From positions 1-64,000 of the IMG/VR virus record IMGVR_UViG_3300028048_000097: a DNA stretch of 64,000 nucleotides; one strand, given 5' to 3'. The notes beneath the pieces were generated by a model. It was not told where the DNA came from. It saw nothing but the letters and a program-made list of their open reading frames with translations, and ran no database searches. Made by a program: the position numbers and the translations under genes. Of the stretch, positions 1 to 64,000 are shown piece after piece (within the stretch, counting starts at the first letter, position 1; each line of letters opens with the position of its first letter). Source of the stretch: a virus (lineage: Duplodnaviria; Caudoviricetes).

Positions 1-1161
1 ACAGGAGGCGATGACATTGCACTCAATGGACTTTCTAATATGTTTGCAAAACCAGAAGCGTATAATATTTTACCTTTCAAAAATTATGATACCGATGATG
101 GTAAGCCAGAATTAGTTTCTTTCTTTATACCAGCTCATAAGTTTGCATTAACCTCAGAATATCTAGACAAGCGGGGAGTAACAAATCATATAGAGTTTAA
201 AAAATTTTATATAGCTCAGCGTGAAAAATTAACAGATAAAGACTTCTTAAATGAATGTGCAGAACACTGTTTTACACCTCGTGAAGCATTATCTAAACAT
301 GGTGATAATATATTTGATTCTGTAGTAATATCAGAACGAATGATTCAAATAAAAGTTCATGGAGATTATATTAAACCAAAACCAATGGCTTTGTTTTGAG
401 ATAATGCATCTGGAGTAAAAAAAGTTAGAGCTGCTGAACATCCTGATTCTAAATTATTAGTAGTAGAACCTCCTGTACTAGATGAACAAGGTCAACCTTT
501 TAAAAACTTATATGTAGCAGGTATAGATGCTATTGATATGGGTAAAGCAGAATCTGCAACAGATTATGATGTATCTGATTTTTGCGTTGTGATTAAGAAA
601 CGTCAATTTGGGCAAAATCCTCCTAAATATGTAGCTATCTATAAAGATAGACCAAATAATATACGTGAAGCCTTTGAAATTACAATGCGACTTTTAGTAT
701 GATATAACTGTAAAGCGTTACTTGAACAAACTAAGTTTTCAATTCAAACTTATTTTAAAGAACATAATATGGGACATTATTTTATGCCTCGACCTAAAGT
801 TGCTTTAGCAGGAGGAATAAGAAATCCTAAAAAACAATTAATGGGTTTACAAGCTACACCAGCTATGATTCAGCATGGTCTTGAATTGATACAAAACTTT
901 TTAAATGATTATTGATATACTATTGATTTTGAAGATATGTTAGATGAGTTATTAAACTATTCATATGAAAACAAACGTAAATTTGATATGATTGCTGCAA
1001 TGATATGCGCAGAAATTGGTGATGAAGATATGACTGGTTTAAGTCCAACTGTTCTAAATACTATTAAAAATCAATGAAGAGATATAGGTTATTATATTGA
1101 CGAAAATGGTTATAGACGTTGAGGAGTGATACCAAATGACAGAAATTGAAAAGCAAATTAA
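1..1161 (+). CDS. terL: Terminase large subunit, C-terminal part (RNase H-like nuclease domain); 5' truncated by the window; TGA=Trp
   Basis: Frame 1 continues through TGAs to TAA at 1159-1161. It contains TGGD, YVAGIDAID, SDFCVVIKKR, ALLEQTK and KRKFDMIAA, typical of crAss-like TerL, and lies just upstream of the portal. Confidence 0.9.
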
Positions 1162-1420
1162 GGAAATTATTGAGGAGGTTATTGATGGTAAGTATATTGG
1201 AAAACTTAGAGTTATTACTGAACCGATTAATGACAGTACGTTATGAATGTTACTCCTCTATTTAGATTTAGAAATGACCCCAATGATTCTAGCGCATGAA
1301 GGCACAGAAGAAGAATTTAAAGAATTTATTAGAAAAGAAATAAAGTCTCGAAAACTTCAAACTGTTAAATTCTGAAAGGCAAATCTAGAGTTCGTTGGAC
1401 AAAATTGTATAAAGGACTAA
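1136..1420 (+). CDS. Small hypothetical protein (94 aa) between terminase and portal; TGA=Trp
   Basis: ATG at 1136 (MTEIEKQIKEIIEEVIDGKYIGKL...), two internal TGAs, TAA at 1418-1420 immediately before the portal ATG. Confidence 0.75.
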
Positions 1421-1421
1421 A

Positions 1422-4400
1422 ATGAATAAAGACAAGGAAATCGAAAAGATTAATCAATGTATAAACGATTTAATTTACGATAAAGTCCAATTAAAAAAAG
1501 CATATAATTATTATCATTGTATTCGTGATGCGGAACAATTTAAGCATCTTGAAGATAATTATGGAATTGGGACACCAACTTCAGTTACATTTACTCCATT
1601 AATCAAGAAACATATAGATGTCCTTGTCGGAGAATATTTAGAGTTAGACCCTGATTTACAGATATCTTGCAAAGATGAGAAAACTGTTTCAGATATAATG
1701 CGTGATAAACAGTTAAAAATTCATGCTGCTGTTTTTGAACGCTTTAAACAAAAACTTCAAAATGCAATTATTCAAGTTTTACTAGAAAATAAAGAAGTAG
1801 TAAATGATCCGTTTTTTGATCAAGAAATAGCAAGGCTTAAAAAAGAAGTTTCTGATAACTATGTATCTGAATATGAGATTGCTGCGCAGAATATATTAAA
1901 TTATATTAAAAATTCACGTGATATTGATTTAAAAAATAAGATGCGTGAATTGCTTACTGACTTATTAATAGCTGGAGTATGTTATTATCGAGTTAGACCT
2001 TCTGGAGGTAAAAATAATCTAAGGCTGGAAATACTAAATCCATTAGATACTTTTATTGAAAGAAATCATAATGACTTTTACTTAAATCGTTCACCTAGAG
2101 CTTTTACTAGACGTTGGTTAACTATAGATCAGATCTTAAATGAATATGATGAAGAGCTTACATCTGAAGCTCGTAATATATTAATTAATAATACACATCC
2201 TAGTAATAGAGATAACCGGCACATTTATGTTAGAGCAGCTGCTGGTGATGGTTTTAATAAAATACCTCGTGGACAATCACCTGGTTTACTAGGAGGTTTA
2301 GAAGTTTGTCCTATTAGAGAGGTTGTCGATCCCTATTATAACTACAATGCCAATTTATTACCTGTATATGAGTGCGAATGAATTGAATATGAAAAAGATA
2401 AATTAGTTCGTCATGAAGGTATTAAAATTGGAGAAGAAGTTTATATAGTACGTGGGGAATCCGAAAATGTAGTTAGAAGTGTGTCTAATCCAAAAGATTG
2501 TACTTTATCAATAAACGGAATCTTTTTTGCAGACAAAAATGGAGCACCTTTTAGTTTGATTGTAAATACTATGGACTTACAGGATTAAGATAATGGTCCT
2601 GTCTAAATCCCGTGAATTGCTGGAAAGCTAAAACTTTATGTCATGCTAATCAGCAGCCAAGCCTTATTTAAGGAAGGTTCAACGACTATTATGTAGAATT
2701 CAAGCGAATTCGAAGCGCGGGAATATTATAAAACAACGTAAATTAAAAAATAAGTAGTTATGCCTAAAAATAGACTTAATGAAGTTGAGTACAAACAAAA
2801 AGTAAATGATCTCTATAATGGAGATATTGAAGTTATAGGAAGATATAAAAATTTATCTTCTCCAATATTAGTAAAAGATAAATACGGAGTTTTACAATTA
2901 AAACAAGCCAATTTTATATTTAGTGCAAGACCTACTATAAAATGTGCTTTAAATAAAACTGAGTATTTTATGAATCAATTGAGAGATAAATATCCTGAAA
3001 TTGCCAAAAAAATTAAGCCGGTTTCTGAATATATTGCAATGAAAGAAGATATGTTATTTGAAACTAAATATGGTATAGTATCAACTTATCCTGATGCTCT
3101 AATGGCTGGGCATGAGCCTAATGTTAGAAGCGCTATAAATAGAAAAGAATATATGAGAAATCAGTTAAGGATGCTATATGATTATAAATACGATTTTATT
3201 ATTCACTCTACTAACCGACATGAAGGTAAGTGCACTTTAATATGCCCAATTCATGGAGAAGTTGAAATTGATAATGATTATGTATTTGAAGGCTGTGGAT
3301 GTATAAAATGTAATACAAATTGAACAAAAAGTGATACTTTGTACGTTATAAAATTAACAAATGAATTTGAATCTTTTTATAAATTAGGTATTACATATAT
3401 AAAAAATGGAAATCCTCGAAGATATAGAGATTATAAAAAAATGGGTTATCAAGTTGATGAATTGTACTTACATACTTATAACTCTTATACCGAATGCTGA
3501 GAAAAAGAATTTGAACTAAAACAATTAATTAAACCTTTTCTTTATCAACCAAAAATTTGAGAAAACGATAGTTCAACAGAATGCTTCGGTAAAAATTTAT
3601 TAGACGTTGTTATTGAAAATTTATAATATATGATATAGTCTGATCTCATATGAAAATATGAGCTGCATATGCGGGTGCAAAATAGCGAATTGCACTGAAC
3701 AAAATACATTATGATTTAACCTTATTCTATAGAGATAGTTTAATTGCTAATAGTGGTACATTAGGTGATTGAGTTGATGTAAATCACTTGCCTGTATTTT
3801 TAGGAGAAGAATTACCTGAAAGATTACAAAAATGACTTGCTTATAAGAAGCAAGGAATGGGTTTATTTGATTCTTCTCAAGAAGGAGCTCAACTATTAAA
3901 TACTACATTTAATGGATTTGACGATACACTTAAAGCTCAAATGATTCAAGCTTTTGACTTAGTACTACAAAGTATAGAAAATCAAGCTAGTTCTATTACT
4001 GGTGTATTTGCAGAAAAACTTGGAGGTATTCAACAAAGAGACGCTGTTAGTAATGTAAAAGTTGGTATTAGACAATCTACTTTACTAACTAAACAGTATT
4101 TTTCTGCAATGGACTTACTATATAAAGAGGTAAATTATGATTTGTTAAATCTTGCTAAAATAGTATACAAAAAAGGTATTTGCGGTACATTAATTAATGG
4201 TAATAAATTAAATCAAATATTTACAGCATTGCCTAAATATTATACAATGACTGATTTTGATATTCATATTCAAGATAGTACTGAATTATTTCAAGCAAAA
4301 GAAAATCTTCGTGCATCTAGTATGGAACTTATTAAAGCTGGTCAGGCAGATCCAACAATGATAGTAAATATCATGCTTGCTAAAAATATAACAGAACTTC

Positions 4401-4741
4401 GTAATTATATTTCTGACGCTGTTAAAACTCAGAAAGAAGAAAATAATACTATTGGTCAGTTACAGCAGCAAGCACAAGAATTGCAGCAACAGGTTCAACA
4501 ACTTAGTAAACAAGCTAATCAACTTCAAGAAGAAAATAATAATCTTAAGAAACAGCTTGAAAAGAATAGTAATGCTAAGATTGAAATTGAACGTCAAAGA
4601 GTTGCAATTGAAGAACAAGAAATGAGAAACAAGAAGGAGTACGATGATCGTATTGCAAAAGCAAAAGAACGTCAAGTTGATGTTGAGTTTTTACAATTAT
4701 CTGACGGTAATCCTTATAACGATAAAGTAAAAGACTTATAA
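1422..4741 (+). CDS. Portal protein, spliced (exons 1422-2585 and about 3707-4741, about 732 aa)
   Basis: Follows terL. Motifs FTPLIKKHIDVLVGEYL and ITGVFAEKLGGIQQRDAVSNVKVGI, plus a C-terminal Q-rich coiled-coil barrel. The exon junction reads ...MDLQD|HYDLTLFYRDSLIANSG. Confidence 0.9.
2586..3706 (+). mobile_element. Group I self-splicing intron in the portal gene, carrying an endonuclease ORF
   Basis: The 5' exon ends in U (caggat). The IGS gtcctg (2596-2601) forms P1 with a U-G pair, and ataatg (2590-2595) pairs with the 3' exon cattat (P10). Core elements: gtgaattgctggaa, aatcagcag, ttcaacgacta (2678-2688) and gatatagtctg (3632-3642). Confidence 0.92.
2760..3626 (+). CDS. Intron-encoded putative homing endonuclease (288 aa): repeats, Zn-finger, C-terminal GIY-YIG-like domain; TGA=Trp
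   Basis: The ORF reads through TGA at 3321 to TAA at 3624-3626. It has a CPIHG...GCGCIKC zinc motif followed by LYVIKL...FYKLGIT...R...E, and lies inside the intron between the R and S elements. Confidence 0.75.
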
Positions 4742-4742
4742 T

Positions 4743-5453
4743 ATGGATAGTAGACTTTTTATGGAAATTGGCATTGATAATAATGGCGATTTGTATGTAG
4801 TTGATCAGTCTCCTTATGAACGTTGAATTGAAGAAGCTCAACCAGATCTTAATCATGTTGTATATGAAAGAGTTATTGAATTCTCAGAGGATGATGAAAA
4901 ATTAACAATTGTTGCTCAAAATATAAGTAATGCCGATTCTATTAATACTTTAAAAGCTGATAAAGTTTTTGAATTGCCTAGAGATGGATTTTATCACTAC
5001 CAAAAAATTATAGTTCCTGTTCGTGATCATAGAGGAAGCTCTGATGTATATTCAGATGGAGTTAATTTGTTTTTATATGATGAAGACGGAGAACATGAAA
5101 TTGATTTTACAACAGCATTTGATTATGTAAATGATGTAAATACAGGAAATGCTTTTTGATTCGACGATTATGTCTTTAGTATTTATAATTTAATTAAATG
5201 CTATGTTCTTACTGAAAAGCAACGTATCGCAAACTGATTAAAAAATAACTGTAAAGCTGATTGCGATATTGTTTCTAGTATTAATACAAAAGCTGATATT
5301 TTAATGGCTGCTGTCACAGTACTTACTTATTTGATATCTAATAGACAATTTTTGGAAGCCTATAGATTGTTAAACGGTTTACGTACATGTAATAGTTTAT
5401 GTGAAGATTTTATTGATGATATAAAAGGATGCGGTTGTGGAAAATCTGTATAA
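4743..5453 (+). CDS. Conserved crAss-like virion protein with Cys-rich C-terminus; TGA=Trp
   Basis: ATG at 4743, same frame as track ORF 4974. It ends ...CNSLCEDFIDDIKGCGCGKSV with TAA at 5451-5453. Confidence 0.75.
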
Positions 5454-5628
5454 ACGTTTATATAATTTATTAAAACAAGAGATAGCCGATTTAAACATCG
5501 GCTATCCTTATAATGAAGCCAGATTAAGGCAAATGAGAGAACTTTGCCACGTTATTATGTATTTAAAATATGTAGAAGTGGGAAGTACGGATCCTATGCA
5601 AATTTTCCAATTCTATGACAACTTATAA
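5437..5628 (+). CDS. Small hypothetical protein (63 aa)
   Basis: Track ORF with a GTG start that overlaps both neighbouring genes in coupled fashion. Confidence 0.6.
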   Translation: MENLYKRLYNLLKQEIADLNIGYPYNEARLRQMRELCHVIMYLKYVEVGSTDPMQIFQFYDNL

Positions 5629-8600
5629 TAAACTTCCATATTCAAATCAATTTGAGAGAGGCCATTCTTTTAATTGAGCAGGTCATTGGAAAGAAGGTAA
5701 ATATTACTATAACGATTCTTACGTTACTGATTTTGTAGTGTACAATAATGCAGTTCTTGTATGTAGAAAGAATCATATGTCGTCAAGTGAATTGGAACCA
5801 AAAATAATATATATTGATGGTAAAATTTCAGATGTAGATTCTTCTTATTGAGAATTTGTTTTAGGATTAGATAATAAAGGTATTGTGTCTTCTTCATCAT
5901 ATATTTCTTCAGCAACAGAAGAAGACAAAGCATTGGACGATTCTGTTGTAATTGGAGAACCTTATCTTAAAATTATTTATTTATCTGGAGCATACGCTTA
6001 TATTCCAGCTAAAGATTTAGCAATTGGCATTAATGTAGGTTTACCTATGATGACACAACAAATGCTAGATTATTTACCTGAAGAAAGTGCTGTTGATGAT
6101 TATGTTTTAATACCGGATGAAACAGATATTACAGATAATGGATTAGGTGGAACTTACTTAAATATATTATTTTCTGCAATTAGAAAACTACAGGCGGAAG
6201 TTGTAAGATTAAAAAATTCATTTCGATTTGGAATAGATTCTTATACCGGAACTGATACAGTATCATCGGAAATAGTTAGTGAATATTCTAGTATTCAAGA
6301 AGACGAACCTTTATGATCTATAGAAGAAGATGATTTATCGGAAATATCGGATGCTACAATTGATTTTGAAGATCCTTTTATTCAATTAGAACCTAGATCT
6401 GCTATAAATTATGATAGTACAGGATATGCTGAAATATTAACTAGTGCATCTACAACTGAAGCAATTTCAAACGCATACAAAGAAATAACAGATACAAAAA
6501 TTTTTTTATATCTTACTGTAGATAAGCCAAATATAATTATAAATTTAAAAGAACGGTTTGATTTAAATTCTGATATTAGTATTGATTTAAATTCAATTGT
6601 TAGCAATTATAATACATTAAACGAAAAGTATAATATTTGTATTCTTGTTTCTAGGAAAATGTTATTAGAAGAAGATAATACAGAATATGGCAAAAACTAT
6701 ATATGAATTTCAATTGGTTATTTTAATACTAATAGAATAATTAAAGAAGGTTATTATAATTTATATACTAATTCTTTACAAAAGAATTTATATGAAATTA
6801 GTGGTAAATATTATATAAATTCGGTTACGTTTAATAGCTTATCTATTTATAAATTTAACGCATATTCTAAATATCAAGATTTTAGTCATGAGGTTATTCA
6901 AAGCCAACCTGATGACAGTGGATATAAATATAGAGCTGCCCATATTACAATTAGAGCTGTAAAATCATTAAGTGAATTAGAATCTATAACAGATAGACTT
7001 CAAATTAACGAATTGGTATGACAAGATGATCAAAATATATTATGAATTAACGGAAAAAATGGCCCAGTTCCTATAAGTGGGTCTAGCATTAAACCTGATA
7101 GTGGTATGACAGAACAAGAAATGATTGATAAATTGGAGGAACTTGGCATTGTATATATTGATAATAACGGATTACAATTATCAAATATTTCAGACGTTAC
7201 CTTCATTAATAGTGATACAAATAAGAAATTTAAATTTACTGTAGATTCAGAAGGAAATTTAAATAGTCAAGAATTACCGGCTTCTACATTAGCAAATAGA
7301 GTAGCATCTCTATCTCCTGAATTAAGTACAAATGAAGAAATAAGAGGTTTTGTTGCAAAATTATTTGCTACTGAAAATAATATAAATCCTACTACTGGTG
7401 GCGATTTAAAGTTAAATTCGGATAGAATTAAAATAGGAGCTATTTATGCGCCATTAGTGGGAGATACTAAATTTGGATGCTCTCATGGATATATAGAACT
7501 AGAAAATACATCTGATAAAGATTTTCCTTTAGAAGGATGTTATTTACATTATGTGCATCCTAATGAAACAAACGATTCTATTTTTGATTGTGAACATTTG
7601 GCTTTAGACGGAATTCTTCCTGCATGAGGTACATATTTAATTAGATGTAAAAAATATGCAGATCCTGAGTTAGATGAAGATGTGTTTATTAATGTAAATT
7701 CTTTTGATAAAGAATGATACATAAACGGAGAATTATTAGATTTAACTCACAATACAACAGCTTTTTATGGATTTGCATTAACTTATGGTAACGAAGTAAA
7801 TGGAAGTGAGGTTGGAGCAGCAACTGTATTTAAAAAATCTAATAGCGCTGACACAAAAGCTCCATATTTTTATGTATATAATTTTATAGATGCAATTTTC
7901 TTTAATAAACACCCTGCTACTACAGCAGGAACATGAGGTAAAAATACTTGTAGTTCATACAGCAATACTATAACAAAAAATACATTTGAACTTGACCCGG
8001 CAAAGCAAGCATATCAAGCTTTAACACAATATGATAGTTCTAGAATAAGATTAGATAATGTTACAAATGATATTCAATATTTAAATTTAGATAAAGAATA
8101 TATCGAATTTCCTAATTCTGATGATAAATATCCTGTAAATTTATTTACTCCAAAATCATCAAAAGAACATAAAAATGTTTCTGTTGACAAAACAAAATTA
8201 GATAAAAATAAACCAAATATGGTTACTTGTTCTTTTGGTATAGATATATATACTACAAGAACTTTTAATTGAATATCTTGTGGAGAATTCGATGAATACG
8301 TTTTTATAAAAAATGGTGAAAATAATTGATTAAAGTTCGAATCTTATAAATCTGGAGATGAAAATAAAACAATGTCATCGGAAAATATTGCAAGAAAAGA
8401 ATTTGGTTCAGTAGCGATAAATAGTATTTATAAAAGAATTGTAGGTAATTTTCCAGGAGACGGAACCCATTATACTTCTCATAAATGTATAATACAATTT
8501 AATTTTGGATTACCGACAGATATAAAAACTGTATATACTTATATTGTTGGCAGAGCTGATAAAAATGGCAATCCTGATTTTGAACATTGTTCAGAAGAAT

Positions 8601-10123
8601 ATACTTTTACGTTGTATCCAACATCTTATACTCCTAGAATTTATCAAATTACAGATCAACAAGGTTTTCATTGAATTGAATATCAGGTATGAGCGGCGGC
8701 TGCAAATAAAATTAATGAACGTATAATATCGGATACGATTAATGAAAATATCATACCTATATTGATAAATACCGGAGATATGACTCAAAATGGTACTAGA
8801 ATCAATGAATGATTGGATTATTATAATGCTGGTAAAGTATTATTCAATCATCTGGAACAAATGAACGTTGTTGGAAACAATGATCTTTGTGATACAAATA
8901 TAAATATCTTAGGTACAGGTGACGATATTGGAAAATCAAATGGATATTATTTTCACGTATTTTATTGTTATGAAGTAAACGAAGATAATCTTCCTGTTAT
9001 TACTAGAGATAGTGATGAAGTAATAAAATATATACCGTCTTTATATTATTTTGATTCAAATAATTATCGTTTCATCATGATTAATAGCGAATTAACTTAT
9101 GAAAATTGTAATAATTGATTTGATAAGCATTATAATGGACAAGTAGTAAATGTTTATACAGGATGAGCTATACCGGTTTCTGGTAACTCTGCTGGATATT
9201 GTGATAATTTTACAACTATTTATACTATGATTTATCGTATGTTGAATACCAAAAATACGAAAAATGCAATAGCTGTTTGTCACGAAATGCCGTTTACTGT
9301 AATTACTAAGGATGGTTTAACAACGCAAGCAAATGTTTATGGAAACTATCGATCATTAAGCAAAGCAACTAACGGATTTAAAGCTTCTTTGGTTGGGAGC
9401 CATACAAATCAATTAACTGGAAGTGATATTAAAGCTCCACATTGATTAAGTCGATTATTTGAATACTTTCAAGTTAAACTTTGTATAGGTGGACATAAAC
9501 ATACATATGCTTGTACATATCCAATTAGAGAAAATTATTTTTATACTGTTAACGATACTGTAATAAATAGTGCTAGTGGTCCTATGCCTATGCAAGAAAC
9601 ATTAGAAAATGATAACACAAGTTGAATATATCCTGATGATTATGAAACAGAAGGATTGAGAGGGTATAACACAAGTAAAAAACCATATGTTAAAGGTCCT
9701 GTTGTATCAAGTGTTCCTGGAGATGGATATTTTTCACCAATGATAGTTGATAATAATTTAGAAGGTGGTGTTACATATTTTATGTGCCAGGCAACTGGAT
9801 ATAAATTAACCTCTAATAAAGAATTACCAAGTAATTATCAACATTTTTCCAAATTAATACCACAAACTGGTAAAAAAGCAAATGGCGATGATAAAGCAGA
9901 TGGAAACCAACAATATCCAATGTTTTCTATTATTAGTATGTCTGGAAATACATATTTAATTAAATTATTACGTATAACAGATATTAAAGATGATGCAAAC
10001 GATCATGTGTTTACGCAACAGCAATACGGAACAGGAACCCCCGCTTTTCAATATGCAACAGAAACATTAGATTCTAGATATTGTACTTGATCAACAACCG
10101 AAACAGCAATAATTTCAATATAA
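5615..10123 (+). CDS. Large (about 1502 aa) putative virion protein: N-terminal anchor domain, lamin-tail-like domain and calcineurin-like metallophosphoesterase (purple acid phosphatase-like); TGA=Trp
   Basis: Track ORFs 5885, 7106, 8372, 8813, 9227 and 9656 share one frame and are joined by TGAs. LTD-like YIELENTSDKDFPLEGCYL. Metallophosphoesterase motifs occur in order: ITDQQG, NTGDMTQNG, VVGNNDL, CHEMP, GGHKHTY. Confidence 0.8.
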
Positions 10124-10124
10124 T

Positions 10125-13100
10125 ATGAAAAGAAAAGGTAATATAAATGTAATTACTGATAACGATGTGATTGTTACCGGTGCATCAAATGCCGGTAACA
10201 ATCTTGATGTCGTTGTTGAAAAGATGAGTGAGGATATTTTAGATTTAAAAAGTCAATTAAAATGAACTCATAAATATGGTGCTGTAGGAAGCGGTTCTGG
10301 TGGTGGAGGAGGATCTCTTAAATGAAACCTTACTGCTACATTAGACGGACAACCAATTAGTTCTGGAAATATTATTAGTTTAAGTAATGGAGCCTCTACT
10401 TATTCTTTAAGAATTGCTGTATCAGGAGGTTCTTCAGAATATAATGTAACATACAATTATAATAATAATCCGCTTGTTGTTACATTATCTTCTAATAATA
10501 ATTGAAAAACAGAAATTCCAATTAAATTATCAGCAAATGGAAATATTACTATAGAAGTTACAGATAATATACAAATTAAAAATGTCTATGCATCTTATAT
10601 CGTCGTACCTTTTACATTTGGTGATTTACAACTTGTAAATGAAAATCTTGATAAATATCTAAGTAATGATATTTATATAGATCGTGCATCTGAAAATGGA
10701 TTATATATTAAATGTGATTATGATATTGTTGTAAACGCAGAATGTACATATACATGAACATTTATAGATGAAGAACCGATATCTGGCACAATCGAAAATA
10801 AAAATGGATATTTGCTATATCAAATTCCAGAAAAATATCTTGATGATGAATACGCAAATTCTTATAATGTTAAACTTTCTATTAGAATTTCTCCTGAAAA
10901 TCAAGAAGCTAGAATTATAAATAAAACTATTACATTTAACTTAATACCTTCTACAATTTATTTAAAATTGTTACCACAAGTTGGATTAATTTATGATTCT
11001 GAAATAGAGAGTGAAGATATATATAAATATAGCATTAATAGAGAAATTGCGTTTAGTTGTAGAATATATCAAGGCGTTAATCAATCTAGAGAATGTTCTG
11101 TAGTTTATTGAAAAGACGGCGATACAGAATCTGCGTTAACCCATAGAAGTAGAGAAGGTGAAACATTTACACTTAAAGTATCTTATGATACACCAGGTTG
11201 ACATAGTGTTACATTTCGTTACTCAATGGGTTCTTTTTCTGGAGAAGTTACTAAATATTTATATTGCCAAAAAGTAAGTTCAGATTATAATTGATTTAAA
11301 CCTAGTGTTGTTCCATCATTACAATATTTTTATAAAGGTTACGAAACTACAAAAACATTAGAAATTAATGAACCAATTACTACATCAAATATACAAGTTT
11401 ATCGTTCTAATGTAAACAATATTATATATCATTTTGGAACAAAACCAGATAATATTGGAAATATATTAATTAATATTGGAATTCAATATAGTGAAATTAA
11501 TAATACATCTGATCCTATATGTATTATTAGAAGTAATGAATACGTATCTACTAATGAATTTATTACTGTTTATCAAAACAAAATAGTATTTAGTGGAGTA
11601 TTTGGTGGACAAGAACAAAAATGTAATTTTTTCTTACATAAAGAAGAAAATTATAGCGCCGGTGATTTAGATAATTATCATTTAATAACAATAGCAATAT
11701 CTCCTGTTTATGAAGATTTGATTCAACAGCAAATTTATTATGAATATGAAATATATTTAGATGGTGTGTTGGAAGGTGCATTAAACATATGGCCAACCGC
11801 TGTAAAAATATTAGGACTTGTTGAATTTTGTCCTGGAAACTATTCTATTAATCATTTTTCTGTTGATTATTTTTATAACGGAGGTAGTGTAAGTAGTGTA
11901 CATGATTCAGATATTAATTATTACTATTATAGTTATTTAATTAAATCAAGAAATGATTTGGATGTAGTATCAGCAGAAGATACAAATGTTTTAAATTTTT
12001 TATATGACTCTAGTACTAATAAAGTTAATTACTATATGGATCATGATTTAGTTCATGTAGAAAATACTTTATATGATAATATTGCAAGAAACATAGAAAT
12101 ACCAACTTTAGTAGCAAGAGTATCTAAAATACAGGAAACTATACAAAATCAGCCAAGTATTTATGATTGAATTAATAGAAATTATACTCAAGATTCTACA
12201 GACGAACTTGCAAAAGCTAAAATAATACTTAACGAATTAAGATGGGGAAAAAATAAAACAGAAACTTCTGCTATAAATGTTCCGGATGGATTTAGTAATT
12301 ATCATTTTTATTTAAAATTACAAGGTTCATCTACAATGAACAATAAATCTAAAAACTTTACATTAGGTTTAGAAACTTCTGATGAAGGTGATCAAACAAT
12401 TTTGTTATTTTCTCCAAACTATCAAAGAGACGATTATAGTAGTTTTTTACATGAAACACAATTTACATTAAAAGCGGATGTTGTTGATTCTGCCCATACA
12501 AATAACGTAGCAATAGGACGTTTTGTTAATGAAAATAATAAATTTGATTATTATATAGGACAAAACGCTTCTTCTGATATATTAAAACATGTTAGACAAT
12601 GTTTGGACGGTTTTCCTATATTAATGTATTTAGAGGTTGTAGATGGAAGTAATGTGGATACTTATTATCTTGGTGTATATTCTTTCAACTTAGGACGAGA
12701 ATCTTATTTTAATTTAGGATATTGTGACTTAAGTCAGCTTAATCCAGATTATATAGATAATGCAACTAATACATCATTCTCGTTTACAACGGTTGGCTAT
12801 GGAGACCAAAAAGGTTTAAAACCATTAGATGGTTTTGCTGCTGCTGAGGTGCAGGATAATAGTAAGTATTGGGATTTTTCTCAATTTGATAATACAATTT
12901 TATTTCAACAAAATAATGAACGTGCTAATTTCATGTTTGGAGATATTGTAGCTGCAGATAATTCTGAAGCAACGACTAGTATTAAAAATTTTGTTGAATC
13001 TGTATCATTAGGTGGTGGATATTTATTTTCTGAAATGGGCAAAACATTTGAGGCTGTTAATAATGTGGAAAATCCAGAAGATATGTCTGTATTATATCAT

Positions 13101-16100
13101 AAACCAAATGTTGTGCCGGATTACAAAATACAATATCAACGCAATGGAGGCATGTATTACCAAAAAATAGAAACTTTATCCCCGGCTACTTACAATGACT
13201 TATTTAATTGTATAGGTGGTATAGCAGATGACACATTAATTAAAGGAAAACTTAATTATAATAGTTTAGCATATTATTATACTACATGTATGGCTTTTGG
13301 ACTTGTAGACTCTGTTCAAAAGAACTTAAATATAAAGACTTGGGATAATTCAGAATATGGTTTATTCTTTTATGATATGGATACTTGCTTAGGAAGAGAT
13401 AATGATGGAAACCCAACTTCGTATTTTTGTTTCTCAGATTATTGAAAATCAGACATAAAAGAATATGATTCTGAAGGCAATCTTATAGATAGAACTTTAC
13501 CAGAAGACGTCAATAAAGTTGCAGAAACGATTGTAAATAATGGAGTTACTGTATATCGTGATTATTTTCCTCTATCTAGTGATATAACTGGATATGATAT
13601 ACCAAGTTCATATTTATTTGCTATTGCAAAATACACAAAAGCCTTAAGTGCTTATGATTCAAATCCAAATTTTTTATCTCCACAAACCATTTATGGAAAG
13701 TGGCGTACAGTTAATGGTCCACTAGAAACAGCTAAAAAATTTATTGATAAGTATTATGGATCAAATTTGGCTGGTGTTCCAGATTGTATGTTAAATCTAA
13801 ATTATAGAAATAAATATTTATATTATAGAGAATCAGACGAAAATAGAATTGGCTTTTCTAATGTATCAAAATATTTATTTGGTAGAGGTGTAGAAGTAAC
13901 AACAGAGTGATTAAAAGGTAGGCTACATATATTGGATGCATATTTTAATATGGAAAATGAGGATATCATTATCTATAGTGGAAATACAACGTATATGGAA
14001 CCAAAAAGAATTACAGTCGGTCTCGAAAACAATCAGGATGTTGTTATATTGAAAGATATTTTCCAAGCAGCAAACGAACCTTGAAGAAGGGACACCAGTG
14101 TTTTAGAATTTGTAGTAAAAGCTCCTGCATATACACCCTTAATTATTCAAGGCTCTACATTTTTTAGTCAATATCTTTTAGAAAAAGATAACTTTCCATA
14201 TACAATAAGAACTTCATTTAATGGTAAACAAACGTCTGTTTTTGGTGGATCTCAGTTATGAACAGATTTAAATAGTATTAACTCCTTTGTTAGTTCTTCA
14301 TCTTCTGATAACGGAAATCCGTTGTACATTAATAATAAATATTTAGAATATCTAAATGGTACCGACGGTGTTTATACAGGAGGATTTAATTTTGTATTAC
14401 CGGCTGTAAAAGAAATTGTTTTAAATAGTCCTGGTTATATTGGAGCACTATCAATCGATAATTCTTTTTATAATTTATCATATATAGATATTTCTAAATC
14501 TAGTATAGTATTAACCGTAGATGAATCTAGAGTTACAACAATAGATGCTCGTGATATAAATAGTTCATCGTTGACATTAGTTAACTGTAATAATTTACAA
14601 TCCGTTTTGCTGAACGGAGCGTCTATTAATTCATGTGATATTCGCCCTGCGTGAACAAAAGATATAAATTTATCAGAAAATAAAATAAAATCTTTATCTG
14701 TTGCTGGAAAAATGGAAAATGATTCTTATGGAACTTTGGAGATTTCTAATAATTCTACAATAGAAAATATTAATTTTTCTGAATTTAATACAGTTAATAT
14801 ATCAGATTGTGCTTCATTAAAAACTGTAGTTCATTCAGATGATCCACCTGTATTGACATCATTGACTATAACCAATTGTACAGAACTAACGTCATTAACT
14901 GTACTTGTGGATAAGTTAACTACATTAAACTTAAGCGGATGTACTAGTTTAACAAGATTAATACTAAAAGGTAGTGATTTTACTAAATTACGAAAATTAA
15001 ATTTATATCAAACCAAAGTTGAATATATCGAATATGATGACGATACAGATACAAGTTGTTTAGATTTATCAAGATTTACTAATTTAGCTACAAGCTCTTC
15101 TACAAACACTGCATATGTTAGACTTGGAAGTAATCCTGCAGTTAGAGTAATTAAATTAAAAAATGTTAGTTCGTCTCCTGTTTATTTATCATATAATTTA
15201 CAAGGATGTACTAATTTAGAAAGAATTTATGGAAATATAAGAATCAATGTAAGTGCTTGTTTTAAAAATTTAAGAAAATTTTCTATTCATGGGCCTGATT
15301 TACAAAATGTAATATGGCACGGTGAATCTGTATTAGATGGGACTAGGGTAAGATATCCTAAAGATATAACATCTGATTATTTTAGTGATGATCCAAATGC
15401 AACAAATATAACATTTTATACAAGCACATGTACAGAATCATTTTCTACAACTAATTGTACAATATTTGATTATTATTACATACTTTCTAATTTAGGAAAT
15501 GGTAAAAATTTAGGATCGTTGTTCTCATATCCACAAAATACAGCGTATGGGCGTTTTAATATAGAAAATGATAATAATCCTGATATAAGATTATTTGAAA
15601 ATTGTTCTGCGGTAACGTCTTTATCATTTTGTTTTGGTTATTCTGCCGGTTCAAATCATATATATTTACAATCTCCTACTATAAGCGAGAATACCGTTGT
15701 AACAGATGATGGCTTATTTTCAGCATTAATCAATTGTACAAATATTAATGGTATATTCTATTCATATAGTTATGTATGCGATAGATATTTGTTTAGAAGA
15801 AAAAATGGTAATTATAAAATAACAAGTTATACGTATTTTACTCCAAATCATGTTTTAAACAATCCTCCTGAAAATTATTCATGATCTACAATTGTATCAA
15901 CTTATACAAATTATAAAGAAAATACTGGAAATTTAGAAGGATTTTTTACTAATTTGCCGTCCATAGCAACTATTACTGGATTTTTTAATGGAGTTGGATA
16001 TATAGATTATTCAAAAATATTTATTATACCAGAAACTGTAACTACATTAAAAGGTGCTTTTGTAAGCACTAGAGCGTATTGTGATAATTTTATTTTAGAA

Positions 16101-17858
16101 AATTACTTCTCGAATCCATCAACTATTCAATATTTATTAAATAGTTTTAGAATGACCGGATCAATAACAGAAGATTATTATGTTAATATGGAACTTAACA
16201 ATAATACATTTTCTAAATTTATCAATATTTTACAAATAGGATATAGTACTTCAGCCCCATTTGATGTACCAGATTATACAGGCAGTTGTTTTGCTGGGTT
16301 TAGTAAAAAAATTAGTGCAGATGGATTTCCATTTAATATTTTTGCAAATAATACTAAAGCAACGAAATTAATAGCAATTTTTGCTAATGCAACATCATCT
16401 GTTAATTATAGTAATTTAAAATTACCAAATGATTTATTTAGAAATAATACTAAATTAACTGATATTACAGGAATGTTTTATAACATGAACGTTAATTATC
16501 AATTATCAGATGACGAAAGTATTAATTTTAAAAACTGTGAAAATATTCAAATTTTAGATTATGCGTTTGCGGAATCAGCCACTAATAGTAAATTACCATC
16601 ATTAAGTGGTAACATTCCTTATAAGTTTTTCTGGCATGGTGAACAAAATGTAAGTAAAACTTATTATGGTACGAACGAAAGAGAACCTATTTACGAAAAT
16701 GAAGAAATTGTTGGATACGAATATATTAATCCTCAACCATATACGGTATATACTAAAAATGTTAATACTACAATATCTTCTATGCGATATTGTTTTCAAC
16801 ATTCAAATTTATCCGCTTATGTTAACACAGATATAGACTCTTATATAGAACCTAATCCTTCATACGCACCATATACTTATTATTCAGAATCAATAAACGG
16901 TACATTTAAAACTAATAATAATATCGATAATAGAGAATATACGTTTATTTGAGCTTTTGATGGATCCAATTTACCTTCTAATTTTACTAGTATAACTAAA
17001 AATAATTATGAATTATTAGACAGAACTATAAGTAGCGAATTAGCGGATATTGATTCGGATTGTACATATGAAACTGTTACTTATCCTACAGGTGGAGGCA
17101 TTGGAAATCCAATTGTGTCTAGTAATTATATTGCTCCACCAGATTTGCTAAGATATTGTACAATTAAATGCGATATAAGAGGTTTATTTGCATATAGTGG
17201 TGTCCAAGGATGAGATTATAGTAGCAATAATTCTGGTGGATACAATCAATACGGTTATGGTTTAACTGGTAGAATTTGCCCATATATGTTAAAACCAGTA
17301 TACGAAACAGAAAATTTAGCAAATTTATTTAGATGCTGTAAAAAATTAAGTTATTATAGATATAATGTTGAAAATAGGGGAGACGCTTATTTAATTCCAG
17401 AAGATTTCTTTACATATGCTAAAAAAGTTGTAAACTTAACAAGTATGTTTGAAGATACGTTGCAACCTCAATTATCTAACTTATCTACAATATTTAAACC
17501 TTTAACTGGAACATTAACAATAACAAGATTATTTTACGCATCTTATTGGGATGGTAATAAATATCCAGGTATATATACACAATTATCAAATGCTTTTAAT
17601 ACACATTCCATCGCAAATATGGAAAAAGCTTTTTGTATTACAACTGTTGCCAGTAACGAACCAACAAATAGAATTAGAGATCAGTTTGTTAAATTTAGCA
17701 ATATGTTTAATACAAGATATAAGAAAACTACATATTCGACAAACTTAGCTTATTCTGATGTATTTAGAGGATATAGAAAAATAGGGGATGGTGAAAATGA
17801 AAGATTTGGTATAAAAACTCTTGTGGATAATAATATTACTAATAATTATACTTTATAA
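10125..17858 (+). CDS. Giant (about 2577 aa) putative virion/fibre protein with a CotH-like kinase domain followed by leucine-rich and BspA/DUF285-like repeats; TGA=Trp
   Basis: Track ORFs 10812, 11718, 12336, 14322, 14712, 15954 and 17286 share one frame. CotH-like motifs: LQGSST..KSKNF, LKAD..DSAHTNN, YLGVYSFN, GLVDSVQKN, FYDMDTCLG. LRRs: LTSLTITNCTELTSL, LTTLNLSGCTSLTRL, LPNDLFRNNTKLTDITGMF. Confidence 0.8.
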
Positions 17859-17874
17859 ATTAAAATATTTTTAT

Positions 17875-17882
17875 TATCTTTG
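17875..17882 (+). promoter_or_regulatory. Bacteroidota -7 promoter element (TAnnTTTG)
   Basis: tatctttg in the intergenic gap before ORF 17900. No clear -33 TTTG. Confidence 0.55.
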
Positions 17883-17899
17883 CACAAAACTATGTAGGT

Positions 17900-18433
17900 A
17901 TGAAAAAAGATATAAAAATTAAATATAACGACGCTTTCGGAACAATCCACTCTCGTGACTATTATAAAGGTAAATCCTTTCATTATGCAGGAGAGTGGAC
18001 TTCTGGAGCACACTATTTTAGTGATGACTATAATGTAGATTTCATTGTTAAAGATAATTGTTTACTTGCTTGTTCTCAAAGTCATTTTGCAACTTTAGAT
18101 AACGAACCAAAAAATTTTATTTTAGATTCTAATGGTAGTCCTATAGGAATTGCGTCTAGATGATGAGATTTTGTTTTAACTGGCGTTCGAGGATATACTC
18201 CAAAAATTAAAGTTGAAGACGACGCTTGATGAGTATCATATGATGGAGAAAGAACTTGAGAAAAATTAACAGATCTTGTAGATACACACTGAGGTGAAGA
18301 AACTGATAATACTATACAATTATCTGTTAATAAAGTTATATATACTTTAAATAAAGAAGTAAAGCCTATTACTGACAATGAAATAGATACTATTTTAAGT
18401 GAATTTAATATAAAACATTATGTCAGAGAATAA
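17900..18433 (+). CDS. Virion protein sharing its N-terminal domain with the 5615 protein; TGA=Trp
   Basis: Reads through several TGAs, including tandem TGATGA at 18161 and 18227, to TAA at 18431-18433. The pattern GKSFHYAGEW...DFIV...C..SH...EP...WDFVL matches the start of the 5615 protein. Confidence 0.75.
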
Positions 18434-18884
18434 ATTTTTAAATGCAAATGGTTTACGGCATGTTATCTCTGATTTAAAAGAGTATTTTGATACTAAAGAA
18501 TTTATTGTAGCTACTGCACTTAATGATTTAAATGATAAATTTATTGATCAATCGTTAGGTATACAATATGACACTACTGCAGGATGAAATAGTAGAGTTG
18601 GATATATTCCTAAAGCTGGGGCACTTATAATATATTCAGATTATAAATCTATTGAAAAAGATGGAAAAACGGTTTTAATTCCTGGTTTAAAAGTTGGTAG
18701 TGGCAACGCATATGTTCAAGATTTAGCATTTTTAGATGAAGCTTTGGTGCAACAGATAGTAAACCATATAGATGATAATGTAAGACATATTTCTGCTGCA
18801 GAACGTGAATTTTGAAATAATAAATTAAACGTTAATGACCGTGCAGAAGTTGAAAATGAAAGTTTAAAATTTAATCGCGATTAA
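18420..18884 (+). CDS. Fibre-associated protein with an Mtd/hyaluronidase-type N-terminal-like domain; TGA=Trp
   Basis: ATG at 18420. The sequence TTAGWNSRVGYIPKAGALIIY...LKVGSGNAYVQDLAF resembles phage fibre N-terminal modules. TAA at 18882-18884. Confidence 0.65.
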
Positions 18885-18886
18885 CA

Positions 18887-20281
18887 ATGGCAATAAACGA
18901 TAGTGCCCCGTATATTTCTAAGGTTACGTTACCTTCGGGGAATACATATACAATAAAAGATGCTGCAGCTAGAGAGGCTATTGCTGCACTAGAAGGAGGA
19001 TCTTATTTTTTAGGTGTAACTACAACAGCTTTAACAGACCAAGCAACAACCAGTCCTATTAAAATTGATGGAAATGATGTAACTCCAACTAATGGTAATA
19101 TAGTTGTTTATGGTAACGCTGAGTTTGTATGAAATGGTTCTAAGTGAATTGAATTTGGCGATTTATCTACTTTAGGTGATTTGGCTACTAAAGATAGTGT
19201 GGCTTTAAATAAAGGTACTGGTGATAATGTACTTGGTGAATCTACTACTTTTACTAATGCCAGTTCATCTGTTACTTTTACCGGAGGCACTACAGATAAA
19301 GTACTTGGAGAATCAACTACTTTTACTGCGTCCACACCAACTATTACAGTTACACCCACTACTACTAATATTAAAGCAACTGCTTCTGGTACTGCTGTAG
19401 GAGCTAATGGTACTGCACAAGCAATTACTGGATTTGGCACACATACTACAGATACATTTGTAAAATCAGTATCTGCAGAAACTAATAAAAAGCTTGTTAC
19501 GACTTCTATAGTTCCAACAAATGGCACAGAAACAGTATCTAAAGTTACTAAAACTGCTAGTAAGCTTGTTACTACATCAATTCCTAATGTTACAGCCAAT
19601 ACAACTGTATCCATACCTAATGTTACTGGTAATACCAGTGTTACAGCAAACAAATCTACATGAAGTTTTACTATGGGTACTGGTACTGGCGCTGAAACTT
19701 TAATTATAGGTGGTAGTAATGGCAACGATGTAACAGCATCTAAAGTTACATTAGGTACTGCAATATCTGCATCTAAAGTTACACTTGGTACAGCTATTAC
19801 TGCTGCAACTGGAGCTGTAGCTAGTACAGGAACAGGTAGTGATATTGTCACGGCAGTTAATATTTCTGATAAAACTGTTGCTAAAACAGGTACTGCTGTT
19901 ACAGTTGCAACAGGAGCTACAGATGCTGATGGTACAGGAGATGCAATAGTTACAGGTGTTACTATAGGTGAATCTGCATCAGCTATTACTGCATTAGGCA
20001 CACCTACAAAATCAGCTTGTTTAACAGGTGTTAAAGTAACTACACAACCTACTATAACATTAGCTACAGGAGCTACAGCTGGTACAGGTGTTATTTCTGT
20101 TGCAACAGGTATTGATTCAGCAACTTCTACACAACCCACAATTACAGTTGGCACTAATGATAAAGTTACAGCTGTTACTGGTATTGGCACAGGTACTGCT
20201 GCTGCACAAAAGATTACAGTTGGAACAAATGATAAAGTTAAAGTTGCTAAATTTGATGATCTTTCTGTAACGGTATCTTAA
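18887..20281 (+). CDS. Thr/Gly/Ala/Val-rich tail fibre or needle protein (464 aa); TGA=Trp
   Basis: Track ORFs 18887, 19181 and 19673 are in one frame. Beta-rich internal repeats, and an EFVWNGSKWIEFG module restored by TGA=Trp. Confidence 0.8.
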
Positions 20282-20291
20282 ATAAAGTATT

Positions 20292-23200
20292 ATGGCAGAC
20301 GTTAGTAAGATAAAATTACCAAGCGGTAATGAATATAATATTAAAGATGCTCGTATTACCGGAGTAGATTCTGCACCTACTTCCGGTAGTACAAATGTTG
20401 TAACTTCAGCTGGAGTTTATAATGCTATATCTGAAGCAAAAGCTCCTTTACAATCAGTAAGTTATAAAAGCGCATGATTAAGTACTTCAACTTATACTAA
20501 TCATTTACTTATGAATGTAAAACCTATTGATTGAGAAAAGGTTTATACAATTAAATATAGATTAAATTGTTCTATTGAAAATACAGAAAGTAGTAATACA
20601 GAATCTTTAGTCACCTTTCAATTTACTAAAGATGTTTTACGTTCATATTACGTTGAAAACGCGGTTACAAATACTGCTCGTAAATCTTTTTATCAACATT
20701 CTGCATATCCTGTTAGCAGCACAGGATTTAATAATGGTTTTGGGGCCTGTGTTGGTATTATAATACATCCTTCTACAGCTTCATATTCATATGCTGGATC
20801 ATCAAGTTACAGACTTGTTAAGATTGATTTATTAGAAGCTATTAATTGTGAAGTTGAACTATTTAATAAAGACTTACAAACGATAGATATACCAGTTAAT
20901 ACTTCAACTACACACATGGCTAATGTTGTAATTTCATCTGCAACAGGTTTACAAGAAACTGGTGATGCTAATAATACATATGCAAATTATAGTTTTGGTA
21001 ATAGTTATGGAATTTGTACAACTGTAGGAGAAACATTAGCAAAAACATCAGCAATTAGTAATTATACTTTAACACAAGGTGCGGTAACTACAATTTATTT
21101 TGAAAATGCAGTTCCCGCAAGTTCTACTTTAAATGTAAATACTAGAGGCGCTAAACCAATATATTATAAAAATGAACCTATAACAAATAATATTATTAAA
21201 GCCGGGGATACCGCTACATTTAGATATACTAGCGATGTTTTAAGTAGTGGCGCATATATGTTGGTAGCTTTAGATAGAGATTTTAATGATTTTGTTGTTG
21301 CTAAAGCGTTAAATGATTTAGAATCAACTAAAGAAGATTCTGAAAATAAAGTTACTTCTTTAACACCATTCTCTACAGATATTCAATATCCTTCTGCTAA
21401 AGCTGTATATGATCATATTAACACTCAATTAACTAGTGTATTAAAATATAAAGGTACTATTGGTACTGGTGGTACTGTAACAACTTTACCAGATTCTCAT
21501 AATATTGGTGATGTCTATGTTGTATCTACTGCAGGAACATACGCTGGAAAAGCATGTGAAGTTGGAGATTATATTGTATGTAAAACTGCTGGAACTAGCG
21601 CTAATAATGCTCATTGAGATGTAATTAATGGTGAAAATCAAGTAGAAAATAAATCTGCTTCGTTAGCAGCTGCGGGTAGTAGTTCTACACTTGCTACAGT
21701 TGATGGTACTAATATTACAGTTACTACTCCAAGTACATGAACTGGTGTTGCAAAAACTGGTACTGTTACTAGCATTACATTGAAAGGAACTAGTCCTATT
21801 ACTGTAGATAGTGAAAGTGCTTTAACAACATCTGGTACAAGAACAATTAGTCATGCTAATTCTGGAGTAACCGCAGGTACATATAAATCTGTTACTGTTG
21901 ATGCAAAAGGACATGTTACTGCTGGTACAAATCCTACTACATTGGCTGGATATGGTATTACTGATGCTGCACCGGCAGTTTCTGGTGGTTATTTACCATT
22001 AAGCGGCGGTGTAATGCAAAGCGGAGCAACAATTAAATTAGACCTCTATTCTGGACAAAGAATTCTTACATTAAGTGGAAATAGTATATTGCATGATCTT
22101 TCTACTGCAACAGGGGGATATGCCGGATCTTTTTATTCAATAAGAACAAAAGGAACAGACAACGAATTATATACAACCACAGGACTTGGATTTTATGGTG
22201 GAAGTTATTACGAAAAAGGATTAAACTATTTATATTTTTCTGCTCCTGGAGAAACGCATAGAGATCCTTCTATAAAAGTAACAGTAAATGGACTGGCTAC
22301 ATTTAAAAATCAAGTTACAGCAGCAGGATTTAAAACACCTAGTGGAACTAGTTCTCAGTTTTTAAAAGCTGACGGTAGTGTTGATAGTAATAGTTATTTA
22401 CCAGAAAATCAAGCTATTTTATCTAGAATGCAAGATGATGCTACACATAGAACAGTAACAGATACCGATAAAACTAATTGAAATAATAAACAATCTACTT
22501 TAATATCTGGTTCTAATATTAAAACTATTAATAATACATCATTATTAGGTTCTGGTAATATTTCAATTCCTTCAGGTAAATCTGCTTATGATATATGACT
22601 TGATGCTGGTAATACAGGCACTGAATCTGATTTTCTTGAATCATTAAAGGGTAGTAGTGGATATTCTGGGGCAGCAGGAGAACTTCAAGTTGTTAACGAT
22701 TTAACTACAGGTGGAGCTACAGCGGCGTTATCTGCAGAAATGGGAAAAATATTAGCTGATATGATTAATGCGCCTATTAATATTGACTTATCGAGTATAA
22801 CTGTTAATACAGGATGGGCTATTTCTACTAGTACTGGAAAATGAGCATCTTCTTCTAGCTATAAATACATATTAGTGCCTGTCGAAAATTACTATAAAAT
22901 AATTGTTTATACTTCTAGTTCTGGAATTTCTGCATTAGCTTGACTTAAATCTAATGCATCTCCTGTTAGTGGAGGAACTCCAGATTATGCTTCAGAAACT
23001 GCTATATGGACACAGACGGCGGGAACAACAGAAACTTACGAAGTACCTTCAGATGCAAAATACTTATACATTTATGTAGCCTCTAGATATCCTGATAAAA
23101 TAATAGGTATTAATTATAATACCGAAACTACTTCAGATAGTGATATTTATGTTAATTCTTCTGAAAATGATTTTGAAATTGTTGATGAAAATAAAAATCC

Positions 23201-24338
23201 TATTGTAGTTTTTAATGATGGCCATATTAAAACTCTTAATTTTGATTCATCCAAACTTGAAAAATTACCATACGTTAGAAGAAATTTCTTTAGTTATAAT
23301 GTAAATTGTACTAATTTTTTAACTACAAATTTTACAGCCTCTAGTATTAATTATTATGATCCGATTGCTTTATATGAAGATAATGCAATTTTGTATTTGC
23401 CAGCTTCATATTCTAATCAAGGTCCAAAAACTAAATTAATTATTTATTGTAAGGAAGGAAGTACTTATATGACTGAAGATCATGATAGTATTTTAACAAA
23501 TCCTGAAGCAACCAGATATTTTTTATATCAAGGGTATGCAATTCTTGCTGCCGATGGCGTTCCAGATGGATGAAAAGAAGCTCTAAAGATTGGAGAACGC
23601 GCTGTAGGTAATTATGTAGCTGTACAAAGTACATTAAGAGCCTTTGAATATGTTAAAAATAATTATAATATTGACTGTGACAATGTATTTATTTTTGGAT
23701 ATTCACAAGGTGGAATGTATGCAGAAAATGTAATAGATAATACAGATTTACCAATTAGAGCTGCTGTACTATTGTCTCCTGCTCTATCGATGAGATATCA
23801 TCAATGAGATGCTCCAACAAGTCAAACTATTGATGGTACATCATATACAAAAGGAGCAAGACTAAATATAGCAAGAATTTTTAATTTTCCTGAAGTAACA
23901 ACAAATGCTCAATTATTAGCACTTGCATATGATCCAGATAAAGTTTGTGGGTATGATCCTTGAGTTAGGAATGTTGATAATCCTTATGATGGATTCATAA
24001 AAGGAACTAGTGTTGGAACTGAACTTTGAGGATTACCTTCTGGTGCATCGTTAGATTCTATTACTATGAAAAAATATACAAAATGTCCAACGAAAATTTG
24101 AGTTGCAGAAAATGATAATGTTTTGGGTGTAGATATTACTAAAGTGTTTGTTAAAGCTATAAGAAATACTGGGCAGGTTGCAGATTTACAATTATTTAGT
24201 ACAGGTGAGCATCATATACAAAATTATCAAACTGCTATTAGAACTTTTGTAGAAAATGGAGAGAATGTATCATTATTGCCATTATATTTAGATATGGCGG
24301 CATGATATTATAATTTTGGAGGACTTGAATTAAAATAA
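20292..24338 (+). CDS. Modular tail fibre or receptor-binding protein (about 1348 aa) with a C-terminal alpha/beta-hydrolase (esterase) domain; TGA=Trp
   Basis: Track ORFs 20292, 20916, 21780, 23391 and 24123 share a frame. Fibre repeats such as VTVDAKGHVTAGTNPTTLAGYGITDA and YLPLSGG. Nucleophile elbow IFGYSQGG near 23690-23715, with later candidate Asp (ENDNVL) and His (GEHH). Confidence 0.8.
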
Positions 24339-24826
24339 TGGGTGTACAATTATATATAAATACTGCGGATTTTAGTAAAAATTGTATTAATAAGTTAAAA
24401 ATAAGAAATTACGCACTTACTCTTAATGATTATAATTACGGTTGGGTTCTTACTCAAGGATCTCAATATAGAGCTTCTTCTGATCCTATTTTTATACCTG
24501 CTGGAGTATCAATAACCATTACTGGATTAAAGGGTATAAATAGTAATAGTCCAACTATAATAATGAATTATTGTTATTATGTGTCTAATGATATACCGTC
24601 TGTAATAACAAGTTCTGATGCATCAAATCCTGCTATAAATGCAGTTGGTATATATCCAACAACAAGTTCTACTAAATTCCCTTTAAATTATGACAATCTT
24701 AAAGATGAAATTAAAATAACTAATACTTACGACACAGATTATTATTTTGTTTTTGCTATAGCTTGCATTGGAACTAGTGTTCCTGTAGAAATTAATAATT
24801 ATAATTTAACATGAAGATATAGTTAA
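24338..24826 (+). CDS. Hypothetical protein, likely fibre-associated; TGA=Trp
   Basis: TAATG overlap with the upstream gene. Extends through TGA at 24812 to TAA at 24824-24826. Confidence 0.65.
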
Positions 24827-24853
24827 ATTTAATGAGTAATATATTATTTTTAT

Positions 24854-24897
24854 AAATCCTTGTAAGAGAATATCTTACAGGGATTTTTTATTTTTTA
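24854..24897 (+). terminator. Intrinsic terminator
   Basis: Stem aaatccttgtaaga / tcttacagggattt followed by T-tracts. Confidence 0.8.
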
Positions 24898-24929
24898 AGT
24901 ATTGTGTCTAATCTGCTATATAGTCTATC

Positions 24930-24937
24930 TATCTTTG
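24930..24937 (+). promoter_or_regulatory. Bacteroidota -7 promoter element upstream of the six-gene cassette
   Basis: tatctttg(cac) 50 nt upstream of the ATG at 24987, just after a terminator. Confidence 0.6.
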
Positions 24938-24986
24938 CACCGTGATCACAAAAAGCAAAGATTTATAAACATTAAAAATTAACAAA

Positions 24987-25895
24987 ATGGCAGAAGAAAC
25001 AAAAACTTATGTATTTGGTAATGATGCTGGTTCTGGTTTTGGTTCCGGTTTTGTTCCTGGTATGCTTATGGGCGGTAATAGCGGTTTTGGCGGTTTTGGC
25101 AACGGTATTACTGATCTTATTGGACTTGCTATCGTAGCTTCTATCTTTGGATGGGGTGGTAACGGTAATGGTTGGTTTGGTAATAATGGTGGCAATGCTG
25201 GTGCTGCTGGATTTTTAAGCAATCAGATTTCTGATACTTCCACACGTGACCTTATTATGAACGCTATTAATGGTACTGATGCAGATGTTCGTCAGCTTGC
25301 TAGTACTTTAAATGTAGATGTAGAATCTGTAAAGAATGGTATTAATACCGTTAATAGTGCTATTGCTTCATTAGCCGCTCAAAATGGTATGAGTTCTCTT
25401 CAGGTAATTAATGCAATACAATCTGGTAACGCGACATTAGGTCGTCAGCTTTGTGAATGTTGCTGCGAGAATCGTCTTTTAACCACTCAGCAAGGTTATG
25501 AGTCGAGAATTCAAACTATTGAACAAACTAATCAGTTAGGTTCTCAAGCAGATCGTAATGCTAGTTCAATTCTTAATGCAATTAATGCTCAGACTGTAGC
25601 TATGAATGATGGTTTCTGTGCTATTAAAGAGCGTGAATTACAGGATAAGATTGATACTTTAACTGCCCAGAATACTACATTACGTGGACAGATAGATAAT
25701 GCTAACCAAACTGCTCAGATTGCAGCTATGTTAGTTCCTATTCAGACTGAGGTGAATGCTATTAAGGCTAACCAGCCTAATACTGTTCCTGTTCAGTGAC
25801 CAAATTTGACAGCTGTAAATAATACCCCTTATATGGGTTTCTATGGAAATTTCAACGGTTGGGGTTACGGTAACGGTGGTTCATATTGGGGTTAA
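24987..25895 (+). CDS. Uncharacterised phage protein (302 aa): Gly/Asn/aromatic low-complexity ends, a hydrophobic segment and a coiled coil with a CECCCE motif
   Basis: Track ORF extended through a single TGA (25797) to TAA at 25893-25895. LIGLAIVASIFGWGG is the hydrophobic stretch. Confidence 0.8.
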
Positions 25896-25914
25896 TAAAT
25901 AAGGAGGATTGGCT

Positions 25915-26241
25915 ATGGCACGTTTTCCTTACCAATATGTTAATCTAAACGGTATACCAACAATGGAGGTACGCCGTATAACTGTTACTGATACATCTGT
26001 AGACTTTCAATTTAGACCCGATTTTGATAGAACTCCTTTTAGAGGTTTATTATTAATTTATGTTCCTGAGGCAATACCTACTGGAACAACCACTACATTA
26101 CCAATACGTTTTTCTATGGCTGGTAATACTCAAACTGTTACTGTTGCTGGTGGTGCCGATTTAACAGTTGCAGACTTTGGTGGGGTTGGGGTCTATCTTG
26201 TTTATTATGATAGATTTGCTAATATTTTACAATTAATATAA
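25915..26241 (+). CDS. Hypothetical beta-rich protein (cassette gene 2)
   Basis: ATG at 25915 preceded by aaggagga. Confidence 0.75.
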   Translation: MARFPYQYVNLNGIPTMEVRRITVTDTSVDFQFRPDFDRTPFRGLLLIYVPEAIPTGTTTTLPIRFSMAGNTQTVTVAGGADLTVADFGGVGVYLVYYDRFANILQLI

Positions 26242-26248
26242 ACTAACT

Positions 26249-26764
26249 ATGTTTCAATCGCTTAGACCTAATAATCAATTATATATTTTACGAAAGGATA
26301 AACCTGCATTAGAAGTTGGTTCTGTTGTAAGTGTTTCATTACCTGTACCAAAATATCAAATGCAGCCTTCTTTTGGGCAACCCCAAGAAATGGTAGTTGA
26401 TATTGTTGCAAAGGTAAATAACCAAGATGTGACTTATCAAAAAATACCAGCCACCTCAGATATTGCAGATTTTGGGAATGGTGGAATTGTTATTTCAGAT
26501 AGTAGAGAGGCTATGAATTCTGAGGTATTAAGTTTAAAGAAGAAAAGTGCTGATATTATCAACAGTGTTGATTATCATAAAGAGGTTATTACTAATTGCG
26601 AAAGCATTCTTAGTGAATTAAATCCTGAATTTGCTGAAAAACAAGCTCAACAAAAAGAGATCAATTCTTTACGTGAACAAATGGAAGAAATGACTAAAAA
26701 TATGGCAAGTTTAATGGAGGCAAATCGTAAATTAGTCGAAGCGATTGGCAATAAGGAGGAATAA
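26249..26764 (+). CDS. Hypothetical protein with C-terminal coiled coil (cassette gene 3)
   Basis: Uninterrupted 171-aa ORF. Confidence 0.8.
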   Translation: MFQSLRPNNQLYILRKDKPALEVGSVVSVSLPVPKYQMQPSFGQPQEMVVDIVAKVNNQDVTYQKIPATSDIADFGNGGIVISDSREAMNSEVLSLKKKSADIINSVDYHKEVITNCESILSELNPEFAEKQAQQKEINSLREQMEEMTKNMASLMEANRKLVEAIGNKEE

Positions 26765-26766
26765 TC

Positions 26767-26985
26767 ATGAGAATGTGGGAAATTAGAGAAAATACTGGTA
26801 AATACGATTCTGATTATAGAATGGGTATGAAAGATAAAGATCACACGCTCCAGGAAGCATACGATTGTGGCTATGAAGATGGTTACAAAGACGCTATGGA
26901 AGAAGTTGAGGAGCATAAAAGTAACGAACGTTCTGGATATCGTAGCGGTTATCGCGAAGAGTCTGGTTATAGACGTAGACGTTAA
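26767..26985 (+). CDS. Small protein with an Arg-rich RSGY-repeat tail (cassette gene 4)
   Basis: 72-aa ORF preceded by aaggagga. Contains EAYDCGYEDGYKDAM and ends RSGYRSGYREESGYRRRR. Confidence 0.75.
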   Translation: MRMWEIRENTGKYDSDYRMGMKDKDHTLQEAYDCGYEDGYKDAMEEVEEHKSNERSGYRSGYREESGYRRRR

Positions 26986-26987
26986 TT

Positions 26988-27398
26988 ATGAGATTAGATG
27001 CAAGAGATGAATTTCCTTCTGGAATGGAGGAATATTTAGCTCATAATGGATGACATTTTAATAAGAAAATGTTTGAATGAGCTACATCAAATATGTATAA
27101 AACAGATAATTCTGGAAAACGCACATATATATCTCCGTTATCTAAAGAAACTGTAGACGACATGTTACGTCGATATGGTATTACTTTAAATAACAAATAT
27201 GGATATGATTATGTTTTTGCTGCAAATATGTGTAAAGCTGACTACTTAAATTCATCTATAGTAGATGAACAGCATTTAGTTTTATTCGTAAAAGACTATG
27301 TAGATGATAAAGATGGATACCCTGAATTACCATTTACTAGATTTTATGCAGATTGCGTTGGCACAGGAACTCCTATAGAGTGGGAGGATATGCTTTAA
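26988..27398 (+). CDS. Hypothetical protein (cassette gene 5); TGA=Trp
   Basis: ATG at 26988 is in frame with track ORF 27093 through two TGAs (NGWHFNKKMFEWA). Confidence 0.75.
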
Positions 27399-27399
27399 T

Positions 27400-27837
27400 A
27401 TGGTAGTGCAGGATATTTATTTGGAAGATTGGGATTGAAGTGTAAAAATATTTTATGCTGTTGATACATATTATGTTGATGAAATTCTAGGAGAACTTGA
27501 GTCTATTGGATGTACAGAACATGAACTATTAAAAGCAGAAAAAGTATTATCTGCCGGAGATTATAATGTCGGTTTAACATATTCCAATCTTCCAATTAGA
27601 TGTTCTGTTATTGTAATAGGATTAACCTCATCTCCTGCAGAATTTCAAAATACTTTTGATCATGAGAAGGGACATTTAGCTATGCATATTTGTCATGAAT
27701 TAGATATTGACCCCTTTAGTGAAGAATTTCAATATTTAGTTGGTGAGATAGGTACGCTAATGTTTCCAATAGCAGAACATTTTCTATGTAAGCATTGTAG
27801 AAAAAAGTTCATAAAATCTTTTAAAGGCGAGGAGTAA
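27400..27837 (+). CDS. Putative zinc metalloprotease, HExxH (cassette gene 6); TGA=Trp
   Basis: ATG at 27400. FQNTFDHEKGHLAMHI followed by SEEFQY and a C-terminal CKHC. TAA at 27835-27837. Confidence 0.7.
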
Positions 27838-27852
27838 TCTTCGCCTTTTTTA
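27823..27852 (+). terminator. Intrinsic terminator closing the cassette
   Basis: Stem aaaggcgagga / tcttcgccttt with a T-tract. Confidence 0.8.
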
Positions 27853-27884
27853 TTTGTATTTATCGAATAATTTTTGTATATTTG
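27853..27884 (+). promoter_or_regulatory. Bacteroidota primary-sigma promoter (-33 TTTG, -7 TAnnTTTG)
   Basis: tttg at 27853-27856, a 20-nt spacer, then tatatttg at 27877-27884. Confidence 0.75.
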
Positions 27885-27908
27885 CCGATTGACTAAATAC
27901 TTAATATT

Positions 27909-28145
27909 ATGGCTAATAAAGAAACAAAAATAATATCTTTTAGAGGTACTGGTGGATTGAAAGCAGCTGTTATTACTGCTGAAAAGCCAGTTAGATTAAA
28001 AAGGCGTGAAACTGAGCAACAAAAAGAAAAAGAAAGAAGGATACGAGAAGAAGGTGGTATTAAACCTTTTCCTGCTGCGTATAATGGTGGTAGACCTAGA
28101 AGAATTGATGATGGTGGTAGATTAAAACGTAGAAATGAAAAATAG
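27909..28145 (+). CDS. Small highly basic protein
   Basis: 78-aa K/R-rich ORF directly after the promoter. Confidence 0.65.
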   Translation: MANKETKIISFRGTGGLKAAVITAEKPVRLKRRETEQQKEKERRIREEGGIKPFPAAYNGGRPRRIDDGGRLKRRNEK

Positions 28146-28518
28146 TAAATATAAAGTACTTTTAATAGCAATTAAGTACTCTCCTTGAATTTTAGCTGGA
28201 ATTTATTTCTTAGGAACAATTTTAATGTATTTTGGGATATACAGTTCATTACTTTCTTGATTTGGATTTACTGGAATATTTCCACTTATAATATTATGTT
28301 TAAATTCTATTGTATTTGAATTTTGTATTTGACACAGATTACCTTTATACTATATTTTTATCTGTAGTATAATAAACTTATTAAATTGATTAGGTTTATC
28401 AATTTTTATAGGAATGTGATTACATTTTATTACAATAGGATTTTTGATATTGTTAGGAGCTTATTTAAAAAATAAACATAATGAACAAATTAGATTTACT
28501 AAAAACGTGTCTTCGTAA
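28135..28518 (+). CDS. Small multi-pass membrane protein; TGA=Trp
   Basis: ATG at 28135, hydrophobic segments, FEFCIWHRLPLYYI motif, TAA at 28516-28518. Confidence 0.7.
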
Positions 28519-28801
28519 TGCTATATTTAATATAGATTCTGGAAATAGTAATTTAACAGATGAGCAGTGTGAAGATTTAATTGATACTATTAATAAAATA
28601 TCTAATACTCAAAATAAATATAGTAAGTATCAATCTTACAATTATTTAGGTTTAAGTAGAGCTACATTTGATAGGTATATAAAAGATGGAATAATTCCAG
28701 AAGGAAGAAAAGAATCTGGATTTAAAGAGAAATTTTGATATAAGAAAGATTTGGATGAATCCAAAAAGAAAATCAAAAAGAAAATATTAAATTTAAAATA
28801 A
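28481..28801 (+). CDS. Excisionase/MerR-like winged-HTH DNA-binding protein; TGA=Trp
   Basis: SKYQSYNYLGLSRATFDRYIKDGIIPEGRK...FWYKKDL is an HTH_17/Xis-like signature that TGA=Trp completes. Confidence 0.75.
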
Positions 28802-28926
28802 TGGAATATTTACATTTATTTAACACAGAAGAGGAATTTAGAAATTACATACAATCAAATTATATAGAGCCGTGAGTATCAGTAACTCTAGTGAATGGAG
28901 AGTATAGGATTGACTATAATAAATAA
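28801..28926 (+). CDS. 41-aa peptide, possibly a truncated N-terminal module
   Basis: TAATG coupling. MEYLHLFNTEEEFRNYIQSNYIEPWVSVTLVNGEYRIDYNK. Confidence 0.45.
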
Positions 28927-28952
28927 CAGAACTATTCAAAAATGTTTAAAAT

Positions 28953-29435
28953 ATGATTTATTTAGTTTTAATTTCAGTAATATTTTTTACAGCAGGTTTA
29001 ATTTATTTACTTGCTAATTTTGGAATACAAGACAGCTTGTCTCAGTATTATTATTGTTTAAAAGAGAAGAAACTTGGCTATTGTTTTTATCTATATTTAA
29101 CAATAACTGTATTTTTATTAGTACCTGTGTTATGCCAGTTATTTGGTATGTGAGGATTTTTAGCAGCAGCTGGTTTATTATTTGTAGGAGCTTCTGGAGC
29201 ATTTAAAGATGATACAACTCAGCATATAGTACATTCTACTGGAGCTGGAATTTCTGCATTAAGCGCTATTATTATAGTATGTAAAATTCACATGTTAAAA
29301 TATGCATTTTTTGTATTTATTATAGCTTTACTTTTTGCTGGATTAACAAATACTGTAGAAAAATCTTATGTTTTTTGATTAGAAATGATAGCATTCTATA
29401 GTTTATTTTTAGGTTTATTAATATTTTTGATTTAA
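28953..29435 (+). CDS. Multi-pass membrane protein (possible holin or lysis-associated); TGA=Trp
   Basis: 160 aa with about five hydrophobic segments, directly upstream of a spanin-like gene. Confidence 0.65.
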
Positions 29436-30058
29436 TGAAAGACTGAAAATTTTATGCAGGATTGGTTATTGTAGCGATATTTGTAATTTTAACAGTTGTT
29501 GTAATAGAACAACATAAAAAAATAAAACAAACCAATTATGAATTATCTACAGCTGTAATTAATCTTAAAGCTTATGAATCCGAAAATGATAGTTTAATTA
29601 ATAAAAATATAGAATATAATTATACAGTTGAACAATTAAATGCTAGTACAGATTCATTGGTTAGAGAGTTAAATAATGTTAGAAAAGCTCTTAAAATTAA
29701 AGATAAACACATTGCGGAATTACAGTATATTGCGTCACATTCAAGTAAAGTAGATAGTATATTTATTAGAGATACAATTTTTAAAGATAAGGATTTTTGT
29801 TTAGATACTATTATTGCTGATAAATGAGCCAAATTACAGTTAAACTTAAAATATCCTAATGAAATTATAGCAGATTATTCGTTTAATAACGAAACAGTAA
29901 TAGTATCTTCTTCACATAAAGAAACAGTAGAACCTCCACATAAATGTTGATTAATAAGATTATTTCAGAAAAAACATTATGTAACAGAAGTAGAGGTTAT
30001 TCAAAATAATCCTTATTGTGAAAATGATAAGCACAAACATATTAAAATAGTAAATTAA
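29435..30058 (+). CDS. Putative inner-membrane spanin-like (Rz-like) protein; TGA=Trp
   Basis: An N-terminal TM helix followed by a long coiled coil. TAATG overlaps at both ends. Codon 4 is TGA. Confidence 0.55.
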
Positions 30059-33000
30059 TGAGTGCTCAAGATAATGCAACAAAATTAGGCGTCCCAAATA
30101 AAAATCTTGTTTTTGAAACTGCTGGAAGAATTTATGTAAAAGTTCAGGATAGGTTTTATGAACTAGATTTTAGAAATCAAGGAAAAGCGGGAGATACAAA
30201 AATAGAAATAATAAATAATAGTACTAGTAGTCAAGAGATAGATATGAAAGGTTATGTAACTAAAGAATTTTTAAAAGCTTCTTTAAATAGTTATGTAACA
30301 AAACGTAGTTGAAACGATGTTAAAGAAACACAATCTATGCTTGAAAATGCAATGCTTGATGGATTTACAGAATCTATCAATCCTATTACTATTCAAACTA
30401 TGCAAGTTGTAGTTGGTTCAGATCAACTACAATTTGAATTTGTTAATGATTTTACTCATGCTGAAGAAATAGCATATGGACCAAATGTTTATAAAAATAG
30501 TATAGAATTTAACGATCCTGGTAATGGTATTTATATTAAACATTATACCTTAGACGGTCCAACTGAAGTGCGTCCAGAAGATATAGAAAATTCCGAACAA
30601 TTAAAAATGCAGTATTGTCGTTGAAGAATTGCCCCAAATAGATTTGATTTAGGCGATCCTTCAGCTTCTTATTATATTTATATTAAAGTTCCTAGATTGC
30701 AGGATAATGGATCTTGAATAAATTCTTCTAATCCAATAACTATTTATACTAAAACAAACGCAGAAGGAACTAGTGTATATAATCAGTTTGGATTAGGTGA
30801 ATTTGTATTATCAAATACTGCAATAGAAATGGCATCTGAAAGTGATTACTATTATCTTTTGTATGGAATGATTAATAGTGATGATGGTAACGGTAGAAGT
30901 TTTTCTACAATGAACGGTTTTACAGAAATTCTTCCTGGTCAAATTACAGCTTATATTTTTAAAAGTGCATCTGGTGATAGTTATCTGGATTTACGTAAGA
31001 ATGAATTAAAACTCGGAGATGCTTTTCAATGAAACATAAACAATAATAATATTTTATACATAAAAGGTGCTATTGTTGTTGATGATGGTGGAAATGAATC
31101 TTATATGTATCTAGATCGTGGAATTTTCCACAGATATAGATATCCTAATAATGGAGGATGAGCAGAAGCCGATCGTTGTGATGCAGATGTAAATATACAA
31201 GGTAACGTATATTATAAAGGTAATACTGTAGTGTGAACTAATGATAAAGGTATTACCAGTACATATATGTATATTGGTCCTAATTCAAATCCAGATGCTT
31301 CTGGAGACGATACATCTATACACGCATATAATACTTGTGATGACCCTGTAGCTACCGGAGATGAAAATTATGATCCTACTAAAACTTATTTTGACCCTAC
31401 TAATGAAAATTTCTGAAGAGTTTTAGCAAAAGGTGTTCGTGGATATAGTAATCTTATTGCTGATTTATCTAATGAAATGGAAGCTATTGCTTGTGATAAA
31501 GATGGTTATGTTATTAATGAAGATGGCTTAACAGTAACAACACAAGCATCATTATATTATGGTTCTTCTGAAGTAGAATTACATTCAACTGAATCTGGTA
31601 GCACTATAACATTTGATGGCATTATTATAGATACTCATGAAATTGATGATTTAAATCCTCAACCTGAAGATCCTGAAGCACCGAGAAATCCAGAACTTAC
31701 TTATCGTATCTTAGACACAGAACCTGTTTCTTATTCTAAAATAATAGAATTTACAATACCTCATGGATTAAAACTTCCAGAAAAAGGTGAAATTTCTATT
31801 ACAATGAAAAGTAAGAATCAATATGGTGAAGAGGATAATGATACAAGGTCAATTGTTTTTACTTTAGTTGGAGTAAGAAGTGGTAAGGCTTATAGTTTGG
31901 TTCCTAGTGCAAGAAGTGTTAAAAGAGCTGCAAATGGTTTATACGATCCTTCATCTTTTGAATGTGGCGTTGTTTGTAATGGTACGTCAGAAAATGTTGA
32001 TCCAAATGAAGTTATTGTTAAGCGAGTATTTGGTGACACACTTAAAATCTTTGAAAATACGGAAAATGAGTATACTATAGATATTACTGAAATTAATCAG
32101 TATTTTAATGATTTTATTAATGATACTAATTTAAATTGAGACTGATATACTGATGGCAGTGCCATTGATACTACAGATTCTATTACTTTTGGGAATGAGA
32201 CTGATTTTGAAAAAATCACTTTATTTTTATATTATCAAGATCCGTTGAGTTTTAAATGAATGTTATGTGATAAAGAAACCATACTTATTGTTAAAGATGG
32301 TGATCCTGGAAAAGATTTCTCTATTACAGCATCATCTAATGTCTTTATGTATGAAACAGAATCGTCAAAAATTCCAACAAATTCAGTAATAACGCTTAAA
32401 GGTGTTCCAAAAAATATTAAAACTGTTGATCATTATATTTGACAATATAGAATTCCAGATGTACATCAAGACTGAAACTATATAGATCCTCCTTCTGCAC
32501 TATCTTTTAATGATCCTACTAATAAACCTCATTGATGAAAGTCTGATGTTGATGATGAAATGAGTCGTAGTACATTAGTTATTAATGGTCCTATTATAGA
32601 TAATAATGATGTTGATTTACAAGATTTTAATACATATTTTTATAATAATACAACAACAGAACATAGAATGTGTGAATTTCAAGTTACTATTTATTATACA
32701 GAACTTGGTGCCACAACTTCATTATCTGATTCAACTTCGTTACATATTATTAAAGGCGGTGATGGTTCTCTAACTGTTTATTTACCAAATTCTGCTATGA
32801 ATTTTGCTAGTACTGATAAAAAAGGTGTATCTTTGAATTTGGCAGAAAGAACGGAAGTAGTTGCTTATTATGGGTTAGAAAAATTAATTAGTTCTGGGCA
32901 GAACAGGAATAGAATTAATGACGTTACAATTACTAGGTATCAATATACTGATACTGACGGAGTTGTGCATATATATGATTCTGATCCAGGACACTCTCCA

Positions 33001-34449
33001 ATATCTAATTATACTAGAGATAACCCAAATGCTGTAACTGCGAGTTATGATGCGAAAAAGTGTTCAATTACTGTTAGTACAGGTACTAATGATAACGCCG
33101 CAAGTTTTATGGCAAATTCTGGGGAAATTGATGTTGCTATTACAATTCATCTTACTGATAAAGATCCGGAAACTCATGTAATCACTAGAACTATTTATTG
33201 AAATACAGCTAAACAAGGTGAAATTGGTATAGCTAAACAACCTAGGGGTAGAAGTGATTTTAATTCATCGGGATATTGTGGAACTGAATGTTATCAAGGC
33301 ACTCAAGATACAAAAGATACTTGAGATGGCACACTTGCTACTCCACCTCAACCATGAGATCCAGAAAAGAATATATTTTTTGATATTGTAAGAATACCTG
33401 GTACAACACATGATTTAGATCAAACTTATTATTGCGTAAAAGGAGGCCCTAGTGCGGCAGCAAATAAACCAGGTGTTGGTACAAATTGAACAACCCATTG
33501 AAAATTAATGACTTATGCTAATATAGCTGCATCAGTGGCATGAATCGATAAAGGATTAATTGAGGAGCTTACAGTTAAAAAATTAAAAACTAAAGGAGAT
33601 AATTATGTTACAGATATTGTAAAAATAGAAGATAATTGAATAAACGTTATTGATAATAATCAAAACTCAATTATTAATTTATCCACAAATGCTTTACCTC
33701 CAAGTGATAATATTAGTGATAAAACAATAAGTTTTAATGGGATTAATACTACTATTTCAGAGACTACTCATTCTGCTTCAACTAATTTAGTTACAATTTC
33801 AGGTTTAAATACTAGCAGAAGTAATATTACAACAATACCTGCATTTAAGATTAATTGTGACGTGCATTATGATCATAGCGGAGATGGTTCTGGAGATTCA
33901 CTAATAACGAGAGGTGTAAAATTTGAAGTATGGCTTTCTACACAATCAGGTTCAAATACAGGATACTGTATTGATTCTTATCAAGAAGGAGAGGCACAAA
34001 ATTCTTATATAATAAATATACCTTCTTATGTTATCCAATTGGATCCAACTGTAACGTGATATTTAAATTTAATTTGAAGTTATAGCCTTCCTAGTTGTAC
34101 AGATTTTAAGTTAAAAATAAATTCGTTTACAATTACAGTAAAATATCCATCATCTAGTAAAGACGGCACTATTATTGGTGGGAATGGATTTCAGACAAAA
34201 TGAGGAAATAATAGCATTAATGTTAACAATTCTCAATCAAACCATTTAGAAATACGCTCTGATCAATGCAACATTGATGTATCTGGTACTACAACATTAG
34301 GTGGTACTGCACGAGTTACACGAGTTATCAGTAATAATACAAATTCTTATGATATTGTAGGATCTAATCAAATAAAAGCAATATTTGTACAACAGGGTAA
34401 TAGTAGTACATCTTTAACTACAGATGGTTTATATTTTCTTTATGATTAA
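30058..34449 (+). CDS. Large tail/fibre protein (about 1463 aa); TGA=Trp
   Basis: Track ORFs 30058, 30337, 30829, 31477, 32260, 32560 and 33862 share frame 1. Ig-like repeats separated by KDGDPG/AKQGEIG linkers. TAA at 34447-34449. Confidence 0.8.
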
Positions 34450-34451
34450 TT

Positions 34452-35441
34452 ATGGCAACTTCAGATAGTATAAAAATAAAAGCTGGAAATACTACACACA
34501 ATATAAATTTGATGAGATATAAAAAGGGTAGTGATGTTAAAACTATAACTTCAGTATGATATGTAAATAATGGTAATAAAAATTTAGTATGGCCAAAATC
34601 ATATGATGCTGTTTTAGAAATTGTTCCAACTTATAGTGGCAATCTTAATGCAATTCCTGCTAGTGGGACTGGTAATAATCCCATCATATTAAAATATTAT
34701 CTTACTGTGTATCTTCCCAATACAACAGTACCGATTACTGGTTATAATCATACAGAAGTTACCAATTCAGCTAATAACTGAATAAGTATTAAAAACAATA
34801 ATACTGGCGTTACTACATACAATCCGTCTGGATATACAAATAAAGCTAGTGTTACTGTAGAAAATAGAAGTCGAAATGGTTTGCCTGCATTTACTGGCCC
34901 TGATGATAAACAAGACCCAGAATCTGATGGATCGTGAACATATCATATTGATGCTAATAAGCAAGTTATAATAAATAACGTTACTGTTACAGCTTCTGAT
35001 AGTTTAGAATTCACACAGTTAGCTAATTCACCAACTCTTACAGCTACAACTCCAACTAATGTTCAATTAAATTGTTATAATGATATAAATTTAACATCTA
35101 GTTCTAGAAATACACAAAGTAATCCTGCAAATTATACACAAACTACTGTGTATGGTAGAATATCTGGTACTCTTAATTACGAATACACTTTTACTTCTGG
35201 AGCTACGTATGTTGTAAAGCATTATGTAACGGAGTCGATACATTGAGATAGTAGTCAATTATCTAGTGATTCTTCTTGAGCTGTTATAAATCCAATCATA
35301 ACTAATAACGAACGTTTTGAAATAGTTTTAAGAGAAAACACTACTACAAGTGCAAGAAAAGCTATAATCACATTAAAAGCTGGAGGAGAATCACATTCAT
35401 TTGATGTTTGACAAGCAGGTGCTCCAAACACAACTTCTTAA
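34452..35441 (+). CDS. BACON-domain protein (329 aa); TGA=Trp
   Basis: The C-terminal SDSSWAVI...VLRENTTTSARKAIITLKAGGESHSFDVWQAG matches the BACON consensus. TAA at 35439-35441. Confidence 0.75.
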
Positions 35442-35448
35442 TGAAAAA

Positions 35449-35480
35449 TTTGCATAAATAAATTTTATTCATTATATTTG
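35449..35480 (+). promoter_or_regulatory. Bacteroidota primary-sigma promoter for the capsid operon
   Basis: tttg at 35449-35452, a 20-nt spacer, then tatatttg at 35473-35480. Confidence 0.8.
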
Positions 35481-35525
35481 CGACTAATTTAGAGATTTAA
35501 TATGAACTAATATGTTTTAAAATTT

Positions 35526-36590
35526 ATGAATGATTTTGATGCTTTGCTAGAAGATCCCGTAACTGAACCTTCTAGTGAACCTACAAATCAGGAACTAGAA
35601 AATGAGCCTATAAACGATCCTACGAACGATCCTATAGAGCCCACTAATGATCCTGAACCGTCTAATGAAGACGAAAGTTACATTTATTCTTTTTTAAAAG
35701 AAAGAGGTATTAAAGATCCTTCAAAAATCGAATTTATTAATGAAGACGATAGTACTGAAGAAATAGATTTTAATACTTTAAGTAAAGAAGAACAGTTAGA
35801 AATTTTACGGAACGTTACTGATCCGGGTTTAACTGAAAATGAGATTAATACAATTAATTATCTTCGTCAAAACAATGCAACTCTTGAACAAGTTGTAGAT
35901 TATTTTGCACAAAAGAGATTGGATGATTATTTAAAAGAAAATCCGGATAAAGTACATCAGAAAGTGTATTCTATCGATGATTATACTGATGATGATTTAT
36001 ATATCTATGATTTGAAACAAAGATATCCAGACTTTACAGATGAAGAACTTACAGCCGAATTAGATAAAGCTAAGGAAGATGAAGAGATTTTCAAACGTAA
36101 AGCGGAGATGATTAGGACTGCTTTTAAGGAGCAAGAAGATCAGGCTGAGCAAGCTCGTATAGAGCAAGAACAACAGCAGGTTGAAGATTTAAGGAATAAC
36201 TTAATGAACGCTGCTGGTAGATTTAATGAAATCCAGCTTGATTATACGGATGATGAAAGTGATTCATTAATTATAGATGATGAAGATAAAAATGAGATGA
36301 TGTCTTATATTCTTGATCAAGATAGTGAAGGTAAATCACAACTTGTTCGTGATCTAGAAGATCCTGATCGTTTAATTGAACTTGCTTGATTTGCAACACA
36401 AGGCCCCAAAATGATGTCAGAATTAAGTAAGCATTGGAAGAAACAATTATCGGATCTTAGAGCAGAGAATAAGAAACTTCAAGCTAAATCTGATAAGAAT
36501 TCTAAGACTAGTACTTTTGTTGTCCCTCCGACTAAAAAAGAAGAACCTAAGACATATCAATCAGCCTGGGACAACTCAGGACTAATATAA
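35526..36590 (+). CDS. Acidic scaffold-like protein upstream of the MCP; one TGA=Trp
   Basis: D/E-rich and helical, extended through TGA at 36387 to TAA at 36588-36590. Its position before the MCP is typical of crAss-like phages. Confidence 0.75.
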
Positions 36591-36622
36591 TCTAACATTA
36601 ATTAAATTAATTTAAAATTATT

Positions 36623-39469
36623 ATGAGAATATCAGGTTTTACAACCACTCGTCCTAATATGCCTGCTACTCGCACGTATCAGGACTTTATGCAATTCTTG
36701 GGTGAAAGTGATTTGTGCCCAAGTAAAACCTTGTGAATTGCGGGAAGTCCTCTAGCTCATAATAATTGGATAACCCGCAGGGAAGCTTTAGTGTAATAGC
36801 TAAAGAACCTTCAACGACTAAGCCTTGAAACTAGAAATAGAATATATTAGGTACACGAGCGCAAGGCAGTGTTTTATACTGATGATATAGTCTGAACATA
36901 TACGATAGTAAAGTATATGAAGTATAAGTTAAACGCTTATATAGAACAAATAGACAAATCCGGCTAGACTTGGTATCGTATCTACTCTTTACGACCAGTA
37001 TACAGCCACTCACCTTACCGAAGCTCTTATGAATACTTACACGATGGAGCGTGGTAAGAAGGGATTTCAGTCAATTAATTCTTTTCTTATTGAATGGGAT
37101 CTTGCAGTAAATAAAATTAAAAGAATTCCAATCATTGCTGCTCCTGTTGGAACCGGCGTTAATGGTTGTGATATTAAATTCTATTTTGGCGAAAACTACT
37201 ATCAGATGTATGATACGTTTGTGGTAGAAAAGACTCGCCAACAGTTCTTTGTAACTAATATGCCTCAACGTCTTCGTGATAATTGCTGGCTTGTTGTTGC
37301 TAAGATTCTTGATAACGATTACGATTCTGTTGTTGATTATTATGGTGCTACGGCAGATGCTATGATTGGTCTTCAGACTCGTTTCGTTACAAACTATCAT
37401 CCAGAAATGCATGATCGTGGCTATGTCAAATATCAGTCGAATGTAGAAAAAATGCGTACACATATTTCTACACATCGTTGCGATGTTGATATGTCTGCTA
37501 TGTATAATGCACTTGAGGATGTATTTATCCAGATCGGTAAAGGTAAAGATGACGATCCTGTTTATAAGCTTAATACAGCTGAAAAGGATTGCTTAGATTC
37601 TTTCATGGAAGCTCGTAATAATGCACTTCTTTACGGAAAGACTGATGTAGATATTACTGGTAAGCCTTGACTTTCAATGAGTTACAGGGCCGCATAATGG
37701 TGACATTATGTAGAAATCAATCAAATTGCTGGGAAACCTTTAAGCAAATAACACCACAATATATATATGATGGTATGACAAGAGTATTTGATTAGGCAAT
37801 CAGCAGCAAAGGCCACTTTAAGTGGAATGTTCAACGACTAAAAGTTTGAAATCTTATGTATAAATATATAGTTTATAAAACGACGAATATAATAAATAAT
37901 AAAATTTACGTAGGTGTTCACAGAACAAACGTAGATATTAATGATGGATATATAGGTTGTGGATTATACAATTCGGAAAAAAGTCTTAAACAGTTTAAAA
38001 AGTATAAATTTCACAACGCGGTTAAAAAATACGGAGTTTCTAATTTTATACGCGAAACTTTATTTGAATTTGATGATACTGAAACTGGAAAACGATTAGC
38101 TTATAAAAAAGAGGCTGAAATTGTTAATAGAGAGTTTTTAAAGAGACCTGACGTTTATAACACATGTTTGGGTGGTAAAGTTCCGTCTTCTACATTAGAA
38201 AGAGAGATTGCACAGTATGATTTGGATGGCAATTTTATAAGATCTTACTATTCTATTACATATGCTTCTCAACTTACAGGAATATCTCATAGTGGTATTC
38301 AGGCAGCTTGTGCTAACGAGATAAAGTATTGTAAAAATTTTCAGTGAAAGTATTTTTATGGCGATGAAAGTAAAATTGAAGCAGTAACTACTCCAGAAAA
38401 AGTAGTATTTCAATTTGACCTTCAAGGTAATTATATTACCTATTATAAAAATTTATCAGATGCGGAACAAAATACAGGTATTAGCAAAAAAGGTATTTGT
38501 GATGTTTGTCTTAAAAAAAGGAGATCTTTTCATGGATACTACTGAAGTTACCAAAAAAAATTTGAGTATAAACCAAGAGATACTCAAGGTACAGCGGTAG
38601 CATGCTATACTGACAATGGTATTTTTGTTAAATCATATTCATCATTAACAGATGCAGCACAGCAATTAAATATACCTATATCATGTTTAAGTAGAACTTT
38701 AGCGGGATATAGAAAACATTGTGCTAAATATAGATGGCGTTATTTTTATGGTAACACTTCTAATATAGAGTCGTTATAAGATTAAGATATAGTCTGCTCT
38801 TTATAGAAATATAAAGCTAACAATAGGAAAATATATGATGAAATTGGGAGACCAATTATTACCGGTGATGGTGTTATTGCTCAGATCGAGCGTTTTGCTA
38901 CAAAGTTTGTATTTAACAAAATGAATGTTAATTACTTTGAGAAGGCTCTCCAGACAATGATAGCTAAGTCAGAAAAAGCTCAGGGTAATTCTTATGTAAT
39001 TCTTGCTAATTCTGCATTCTATCATGATTGGCAGAGAGTAATGTCAGCTTGGATTGGTGATAAGAAGACTGATGGTGCATTCCTTTACTCTAAAGGTTCT
39101 AACGGTTATATGAATCTTGGTGCTACATATGAAGGCTATACATATGGTGGTAACAGCATTATTGTTAAGATTGAGAGATCTCTTGATGTTGAATTCCCTA
39201 CTCGTGAATACGCATTAATGCTTGACCTTACAGCAGATGCTTCTACTGGCAAGCCCGCGATTGCTTACTTTACATTTAAAGGTGGTGATTTTATTCATAA
39301 CTACATTAATGGAGTTGGTGGTTCTACTGGTTTAGCTTCTGGTGAAGTTTCTAGCCCTATTGCTGCTCGTAAGCTTATTAACTGGGGTTATGCTGGTGTC
39401 GGCGTATTTAATCCTTATCGTTCTGTAATCCTTATGTCTGAGGAAAACAGAGATAGTTTCTGGGTTTAA
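36623..39469 (+). CDS. Major capsid protein, three exons (36623-36703, 36954-37667, 38828-39469)
   Basis: Spliced product reads MRISGFTTTRPNM...QFLG|TNPARLGIVSTLY...GKTDVDITGKP|KIYDEIGRPIITGDGVIAQIERFA..., typical of crAss-like MCP. All junctions are in frame. Confidence 0.92.
36704..36953 (+). mobile_element. Group I intron 1 in the MCP (250 nt, no ORF)
   Basis: P1 cttgggU/gcccaag (36717-36723) and P10 gatttgt (36710-36716)/acaaatc. Core elements gtgaattgcgggaa, ttcaacgacta and gatatagtctg. Ends in G. Confidence 0.92.
37668..38827 (+). mobile_element. Group I intron 2 in the MCP, with a GIY-YIG ORF
   Basis: The exon ends gccU, pairing with gggc. Core elements aattgctgggaa, aatcagcag, ttcaacgacta and gatatagtctg. 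Ends aacaatagG and restores the frame. Confidence 0.88.
37856..38779 (+). CDS. Intron-encoded GIY-YIG homing endonuclease with NUMOD1-type repeats (307 aa); TGA=Trp
   Basis: YIVYKTTNIINNKIYVGVH. Three repeats of the type (Q)YDLDGNFI..Y.S...A......I...C....W.Y. TAA at 38777-38779. Confidence 0.85.
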
Positions 39470-39491
39470 TATTTAAAATTTAGAATTATAT

Positions 39492-39535
39492 AAATCTCTC
39501 CCCTATCCCCCTAATATTATAGGGGAGAGATTTTT
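39492..39535 (+). terminator. Terminator or stabilising hairpin after the MCP
   Basis: 15-bp inverted repeat aaatctctcccctat / ataggggagagattt. Confidence 0.8.
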
Positions 39536-39563
39536 ATATTTATAGTTTATTAAGATAAGTTAT

Positions 39564-40409
39564 ATGGCAGATAAAATTATACTCCGTAATGTATACGGAA
39601 AGATGAAGGAAATTCATATTCAGCCTGGCCGTCAGCAAAATGGAAATAGATGGCCTTTTGTAAAACCTGTTAGATACGACTCAATGGGTAATTCTGAAAT
39701 GATTTTAAGTACAGATGAATTAAATGATCCTATGAGAGAATATTTTATTCCTGAGGATATGGATATTATTCTTACAGATGGTAAGGTTTTTGATCTTACT
39801 AATCCTCTTGAAAAGAATGTTTGGGAGTCTATTCAATATTCTGATTTAATTGCTCCTACTCGTGGTTCTAGAGATAAAAACGGTAATCTTTATATTGATG
39901 GTAACAAGTACCGTTATGGTACTGCTGAATTTTATGTAGAAATTCCTGGTGAGGAATCTGCAAGAACTGTCAAAAAGAGACAGAAAATTACTGAAGCTTG
40001 GACATTGATTGGCCAGGATTCTGAATCTGGTAGATTAACTAAATGTAAGCTTCTTGGTAAGATTATGTTAAATGCTCCTGCAACCGATGTTACCGATTGG
40101 TTGTATAATAGAGCACAAGATAATCCAGAGGAAGTTATTGAACTTTATAAAGGCAGTGATGCTGGTTTGAAACTTCTTCAGATTGATGCAAAGGAAAGAG
40201 GTATTATTGTAAAGAAAGACGGTATGTACATGTATGGTGAAACTATTCTTGGTGCAACTGATTCTGCTGTACTACTATTCTTTAAGGATCCTCAAAATCA
40301 GAGAATTCTTCAGTTTATTAAAGATGAAACCTATCCTGAATATGCATCTAAAGTAGATCCTGTTCCAACGATAACAGAACCTGCTAAAAAGACTACTTCG
40401 AAAAAGTAA
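39564..40409 (+). CDS. Conserved crAss-like capsid-module protein
   Basis: Uninterrupted 281-aa ORF right after the MCP. Trp is encoded only by TGG. Confidence 0.75.
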   Translation: MADKIILRNVYGKMKEIHIQPGRQQNGNRWPFVKPVRYDSMGNSEMILSTDELNDPMREYFIPEDMDIILTDGKVFDLTNPLEKNVWESIQYSDLIAPTRGSRDKNGNLYIDGNKYRYGTAEFYVEIPGEESARTVKKRQKITEAWTLIGQDSESGRLTKCKLLGKIMLNAPATDVTDWLYNRAQDNPEEVIELYKGSDAGLKLLQIDAKERGIIVKKDGMYMYGETILGATDSAVLLFFKDPQNQRILQFIKDETYPEYASKVDPVPTITEPAKKTTSKK

Positions 40410-40464
40410 TAAAATAAAATATAGAGATTGGATATAATCCTCATAACTTAAATTTTATAACTAC

Positions 40465-41451
40465 ATGACTTCCAGAGAGTTATATGAATATGCTCTTATT
40501 GAGTTAAATAAATTAGAAGCGCCTAGTCTTTTACTTGAGGATTATAATTATTTTATAAACAAGGCGGTTCAGCAATATATCAATTTGATATATGCAAAAC
40601 TTGAACTTGACCAGCAAAGTGTAGACGATTTACGTGTACTTAAAACTTCTACAATACTTACTCCAGAAAAACTTACAGATAGCGTAGTTGGATCTACTGG
40701 AATTGTTAATAATAGTCTTATGGGTAATTTTTATTATGCGAATTTACCAAAAGATTATTTACATCTTATTAACTGTATTGTAGAATATAAAGTGCAAAAG
40801 TCAAATTTTAAATGCTATGATAAAGATGACAGTGTTTATTTTGCTGCAAGAAGATTAACTTCTGATATGTATGCACAAATTATAAACAATGCTTATCTAA
40901 GACCTACTTATAAACGTCCTTATTATTATTTAAATAATATTAATCAACAAAATCAAATAGTTACAGATAGTACTAATGATACTATGATTTTAAATTATAA
41001 TAAAGGAAGCCATACTGATTCTATAGAAGGAACTACAGATAGTACTGTACCTAGCGGCACTAATTGGGATACTGACAACAGCAAATATATTGATTCTAAT
41101 TTAGTTGATGCTTATAATACAGCTGGTGATAGGTTAGCAAATCCTGGTTTAGTACGATTAGAACTTCGTTTTGGTAGAGACGATAGTATTTTTAAACCTG
41201 TTAGACTTTATGTAGATTACGTCAAAGCTCCTATGTATATTAGACTTACACAAGAGCAAATTGATTCTACACTTGATTACTCTCAAGTTCTTGAATTTCC
41301 AGATTATGTCTGCTTTGAAATTGTAAACATCTTTACTAGATTATTAATGGAAAACGCTAGTGATCCTAGATTACAAACAAATATGCCTATTAATAATACT
41401 ATTGCTAATCCTGTTTTACAACAGCAAGCAGCTGCACAAAATAATAAATAG
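40465..41451 (+). CDS. Head-tail connector/ring-type structural protein
   Basis: 328 aa. LIELNKLEAPSLLLEDYNYFINKAV...QQSVDDLRVL...EFPDYVCFEIVN resembles crAss-like ring proteins. Confidence 0.7.
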   Translation: MTSRELYEYALIELNKLEAPSLLLEDYNYFINKAVQQYINLIYAKLELDQQSVDDLRVLKTSTILTPEKLTDSVVGSTGIVNNSLMGNFYYANLPKDYLHLINCIVEYKVQKSNFKCYDKDDSVYFAARRLTSDMYAQIINNAYLRPTYKRPYYYLNNINQQNQIVTDSTNDTMILNYNKGSHTDSIEGTTDSTVPSGTNWDTDNSKYIDSNLVDAYNTAGDRLANPGLVRLELRFGRDDSIFKPVRLYVDYVKAPMYIRLTQEQIDSTLDYSQVLEFPDYVCFEIVNIFTRLLMENASDPRLQTNMPINNTIANPVLQQQAAAQNNK

Positions 41452-41461
41452 AAAATAAATT

Positions 41462-42358
41462 ATGTTTAATTATATTAAAGACACAATTATTAACGATGTT
41501 GCTAATACAATCGTTGTTGATAGCGCTACCAGCACTGTAGTTGTTAAACGTGGTGGTAACTATAATGTTGATAACATTATAGATAAGAAGATTTTTAAAA
41601 CTGTGGGTAATACTGGTGTAAATGCAGTTCTTAGTGTTCCTTTTGTCGCTGTTCCTTCTGGTTCAGATTATCGTCACTATGCTATCTTTGTTTCCACTCC
41701 TAGCCAGCAGCTTTCCGACTATGCTTTTGCTAATTGGGCCGAATTTGGTAAACCTATTCTTTTTGAATCTGCTGCTAAGAATGTAAATGATCTTGCTAAT
41801 ACATTTAAGCTTATGCTTCAGCCTGATAACGCAATGTATACTGTTAGTGTTAGTGGTTCTAATGTTATTCTTACTTTCAAAGAAAGTTGGATGCATGTTT
41901 CTGAAGCTAAGGTTTATAATCATATAATTGCAACAGATACACTTGAAGAGGATACGACTAACGCTCCTACAGTAACGACTGAAAATAAGACTGAATTTGG
42001 TACAGCTAAATGGATTGTTGAAAATCTTCGCTTCCCTAGCTATCCTAACCTTCGTTACAACCATCTTTATGCTGATGAATCTCCTGTCGCTGGTACGGTT
42101 TATGATCAGTATACATTTAAATATGGTGTAAAACACTATATTGATGGCGGTCTTTCTGGTGTTGGTCAGAATGTTGATTCTATTACCACTCATGTATTCT
42201 ATGTGCCTCATGCTCAAGTTTCTACATTTGAAGGTAAATGGAGTGGTTGCGACTTTGTTCCAATCGCAAGAAAGGATGAAGTTTCTAGCATGAATGTTTA
42301 TGCTAATGATATGGCTTCTGCCGCATCTGCTGCTGTTGAAGCTGCTGCAGAACCGTAA
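41462..42358 (+). CDS. Structural protein, possibly an auxiliary capsid protein
   Basis: Uninterrupted 298-aa ORF with high-expression-type codons, followed by a terminator. Confidence 0.65.
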   Translation: MFNYIKDTIINDVANTIVVDSATSTVVVKRGGNYNVDNIIDKKIFKTVGNTGVNAVLSVPFVAVPSGSDYRHYAIFVSTPSQQLSDYAFANWAEFGKPILFESAAKNVNDLANTFKLMLQPDNAMYTVSVSGSNVILTFKESWMHVSEAKVYNHIIATDTLEEDTTNAPTVTTENKTEFGTAKWIVENLRFPSYPNLRYNHLYADESPVAGTVYDQYTFKYGVKHYIDGGLSGVGQNVDSITTHVFYVPHAQVSTFEGKWSGCDFVPIARKDEVSSMNVYANDMASAASAAVEAAAEP

Positions 42359-42375
42359 TAAATTTAAAATATTAG

Positions 42376-42418
42376 AAAAAGAGCGAGTGAGAGATTAAAT
42401 CTCGCCCGCTCTTTTTTT
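42376..42418 (+). terminator. Intrinsic terminator
   Basis: Stem aaaaagagcgagtgaga / tctcgcccgctcttttttt. Confidence 0.8.
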
Positions 42419-42438
42419 ATTTAAATACGCATATAATT

Positions 42439-43104
42439 ATGACAATAAATCAAATCGCATCTGTAGTATTTAATGATCTTTTTGGAGGTTCTATGATTCC
42501 ACCTTCAAATAGATCTTTACTATCGCTAGAACAATTAGAAGACGAAGCTATAGAGATGCGTAAGTCTGTAATTAAAGAATTCTATCATCGCAACATGCTT
42601 TCTTTTAACGATATTGCTTATGCGATAAATTGCATAGAAATCGATTGCGATGATATGAATCGTTGTCCATGTAAATCACTTCCTGGAAAAATTGCTCAAC
42701 ATTTTGAAATTCCAAAATTACTTGATGCTCTTGGAAATGATGCCATCATATTTATTGGTAGTGTTGATAGAGTTGTATCATATAGAATTTATAATAGTTT
42801 AGCTGCTGCAAATTATCAAGCTTTTAAAAAACGTCATGCAGATGAACCTTATGTATTTATTGATAAAACTCCAAATAAAAATGGAATGATTGATGGGTGA
42901 ATAATGAACGCTCCATTTGTTAAATATATATCTGTAGTTGGGATATTTGATGATCCTAGAAAATTAGAAGCTTTTAACTGCTGTCAATCTGATGGATATT
43001 TAGAGATGGGGTCTTTAAGTCAAGAAATTATAAGACGGATGTTGGTTAATAAAACCCAACTTTATCGTAATATTGCTCCTCCTGCATCTCAATTAACATC
43101 ATAG
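42439..43104 (+). CDS. Ring or tail structural protein; TGA=Trp
   Basis: Track ORFs 42439 and 42904 are joined in frame by one TGA. Contains YISVVGIFDDP. Confidence 0.7.
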
Positions 43105-43105
43105 T

Positions 43106-43801
43106 ATGAGTAAATTATATAATTTAAAATCAGTGTACTCTCATGTCAAAACTTTATATGACATTGAACCAGATACACAAGAATTTGAGGATTTAGCATT
43201 AGTAGCCTGAAATCTTATTGGAAACAAACATACAAGATTATATAGATATATTGGCGACACAAAAGATAGAACTCTTGAGTTGCCTTGTAATGTTGAACAT
43301 ATAGAATCTGTACATATTCCAATTGAGGATGCACAAATGACATCTAGTAAAGATATTTATTATGATATAGATTCTTTATTTATTGAACATTATATCAATG
43401 CATGAAAGTGACATGATGATCCATTTTATCATAAAGGTAAATTAGTAAAATATAAAGAAGGAGACGATAAACTTTATTTTACTAGAGATTATCGTAAAGT
43501 GGTTGTTATTTATCATGGAATTTTTGCAGATGAGGATGAAGGCTTACCGCTAATAAATGATAAAGAAATGAATGCTATTGCAGCTTATATAGCATATGTT
43601 ACTTTATTTAAAGAAGGTTTAAGAAAACGTGATAAATCAACTTTAGAGTTAGCTAATGTGTTAAAAGAAGATTGATTAAGAAAGTGTAATTCTGCTAGAA
43701 TAGTCGAACATATTAGCCAGAATGAAATGAATGCGATCCTTGATGTAAAATCACGTTGAGATCGAAAAAATTATAATTTTAGCTTCAAACCTATATTATA
43801 A
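43106..43801 (+). CDS. Tail tubular/ring protein (P22 gp4-like); TGA=Trp
   Basis: ATG at 43106. ALVAWNLIGNKH...LELPCNVEHIESV...DEGLPLINDKE...WLRKCNSAR. TAA at 43799-43801. Confidence 0.7.
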
Positions 43802-44770
43802 TGACTGGTTATATATACATATGTACCTGTATTACTACCAATAAAAGTTATATTGGACAAACAAGGCAATCTTTTTCTAAAAGAAAAAATGAGCATTTAC
43901 GCCATTATAATAATAAAAACTATCCTAATTATAATTGTAAGTTCTATAGAGCTCTTAGAAAATATAGTAAAGAAAATTTTTATTGAAGTGTATTAAAAAT
44001 TGTAGAGAGTACAACGATAAAAAATCTTATTGACGAACTTAATTACTGAGAAATTTATTATATTGATAAATTTAATAGTTATAAAAACGGATATAATATG
44101 ACTTTCGGTGGGGATACTTCTAAAAAGATTTATAAAAAAATAAATGTATATGATAAGAACGGGGTATTTATAAAGACTTTTGATAATATTGTAGAGGCAT
44201 CAAACGAATATAATATTTGTAAAAGTACAATATGATCAAATTGCAATAGAGTAAGTACTTTTGTAAAATGAAATAATACAAGACTTATTTTTAGATGGGC
44301 TGATAATGGAATTTGTGATTCAGATTTAAATCGTTTAATAAGCGTAAATTATCAAAAAGAAATATCTATGTATTCTATAGATGGAGTTAAACTAGGTACT
44401 TTCTCTAGTTCAAAAGAAATTTCTCAGAAATTTAATATAAGTTGCAGTAAAGTTACTAAAAATTGTAGAAGATTAATTTCATTTGTTCAAATAAACTCTG
44501 ATAAATATATTTTTAGATATATTGATGATACTATTACAGAAGAAGATTTGGCTAAAGCAAGAAATGTAAAAAGTATGCCTAAAGTATCAGTAATAGCTAT
44601 TGATTCTATCACAAATGAAATAATTGGAGAATTTGTAACTCAAAAAGAAGCTGGAAGAATATTAGGCGTAATTGCGCATAATATAAGTGAAGTTTGTTCC
44701 GGAAAAAGAAAATCGGCTGGGAAGTATAATAATCATCCGATTATTTGAAAACGTAAACCTATATTATAAT
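43787..44770. repeat. 16-bp direct repeat aaacctatattataat flanking the GIY-YIG gene (43787-43802 and 44755-44770)
   Basis: An identical 16-mer was read at both positions. Confidence 0.85.
43801..44769 (+). CDS. Free-standing GIY-YIG endonuclease with NUMOD1-type repeats (322 aa); TGA=Trp
   Basis: GYIYICTC...KSYIGQT..., EIYYIDKFNSYKNGYNMTFGG. Frame 1 continues to TAA at 44767-44769. Confidence 0.85.
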
Positions 44771-45217
44771 ATGTCATATATTAAAACTGATTTCTGTTTT
44801 ACATCATACGATATTTTTAGTACTTTTAATTTAAAGCAATTAAAGATTAAAAGAACTGTTGTACAAGATAAATACGGATGTAATAAAAAGCAACGTTTTT
44901 GTGCATTAGTTTTTACATATTGCTGTTATTTAATAGTTTTGGATATTATCCAAAATAATGCTACCTTTGTATTACCATTGTTTAATCATAAATATGCTAG
45001 TATTTTTGTTAAGCCTATTACTGGCGAGACATTAAAATTTGCAAGACAACATGGTGCGTTTAGAGATTTAGATTTATTAATGACCAACTTTACAGGATAT
45101 CAAATGATATATTCTTGAGAAACAGGTGGCCGTTATAAAGAAAAACCAATCTATATTAATAAACGATTTAAAGACGTATTATATAAATATGCGAATGAAG
45201 GTAAACAGTATTATTAA
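44771..45217 (+). CDS. IHF/HU-like protein (first of a crAss-type pair); TGA=Trp
   Basis: ATG at 44771. VLDIIQNNATFVLP...KEKPIYINKRFKD...NEGKQYY. Located before the muzzle genes. Confidence 0.6.
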
Positions 45218-45765
45218 TGGAAATTAAGCGTGTTGAAGATTATTACGATAAAATAAAAGAGAAATTTCCTGATTTAGAAATGTGAGAAATTGAAAAAATT
45301 CTAAATCATGGGTTTCAGTCGATGTTTACACTAAATAATAATGGTGCAGATGTTATGCTTAAATCTCAAAAAGGATTTTTAATGTATTTTGGTAGACTTT
45401 TTAATAATAAAGATTTGTGATGAAAATATAGAAACATTAAATCTAGAATTAAATTCAGAATCAAATATCTTGCAAAAAAACCTGTATGAGATGGGATTTA
45501 TTATTTTGGATTAACTGAAGAAGAATATAATACATTAATACCTAAGAAAAAAGGTAGATATAAGAATAAAATCACATTTCCAAAATTAAGAATATATAAA
45601 ATCAAAGAAGAAGCTTGCTTGTTATATAATATTAAATATTTGTTTAAATTAACAGGCGAAGAAGATCAGGGTTTATCAAATACTCTGAGTAATTTTTCAA
45701 CACGAAATATAGAACTTATTGAAATAAAAGATAAAAATGGTAAAATGCAAAAAGTAAATGGCTAG
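45217..45765 (+). CDS. IHF/HU-like protein (second of the pair); TGA=Trp
   Basis: TAATG coupling. Basic protein with tandem TGATGA at 45418. TAG at 45763-45765. Confidence 0.55.
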
Positions 45766-48700
45766 AAGAGAAGCAGTAAATACATTCACTGATGGTATGA
45801 TCAGTGATTTAAATCCAATAAACACTCCAAATACAGTTTTAACGGATTGTTTAAATGGAACTCTGATTACTTATGATGGAAACGAATATACTTTACAAAA
45901 TGATAAGGGAAATTTTCCATTAAAAGATTGTAAATTACAAGAAAATTATATACCGGTTGGAGTAAGGGAATACGGTGATATATTATATATAGTATCGTAT
46001 AATCCTATAACTAAACATGTACAGATAGGTTCGTATCCTTCTCCAGAAACAATTTTTGACGAATTTGATATTAATGGTTTAATCCCAGACAATAATTTAA
46101 ATTATGACAATGTTAATTCTATATGAGATAGAATTATAAATTCGATAAAGTATTCAGAATTAACGGAAGATCTTGAAAATTTAAAATTATTCTATGGACC
46201 TATTCCAGAAAATTATAAAATAAATCCTGGTGACAAATATAAACTTGAATTAACGGGCCTTCCTAATAGTGCAAACGGATTAGATTTAGGAACTTTTGAA
46301 GGATTTGAATTTTATATTTTTGATGAAAATCGTAAACCTTATGATATTACAAAAAATATAGAAATAAATACACAGGAACATACATATACTAGTTGAAAAG
46401 TTCCTGGATATATGGCTACAAAATTACGTTTTGCACAAATTGACGATTTTAAAGTAAATATACGAAAAGTAATCGTACCTACTTATACTATTACTGGACA
46501 AAGCGCACTTAAAGAATTATCATTAAATTTTCAATATTTTATTTCTGATTATTTATATAATAATCATGTTGTTAAAACAATAGGATCTTTAAAATTATTA
46601 ATTGAAATACGAAGAAATGGTTCCGCTCTTCCGTCTATAGTAAGTGAAAATAGTAATAATTCTCCTATACAAATAGTTGATCTTAAAAACGGAACATATT
46701 GTTATTATATTGACTGGACTTTACCTAATACAGATGATTATAAATGTGATTCTGATGATAAATTGGAATTGGTAGTTACGCCATTTGTAGAGTTAAATCA
46801 GAAAATAGTATATTATGATAAATTTAAAAGAACATTAACTTTTGACTTAGCGCAAAAAGGTGATGTCAATGATTTTGATATTGGAGAAGGTATTTGAAGA
46901 TATACCGTTGACGACAAATTAATTTTATATTTTGATACTTCTGGGGTGCAGGAAACTTCCGTATTTGCACAAGACGTAGAACTACAATATAAAATTACTA
47001 GAATTTCTAATAATACTGATATTGGAGATTGAAGATCTATATATGATTGAAATGTAGTTGGTGATACAATATTAAAAATTGATTTTGACCCTTGAACCGG
47101 TGTATTTGATACTACTAAATTTTATGCTGAAGATTATTATCAAATATCGTTTAGATTTATTGATCCCGAATCCAATGGTTTGCTACGTCAAGATTTAATA
47201 ACTAAAAGTTTATTAGCTACAGAATTATTAAACGGTAGTTCTTCAAAGCATTATGATAAAGTTTATTTTGATGAATGAATAAATAATTATCCAGACCATA
47301 TTAAAAATAAACATATTAGTGTGGCAGCCGAAATTGATCCAAATAGTGTTATTACTGACGAAGATGCAAAATATGATAATAATTATACAACTTGATATTA
47401 TAATTCAGAACTTAACAAATATCCTACTTATATTAATAGTACTTTAATAAATTCTGAAAATGGAATTCCTGATTTTAATATTTCTTCAGAATTAAAATTT
47501 GAAACTAATATTACATATAATTCGGACATTGAAGTATTGAAAGGTCCTCTTTGAACTAATTTAAATAGTATATTAAACTATACAAATACAAAATCAGCAT
47601 TAATAAACACTACTACTGGTAAAATACAACAATCCGATGTAAATATTTTGGACTCCAGAATAAACTCTCTTAAGAAAACATTAAACTATAAGCTCATACA
47701 ACAAGGCGGTCCTGGAAAAATTGTAGCAATTGAAGAAGGTCCTGTTAAAAAATCAGGTCCTACTGATATAATTATTACAGCAAATGGTATTTATGAAGAT
47801 GATATATCTCCAAATGGTAAACCAGAACCTGATTTAGAAGTAACTATTAATGATGGATCTCAAAAAGATATTTATATTAATAAAACAACTTCATTTAACA
47901 ATAGTACTGTATCGAAATTATTAAATAAATTAAATACAAACGATGTATTATTTTGTAAGCTAGATATACCATCTCAAACACTTGGTGATGATAGTAGACC
48001 TTCTGAGAATCACAATGTATTAAAATTCAAAATAGGAGAAGGGCTATCTGATGGATTTACATATGCTTCTGCTACTGGAGATACAACTTCTTCTACATAT
48101 TATGCTGTTTTTAAATATCCTGGTGAAACAGCTTCTAGTGGAGGAAGACGAACAGAACAATCAAAACTACTATTTGTTAGAGTTGGTAATTTAACTACAT
48201 CTGGAGATACAGTTACATCAACGTTTTCTGATTCTGGAAGTGCACACACATTGTTTAATAATTGAGTTTCTAGAATAAAACATTATAAAGGATTGGGTTA
48301 TTCTGTTATTGGAAATTTTTATAAAGCTGAACAGGCAACACCTTCTACAAAAATTCCAACTATTAGTATTGAAACTTATCCAGAATTAACATTTGATAGT
48401 TGAACGTTTAATAACCACAATATGTTTAACTCTTTAGATAGAAGTTCTATTAGTAGTATTGATAATTTTTTCAAATTATCTTCTACAGAAAAAGAAATAT
48501 TATTACTATCTGGAATAAAATTAGATAAAAATGTTGTAGAACTTCAATATGATGGTAACACCGATACTATAGATGCTGTATTAGCACAAGTTCAACAAAA
48601 AATTAATGATAGGAATAGTTTGGTAGAACAAAATATTGTTTCTTGGCGTGAAGATACATTTGTTCAAGCTCATTCTGATGAAGACAGTGAATATTTAGAT

Positions 48701-48904
48701 GAATTTTCTTATGAAACTACTTCTTTAAATAGTAATGACGTACCATTATTAGCAATGTTGAATAAAACATATAATTGTAGTACACCTGTAATGTTTGTAA
48801 TTAGAGATTACTATTGAATATCAGGGTACGGTCATAATACATCGGCTGAATACATTCAACAAAATTATATGGGGGTTTCTGACTCAGAAGTAGCTATAAC
48901 TTAA
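45758..48904 (+). CDS. Tail stabilization/muzzle-associated protein 1 (about 1048 aa); TGA=Trp
   Basis: NTFTDGMISDLNPINTPNTVLTDCLNGTLITYDGNEYTLQNDKGN is a characteristic stabilization-protein N-terminus. Fragments 45758, 46412, 47648 and 48422 share a frame. Confidence 0.75.
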
Positions 48905-48905
48905 T

Positions 48906-51900
48906 ATGAATGTAAAATTAGAATTAAAAAAGTATAAACAAGAAGGTGATATGGCTCATGAGTATAATCCATTAAGGAATGTACTTGATGAAAACAACCA
49001 AATTGTAGATTTTGATACAGATGAATTAAATATTGATTTAAATCATCCATTAAATTTGGAATGTCAACCTTCTTACGACGGAACTGTTAATTTAATTATC
49101 AATGATGATAAAAATCCGCCAAGAATTATAAATACAAGATTTAGTAAGATTGAGGATGATCGTTACAAGATTATAAATAGAAATCAAAGAGAGCAAACAA
49201 ATCTTTATAAAGTTGGAAAAATAGATCAGCAAACCAGATTGTTTAGAAATATTAATTCCATTCCAAAAATTGATTTAATAAACGTAACAAACGTTGGACA
49301 ATTAATGGGCGGCAATTATACTTTTTATATTAAATTTGCTGATAATGATTATAATAAAACTGATGTTGTTGCTGAATCTGGAATAGTTTCTATATTTAAA
49401 GGATATAGTAATAGAATAAATACAATCTCCGGTACTATTTTTAACGAACGTACTGATAAAGCAATTAAACTTCGTATTTCAAACGTTGATACGTCTTTTT
49501 CAAAAATATATGTTTATTATATTAGAGAAACTTGCGATCAAAACGGCTTTAGAATAACTAAAGCTGGAATGTATCAACATCCTTATGAAATTCGTGATAA
49601 TGTTGTTGATATTATAATTAATGGTTTTGAGGATGAAGAAGAACTTACTCCTGAAGAAATTAATATACAATATAATATTGTTACTGCCGCTAAAACTCAG
49701 GCACAAGTTCAAAATATGCTTTTCTTTGGAAATGTTCAAAGTAATATGGTAGATGTTAAAAATTTACAAAATATATCATATTTTATTCCTGTTACTTTAA
49801 AACAAAAAGATAGTATTGGTTGAATAAGTGCAAAAGATTATTCTCAAAAATTTGGTGACGATATCGATCAAACAGAATATTATAGTACTAATAATATATA
49901 TTATAATCTTGGTTATTGGCCAGATGAAATATATAGATTAGGGGTTGTATATATACTAAATGATGATTCTTTAACTCCTGTATTTAATCTTAGAGGCCAT
50001 AACTTTTCAAACATCGATGAATATAATTTTGATACCGATGAGCCGTTGTATTCTGAGGTACAAGATGAATTTGGTATAACGAAAAAGGTTATGAATTATC
50101 TAGAAAGAGATGAATTTTTAACTAGTAAAAAATTTCTAGATAATACGTTTGGAGTGTTTAAAACACCAGACGTAACTATTATTAATTATGAAGAAACCTC
50201 TGTTAATAATAGTCAAACTGTAAAACCGTTGTATTTTAAAATGGAAATTACAGATGAAATTAAAAACGCTCTTAAACAGTTTAACGTTAAAGGATTGTTT
50301 TTTGTTAGACAGAAACGTATTCCTACCAACTTAGGACAAGGATTTTCTGTAGGTATCGATAGAATAAGCAATACTCCTATTATTTGAGATAGTACTAGAA
50401 ATTCAAATAAGGGTGCGTATATAGCAGAAAGTTTTTTAACTAATGATAATACACTTAGTACAAGTTTTGAATCGCATATTATAGAAACTCAAAATTCTCA
50501 ATGTTCTGGTTTACTTTGTGTAGATGCAATGGTTGATACACAACTACAAGCAAATTTTGACGGTAGTGAGTTTATTTTAAAACCACAATTTCAAGCAAAA
50601 CCTAATGGTAATTCTATAGCAAGAAATAAACGTCATTATTATGTAACAGATACGGCCGCCGTTAATAATGTTCCACAAAATAGTCAGGTACAATCTACAT
50701 TAATATATGTTGATTCTGAAACACCAATGAAATATATTAATGGTTTGGGATATTCTACAAAATGCGGAATGGCAGAAGATGTAAGTAAGTTTTCTTTCTT
50801 TTCAGAAACAAATAAGCGAGACGCAACTAATAAAATTTTACGTGGTGTATATTGCCCGTTTTTAGGTACTAATCAAAATTTAAATAAAAATACAGTATAT
50901 ACAATTAAAGTTCCTAATTATTCTGGAGCTCTTATTAAAGATTATTTTTCCATAAGAGGTAAAGATACCGCACCATTTTATGCAATATCTGATAGATATG
51001 GAATAGATAATAGCTTTAATGTTGATTGTTTTAGAGGAGATTGCTATTCTAATACAGTTACTGTTAGAATAAATAGAAATTTTGTTGATTCTGAAGTTCC
51101 AGTTACAGATATAATTATTGATCCTGATACATGAAAAAATAACTACAAAGGTTATTTTAATATGATTAATAATGTTGAACCTGATGAAGATACAGATAAA
51201 GATAAAATTGGTAATTTTGCTAATATAAATAGAGCGGATGTAAATACAGTACCGCTCGGTATTTGAGTTACATATAAATGCTTATCAAATTATAATTTAG
51301 GTTTACGTACAATTGATTCTAGTAATAGTAGTGAATATGCGTTAATGGGTAGTCCTAGAGCATTTTATCCTGTTATTGATATGTCTGTAGCATCAGCTCA
51401 AAAAATTGAAGAATCTAAATTATTAAACGATGGTTATAATTCAACCGTTGGTCAAAGACGTAATTTTATTGTTGACAACGTACCTTATATTAAAGATATA
51501 TACGATAATAGAATTATGTTTAGTAATGTACAACGTGAAGATGATTTTCAAAATGCTTATAGAATATTCCAAGGCTTATCGTTTAAAGATATAGATAGGC
51601 AATATGGAGCAATAGTTAAACTTATACCTTATGGTGTTAATTTATTCTGCGTATTTGAACATGGATTAGGTATTATACCTATTAATGAAAAAGCTTTATT
51701 GTCTACCACAACAGGTCAATCTATACACATGTATGGAGCTGGTGTTATACAGAATCAAATTAGTTTAATATCTCCTGATTTCGGTAGTATATGGTCAGAA
51801 TCTGTAATAAGAACTCCTATTGGTATATACGGTGTTGACACATACGCTAAGAAAATTTGGCGTTATTCAGAAAAAGGATTAGAAACTATTTCTGATATGA

Positions 51901-53390
51901 AAGTTCAAAGATTCTTAAACGATAATATAAAATTATACGAACAAGACAAATATCCAATTGTAGCGTTAAAAAACGTTAAAAGTCATTTTAATAATTATAA
52001 AGGCGACGTAATGTTTACTTTTTATAATGAGTTAAAAGACACCACATGGAATCTATGTTATAATGAACGTATGAATAAATGAATAACTCGCTATTCTTGA
52101 ACACCATTATATTCTGAAAATATTAATAATATATTTTATAGTTTGGATCAAGATAGAGCTAAAATTTTAAGTTATATTTATAATAATCAAAATTGTACTT
52201 TTGGAGTAAGAGTTAACAATGGAGAAAATAAATGAACTATTACTGATGTAAATAATAATCATACGATTCATTTATCTACTGTTGGATACGATTTACCAAA
52301 TCAATATGAATATATTATAGAATCTTTTGAAACTGCGTATTTAGATAAAAATGATAATCAAATAGATATAAAAGTTACAAATTATGGAAATGCGTTTTTA
52401 ATATCTGATAATATTTTAACAATAAATCAAATTAATTTAATTGATGTTTTATCTACTATTACAAAAAACGCTATTGATTATGTACCAGCATTTTTAAAGA
52501 TAAATTTAAAAGTTAAATTAAGTACAGTTATTGATAAAAAATATGATTTAGATACCGATACAGCATTTACTTATATTCATGATGTTTTAGGTATTGTTGT
52601 TGATAATAAAGTATTAGAAGGAAATGATGTTGATAAATATACAAAACAAAAGAAAGCGTTTTTACAAAATGGTTTTTATGTTCATGGTAAAGCTGGTATA
52701 TTTAATCAAATAAATTATCGTGATGCTTCGTTTGAAAATGAAATATTGCCTACTAAATGATACGAAAGACAAGAACGATTTGAATTTGAATTTGTTGTAA
52801 ATGATCAAATCGGATTACATAAAATATTTGACAATCTTGTTATTATTTCTAATAATGTACAGCCTAAACAAATTGAGTATGAAATTATAGGTGATGTATA
52901 TAAATTTAATAAAACTGGTATATTCAGAAGTGAGCAAACTTGGCAAAGTGAATGGGATACTACTTATAATAAACCTAAGTTTATGGTGGCTAACGAGAAA
53001 CGAGCTCATAGTGGACAAGTAAAACAAGTTAAATACCAATCCTCTCAAGACTTTGATAATTGTAGAGTTGTCTGAGATGATGTACTAAATCAGTATTCGT
53101 TAATTACCACACAAGATTGCAAAAATATTGAAGAATGGGGTAGAAGATTGGGTAATATACATTATAAAGAGGATTCTTGATATGTTACTATAGAACCTAT
53201 CAAATATAAAGAAAAATATCGTATTAATGATGGTGATGTTGATGATTGATCAGGTATAAAAGAAAAATATAGTAAAACAAAAGAAGCAAGAATTCGTGAT
53301 AAATTTGTAAAGATAAGAGTGAAATATACTGGTGAGGACATGGTTATTATTACAGCTCTTAGAACAATATTAACACCAAGTTATAGTTAG
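48906..53390 (+). CDS. Tail stabilization/muzzle protein 2 (about 1494 aa, beta-propeller-like); TGA=Trp
   Basis: Fragments 48906, 50046, 50529 and 51345 share a frame. Motifs LGYWPDEIYRLGVVY, YGVDTYAKKIWR and EARIRDKFVKIRVKYTG. TAG at 53388-53390. Confidence 0.8.
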
Positions 53391-53392
53391 TT

Positions 53393-54550
53393 ATGGCGTT
53401 ACCTTCGATTAATAATAGTGCTACAAAAGCTGCTAATAATGTAAAAGCTCAATCTAGTACTAATGGGCCTACTCCTGGTAGTGGTAATAAAACGCCTGGT
53501 GGAACAACAGGGTTTAATTGGTTAAATGTAGCTGGTTTATTTGGGCAGGCCGCTACAATAGGAACCTCTTTATTTGGTAAAACATATGACGATAATTCTG
53601 GGTTTGAAGATGAACAAGCTGTTGCACAAATAGCTAGTAATTTTGGACCTTGAGGACAGTTAGCTGCAGGATTAGCATCAGTATCTTCTCAAATAACTAG
53701 AGCTGCTGATATTAATACAAGTAAAATATCAGAAAGAGCTAAAGAAGCTTCTGGCATGTCTGGATTTGGACAATTTGCTAACAACACATTAAATTGAATG
53801 AATAATACTACATTTGGTTTATTGGGTGGATTTGGGGCACTTCCTAAAACTCAAGATTATAATATGTCTAGGGAAGCAGAAATGTTATCTGGTGCTTATT
53901 CTGGAACTACAAGTGATATGAGAGCTGCAGAAGATGTTGCAGGTAGCAGATTTTTCTTTGGAAAAAATAAATTAAACAATCTTGTAGATTCTTCTATAAT
54001 GAATGATGATTTAATATCAAATTTAGGTATTAAAAATAATAATACCATATCTAGTGTTCCATATAATGCAGATATGATTAATTTTAGAAATTTCAGAAAA
54101 ATGTACGGAATGACTGGACAGAATTATAATACACGTGTTGGTAAACAAGGTATGAAAATGCTTTCTAGAGAAGAATTAGATAAAATATATTCTGCGAGAA
54201 AACCTGAGTTATCTGATGTTAGTAAATTACAAAATGGAGGTTCTATTTTAATTCCAGATGGAGCGTTACATGCACATAAACATCATATGGAAGATGTAAA
54301 TCCAGAATTAGCAGAAGAACTTACAAAAAAAGGTATTCCTGTTGTTACTACTGATGAAAATGGAGAAGTTAAACAAGTTGCCGAAATAGAAAAAGAGGAA
54401 ATTACGTTATCTTCTGAATTAACAGCAGAAATAGAAAAGCTTTGGAAATCTGGAGAAGAAGACGATATGATTAAAGCCGGTAAGTTAATTGTAGATGCAT
54501 TATTCAATGATAGTACAGATAATGCTGGATTAATAGATAAAGTTGAATAA
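53393..54550 (+). CDS. Putative cargo/ejected virion protein with Gly-rich hydrophobic segments; TGA=Trp
   Basis: Fragments 53393 and 53798 are in frame. Contains FGPWGQLAAGLA and KLQNGGSILIPDGALHAHKH...AEIEKEEI. Confidence 0.7.
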
Positions 54551-55701
54551 TGGAATATGAGGAGCTTGGTTTTAAATTAAGTAAAAAGGATGCTTTAGAA
54601 TTAAGTGAGTGTATAGATGTGGACAAATATATAGCTAATTTGGCTTTAAAGGATGTATTAACTAAGAGAATTCATGTTGGACAGGCTTATAGTAAGAAAT
54701 CTGGAATTTATATTATTTATAATACAGCTAATTCAAAAAAATACATTGGTTCTGCTAAAACATTTATTTCAAGAATTACATCACATTGTAAATTATTAAA
54801 TGATAAAAATCATTTTAGTAAAAAACTTCAAAATGATATTAATTCTTTGGGAATTGAAACTTTTTTTATTAAACTTTTTCCATATACAATTGATCGAGAT
54901 TTATTATTTGATTTAGAATCATTTTTAATTTTAAAATACAATACAATAAACAATGGATATAATACTTTAGTTGATTCTAGATATAAAGCTATATCTGAAG
55001 ATTACAAAAAGGTTATTGGGGAAAGATTGTCTAAAGCGAATAAAGGTATTCCGAAATCATTAGAACATAGACAAAAATGCGGAATTTCTATTTCATTAAC
55101 AAATCGTGCTGATGGAAATCCTTTTTCAAAATTAACTAAAGACGATGTTATATGAATTAGGTCTAATTTTAAAAGTTTTTCTATAATAGAATTATGTAAT
55201 AAGTTTAACGTATCAAAAAATGTAATAAGAAGTATTTTACATTTAAGATCGTGAAATTATACAGATTGTATTCCAGAAAATTATATAGTTCCTACTAGAA
55301 TTAAACGGAATGATCAATTATCAGATTCTGATATTTTATTTATTAGAAATAATTTATCTAAATACTATATATCTGATTTTTGTAAAAAGTACAACTGTAC
55401 TCGTAAAGTTATATCTGGAATTATTTATTTATCAACTTATAATTATCCTAATTTAATACCTTATAATTATAATCCTAATGTTTTATTATCAGAACATTAT
55501 TGTAAAATTCCAGATAAAGAAGTTTTAATAATTAGACAAACTTATAAGGAGTATACTTTAAGTCAATTAGCTGCCAAATACAAAGTAAAAGAACAAAGTA
55601 TAATAAATTTATTAAATTTAAAAAGTTGGAGAAAAGAAAGATATATTCCAAAGGATTATGTTAAACCAGATAAACAATGATTTTCTAATGATAGACTATA
55701 A
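54550..55701 (+). CDS. Free-standing GIY-YIG endonuclease with a NUMOD3-like motif and three C-terminal HTH repeats; TGA=Trp
   Basis: SGIYIIYN...KKYIGSA...R...H. KGIPKSLEHRQK. Repeats of the form L...V..IR......EL..KF.VS...I..IL....W. TAA at 55699-55701. Confidence 0.85.
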
Positions 55702-56311
55702 AAATTTACCAAGTATCGATATAACAATTAACAATAAAACATATAATTTGCTTGTAGCAAAAACTGATGAAGAAAAGGAATATGGATTAAAAGGAGTAAA
55801 AGAATTAGATAACTCCGAAGGCATGTGATTTTCATATGAAGATGCTCCGCAGAAAGAACTTACATTTTGAATGGAATCAACTTCTTTAAAATTAAATATA
55901 GCTTTTATAAACGAGAATTATGAAATTATTGAAGTTCTTAAAGGGGAACCAAATTCTTTAGAGTATCTTACTTGTATTGCCCCAGATAATTCTTTTATTA
56001 TTGCAGTTATTGAATTAAATCAATCGGAAAATATTAAATCTGGAGATGAAGTAGAAATTCTTGATGAGTCTGATTTACAAGATTTACCAACCAGTAAATT
56101 ACTTGTATTAAATGATGATGGCACAGTACAGTTTGACTTAGGTTCTGGTAGTAATCGAATATTTTCAAGAATTAGTTCTAGAGTAATTATTCATAAAGCT
56201 AAAAAAGCAGCTTCTTCTAAATCAGATACAGATTATAAAGCTCTTGGCCGATATATATTTAAAGAATTAGACAGACAGGATAATAGAGATCCAGAATATG
56301 TTGAAAAATAG
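55688..56311 (+). CDS. DUF192 (UPF0127)-like protein; TGA=Trp
   Basis: LLVAKTDEEKEYGL...EGMWF...TFWMESTSLKLNIAFI...VIELN matches the DUF192 consensus, with FWM restored by TGA=Trp. Confidence 0.75.
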
Positions 56312-56320
56312 TATAAAATA

Positions 56321-56352
56321 TTTGTTTAATTTAAAATTATTCGCTATATTTG
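56321..56352 (+). promoter_or_regulatory. Bacteroidota primary-sigma promoter
   Basis: tttg at 56321-56324, a 20-nt spacer, then tatatttg at 56345-56352. Confidence 0.75.
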
Positions 56353-56373
56353 CGCATTAAATATGTGTAATAT

Positions 56374-57291
56374 ATGAGTAAATTAACTACAGAAGAGTTT
56401 ATAGAAAAAGCAAAAAAGATTCATGGGGATAAGTATGACTACTCTAAAGTTAATTATGTCAGATCAAGTGAAAAAGTTTGTATTATTTGCCCTGACCATG
56501 GCGAGTTTTGACAAATAGCTAATTGCCATCTTCAGGGACAAAACTGTCCAAAATGTAGTGCTATTAACAGAATTAATAGTTTAAAATGTTCCCAAGAAGA
56601 GTTAATATCAAGATTCAGAAAAATTCATGGAAATTTATATGAATATGATTTTTCAAATTATACTACGATAAATGGATATTTGGACATAAAGTGTCTTAAA
56701 CATAATTATTGATTTAAACAAAAAACATCTCACCACTTAAGTGGTCATGGATGCCCTATATGTTTTTCTGGTAAAAAAATGACTACTGAGGAATTTATAA
56801 TAAAAGCTAGAGAAGTTCATGGTAATACTTATGATTATAGTAAAGTTGTATATAATGGTAAAGATATTCCTGTAGAAATAATTTGCCCATCGCATGGTTC
56901 ATTTTGACAAAAACCACACAATCATATTTCTGGTTGTGGATGTCCTAATTGTAAACCATTAAAAACTCAACAAAAAATATATGAATTTTTGTGTAAAAGT
57001 TTTCCAAACGTTGATTGAAAATGGGAATGTTCACCAGAGTGATTAAAACCTCAACGATTTGACATATATAGTTATAAACATAATTTAGCAATCGAATATA
57101 ATGGAAAACAACACTATGTACCTTTAAAATGTTTTGGAGGTCAATTATCATTTAATGATACAGTCAGACGAGATGCTTTAAAATCTAATAAATGTGCTGA
57201 TAATAATTGTAAATTATATATAATAAAATATGATAATATAGATTATGATAAAATTAAAGAAGATATTAACAATTTAATTAACAATACTTAA
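56374..57291 (+). CDS. Free-standing endonuclease: three Zn-binding DUF723-like repeats plus a Vsr/PD-(D/E)xK-like nuclease (305 aa); TGA=Trp; absent from the ORF track
   Basis: Three repeats of FIEKAKKIHGDKYDYSKV...ICPDHGEFWQ...H..G..CP.C, then RFDIY...LAIEYNGKQHY...RD..K...C. TAA at 57289-57291. Confidence 0.85.
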
Positions 57292-57293
57292 TT

Positions 57294-57647
57294 ATGAAAA
57301 TCAAGTCTTATGATTCAATAAAAAAATTGCAAGAAGGTGGAGCACTACCTGCTGATCCTAGTCAGGGTGCAGCTCCAGCTCCAGCTCCTGCTCAAGGTGG
57401 AGTTGAAGAGCAGCTTGCTCAGTTAGCTCAACAGTTAGTGGAAATGCTAATGCAGCAAATCGGTGATCCTCAAGCTGTTATGATGGTTCTTCAAATGGCA
57501 GCTGAAATGTTACAAGGTGCTCAGCAGCCAGTTGGTGCAGTTCCTGAGGAAGGTCAAGCATTCATGAGAAAAGGTGGAAAAATCATGAAATGCGGTGCTA
57601 AAATGAAATCAAAGAAAGCTTGCGGTGGTGCTAAGCTTAGCAAGTAG
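57294..57647 (+). CDS. Small Q/A/M-rich putative core/cargo protein
   Basis: 117 aa with KKLQEGG and RKGGKI motifs, followed by a terminator. Confidence 0.7.
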   Translation: MKIKSYDSIKKLQEGGALPADPSQGAAPAPAPAQGGVEEQLAQLAQQLVEMLMQQIGDPQAVMMVLQMAAEMLQGAQQPVGAVPEEGQAFMRKGGKIMKCGAKMKSKKACGGAKLSK

Positions 57648-57656
57648 AAAACTCAT

Positions 57657-57691
57657 AGGAGGTTGAGGCGCAAACCTCAATCTCCTTTTTT
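57657..57691 (+). terminator. Intrinsic terminator
   Basis: Stem aggaggttgagg / cctcaatctcct followed by a T-tract. Confidence 0.75.
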
Positions 57692-57703
57692 ATTATTAAT
57701 AAT

Positions 57704-60700
57704 ATGTCACAAGTAAAAAAATTAGCAAAAGGTGGCACTTTTATAATCGATGGCCAAGAACTTACCGGAACTGATGCCATTAATGCTGTCAGACCTTATT
57801 TAGGTGAGACTACTGGTGGCATTATGAATGCTCTACAAGAGGGTGCTACTGTAAATTATAATTCTGGAAATAATACAATCTCTATTGTAGATAGTAATGG
57901 TAAAGATCGTGTATATGATTATTTACCTGCAAGCGTTAAAGCTTCTACAATGGATAGTAGACTTAAAAAAGATTTTGGAGCTACATTTCATACAAAAACA
58001 GATCAATTTAAACGTGAACTTTCAGATTTAAAACGTGCTTATATTGCAAAACCTTCTACTACAGAAACTACTCCTGATTTAAAAGCTCTTGCTCGTGGTT
58101 CTGGTTATTTTTATACTAAAGATAAAGATGGAAAATCTATATATCTTGAAGGTCCAGAAAATAATAATAGACTAGAAACAATAAAAGCAATACGTGCTTA
58201 TCTTGAAGGCGATGACGATTTTAGAAAAGGATATAAAACAGAAGGTTGAAAACAAGCTGATCTTGATGCTTTAAAAAATTGAGTAAATAATCCTACTGTT
58301 TCTACAGACCGCGATGCTTATTGAAAAGGGCTATTTGATAGAATTAGGGGTAATAATCTTAGTGATATAGATAAACAGACTCTTAATTTAATGGGATTTA
58401 GTGAAGGAGTTGATAATGCTGGTTCTGATAGTAGTGGAAATTCTAATAAACCTACTATTGACAAAGATTGAATTGGAAATAGAGAAGCTGCCGAATCAGC
58501 TGGTATTGGTATAGGCAAAGATTCGGATGGAAATTGAATTATTATAGGTGACAATCCGTATGCAAGAGATACTTGGTATGCTCGCGATATGCCATTTTTA
58601 AAAGGAACTCCTTTTGAAACAGGTGCTATCCATAACGGGCGTTTATACACAGAAGGAGATGTCTTTAGTGGTAAATATGGAGACCTTTCTGCAGCAATGG
58701 CTCCTTTTATAAGTGCGTTTAGAGATGAAGCTTCTGATTGGAATACACGTTGAAACAATGCATATAATTCTGGCGTTAAGTGATATAATATGGATAATAA
58801 CATATATGCTAATGCTGGAGATCCTACAAAAGGTTATGCTCAATATTGATCACGTTATTTTACAGATAATAATTTATCTGGTAATTATAACATGATAGAC
58901 GTTTCAAACGCATTCAATAATTTAGGAAATCGTCAAGTTGTATCTTATATTGACGGTACTACAAAAAATCGTTATGGAATTGACGAACCGATATATTTAG
59001 TTAGGAATGAAGATAATACTATTACTAAATATGATAACTATAATCAATTACTAGCTAATTCTGGCTTAACTGAAAATCCTGATATCTATGGCTTTGCACC
59101 TAAAGATATAACTATAAATCCTTATCAAAATATTCGTGGTAAAGATTATGCAGAATATCAACGTTTTGGAAAGGATGGGCAAGAAAATACTGTTTTAGTT
59201 GGCCGTGATGGGTATTTATATTTAGATAGAGGGGACGCAAAACCTAAACGTATTTATGATATTGAAAAACTTAAAAATATACTGGCTGGTCAAGCTTTTG
59301 AAAATAAAGACCTTGATGCTATTACCTTAACTAAAGGTGAATATCGTTGAAATCTTGCAGCACCATTTAGACAAAAACGGAGTCAGATGATTAATAATGA
59401 ATCAATAAGAAAAAATGAACGTAATAATAGTTCGTTAAACAAGTTTCAATGGGGTGGTTCTATACAAAAAGTTAAATCTTCTGCTGTATCAAACGATCCT
59501 TCTACCAAAAAACATGACTATACAAAAGCGCACGCTTTAGACGGTTCTGATGGTAAGTTAACTAGTGCAGAATGAATGCAAATTGGTGCTGCTGTTGGAG
59601 ATTTAGCTGGTGTTGGAATATCGTTTGTTCCTGGATTTGGTAATATTGCTGGTGCTACAACAGGTGCAGCGGCTTCTACAACTAAATTTATAGCAGATAT
59701 TAAGCAAGATGGCTATCAGAGAAAAGATCTTGGTAATTATCTAGCTAATCTTGGATTGGATGCTGCTACACTAATACCTGGGTTAGGAACTGGAGCTAAA
59801 GCTACCAAAGCTGCTAAAATTATTAAAGGGGTTGGTAAACCAATTATTAAATTATTATCTGCCACTGGTGCCGCAGCTCCAGTTATAATAGCTGTACAAA
59901 AAATTCAGAATGGTGAAAAATACACTTCTGAAGATTTAACTACTGCAATTCGTGGGTTAGGAGCAAGTTTTATTGCAGCTAAATCAATGAAGGATACTAT
60001 TGGAGAAGCAAGACTTGCAAAATCTGTTGCTACTAAAGCTGCACAATCTAGTAATAATATTACGAGTAACGGTATAACAAAAACAGCTGATGAAATCGCT
60101 TCCGCTATAAATGGAAAAACTCGTACTGAAGCCGCTAAAGAATTAAAGACTTTGTTTAAAAATGGTGAATCTGAATTATCTCAATCAGATGCTGTAAAAT
60201 TATTAGATGATTTAAATATTACTTGAAATAAAGGAAAAATTCAAAATTGAAAATTTAAAAATTTAGGTAAAAATTTAACAGGGGGTAATAGAGGTCACAA
60301 AACTGCAGAACTTATTCTTCAAGAACCACACAGTACATTCAGATATATGGTAAATCCTTTTACTAGATCTAAAGTTCTTGGTTCTGAGGCAGTATTTGGG
60401 TTTGGTAAAAATCAAGGTTTATTAAAAGATTTTGTATCTCCTCAAACAATGGCGGCCGCAAATAGATTACAGTCTATGCCTGGAAGAACACCATTGAAAG
60501 TGCAAGCTTTAAATAGAATAGCTGCAGAAAATCCAAATTTATTTGGAGATATGTTTACATTTGAAGGTAAAGTAGTAAGTCCTATTATCAGACAATATGG
60601 TCCATATTTTGGAGGAACTCGATATATGAGAATGGCTCCAGTTTGAACAAATTTAAGACCTATGAAAAACCCTAAAGCTCAAGGTATAACAGATGGATTA

Positions 60701-62260
60701 CAAGACTTTTCTACTAACATCGTTCCAAGTACTTTAAGAGATCCTAATTTTGTAAGAAGATCTAAAATGATTCATGATTATGCGTTACCTGCATCTAAAA
60801 CAAGTTATTGGAATAAAAATCTTTGAGCTGCTGCAATGGCTGAGGCATATAATCCGACTTTCTATAGAAAAGGTGGCAAAATTGTTAAAGCTCAACCAGG
60901 AACTCTTATTAAATATACAGATCCTGAATGAGTAAATCCTTTTGATAGAACATCTAGTACAAGTATAACTAGTTCGTCTAGTATGGATGGAAAAACCGGA
61001 AGTTTAACTAAAACTTTTTCTGGGTTAAATTTTGAACCGATTGATTCGAATAGATTTATATATGATCCAAATTATAGGCTAAATTTAAATCCTATTAATA
61101 AGCCATCACCTCAACAAAATTTAAATCTACCTTCGTTTAGAAATACTGTAAGAGAACCGTTAATTTCAGATGTTAGTCCTATGGCTAAATATACTGTACA
61201 TACGGCTTTAAAAAATGCACAGAAAGATGCGTTAAGTAATATAACAAATACAGATGCTATTTCTAACGCTAAAATAGAAAGGCCAGGTGGTGACCATGGT
61301 AAAGAGTGAGGTATAAATCAGGCAAATATAGCGGATTATATTGACACGTTTGGTAGAGTTCGTAGAGGTATTAATCAGGATAGAGATATTCAGAGAAGAG
61401 CTTTAGGCGAACTTTATAAAAGACAATTTTTAACACCAGAAATAGACAGAGCTAAGTATAATTTTTCTGATATTGAACAAGGTTATAATCAAACTACAAG
61501 TCCTTATCTTGAACAAAAGTTTGTTACATCCGACGCTAGAGATTCTATGGCATTTAAATTAAATAAAGCTCAGCAGTTATCTCAATTAGCTGGACAAAAG
61601 AATGCTCAAGTAACTCAACGTCAACTTCAGACAGATGATACAAATCGTCAAATTGATACTCAAAATGAAAATGCTAGAGCTCAGACAGCTAATGCAGTAA
61701 GTCAATATTTAACCAATTTAAATTATCAAGACGATATGCTTGATTCTGTTAGATTAAATAGATGAAATGCAGAAGGTATTGGCAGATTAAGTCAGCAAAT
61801 GAGACAGCAATTACGTGATTCTCAGAATAAGATTGCTACTGATACATATAATGAAGAACTTAAAAAAGTAATCAATGGTGAAAATCTTCGTATTAATTCT
61901 GAACTTAGAAATAAGTATGGTTCTGCCTGAAGTAAATTATCTAATGATGAAAAAAATAAATATGGAGATTTTCAAACTTATGCTTATACGCAAGATCCAG
62001 AATGGTATAAATCACTTAGTGAACCTTTAGATGGAACTGTTAGTAAAATGCAAGGTATTAGAAATTCTCTAGCGCAGGCAATGGGAGCTGGATTTTTCTA
62101 TAAATCAGGTGGCACTATTAACATAAGGAATACTAATAAAAATCAAAGATCTGCACAAGAGCAAATTGCTATTAATGGTGATAAAGCTGCTAAAAGATCT
62201 GTAGATGAATTATCTAGGGCATTACTTAAAATGCTTCAGCAATTACAAGCAATAAAATAA
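57704..62260 (+). CDS. Large putative cargo/ejection protein (about 1518 aa) with Gly/Ala-rich membrane-spanning-like segments; TGA=Trp
   Basis: Fragments 57704, 58892, 59387, 59576, 60347, 60983, 61547 and 62048 share one frame. Contains IGAAVGDLAGVGISFVPGFGNIAG and LGLDAATLIPGLG. Confidence 0.75.
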
Positions 62261-62261
62261 A

Positions 62262-64000
62262 ATGAGAATAAAAAAGTATCAAAGTGGAGGTATAGCATAT
62301 CTTCCAACTGTAAATAGATTTCTAGAAGGGGCTGCACAAACTGCGGCCTCTTCTTCTAATTCTAGTTCAGAATCTAGTAAAGTACCTGGATTTGCTAAAG
62401 AAATTATATCTTTAATAAAAGAGAATGGTATTGAAAGTGATGTTGATGTATTTTTAAATAGTTTGCAAAGAACATTAGATGTTGCTGGAGATCCTAGTGG
62501 TGAAAATTTAAGTATGCGTGATATCTTAAGAGTACTTAAAGATGTTAATAGAGTAAAACAGAATCATGCTCAATACGTAACAGCTGAAAAATCTCTTGAG
62601 GCACAAGATGCATGAGCAGAACCTGCTACTGATGCAAGAGGTTATTTATATGTAATGGATAGTGATAGAAATGTATCTAAGATTCATCCATCTCAATATG
62701 ATCCAGAAAAATATGTATCGTTGACAAATCTTGATTTAATGCACATTCGTCAAATCGATCCTAGTAAAGCATACGATAGTGAAATATTGAAAAATCTTAG
62801 CTCTGCTGTTGGCATGAAAACTATTAGTGATTATGCTAGAAGTGTAATTAAGGATTTTGGTAAAACTGATATTACCGGATATAGTGAGAAAACTGCTGGT
62901 AAAATTAAATCTGGTATGGATAAAATAGTTGGATATGGTTATGATGAACTAAGTAAATTGTTGTTTGGCGGACCAGATGGAGTTTATAAAACAAATAAAC
63001 AAGCTACTATAGCTGACGAAGATATCAGATTAGCGCTTGATTATCTTAAATCCAGTTTACCTAATAGTTTTCGTAATACATTAAATGCTAAAGCTACTGC
63101 TGAAGGATATAATCCTGATTTAATGCTTATTACTATGTTAAGAGCGGATACTGATAGAAAAATTAGTGTTGATTATGACAAAACTGCTAGTGCAGATGCT
63201 GGTGTTGGTGGAGCTGGAGCTAAGGCGGCAGAAGAAAAATTGAATGATCATGATACTTATTTGATGCGTATTGCTACAGGTGGTATTCCTGAAGTAACAA
63301 TGATTGCTCAAAATCCAGATAGACCGATGGATACAGCTGCAATGTATGCAATAGCATCTAAAGTAGGGCCACTAGTTGACAAAAACGGTAAACAACTACA
63401 AATAGGAAATCTAAACACAATTATTGAAAATTTAACAGCAGCAGAAGCAGCTAATTCAAAGGATATAACATTTGGAGATCAGCTATTAAATTTAGGGGAG
63501 CGTGGAGCTATTATTTGAGACGGAGAAAGTCAATTAACAGACATTTGATTACCTTATACAACAGAAGGTGGACGAATTAAACCTGATTTTAGTAAGCTAC
63601 AAAGGCTAAATGAATACACTGAAGCTGTAAATCCAAATATGTCTACTTTAGAAAAAATGAATCTTATGAGAGCTAAAGGTTTGAATCCTGAAGAACTTAA
63701 ATATGATCCTGAACATAATATTTGGACTTTCAAAGAATCATCTATGAAATTATTTTTAACATTTAGTGGTATAGCTAGTAGTAACAATATTGACTTTACT
63801 GATAATACTAAAAAGATGATCCAGCAGCTTAATCCAGATGAAAGTAAACATTTAGTACAACTTTACAATAATGCTGTAAAATATAACACTATTTCAAGAT
63901 CTAAATCTACTAAAGCCGTTAATACTTCTTTTGGTAAAGGAAAAGATGACAGATGATGGCGTAGTGGGAATCTTTATAGAAGTACAGTATATATGCCAAT
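62262..64000 (+). CDS. Putative cargo/ejection protein, 3' truncated by the window; TGA=Trp
   Basis: Fragments 62262, 62655 and 63639 are in one frame. Starts MRIKKYQSGG. Confidence 0.7.

Follow-up and report, generated by a model that had tools for sequence, protein, structure and literature searches.

We observed that the portal gene of a phage from the bovine gut is interrupted by a group I intron, and comparison with homologues confirmed the assignment of A3706, in place of the near-universal G, as the terminal nucleotide (the omega position) of this intron. The window analysed here, a stretch of 64,000 nt, makes up the opening 64 kb of a virus record of 100 kb, and protein is readable in it only when TGA is translated as Trp (code 4). 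The ORF at 1422-2588 and the frame that is open from 3698 onwards were each found to encode one half of a P22-type portal. The first half ends at a TAA codon (2586-2588), which lies within the intron directly after exon 1. No start codon is located close to the 5′ end of exon 2. Both exons are intact in the window. The comparative evidence described below supports the proposal of an initial annotation of this DNA that an omega-A group I intron resides in an essential gene. The coordinates of the features are collected in Table 1.

The limits of the intron were obtained by comparison with homologous genes. Joining position 2585 to position 3707 gives a coding sequence of 2199 nt, the same length as that of two intronless alleles (L180 and L181), with 0 indels and 97.2-97.4% nucleotide identity between these genes and the joined exons. 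The conceptual product of 732 residues aligned without a gap to its closest homologues, the proteins P0008 and P0009 encoded by L180 and L181 (98.8-98.9% identity). Three portals that lack the intron, taken from phage records of the human gut, have LQD-[RK]YDL at this point without any insertion. Among 21 viral-contig loci, 13 were intronless and contiguous at the junction and eight had an insert at the identical site. We also searched 5.8 billion proteins with a junction-spanning peptide of 72 aa. This search returned about 100 full-length portals, mostly of 729-736 aa, and the gap between QD and YD was exactly one residue in 95/95 readable homologues (R in 69, K in 21 and Q in 5); no protein having LQDHYDL was found among the longer or similar-length candidates retrieved from the 5.8-billion set by this 72-aa query. 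On the intron side, the tails of 38 other distinct introns located at the portal site align base for base with that of the window intron. The comparison of homologues fixes the junction at 2585-3707, and therefore the intron at 2586-3706 with A as its terminal base. The initial annotation had placed the 3′ splice site after A3706 and had proposed an alignment of intronless portals around LQD-HYDL; this alignment revealed no insertion, and the same-site introns agree with the placement.

Ligation at this junction would give a cDNA reading ...CAGGAT followed directly by CATTATGAT. RNA across 2585-3707 was not found in the runs examined. In the RNA run X20, a contig covers 2415-2585 and then continues as AAATACGATCTTACAATCT (KYDLTI); it matches the intronless K-allele type (P0006-like) and not the window strain, and is therefore uninformative on omega-A splicing. 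The stretches that are not covered by X6 and X20 were given no weight. Searches of viral contigs with exact patterns from the 3′ tail and the 5′ end of the window intron itself gave no matches. From the comparisons of homologues we infer that the transcript would be spliced at 2585-3707 in vivo.

Table 1. Features of the interrupted portal gene, its intron and the two MCP introns (positions in the window)
Feature	Position	Strand	Description
Portal exon 1	1422-2585	+	388 codons, code 4; C-terminal ...LQD
P1 5′ strand CAGGAU	2580-2585	+	5′ splice site after U2585; U2585.G2596 wobble
Group I intron, subgroup IA-like	2586-3706	+	1121 nt; helix-by-helix alignment with same-site relatives
P10 guide strand AUAAUG	2590-2595	+	Six Watson-Crick pairs with 3707-3712
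P1 guide strand GUCCUG	2596-2601	+	Pairs with CAGGAU
P3 5′ strand	2609-2614	+	Partner 2716-2721
P4	2617-2656	+	2617-2622 with 2651-2656; P5 enclosed
P6 hairpin	2662-2673	+	2662-2665 with 2670-2673
P7 5′ strand GACUA (G-binding helix)	2684-2688	+	Partner 3636-3640
Extra hairpin between P7 and P3′ (P7.1-like)	2696-2711	+	GAATTC-AAGC-GAATTC
P3 3′ strand	2716-2721	+	Base-by-base check
P8 5′ strand	2723-2732	+	Partner 3620-3629; ORF inside the P8 loop
Intron ORF, likely homing endonuclease	2760-3626	+	288 aa
P8 3′ strand	3620-3629	+	Base-by-base check
P7 3′ strand UAGUC	3636-3640	+	Partner of 2684-2688
P9 hairpin, GAAA loop	3645-3662	+	Consensus fold and base-by-base check
P9.1 and P9.2	3664-3695	+	3664-3666 with 3671-3673; 3675-3680 with 3690-3695
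3′ tail UGAACAAAAUA	3696-3706	+	G3697 family-invariant; A3706 at the omega position
P10 3′-exon strand CAUUAU	3707-3712	+	C3707:G2595 pair directly adjoins P1
Portal exon 2	3707-4741	+	344 codons and stop; N-terminal HYDLTLFYRD; P22_portal Pfam match
MCP intron 1	36704-36953		Ends ...AACAAATAG, G; gap-free P10/P1 as in the portal intron
MCP intron 2	37668-38827		Ends ...AACAATAGG, G

The named helices of the portal intron (P1, P3, P4, P6, P7, the extra hairpin, P8, P9, P9.1, P9.2 and P10) were verified base by base. The conserved core P3-P9 is present, including the P3/P7 pseudoknot, and all scorable consensus pairs are formed (50/50; the values for L060 and L117, two relatives that also end in A, are 49/51 and 48/51). 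The extra hairpin between P7 and P3′ at 2696-2711 is what we take to be the mark of subgroup IA. The P6 loop has one additional T after 2666 in other strains. The tail of the intron reads TGAACAAAATA, with A3706 as its last base. The intron has the P10 of group I introns and lacks their terminal G. The P7 strands TTCAACGACTA and GATATAGTCTG occur in the portal intron and in MCP introns 1 and 2, and the G-binding helix is therefore unmodified between these three introns, as had been supposed at the outset. The P7-flanking motifs CAACGACTA and GATATAGTC were found in 39/39 distinct introns at the portal site, which shows that this helix is unchanged in those of them that end in A. Both MCP introns, the limits of which were fixed by the intronless MCP of L148, end in G, and the gap-free P10/P1 design claimed earlier for MCP intron 1 was also observed.

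The window portal intron gave no match to RF00028, even in a permissive Rfam scan of positions 2000-4500, which we attribute to the 867-nt ORF in its P8 and not to the lack of a ribozyme. The cut-off of this family is 50 bits, and MCP intron 1 scored 83.9 bits. The omega-A intron of L117, which is 271 nt long and has no ORF, matched RF00028 over its full length with 74.8 bits (E 5e-19). A gathering scan with Rfam missed the introns of five related loci, and a narrow scan recovered that of L117. As judged from its sequence and fold, the window intron was shown to be an intact group I ribozyme, for which guanosine-dependent self-splicing is predicted.

Next, we compared the window intron with the other introns at the portal site. 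A set of 98 loci that include exon 2 yielded 39 distinct introns inserted after the same CAGGAT; this 5′ site, as well as a P1 with a U.G wobble, is common to all of them. Truncated loci having CGGTCCTG guides (L114, L124, L126 and L138) were kept outside the omega count. The omega base is G in 35 of these introns and A in four, namely those of the window, L060, L110 and L117. The omega-G introns (e.g. L046, L066, L037 and L033) are like the window intron in site, core, identical P7 and tail motif, and they have a homologous endonuclease ORF in P8 where they have any. They differ from it in ending in G, in having, for the most part, a spacer of 1-2 nt or a mismatch between P1 and P10, and in the exon base +1, which is mostly A or U in these introns and C in the window.

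A maximum-likelihood tree was built from the ribozyme cores, with omega and the exons left out. In it, the window intron formed a clade with the omega-G introns L046, L043, L077 and L092 (support 98/97), and L060, L117 and L110 were placed with L083, L031, L139, L076 and L029. This tree requires at least two changes at omega; an AU test did not reject a single clade of the four omega-A introns (p 0.116). Omega-G introns encode the closest relatives of the window endonuclease (63% identity to that of L066), and the endonucleases of L060 and L110 share 72.5% identity. A P5 extension is present in the L060 group and absent from the window intron. The genetic codes differ as well, TAG being a sense codon in the L060-group phages and TGA in the window phage. 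The complete portals of L060 and L117 contain 23-25 in-frame TAGs and the partial portal of L110 contains 10; under this code, L060 and L117 have open portal exons, and L110 has an open exon 2. A tRNA of the amber-suppressor type was observed in one TAG-recoded relative. Taken together, two independent G-to-A changes, each kept in functional genomes, are probable, if not proven.

What distinguishes the omega-A introns at this site is found around P10. Both CAGGAU (2580-2585) and CAUUAU (3707-3712) are paired by the guide ATAATG-GTCCTG (2590-2601) in one gap-free stretch, and the contiguous complementarity of the guide to the ligated exons, on which the initial annotation had relied, was thus borne out. 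The only alignment columns unique to the omega-A introns are omega itself and the exon base +1 (C versus A/U), in an alignment that leaves out L076, the sole omega-G intron with C at +1; no omega-A-specific change in the G-binding helix was seen in that alignment. Next to the wobble G, the guide has a G in 4/4 omega-A introns and in 15% of those with omega-G. In each of the four omega-A introns, P10 comprises 6-7 pairs, begins with C(+1):G(-1) and adjoins P1 without a spacer. Such a spacer-free P10 is present in 5/35 omega-G introns, the others having a spacer or a mismatch. We rejected the idea that a stronger P10 compensates for the loss of the terminal G, as the duplex energy of the window P10 (-3.1 kcal/mol) is ordinary, being equalled or exceeded in strength in 13/35 omega-G introns. 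It is therefore the register of P10, and not its strength, that is the candidate for the tolerance of A. That a spacer-free P1/P10 register makes omega-A tolerable is a suggestion that we regard as a lead rather than a result, and the association of omega-A with a spacer-free C:G P10 is anecdotal because only two origins are inferred.

The intron also has the properties of a mobile element. Its ORF, which is intact and lies in the P8 loop, matched phrog_681 'endonuclease' (E 9e-18) and phrog_559 'HNH endonuclease' (E 1.8e-8), and is 50-63% identical over the aligned length to the intact ORFs (~286-297 aa) of same-site introns. The intronless alleles are ~97% identical in DNA, and the existence of such near-isogenic alleles indicates that the intron is mobile and optional. 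Out of ~60 nt differences to these alleles, 12 fall at -10 to +19 around the insertion site, and they include the G of CAGGAT, which is needed by P1, and the CAT codon, which is paired by P10. This cluster looks like exon co-conversion during homing, or like divergence of the target site; the unusual C at +1 and the His codon would in consequence travel with the intron.

We then weighed other explanations of the terminal A. The initial annotation had considered G3697 as an alternative terminal G, in which case 2585 would be joined to 3698 and the portal would gain Asn-Lys-Ile. G3697 is in frame with no stop before 3707, and Tetrahymena omega-G mutants are able to use cryptic G sites, which counts in favour of such a product. 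However, the insertion is absent from the 95 readable homologues and from the near-isogenic intronless alleles. G3697 heads a tail motif that is conserved in 39/39 introns (GAA in 38), and the equivalent G of many omega-G members, which lies 9 nt upstream and is often in frame, is never the splice site. Moreover, splicing there would proceed without a P10, as AACAAA is not complementary to the guide ATAATG. On these grounds we consider the use of G3697 quite improbable. The possibility that the true base at 3706 is G, misread in sequencing or assembly, had also been raised, and its probability is practically nil; nothing speaks for an error except the rarity of omega-A. The A is kept in contigs of X3 (2532-3816) and X2 (3635-3900), which come from two other independent studies and differ from the window elsewhere and not at 3706, and a base-call or assembly error is therefore excluded. 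The same A is also found in the three other distinct introns.

A shift of both cuts by one base would yield a product of equal length. In this register, the 5′ cut would fall after U2586 (with a U2586.G2595 wobble) and the 3′ cut after C3707, giving an omega-C intron and a portal reading LQD-YYDL, and the guide would pair with CAGGAUU and AUUAU almost as well. The predicted cDNAs are CAGGATCATTAT for the unshifted register and CAGGATTATTAT for the shifted one. The relatives argue against the shift: the unshifted register gives the consensus Arg codon (CGT/CGA) in L060, L110 and L117, the other introns with omega-A, whereas the shifted one gives Cys or an odd residue, and in 35/35 omega-G relatives the cut follows the first U of CAGGAUU. 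Since omega-C is also no more canonical than omega-A, we hold the shifted register to be very improbable. The same low probability applies to an intron that no longer splices, the portal being dead or made as two pieces in a defective phage. The lack of RNA evidence of splicing in the runs examined is compatible with this possibility, but contigs of several runs, which belong to different studies and differ at the strain level, contain the same intron-bearing allele. In addition, the exons and the ribozyme helices are intact, three more omega-A introns lie in open portal genes, and no start codon near the beginning of exon 2 would allow for a separate second piece.

We therefore consider it likely that the portal gene of the window harbors a mobile, endonuclease-carrying phage group I intron of the IA type that is spliced at 2585-3707. 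The first step would be ordinary, with an external guanosine in the unchanged P7 pocket attacking at the bond that follows the U2585.G2596 wobble. Helix geometry would probably be the main determinant of the 3′ splice site in the second step. The 6-bp P10, beginning with C3707:G2595, may stack on P1 without a spacer, and the flush P1/P10 would present the A3706-C3707 phosphate to the 3′-OH of U2585 despite poor docking of A in the G pocket. In trans-excision-splicing ribozymes, P10 was reported to have an important role in the second step (PMC2532722).

Any effect of omega-A on the rate of splicing would be hypothetical, and slow splicing that limits the portal output, as suggested initially, would be speculation. 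It is also conceivable, albeit unlikely, that the second step has been largely freed from the docking of the terminal G in this intron family, the 3′ splice site being defined by a coaxially stacked P1-P10 with no spacer and a C:G first pair, and that omega-A was selected, beyond being tolerated, for suppressing wasteful G-dependent side reactions. These would be 3′ splice-site hydrolysis and the formation of full-length circles, both of which would waste portal mRNA. If this were true, repeated switches from G to A on such a background would be adaptive, and the guide sequence would allow them to be predicted.

The terminal G is treated as a near-absolute rule for group I introns and is used in annotation to place splice sites. 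Annotated by this rule, the essential portal protein of the window would acquire three erroneous residues. The portal site offers a natural matched set of 35 G-ending and four A-ending ribozymes, located at one site and having identical G-binding helices, together with near-isogenic intronless alleles. This set lets the choice of the 3′ splice site without omega-G, and its cost, be tested directly. In addition, one mobile intron family moves among phages with two different recoded stop codons.

Self-splicing IA2 introns are well known from essential phage genes, such as T4 td, nrdB and sunY, Twort orf142 and the SPO1 DNA polymerase gene. As in the window, a stop codon directly follows the 5′ splice site of these classical introns, a peripheral loop houses an endonuclease ORF, and one genome contains several introns. 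To our knowledge, all of them end in G and have their ORFs in other loops. The portal intron is a new case of the rare and already documented omega-A exception. The Coxiella burnetii 23S rRNA intron Cbu.L1917, attributed to Raghavan et al. 2007, reportedly self-splices without the canonical terminal G, and its terminal base is said to be A; that intron resides in a chromosomal rRNA, whereas the portal intron resides in a phage protein gene. To this exception, the present analysis adds the recurrence of omega-A inside a single family of mobile phage introns, each time on a spacer-free C:G P10.

The ND5-717 intron of hexacoral (sea-anemone) mitochondria is an omega-A intron whose exons are ligated perfectly in vivo (PMC8146996, PMC6545197), and the benefit proposed for its omega-A is the suppression of G-dependent side reactions (PMC8146996). 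Like the portal intron, it is located in an essential protein gene, ends in A and has a large insertion in P8 (PMC8146996; PMC6545197). Unlike the portal intron, it is mitochondrial, strictly vertical and obligatory, with host OxPhos genes and no homing endonuclease. The portal intron, in contrast, is mobile and optional and belongs to a family in which G-ending and A-ending forms coexist.

We observed that the branch of the portal intron family holding the related viral loci L060, L110, L117, L076, L031, L083 and L029 resides in portal genes whose exons contain in-frame TAG codons. The full-length portals (L060, L117, L031 and L083) have 22–25 such codons, the partial portal of L110 has 10, and those of L029 and L076 have 14 and 8, respectively. 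In the phages of this branch TAG is a sense codon. L029, itself a TAG-recoded relative, carries a tRNA of the amber suppressor type. By contrast, TGA codes for Trp in the window phage. Therefore, a single mobile intron family spans two recoded genetic codes.

Coordinates of the features
Feature	Sequence	Position	Strand	Remark
tRNA, anticodon CUA, long extra arm	L029	531-620		ARAGORN call: Pyl
Flanks of the portal intron site	window	2575-2585 and 3707-3726		compared with L180 and L181
Intronless portal allele	L180	3001-5199
Intronless portal allele	L181	1329-3527
Fourth RF00028 match	C1	92732-92966	-	60 bits
Additional hairpin of MCP intron 2	window	37693-37710

The portal exons around the insertion site were compared with the two near-isogenic intronless alleles, which are 97% identical to the window gene at the nucleotide level. 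Twelve differences of the window are clustered at −10 to +19 of the intron site, and the divergence outside this stretch is about 2%. This cluster looks like either a co-conversion tract or divergence of the homing site. Within the intron, the main covering contig of each of three other sequencing runs (X2, X3 and X6) has one extra T at window position 2666, in the P6 loop; either the strains vary here, or one nucleotide has been deleted from the window record. Strains also differ at four positions of the intron ORF (3233, 3410, 3440 and 3588). Three of the four are third codon positions, which is consistent with purifying selection still acting on an endonuclease gene.

The major capsid gene (MCP) is an intron hot spot of this phage group. 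In relatives, the MCP loci L150 and L170-L179 have inserts at several distinct gene positions, with as many as three or four in a single gene. MCP intron 2 of the window differs from the other two window introns in its short P1 and the additional hairpin. It begins with TGA (37668; region 37668-37697), and under code 4 the exon-2 frame reads nine codons further inside the intron (WLSMSYRAA); comparison with the intronless MCP of locus L148 places the true end of exon 2 at P (37667). A fourth group I match lies in the same virus record (C1), beyond the window.

Many introns of the portal family are without any endonuclease ORF. In those of L031, L067, L076, L102 and L110, the ORF is shortened or decayed, with 19–204 aa in the code-4 reading; since L031, L076 and L110 are TAG-recoded, their lengths may be understated by this reading. 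The shortened, decayed and absent ORFs follow the cycle of gain and decay that is usual for homing endonuclease genes.

Follow-up and report, generated by a model that had tools for sequence, protein, structure and literature searches.

What is the role of two giant, abutting reading frames behind the portal gene of a crAss-like gut phage that reads TGA as Trp? The window analysed here comprises 64,000 nucleotides of a virus of the Caudoviricetes (positions 1 to 64,000 of the IMG/VR record IMGVR_UViG_3300028048_000097). Its initial annotation proposed that the two frames encode a phosphatase and a CotH-like kinase, displayed on the particle and acting as eraser and writer of phosphate marks. 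All coordinates given below refer to the plus strand of the window.

Reading frames and genetic code

Translated with table 4, ORF1 (P0001) is open from 5615 to 10123 (1502 aa, 19 in-frame TGA codons) and ORF2 (P0002) from 10125 to 17858 (2577 aa, 16 in-frame TGA codons). Together they hold 35 in-frame TGA codons, and no in-frame TAA or TAG interrupts either of them. Table 11 splits the 5615-17858 region into pieces of at most 390 aa; the initial annotation had thus correctly recognised two abutting frames that are hidden by the standard code. The two frames are separated by 1 nt, and translation of gene 2 is coupled to that of gene 1.

The meaning of TGA was assessed by comparison with homologues. 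When ORF1 was aligned with gp20 of phage cr124_1 (Burzaovirus faecalis, Suoliviridae), 12 of 17 aligned TGA codons were found opposite TGG (Trp), and the remainder mostly opposite Tyr or Phe. Within the phosphoesterase core, all TGA codons (8/8) fall in columns where Trp is invariant among 50 homologues. Reading TGA as Gly or as another amino acid was ruled out, because the homologues carry TGG Trp at the aligned positions. A phage-encoded suppressor tRNA was searched for in the 100,365-bp record (CheckV completeness of 59%), and none was found.

Folds and candidate active sites

Searches of Pfam, PHROGs and NCBIfam with the whole ORF1 and ORF2 proteins returned nothing above threshold. Neither CotH nor purple acid phosphatase (PAP) was recovered by sequence, using phmmer and profile searches of PDB sequences. 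Both proteins are linked to PAP and CotH by folds and profile-profile comparison only. No signal peptide was detected in either sequence.

ORF1 has homologues in more than 1176 clusters. Its N-terminal module of about 75 aa (residues 9-83; 5639-5863) is shared with a small ORF of 177 aa located directly downstream of the cassette, ahead of the fibre genes (17900-18433; 36% identity, E 6e-18). These two copies are the only ones in the 100-kb genome. A lamin-tail-like domain had also been annotated in ORF1. In ORF1 itself the Pfam LTD match is sub-threshold (residues 625-679; 7487-7651; E 0.017), but PF00932 is precomputed on several homologues, leaving this domain as possible.

The C-terminal part of ORF1 (residues 850-1502; 8162-10120) folds like a purple acid phosphatase. 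The AlphaFold model of these 653 aa reached a pLDDT of 90.4 and a pTM of 0.93. It matches kidney-bean PAP with Z 22.6 (391 of 424 residues aligned, rmsd 3.4), and Foldseek retrieved 3zk4 at E 8e-17. As modelled, this core has the two-domain architecture of PAPs, with a beta-sandwich N-domain and the alpha/beta sandwich fold of a binuclear metallophosphoesterase (MPE) domain. The same combination is found in plant PAPs (kidney bean 1KBP, sweet potato 1XZW, lupin PPD1 3ZK4) and in B. subtilis PhoD (2YEQ), and ORF1 keeps their five motifs in canonical order. Unlike in these enzymes, to which ORF1 is 10-19% identical, the MPE domain is fused to about 850 aa of other domains.

The five motifs read D1014-Q-Q1016-G, G-D1055-MT-Q1058, G-N1088-N1089-D1090, H1223-E and G-H1294-K-H1296, from D1014 (nt 8654) to H1296 (nt 9502). 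They were compared with the canonical MPE motifs (D-x-[HG], GD-x2-[YD], GNH[DE], H and GH-x-H; seven metal ligands). The candidate metal-ligand residues D1014, D1055, N1088, H1223, H1294 and H1296 are present and invariant in the ORF1 family. The seventh ligand would be either the His of motif I or the Tyr of PAPs, but ORF1 has Gln at both places (Q1016, Q1058); the His of GNH is replaced by Asn (N1089), and these residues are invariant as well. The positions and order of the motifs and the metallophosphoesterase domain had been annotated correctly, but neither 'DQQ', the three-residue string of motif I, nor 'GNND' conforms to the canonical MPE motifs. The predicted metal site is non-canonical yet strictly conserved. 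The hallmark of 'purple' PAPs in the strict sense, a Tyr-Fe(III) charge-transfer ligand within GD-x-x-Y, is absent from ORF1, which reads GDMTQ with an invariant Q1058. Judging from the model, ORF1 is PAP-like in fold only and is not a strict 'purple' PAP. With three canonical residues missing (His of motif I, Tyr of PAPs, His of GNH), its chemistry may differ from that of PAPs. The Pfam Metallophos model (PF00149) scored 19.4 bits on ORF1, below its cut-off of 21.5; it is precomputed on 2 ORF1 homologues.

The core of ORF2 (residues 640-1330; 12042-14114) adopts a CotH-type kinase fold with large insertions, and it matches 381 representative clusters (clustered at 50% identity). The AlphaFold model of this region (pLDDT 84.5) was submitted to Foldseek, and 5jd9 (E 6.4e-7, prob 1.00) and 5jda were the only significant matches. 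The comparison with B. cereus CotH (VIA) gave Z 19.4 and an rmsd of 3.5 (349 of 358 residues aligned), against Z 8.2 for the runner-up, CtkA. Moreover, hhalign aligned the ORF2 family profile with proteins positive for Pfam CotH (PF08757) at 98.5% probability and E 3e-15.

Residue conservation was analysed in 15 cassettes, a table that leaves out Bacillus phage G. In ORF2 the invariant residues are K743/N744, K783, D785, D788, H791, R858, E908, D1062-x3-K1066-N1067, D1084-M-D1086 and N1093; the stretch from the QGSST motif to YDMD runs from Q733 (nt 12321) to D1086 (nt 13382). The ORF2 fold thus retains a conserved Lys, the putative catalytic-loop Asp/Asn and the putative metal-binding Asp. 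In the alignment with seven PF08757-positive proteins, D1062 and D1084 coincide with the only two Asp that are invariant there. The catalytic Asp residues of B. subtilis CotH are D228 and D251 (PMC7821199), with a spacing of 23 as compared with 22 in ORF2; the two pairs were matched on their invariance and spacing and not through an alignment made directly with the Bacillus sequence. Bacillus CotH, a spore-coat Ser/Thr kinase known from B. cereus (5JD9/5JDA) and B. subtilis, also shares with ORF2 the atypical kinase fold and the N-terminal G-x-S-S...K-N-(F/Y) motif, as well as the two Asp at about the same spacing. In contrast to it, the ORF2 core, which is 9-14% identical, is twice as long through insertions and sits inside a 2577-aa protein with leucine-rich repeats (LRRs). 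Motif positions, fold, profile comparison and residue conservation agree, and the CotH-like kinase core of the initial annotation is borne out; B. cereus CotH was the only strong match to the core model.

The Pfam CotH model found no match in ORF2, either on the protein (E <= 0.1) or across the genome (E <= 10). Two ORF2 relatives do better: one passes the cut-off when a genome is scanned (27.5 bits), and the other has an E-value of 7.6e-4. As relatives and profile-profile comparison match where the Pfam model misses ORF2, the protein represents a divergent subfamily that the current model does not cover. When shorter relatives of the core were sought, fragments alone were recovered, none of them with PF08757; therefore no free-standing form of this subfamily was found.

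The regions around the ORF2 core are unequally conserved. The N-terminal 100 aa or so (10125-10424), a helix followed by a Gly-rich linker, show 39% mean identity as compared with 19-29% for residues 101-700, and they are possibly an attachment or oligomerisation module. Behind the core, the family profile matched BspA-like LRR proteins (4fs7, E 3.5e-7; 4gt6, E 1.9e-4) and other LRR chains over profile positions 1411-1680, while the single ORF2 sequence gave only weak LRR matches. More than 1000 aa of LRR/BspA-like repeats had been proposed; such repeats are indeed present at approximately residues 1400-1700 (about 14300-15200), but the evidence is limited to that stretch. The C-terminal 850 aa or so (15201-17855) are repeat-like and poorly conserved, with the lowest mean identity in the protein (17-23%).

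Fungal CotH proteins act as invasins, which raises the question of whether the two folds serve here as mere binding or structural fibre modules. Catalytically dead scaffolds would fit with the non-canonical phosphoesterase motifs and with the failure of Pfam models to reach, or to do more than barely reach, both domains. However, all candidate catalytic and metal-binding residues of both proteins are invariant across the 15 cassettes, at overall identities of 25-50%. Moreover, the active-site stretch is the most conserved part of each protein, whereas decayed sites would drift. Dead scaffolds are thus extremely improbable.

A mobile two-gene cassette

The order phosphoesterase then CotH was found at all 12 loci with enough flanking sequence in the first comparison (12/12). 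It was found again at three added loci (Lak-A2, cr52_1 and Bohxovirus) and in Bacillus phage G (gp352/gp353). The carriers belong to three crAss-like families, the 178-kb Bacteroides phages, the Lak megaphages and Bacillus phage G, with genomes of 93 to 550 kb. The record groups of the phage collection that match ORF1 are the same as those matching ORF2, except for phage G, which has a sequence match to ORF1 only. The trees of the ORF1 and ORF2 cores are congruent in all well-supported clades and incongruent with phage taxonomy. Because both gene trees agree yet cut across taxonomy, the cassette moves as one unit. Independent occurrence of the two genes in relatives would have spoken against the initial annotation, but wherever the available flank was long enough the genes lie side by side. 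No third gene travelling with the cassette was found among the flanking ORFs, and the neighbours are not conserved.

Among the closest known systems is that of cr124_1, in which gp20 ('phosphatase') and gp19 ('spore coat protein-like protein; similar to spore coat protein/internalin/CotH kinase') correspond to ORF1 and ORF2, follow the same order and overlap or abut at their ends. ORF1 is 45% identical across 91% of its length and ORF2 33% identical across residues 1-1585, and both phages fall in a common, well-supported clade of seven members in both trees. They differ in recoding (TAG in cr124_1, TGA in the present phage) and in their flanking genes, and the C-terminal 1000 aa or so of ORF2 cannot be aligned. 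The same cassette is carried by crAss002, IAS virus, cr52_1, Bacteroides phages DAC16-23/SJC03, the Prevotella Lak megaphages and Bacillus phage G. In all of these but phage G, which the residue table leaves out, the invariant residues are those of the present phage. Core identity to this whole group is 25-45%, and members of the distant clade have unrelated N-terminal regions.

Several of these genes already bear RefSeq labels: crAss002 gp19 'phosphatase' and gp20 'transferase/internalin-J LRR', IAS virus gp084/gp081, and cr52_1 gp10/gp11, with a 'receptor-binding protein' note on gp11. In IAS virus, the phosphatase is followed by three annotated genes (two 'internalin-like' and one 'transferase'), of which it is an 'internalin-like' one that matches the CotH core. 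The cassette is therefore not new, and the present copy is one more member of a set already labelled in public records, cr124_1 included. The earlier statement that no such phage system has been characterised remains fair as to function, and no functional study of the cassette genes in these relatives was found in the literature, but the genes were already labelled. Other phage CotH-domain proteins have been described, as yet unstudied, as targets of DGRs fused to C-type lectin folds (PMC8008677), and phage 'CotH kinase' entries exist in BFVD. Unlike the cassette, these proteins have no reported phosphoesterase partner, and they have lectin ends where ORF2 has LRRs.

Possible functions of the pair

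That the two genes are strictly paired, diverge together and keep their active sites invariant speaks for a genuine biochemical function exerted jointly. In the present phage, the cassette follows TerL and the portal gene and precedes the fibre genes, in agreement with the location initially given. The fibre proteins encoded directly downstream are Ser/Thr-rich. The conservation pattern is fibre-like, with a conserved N-terminus and enzyme core and a variable C-terminal half, and tail-spike annotations in the Crassvirales include phosphatase domains, according to a review (PMC10136315). The neighbours of the cassette in DAC16 and Bacillus phage G are small or DNA-metabolism-type genes, with no obvious structural block. 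The main text of a phage G particle-proteomics paper does not mention gp352/gp353 (PMC12484599).

The DAC16 and phage G neighbourhoods, which are not clearly structural, would suit non-structural enzymes of host takeover or assembly. Working in the cytoplasm and outside the particle, with ATP at hand, these would modify host or phage proteins or precursors. The lack of signal peptides in both proteins points in the same direction, as does Bacillus CotH, which acts in the mother-cell cytoplasm (PMC7821199). However, such lengths (1500 and 2577 aa), repeats of the LRR/BspA type and a distal half that evolves fast are typical traits of fibres or adhesins. In addition, crAss-like genomes place the cassette in the fibre/spike region, and the N-terminal module of ORF1 is common to an ORF of the fibre block. 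A purely non-structural role is thus unlikely.

The explanation that we favour, with moderate confidence, is that of a conserved, horizontally mobile cassette encoding a PAP-type phosphoesterase and a CotH-fold/LRR protein, which cooperate and, in the present phage, belong to the fibre/spike locus. The two proteins would act together, probably as a complex, and would be late products of the variable tail-fibre/spike locus behind the portal gene. Their lineage-specific N-terminal parts may serve as anchors, and the variable LRR end may bind the host surface. The phosphoesterase would most likely act on polymers or lipids of the host envelope, cleaving their phosphate mono- or diesters. The CotH domain would most likely transfer phosphate from ATP within the infected cell during assembly, and not outside, by analogy with the action of Bacillus CotH on spore-coat proteins. 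Several observations count against this explanation. A free particle carrying a kinase has no obvious ATP supply; the Pfam CotH model is silent on ORF2 and Metallophos stays below its cut-off; the phosphoesterase has lost three canonical residues; and the cassette has no obviously structural neighbourhood in DAC16 and phage G, nor are its neighbours conserved.

The particle-displayed writer/eraser pair of the initial annotation, adding phosphate to a single target and removing it (host glycan, lipid or protein, or virion proteins), would account for opposing predicted activities from coupled, co-diverging genes with both active sites conserved, and the LRR tail could target the pair. However, PAP-type enzymes accept many small and polymeric phosphoesters and so give no hint of a shared substrate, a source of ATP outside the cell is lacking, and a futile cycle on one target would bring the particle no obvious gain. 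Such a pair is quite unlikely. Very unlikely, in our estimate, is a phospho-modification machine in which the CotH domain would phosphorylate either surface proteins of the virion or glycans or lipids of the host envelope, while the phosphoesterase would reverse or edit the mark. If true, it would provide the first example of an enzymatic 'phospho-switch' carried by a phage particle, with the downstream Ser/Thr-rich fibre proteins as one candidate target. Many gut phages would then depend on phosphate chemistry, and not on glycan cleavage, for the control of their adsorption or host range.

To our knowledge, kinase-fold enzymes within giant fibre-like phage proteins have never been characterised. 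The present copy itself adds little, namely a TGA-recoded example from a different host environment. The cassette, however, is common in dominant phages of the human and animal gut (crAss-like phages, Lak megaphages and large Bacteroides phages), and its cultured carriers (crAss002, DAC16-23 and phage G) make its function directly testable. The joint function of the two proteins could bear on the recognition or penetration of capsulated Bacteroidales.

Reading frames and genetic code

The whole window forms a single plus-strand block of a 100,365-bp crAss-like phage record. It contains TerL (40-1161, +) and an intron-split portal gene (1422-4741, +), whose N-terminal half (1422-2588) and C-terminal half (3788-4741) are separated by an HNH-type endonuclease ORF (2760-3626, +; phrog_681/559). 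Fibre-type genes start at 18420 (+), the fibre block being headed by a small ORF (17900-18433, +). The cassette studied here therefore lies after the portal and before the fibre genes, as the initial annotation had placed it; its position in IAS virus is the same.

With TGA read as tryptophan, ORF1 (5615-10123, +) encodes 1502 aa (19 TGA, 1 TGG) and ORF2 (10125-17858, +) 2577 aa (16 TGA, 8 TGG), with a gap of 1 nt between them. Under the standard code, the largest ORF within 5615-17858 is 390 aa, confirming that two back-to-back genes are hidden by that code. Both frames are free of TAA and TAG. In DNA of 29% G+C, a stretch of 4079 codons without these stops cannot be due to chance. Seventeen TGA codons of ORF1 could be aligned with gp20, its counterpart in cr124_1: 12 stand opposite TGG and the remainder mostly opposite Tyr or Phe. 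In the phosphoesterase core, all 8 TGA codons fall in columns where Trp is invariant among 50 homologues. These alignments indicate that TGA reads as Trp in this phage, and most late genes of the record depend on this reading. ARAGORN detected no tRNA gene, hence no TGA suppressor tRNA, in the 100,365-bp record; since CheckV estimates the record to be 59% complete, one could sit in the missing part.

Other relatives are recoded at TAG. In MAG contig loci L007 and L011, and in Lak-A2 (L026), cr52_1 (L027) and Bohxovirus (L028), in-frame TAG codons stand at columns where every other cassette has Gln: Q1016 and Q1058 in the phosphoesterase, and Q733 in the CotH core. Because TAG falls exactly at these columns, the alignment provides direct evidence for its reading as Gln in these phages. 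Among related loci, recoding inside the cassette gene involved TAG in seven and TGA in two. The GenBank record of the Bohxovirus (PV686213.1, Bohxovirus sp. 'endotrachealis'), obtained from an endotracheal aspirate, was annotated with the standard code, which broke both giant genes of the cassette up into numerous short 'hypothetical proteins'. It is a recoded phage carrying a misleading public annotation.

Predicted folds and active sites

Pfam returned nothing above threshold for ORF1 (Metallophos 19.4 bits, cut-off 21.5). The lamin-tail-like domain initially proposed was matched only below threshold (LTD, E 0.017). The metallophosphoesterase assignment was borne out in fold. A structure model of residues 850-1502, with 50 homologues as input (pLDDT 90.4, pTM 0.93), matched plant purple acid phosphatases (PAPs) across both PAP domains (Foldseek E 8e-17; Z 22.6, 391/424 residues aligned, 3.4 Å), followed by GpdQ (Z 18), mammalian PAPs, PhoD and SMPDL3A/B. 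All five motifs are in canonical order and invariant in 50 close homologues and 15 distant cassettes. Motif I is D-Q-Q-G, with Gln instead of the His of most metallophosphoesterases; motif II is G-D-M-T-Q, with Gln instead of the Fe(III)-binding Tyr of PAPs; and motif III is G-N-N-D, compared to the textbook G-N-H-D/E. These three positions showed zero variation in both sets, and conservation of ORF1 peaks at residues 1001-1100 (78% mean identity), which argues for a predicted active site that is working with modified chemistry, not decayed.

For ORF2, domain libraries detected no domain from the single sequence. The model of residues 640-1330 (pLDDT 84.5) had as its sole significant PDB match the Bacillus cereus CotH kinase (5jd9/5jda; Foldseek E 6.4e-7, prob 1.00; Z 19.4, 349/358 residues aligned, 3.5 Å). 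The following matches were other kinase-like folds (CtkA, Z 8.2; PI3K and HipA, about 6). Homology was also assayed by hhalign, alignment against alignment, using seven Pfam-CotH-matching bacterial proteins from MAGs reached via related loci; the ORF2-family core matched this set with 98.5% probability (E 3e-15, 326 columns). QGSST...KSKNF, DSVQKN and YDMDTCLG, the motifs on which a CotH-like kinase core had been proposed, align with CotH G-x-S-S...K-K-N-Y, D-x4-N and Y-D-x-D. Just two Asp are invariant in the CotH set, and D1062 and D1084 stand opposite them. The spacing of D1062 and D1084 is 22, compared with 23 for the catalytic pair of B. subtilis CotH, D228 and D251 (PMC7821199). D1062 and D1084 are invariant in 15 cassettes at 25-40% identity, together with K743, N744, K783, D785, D788, H791, R858, E908, K1066, N1067, D1086 and N1093. 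Insertions make the core about twice as long as CotH. At about residues 1400-1700, the family profile additionally matches LRR structures, BspA-like ones among them (4fs7, E 3.5e-7). Mean identity is 39% in the first 100 aa, 34-46% in the kinase core and 17-23% in the C-terminal half, the profile that a fibre would be expected to show if its anchor is fixed and its distal end variable.

Linkage and transfer of the pair

In the phage collection, the same groups of records matched both ORFs: 14 Lak megaphages, 8 uncultured crAss-like phages, crAss002, six 167-179-kb Bacteroides phages, IAS virus and one Bohxovirus. By sequence, Bacillus phage G matched ORF1 alone; gp353, 2 nt from the ORF1 relative gp352, has a CotH fold in BFVD. 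The gene two positions upstream of this phage G cassette, gp350, is annotated with a GGDEF diguanylate-cyclase motif, and two more metallophosphoesterase genes (gp341, gp348) lie nearby.

The phosphoesterase gene was found directly upstream of the CotH gene, on the same strand, in 12/12 loci with enough upstream DNA, and gene order was identical in Lak-A2, cr52_1 and Bohxovirus; the two genes thus do not occur independently in these relatives. One short MAG contig (L015) gave no match upstream. Maximum-likelihood trees of each core from 15 cassettes agreed in every well-supported clade: a seven-member clade (including the window, cr124_1 and Lak), IAS+Bohxovirus, L011+L013, and crAss002+DAC16+cr52_1. 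Both trees cross phage taxonomy, with Suoliviridae members in three places. This congruence, combined with the conflict with taxonomy, indicates that the cassette is inherited and transferred as one piece. No flanking genes were seen to be conserved along with it. N-terminal regions are common only within the closer clade, as expected of lineage-specific attachment domains.

Cassette contigs L007, L009 and L011-L013, one of them 360 kb long, were binned as Erysipelotrichaceae, Bacilli, Anaeroplasmataceae and Lachnospiraceae MAGs. Either these are mis-binned phage contigs, or phages that infect Gram-positive gut bacteria carry the cassette as well.

Site of action and standing of the pair

The first ~75 aa of ORF1 have a homologous counterpart (36% identity, E 6e-18) at the N-terminus of the small ORF that heads the fibre block, and a review of the Crassvirales includes phosphatase domains in its tail-spike annotations (PMC10136315). 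Together with the portal-to-fibre position, this favours a virion appendage. What counts against it is the gene context in DAC16 and in phage G, which is not clearly structural. The downstream fibre proteins (18887-20281 and 20292-24338, +) have a common N-terminal motif, K-x-x-L-P-S-G-N-x-Y-x-I-K-D-A. Its absence from ORF1 and ORF2 suggests that the cassette proteins, if attached at all, probably attach differently from classical fibres. The second of these fibre proteins (1348 aa) combines phage fibre repeats (PF22337) with a C-terminal domain of the alpha/beta-hydrolase type (S9/S33-like; residues ~1074-1309), and is possibly an esterase or deacetylase tail fibre.

The initially proposed writer/eraser arrangement, in which both enzymes would be displayed on the particle and would add and remove phosphate on the same target, is possible but less likely, and none of these results supports it. 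A kinase requires ATP, which the cytoplasm supplies. Given this need and the mixed evidence on location, we prefer a late two-enzyme complex, probably particle-associated, whose predicted kinase would act prior to release.

The initial annotation knew of no characterised phage system of this kind. Our literature search likewise found no paper on a phosphoesterase-CotH pair, and phage CotH domains were described as unstudied by Benler et al. (PMC8008677). The pair is nevertheless already labelled in RefSeq: in relatives, the first gene is a 'phosphatase' and the second a 'spore coat protein-like protein; similar to spore coat protein/internalin/CotH kinase', 'transferase/internalin-J' or 'internalin-like, receptor-binding protein'. 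The window's cassette is a further copy of this labelled, uncharacterised pair, a class that is real and biologically interesting.
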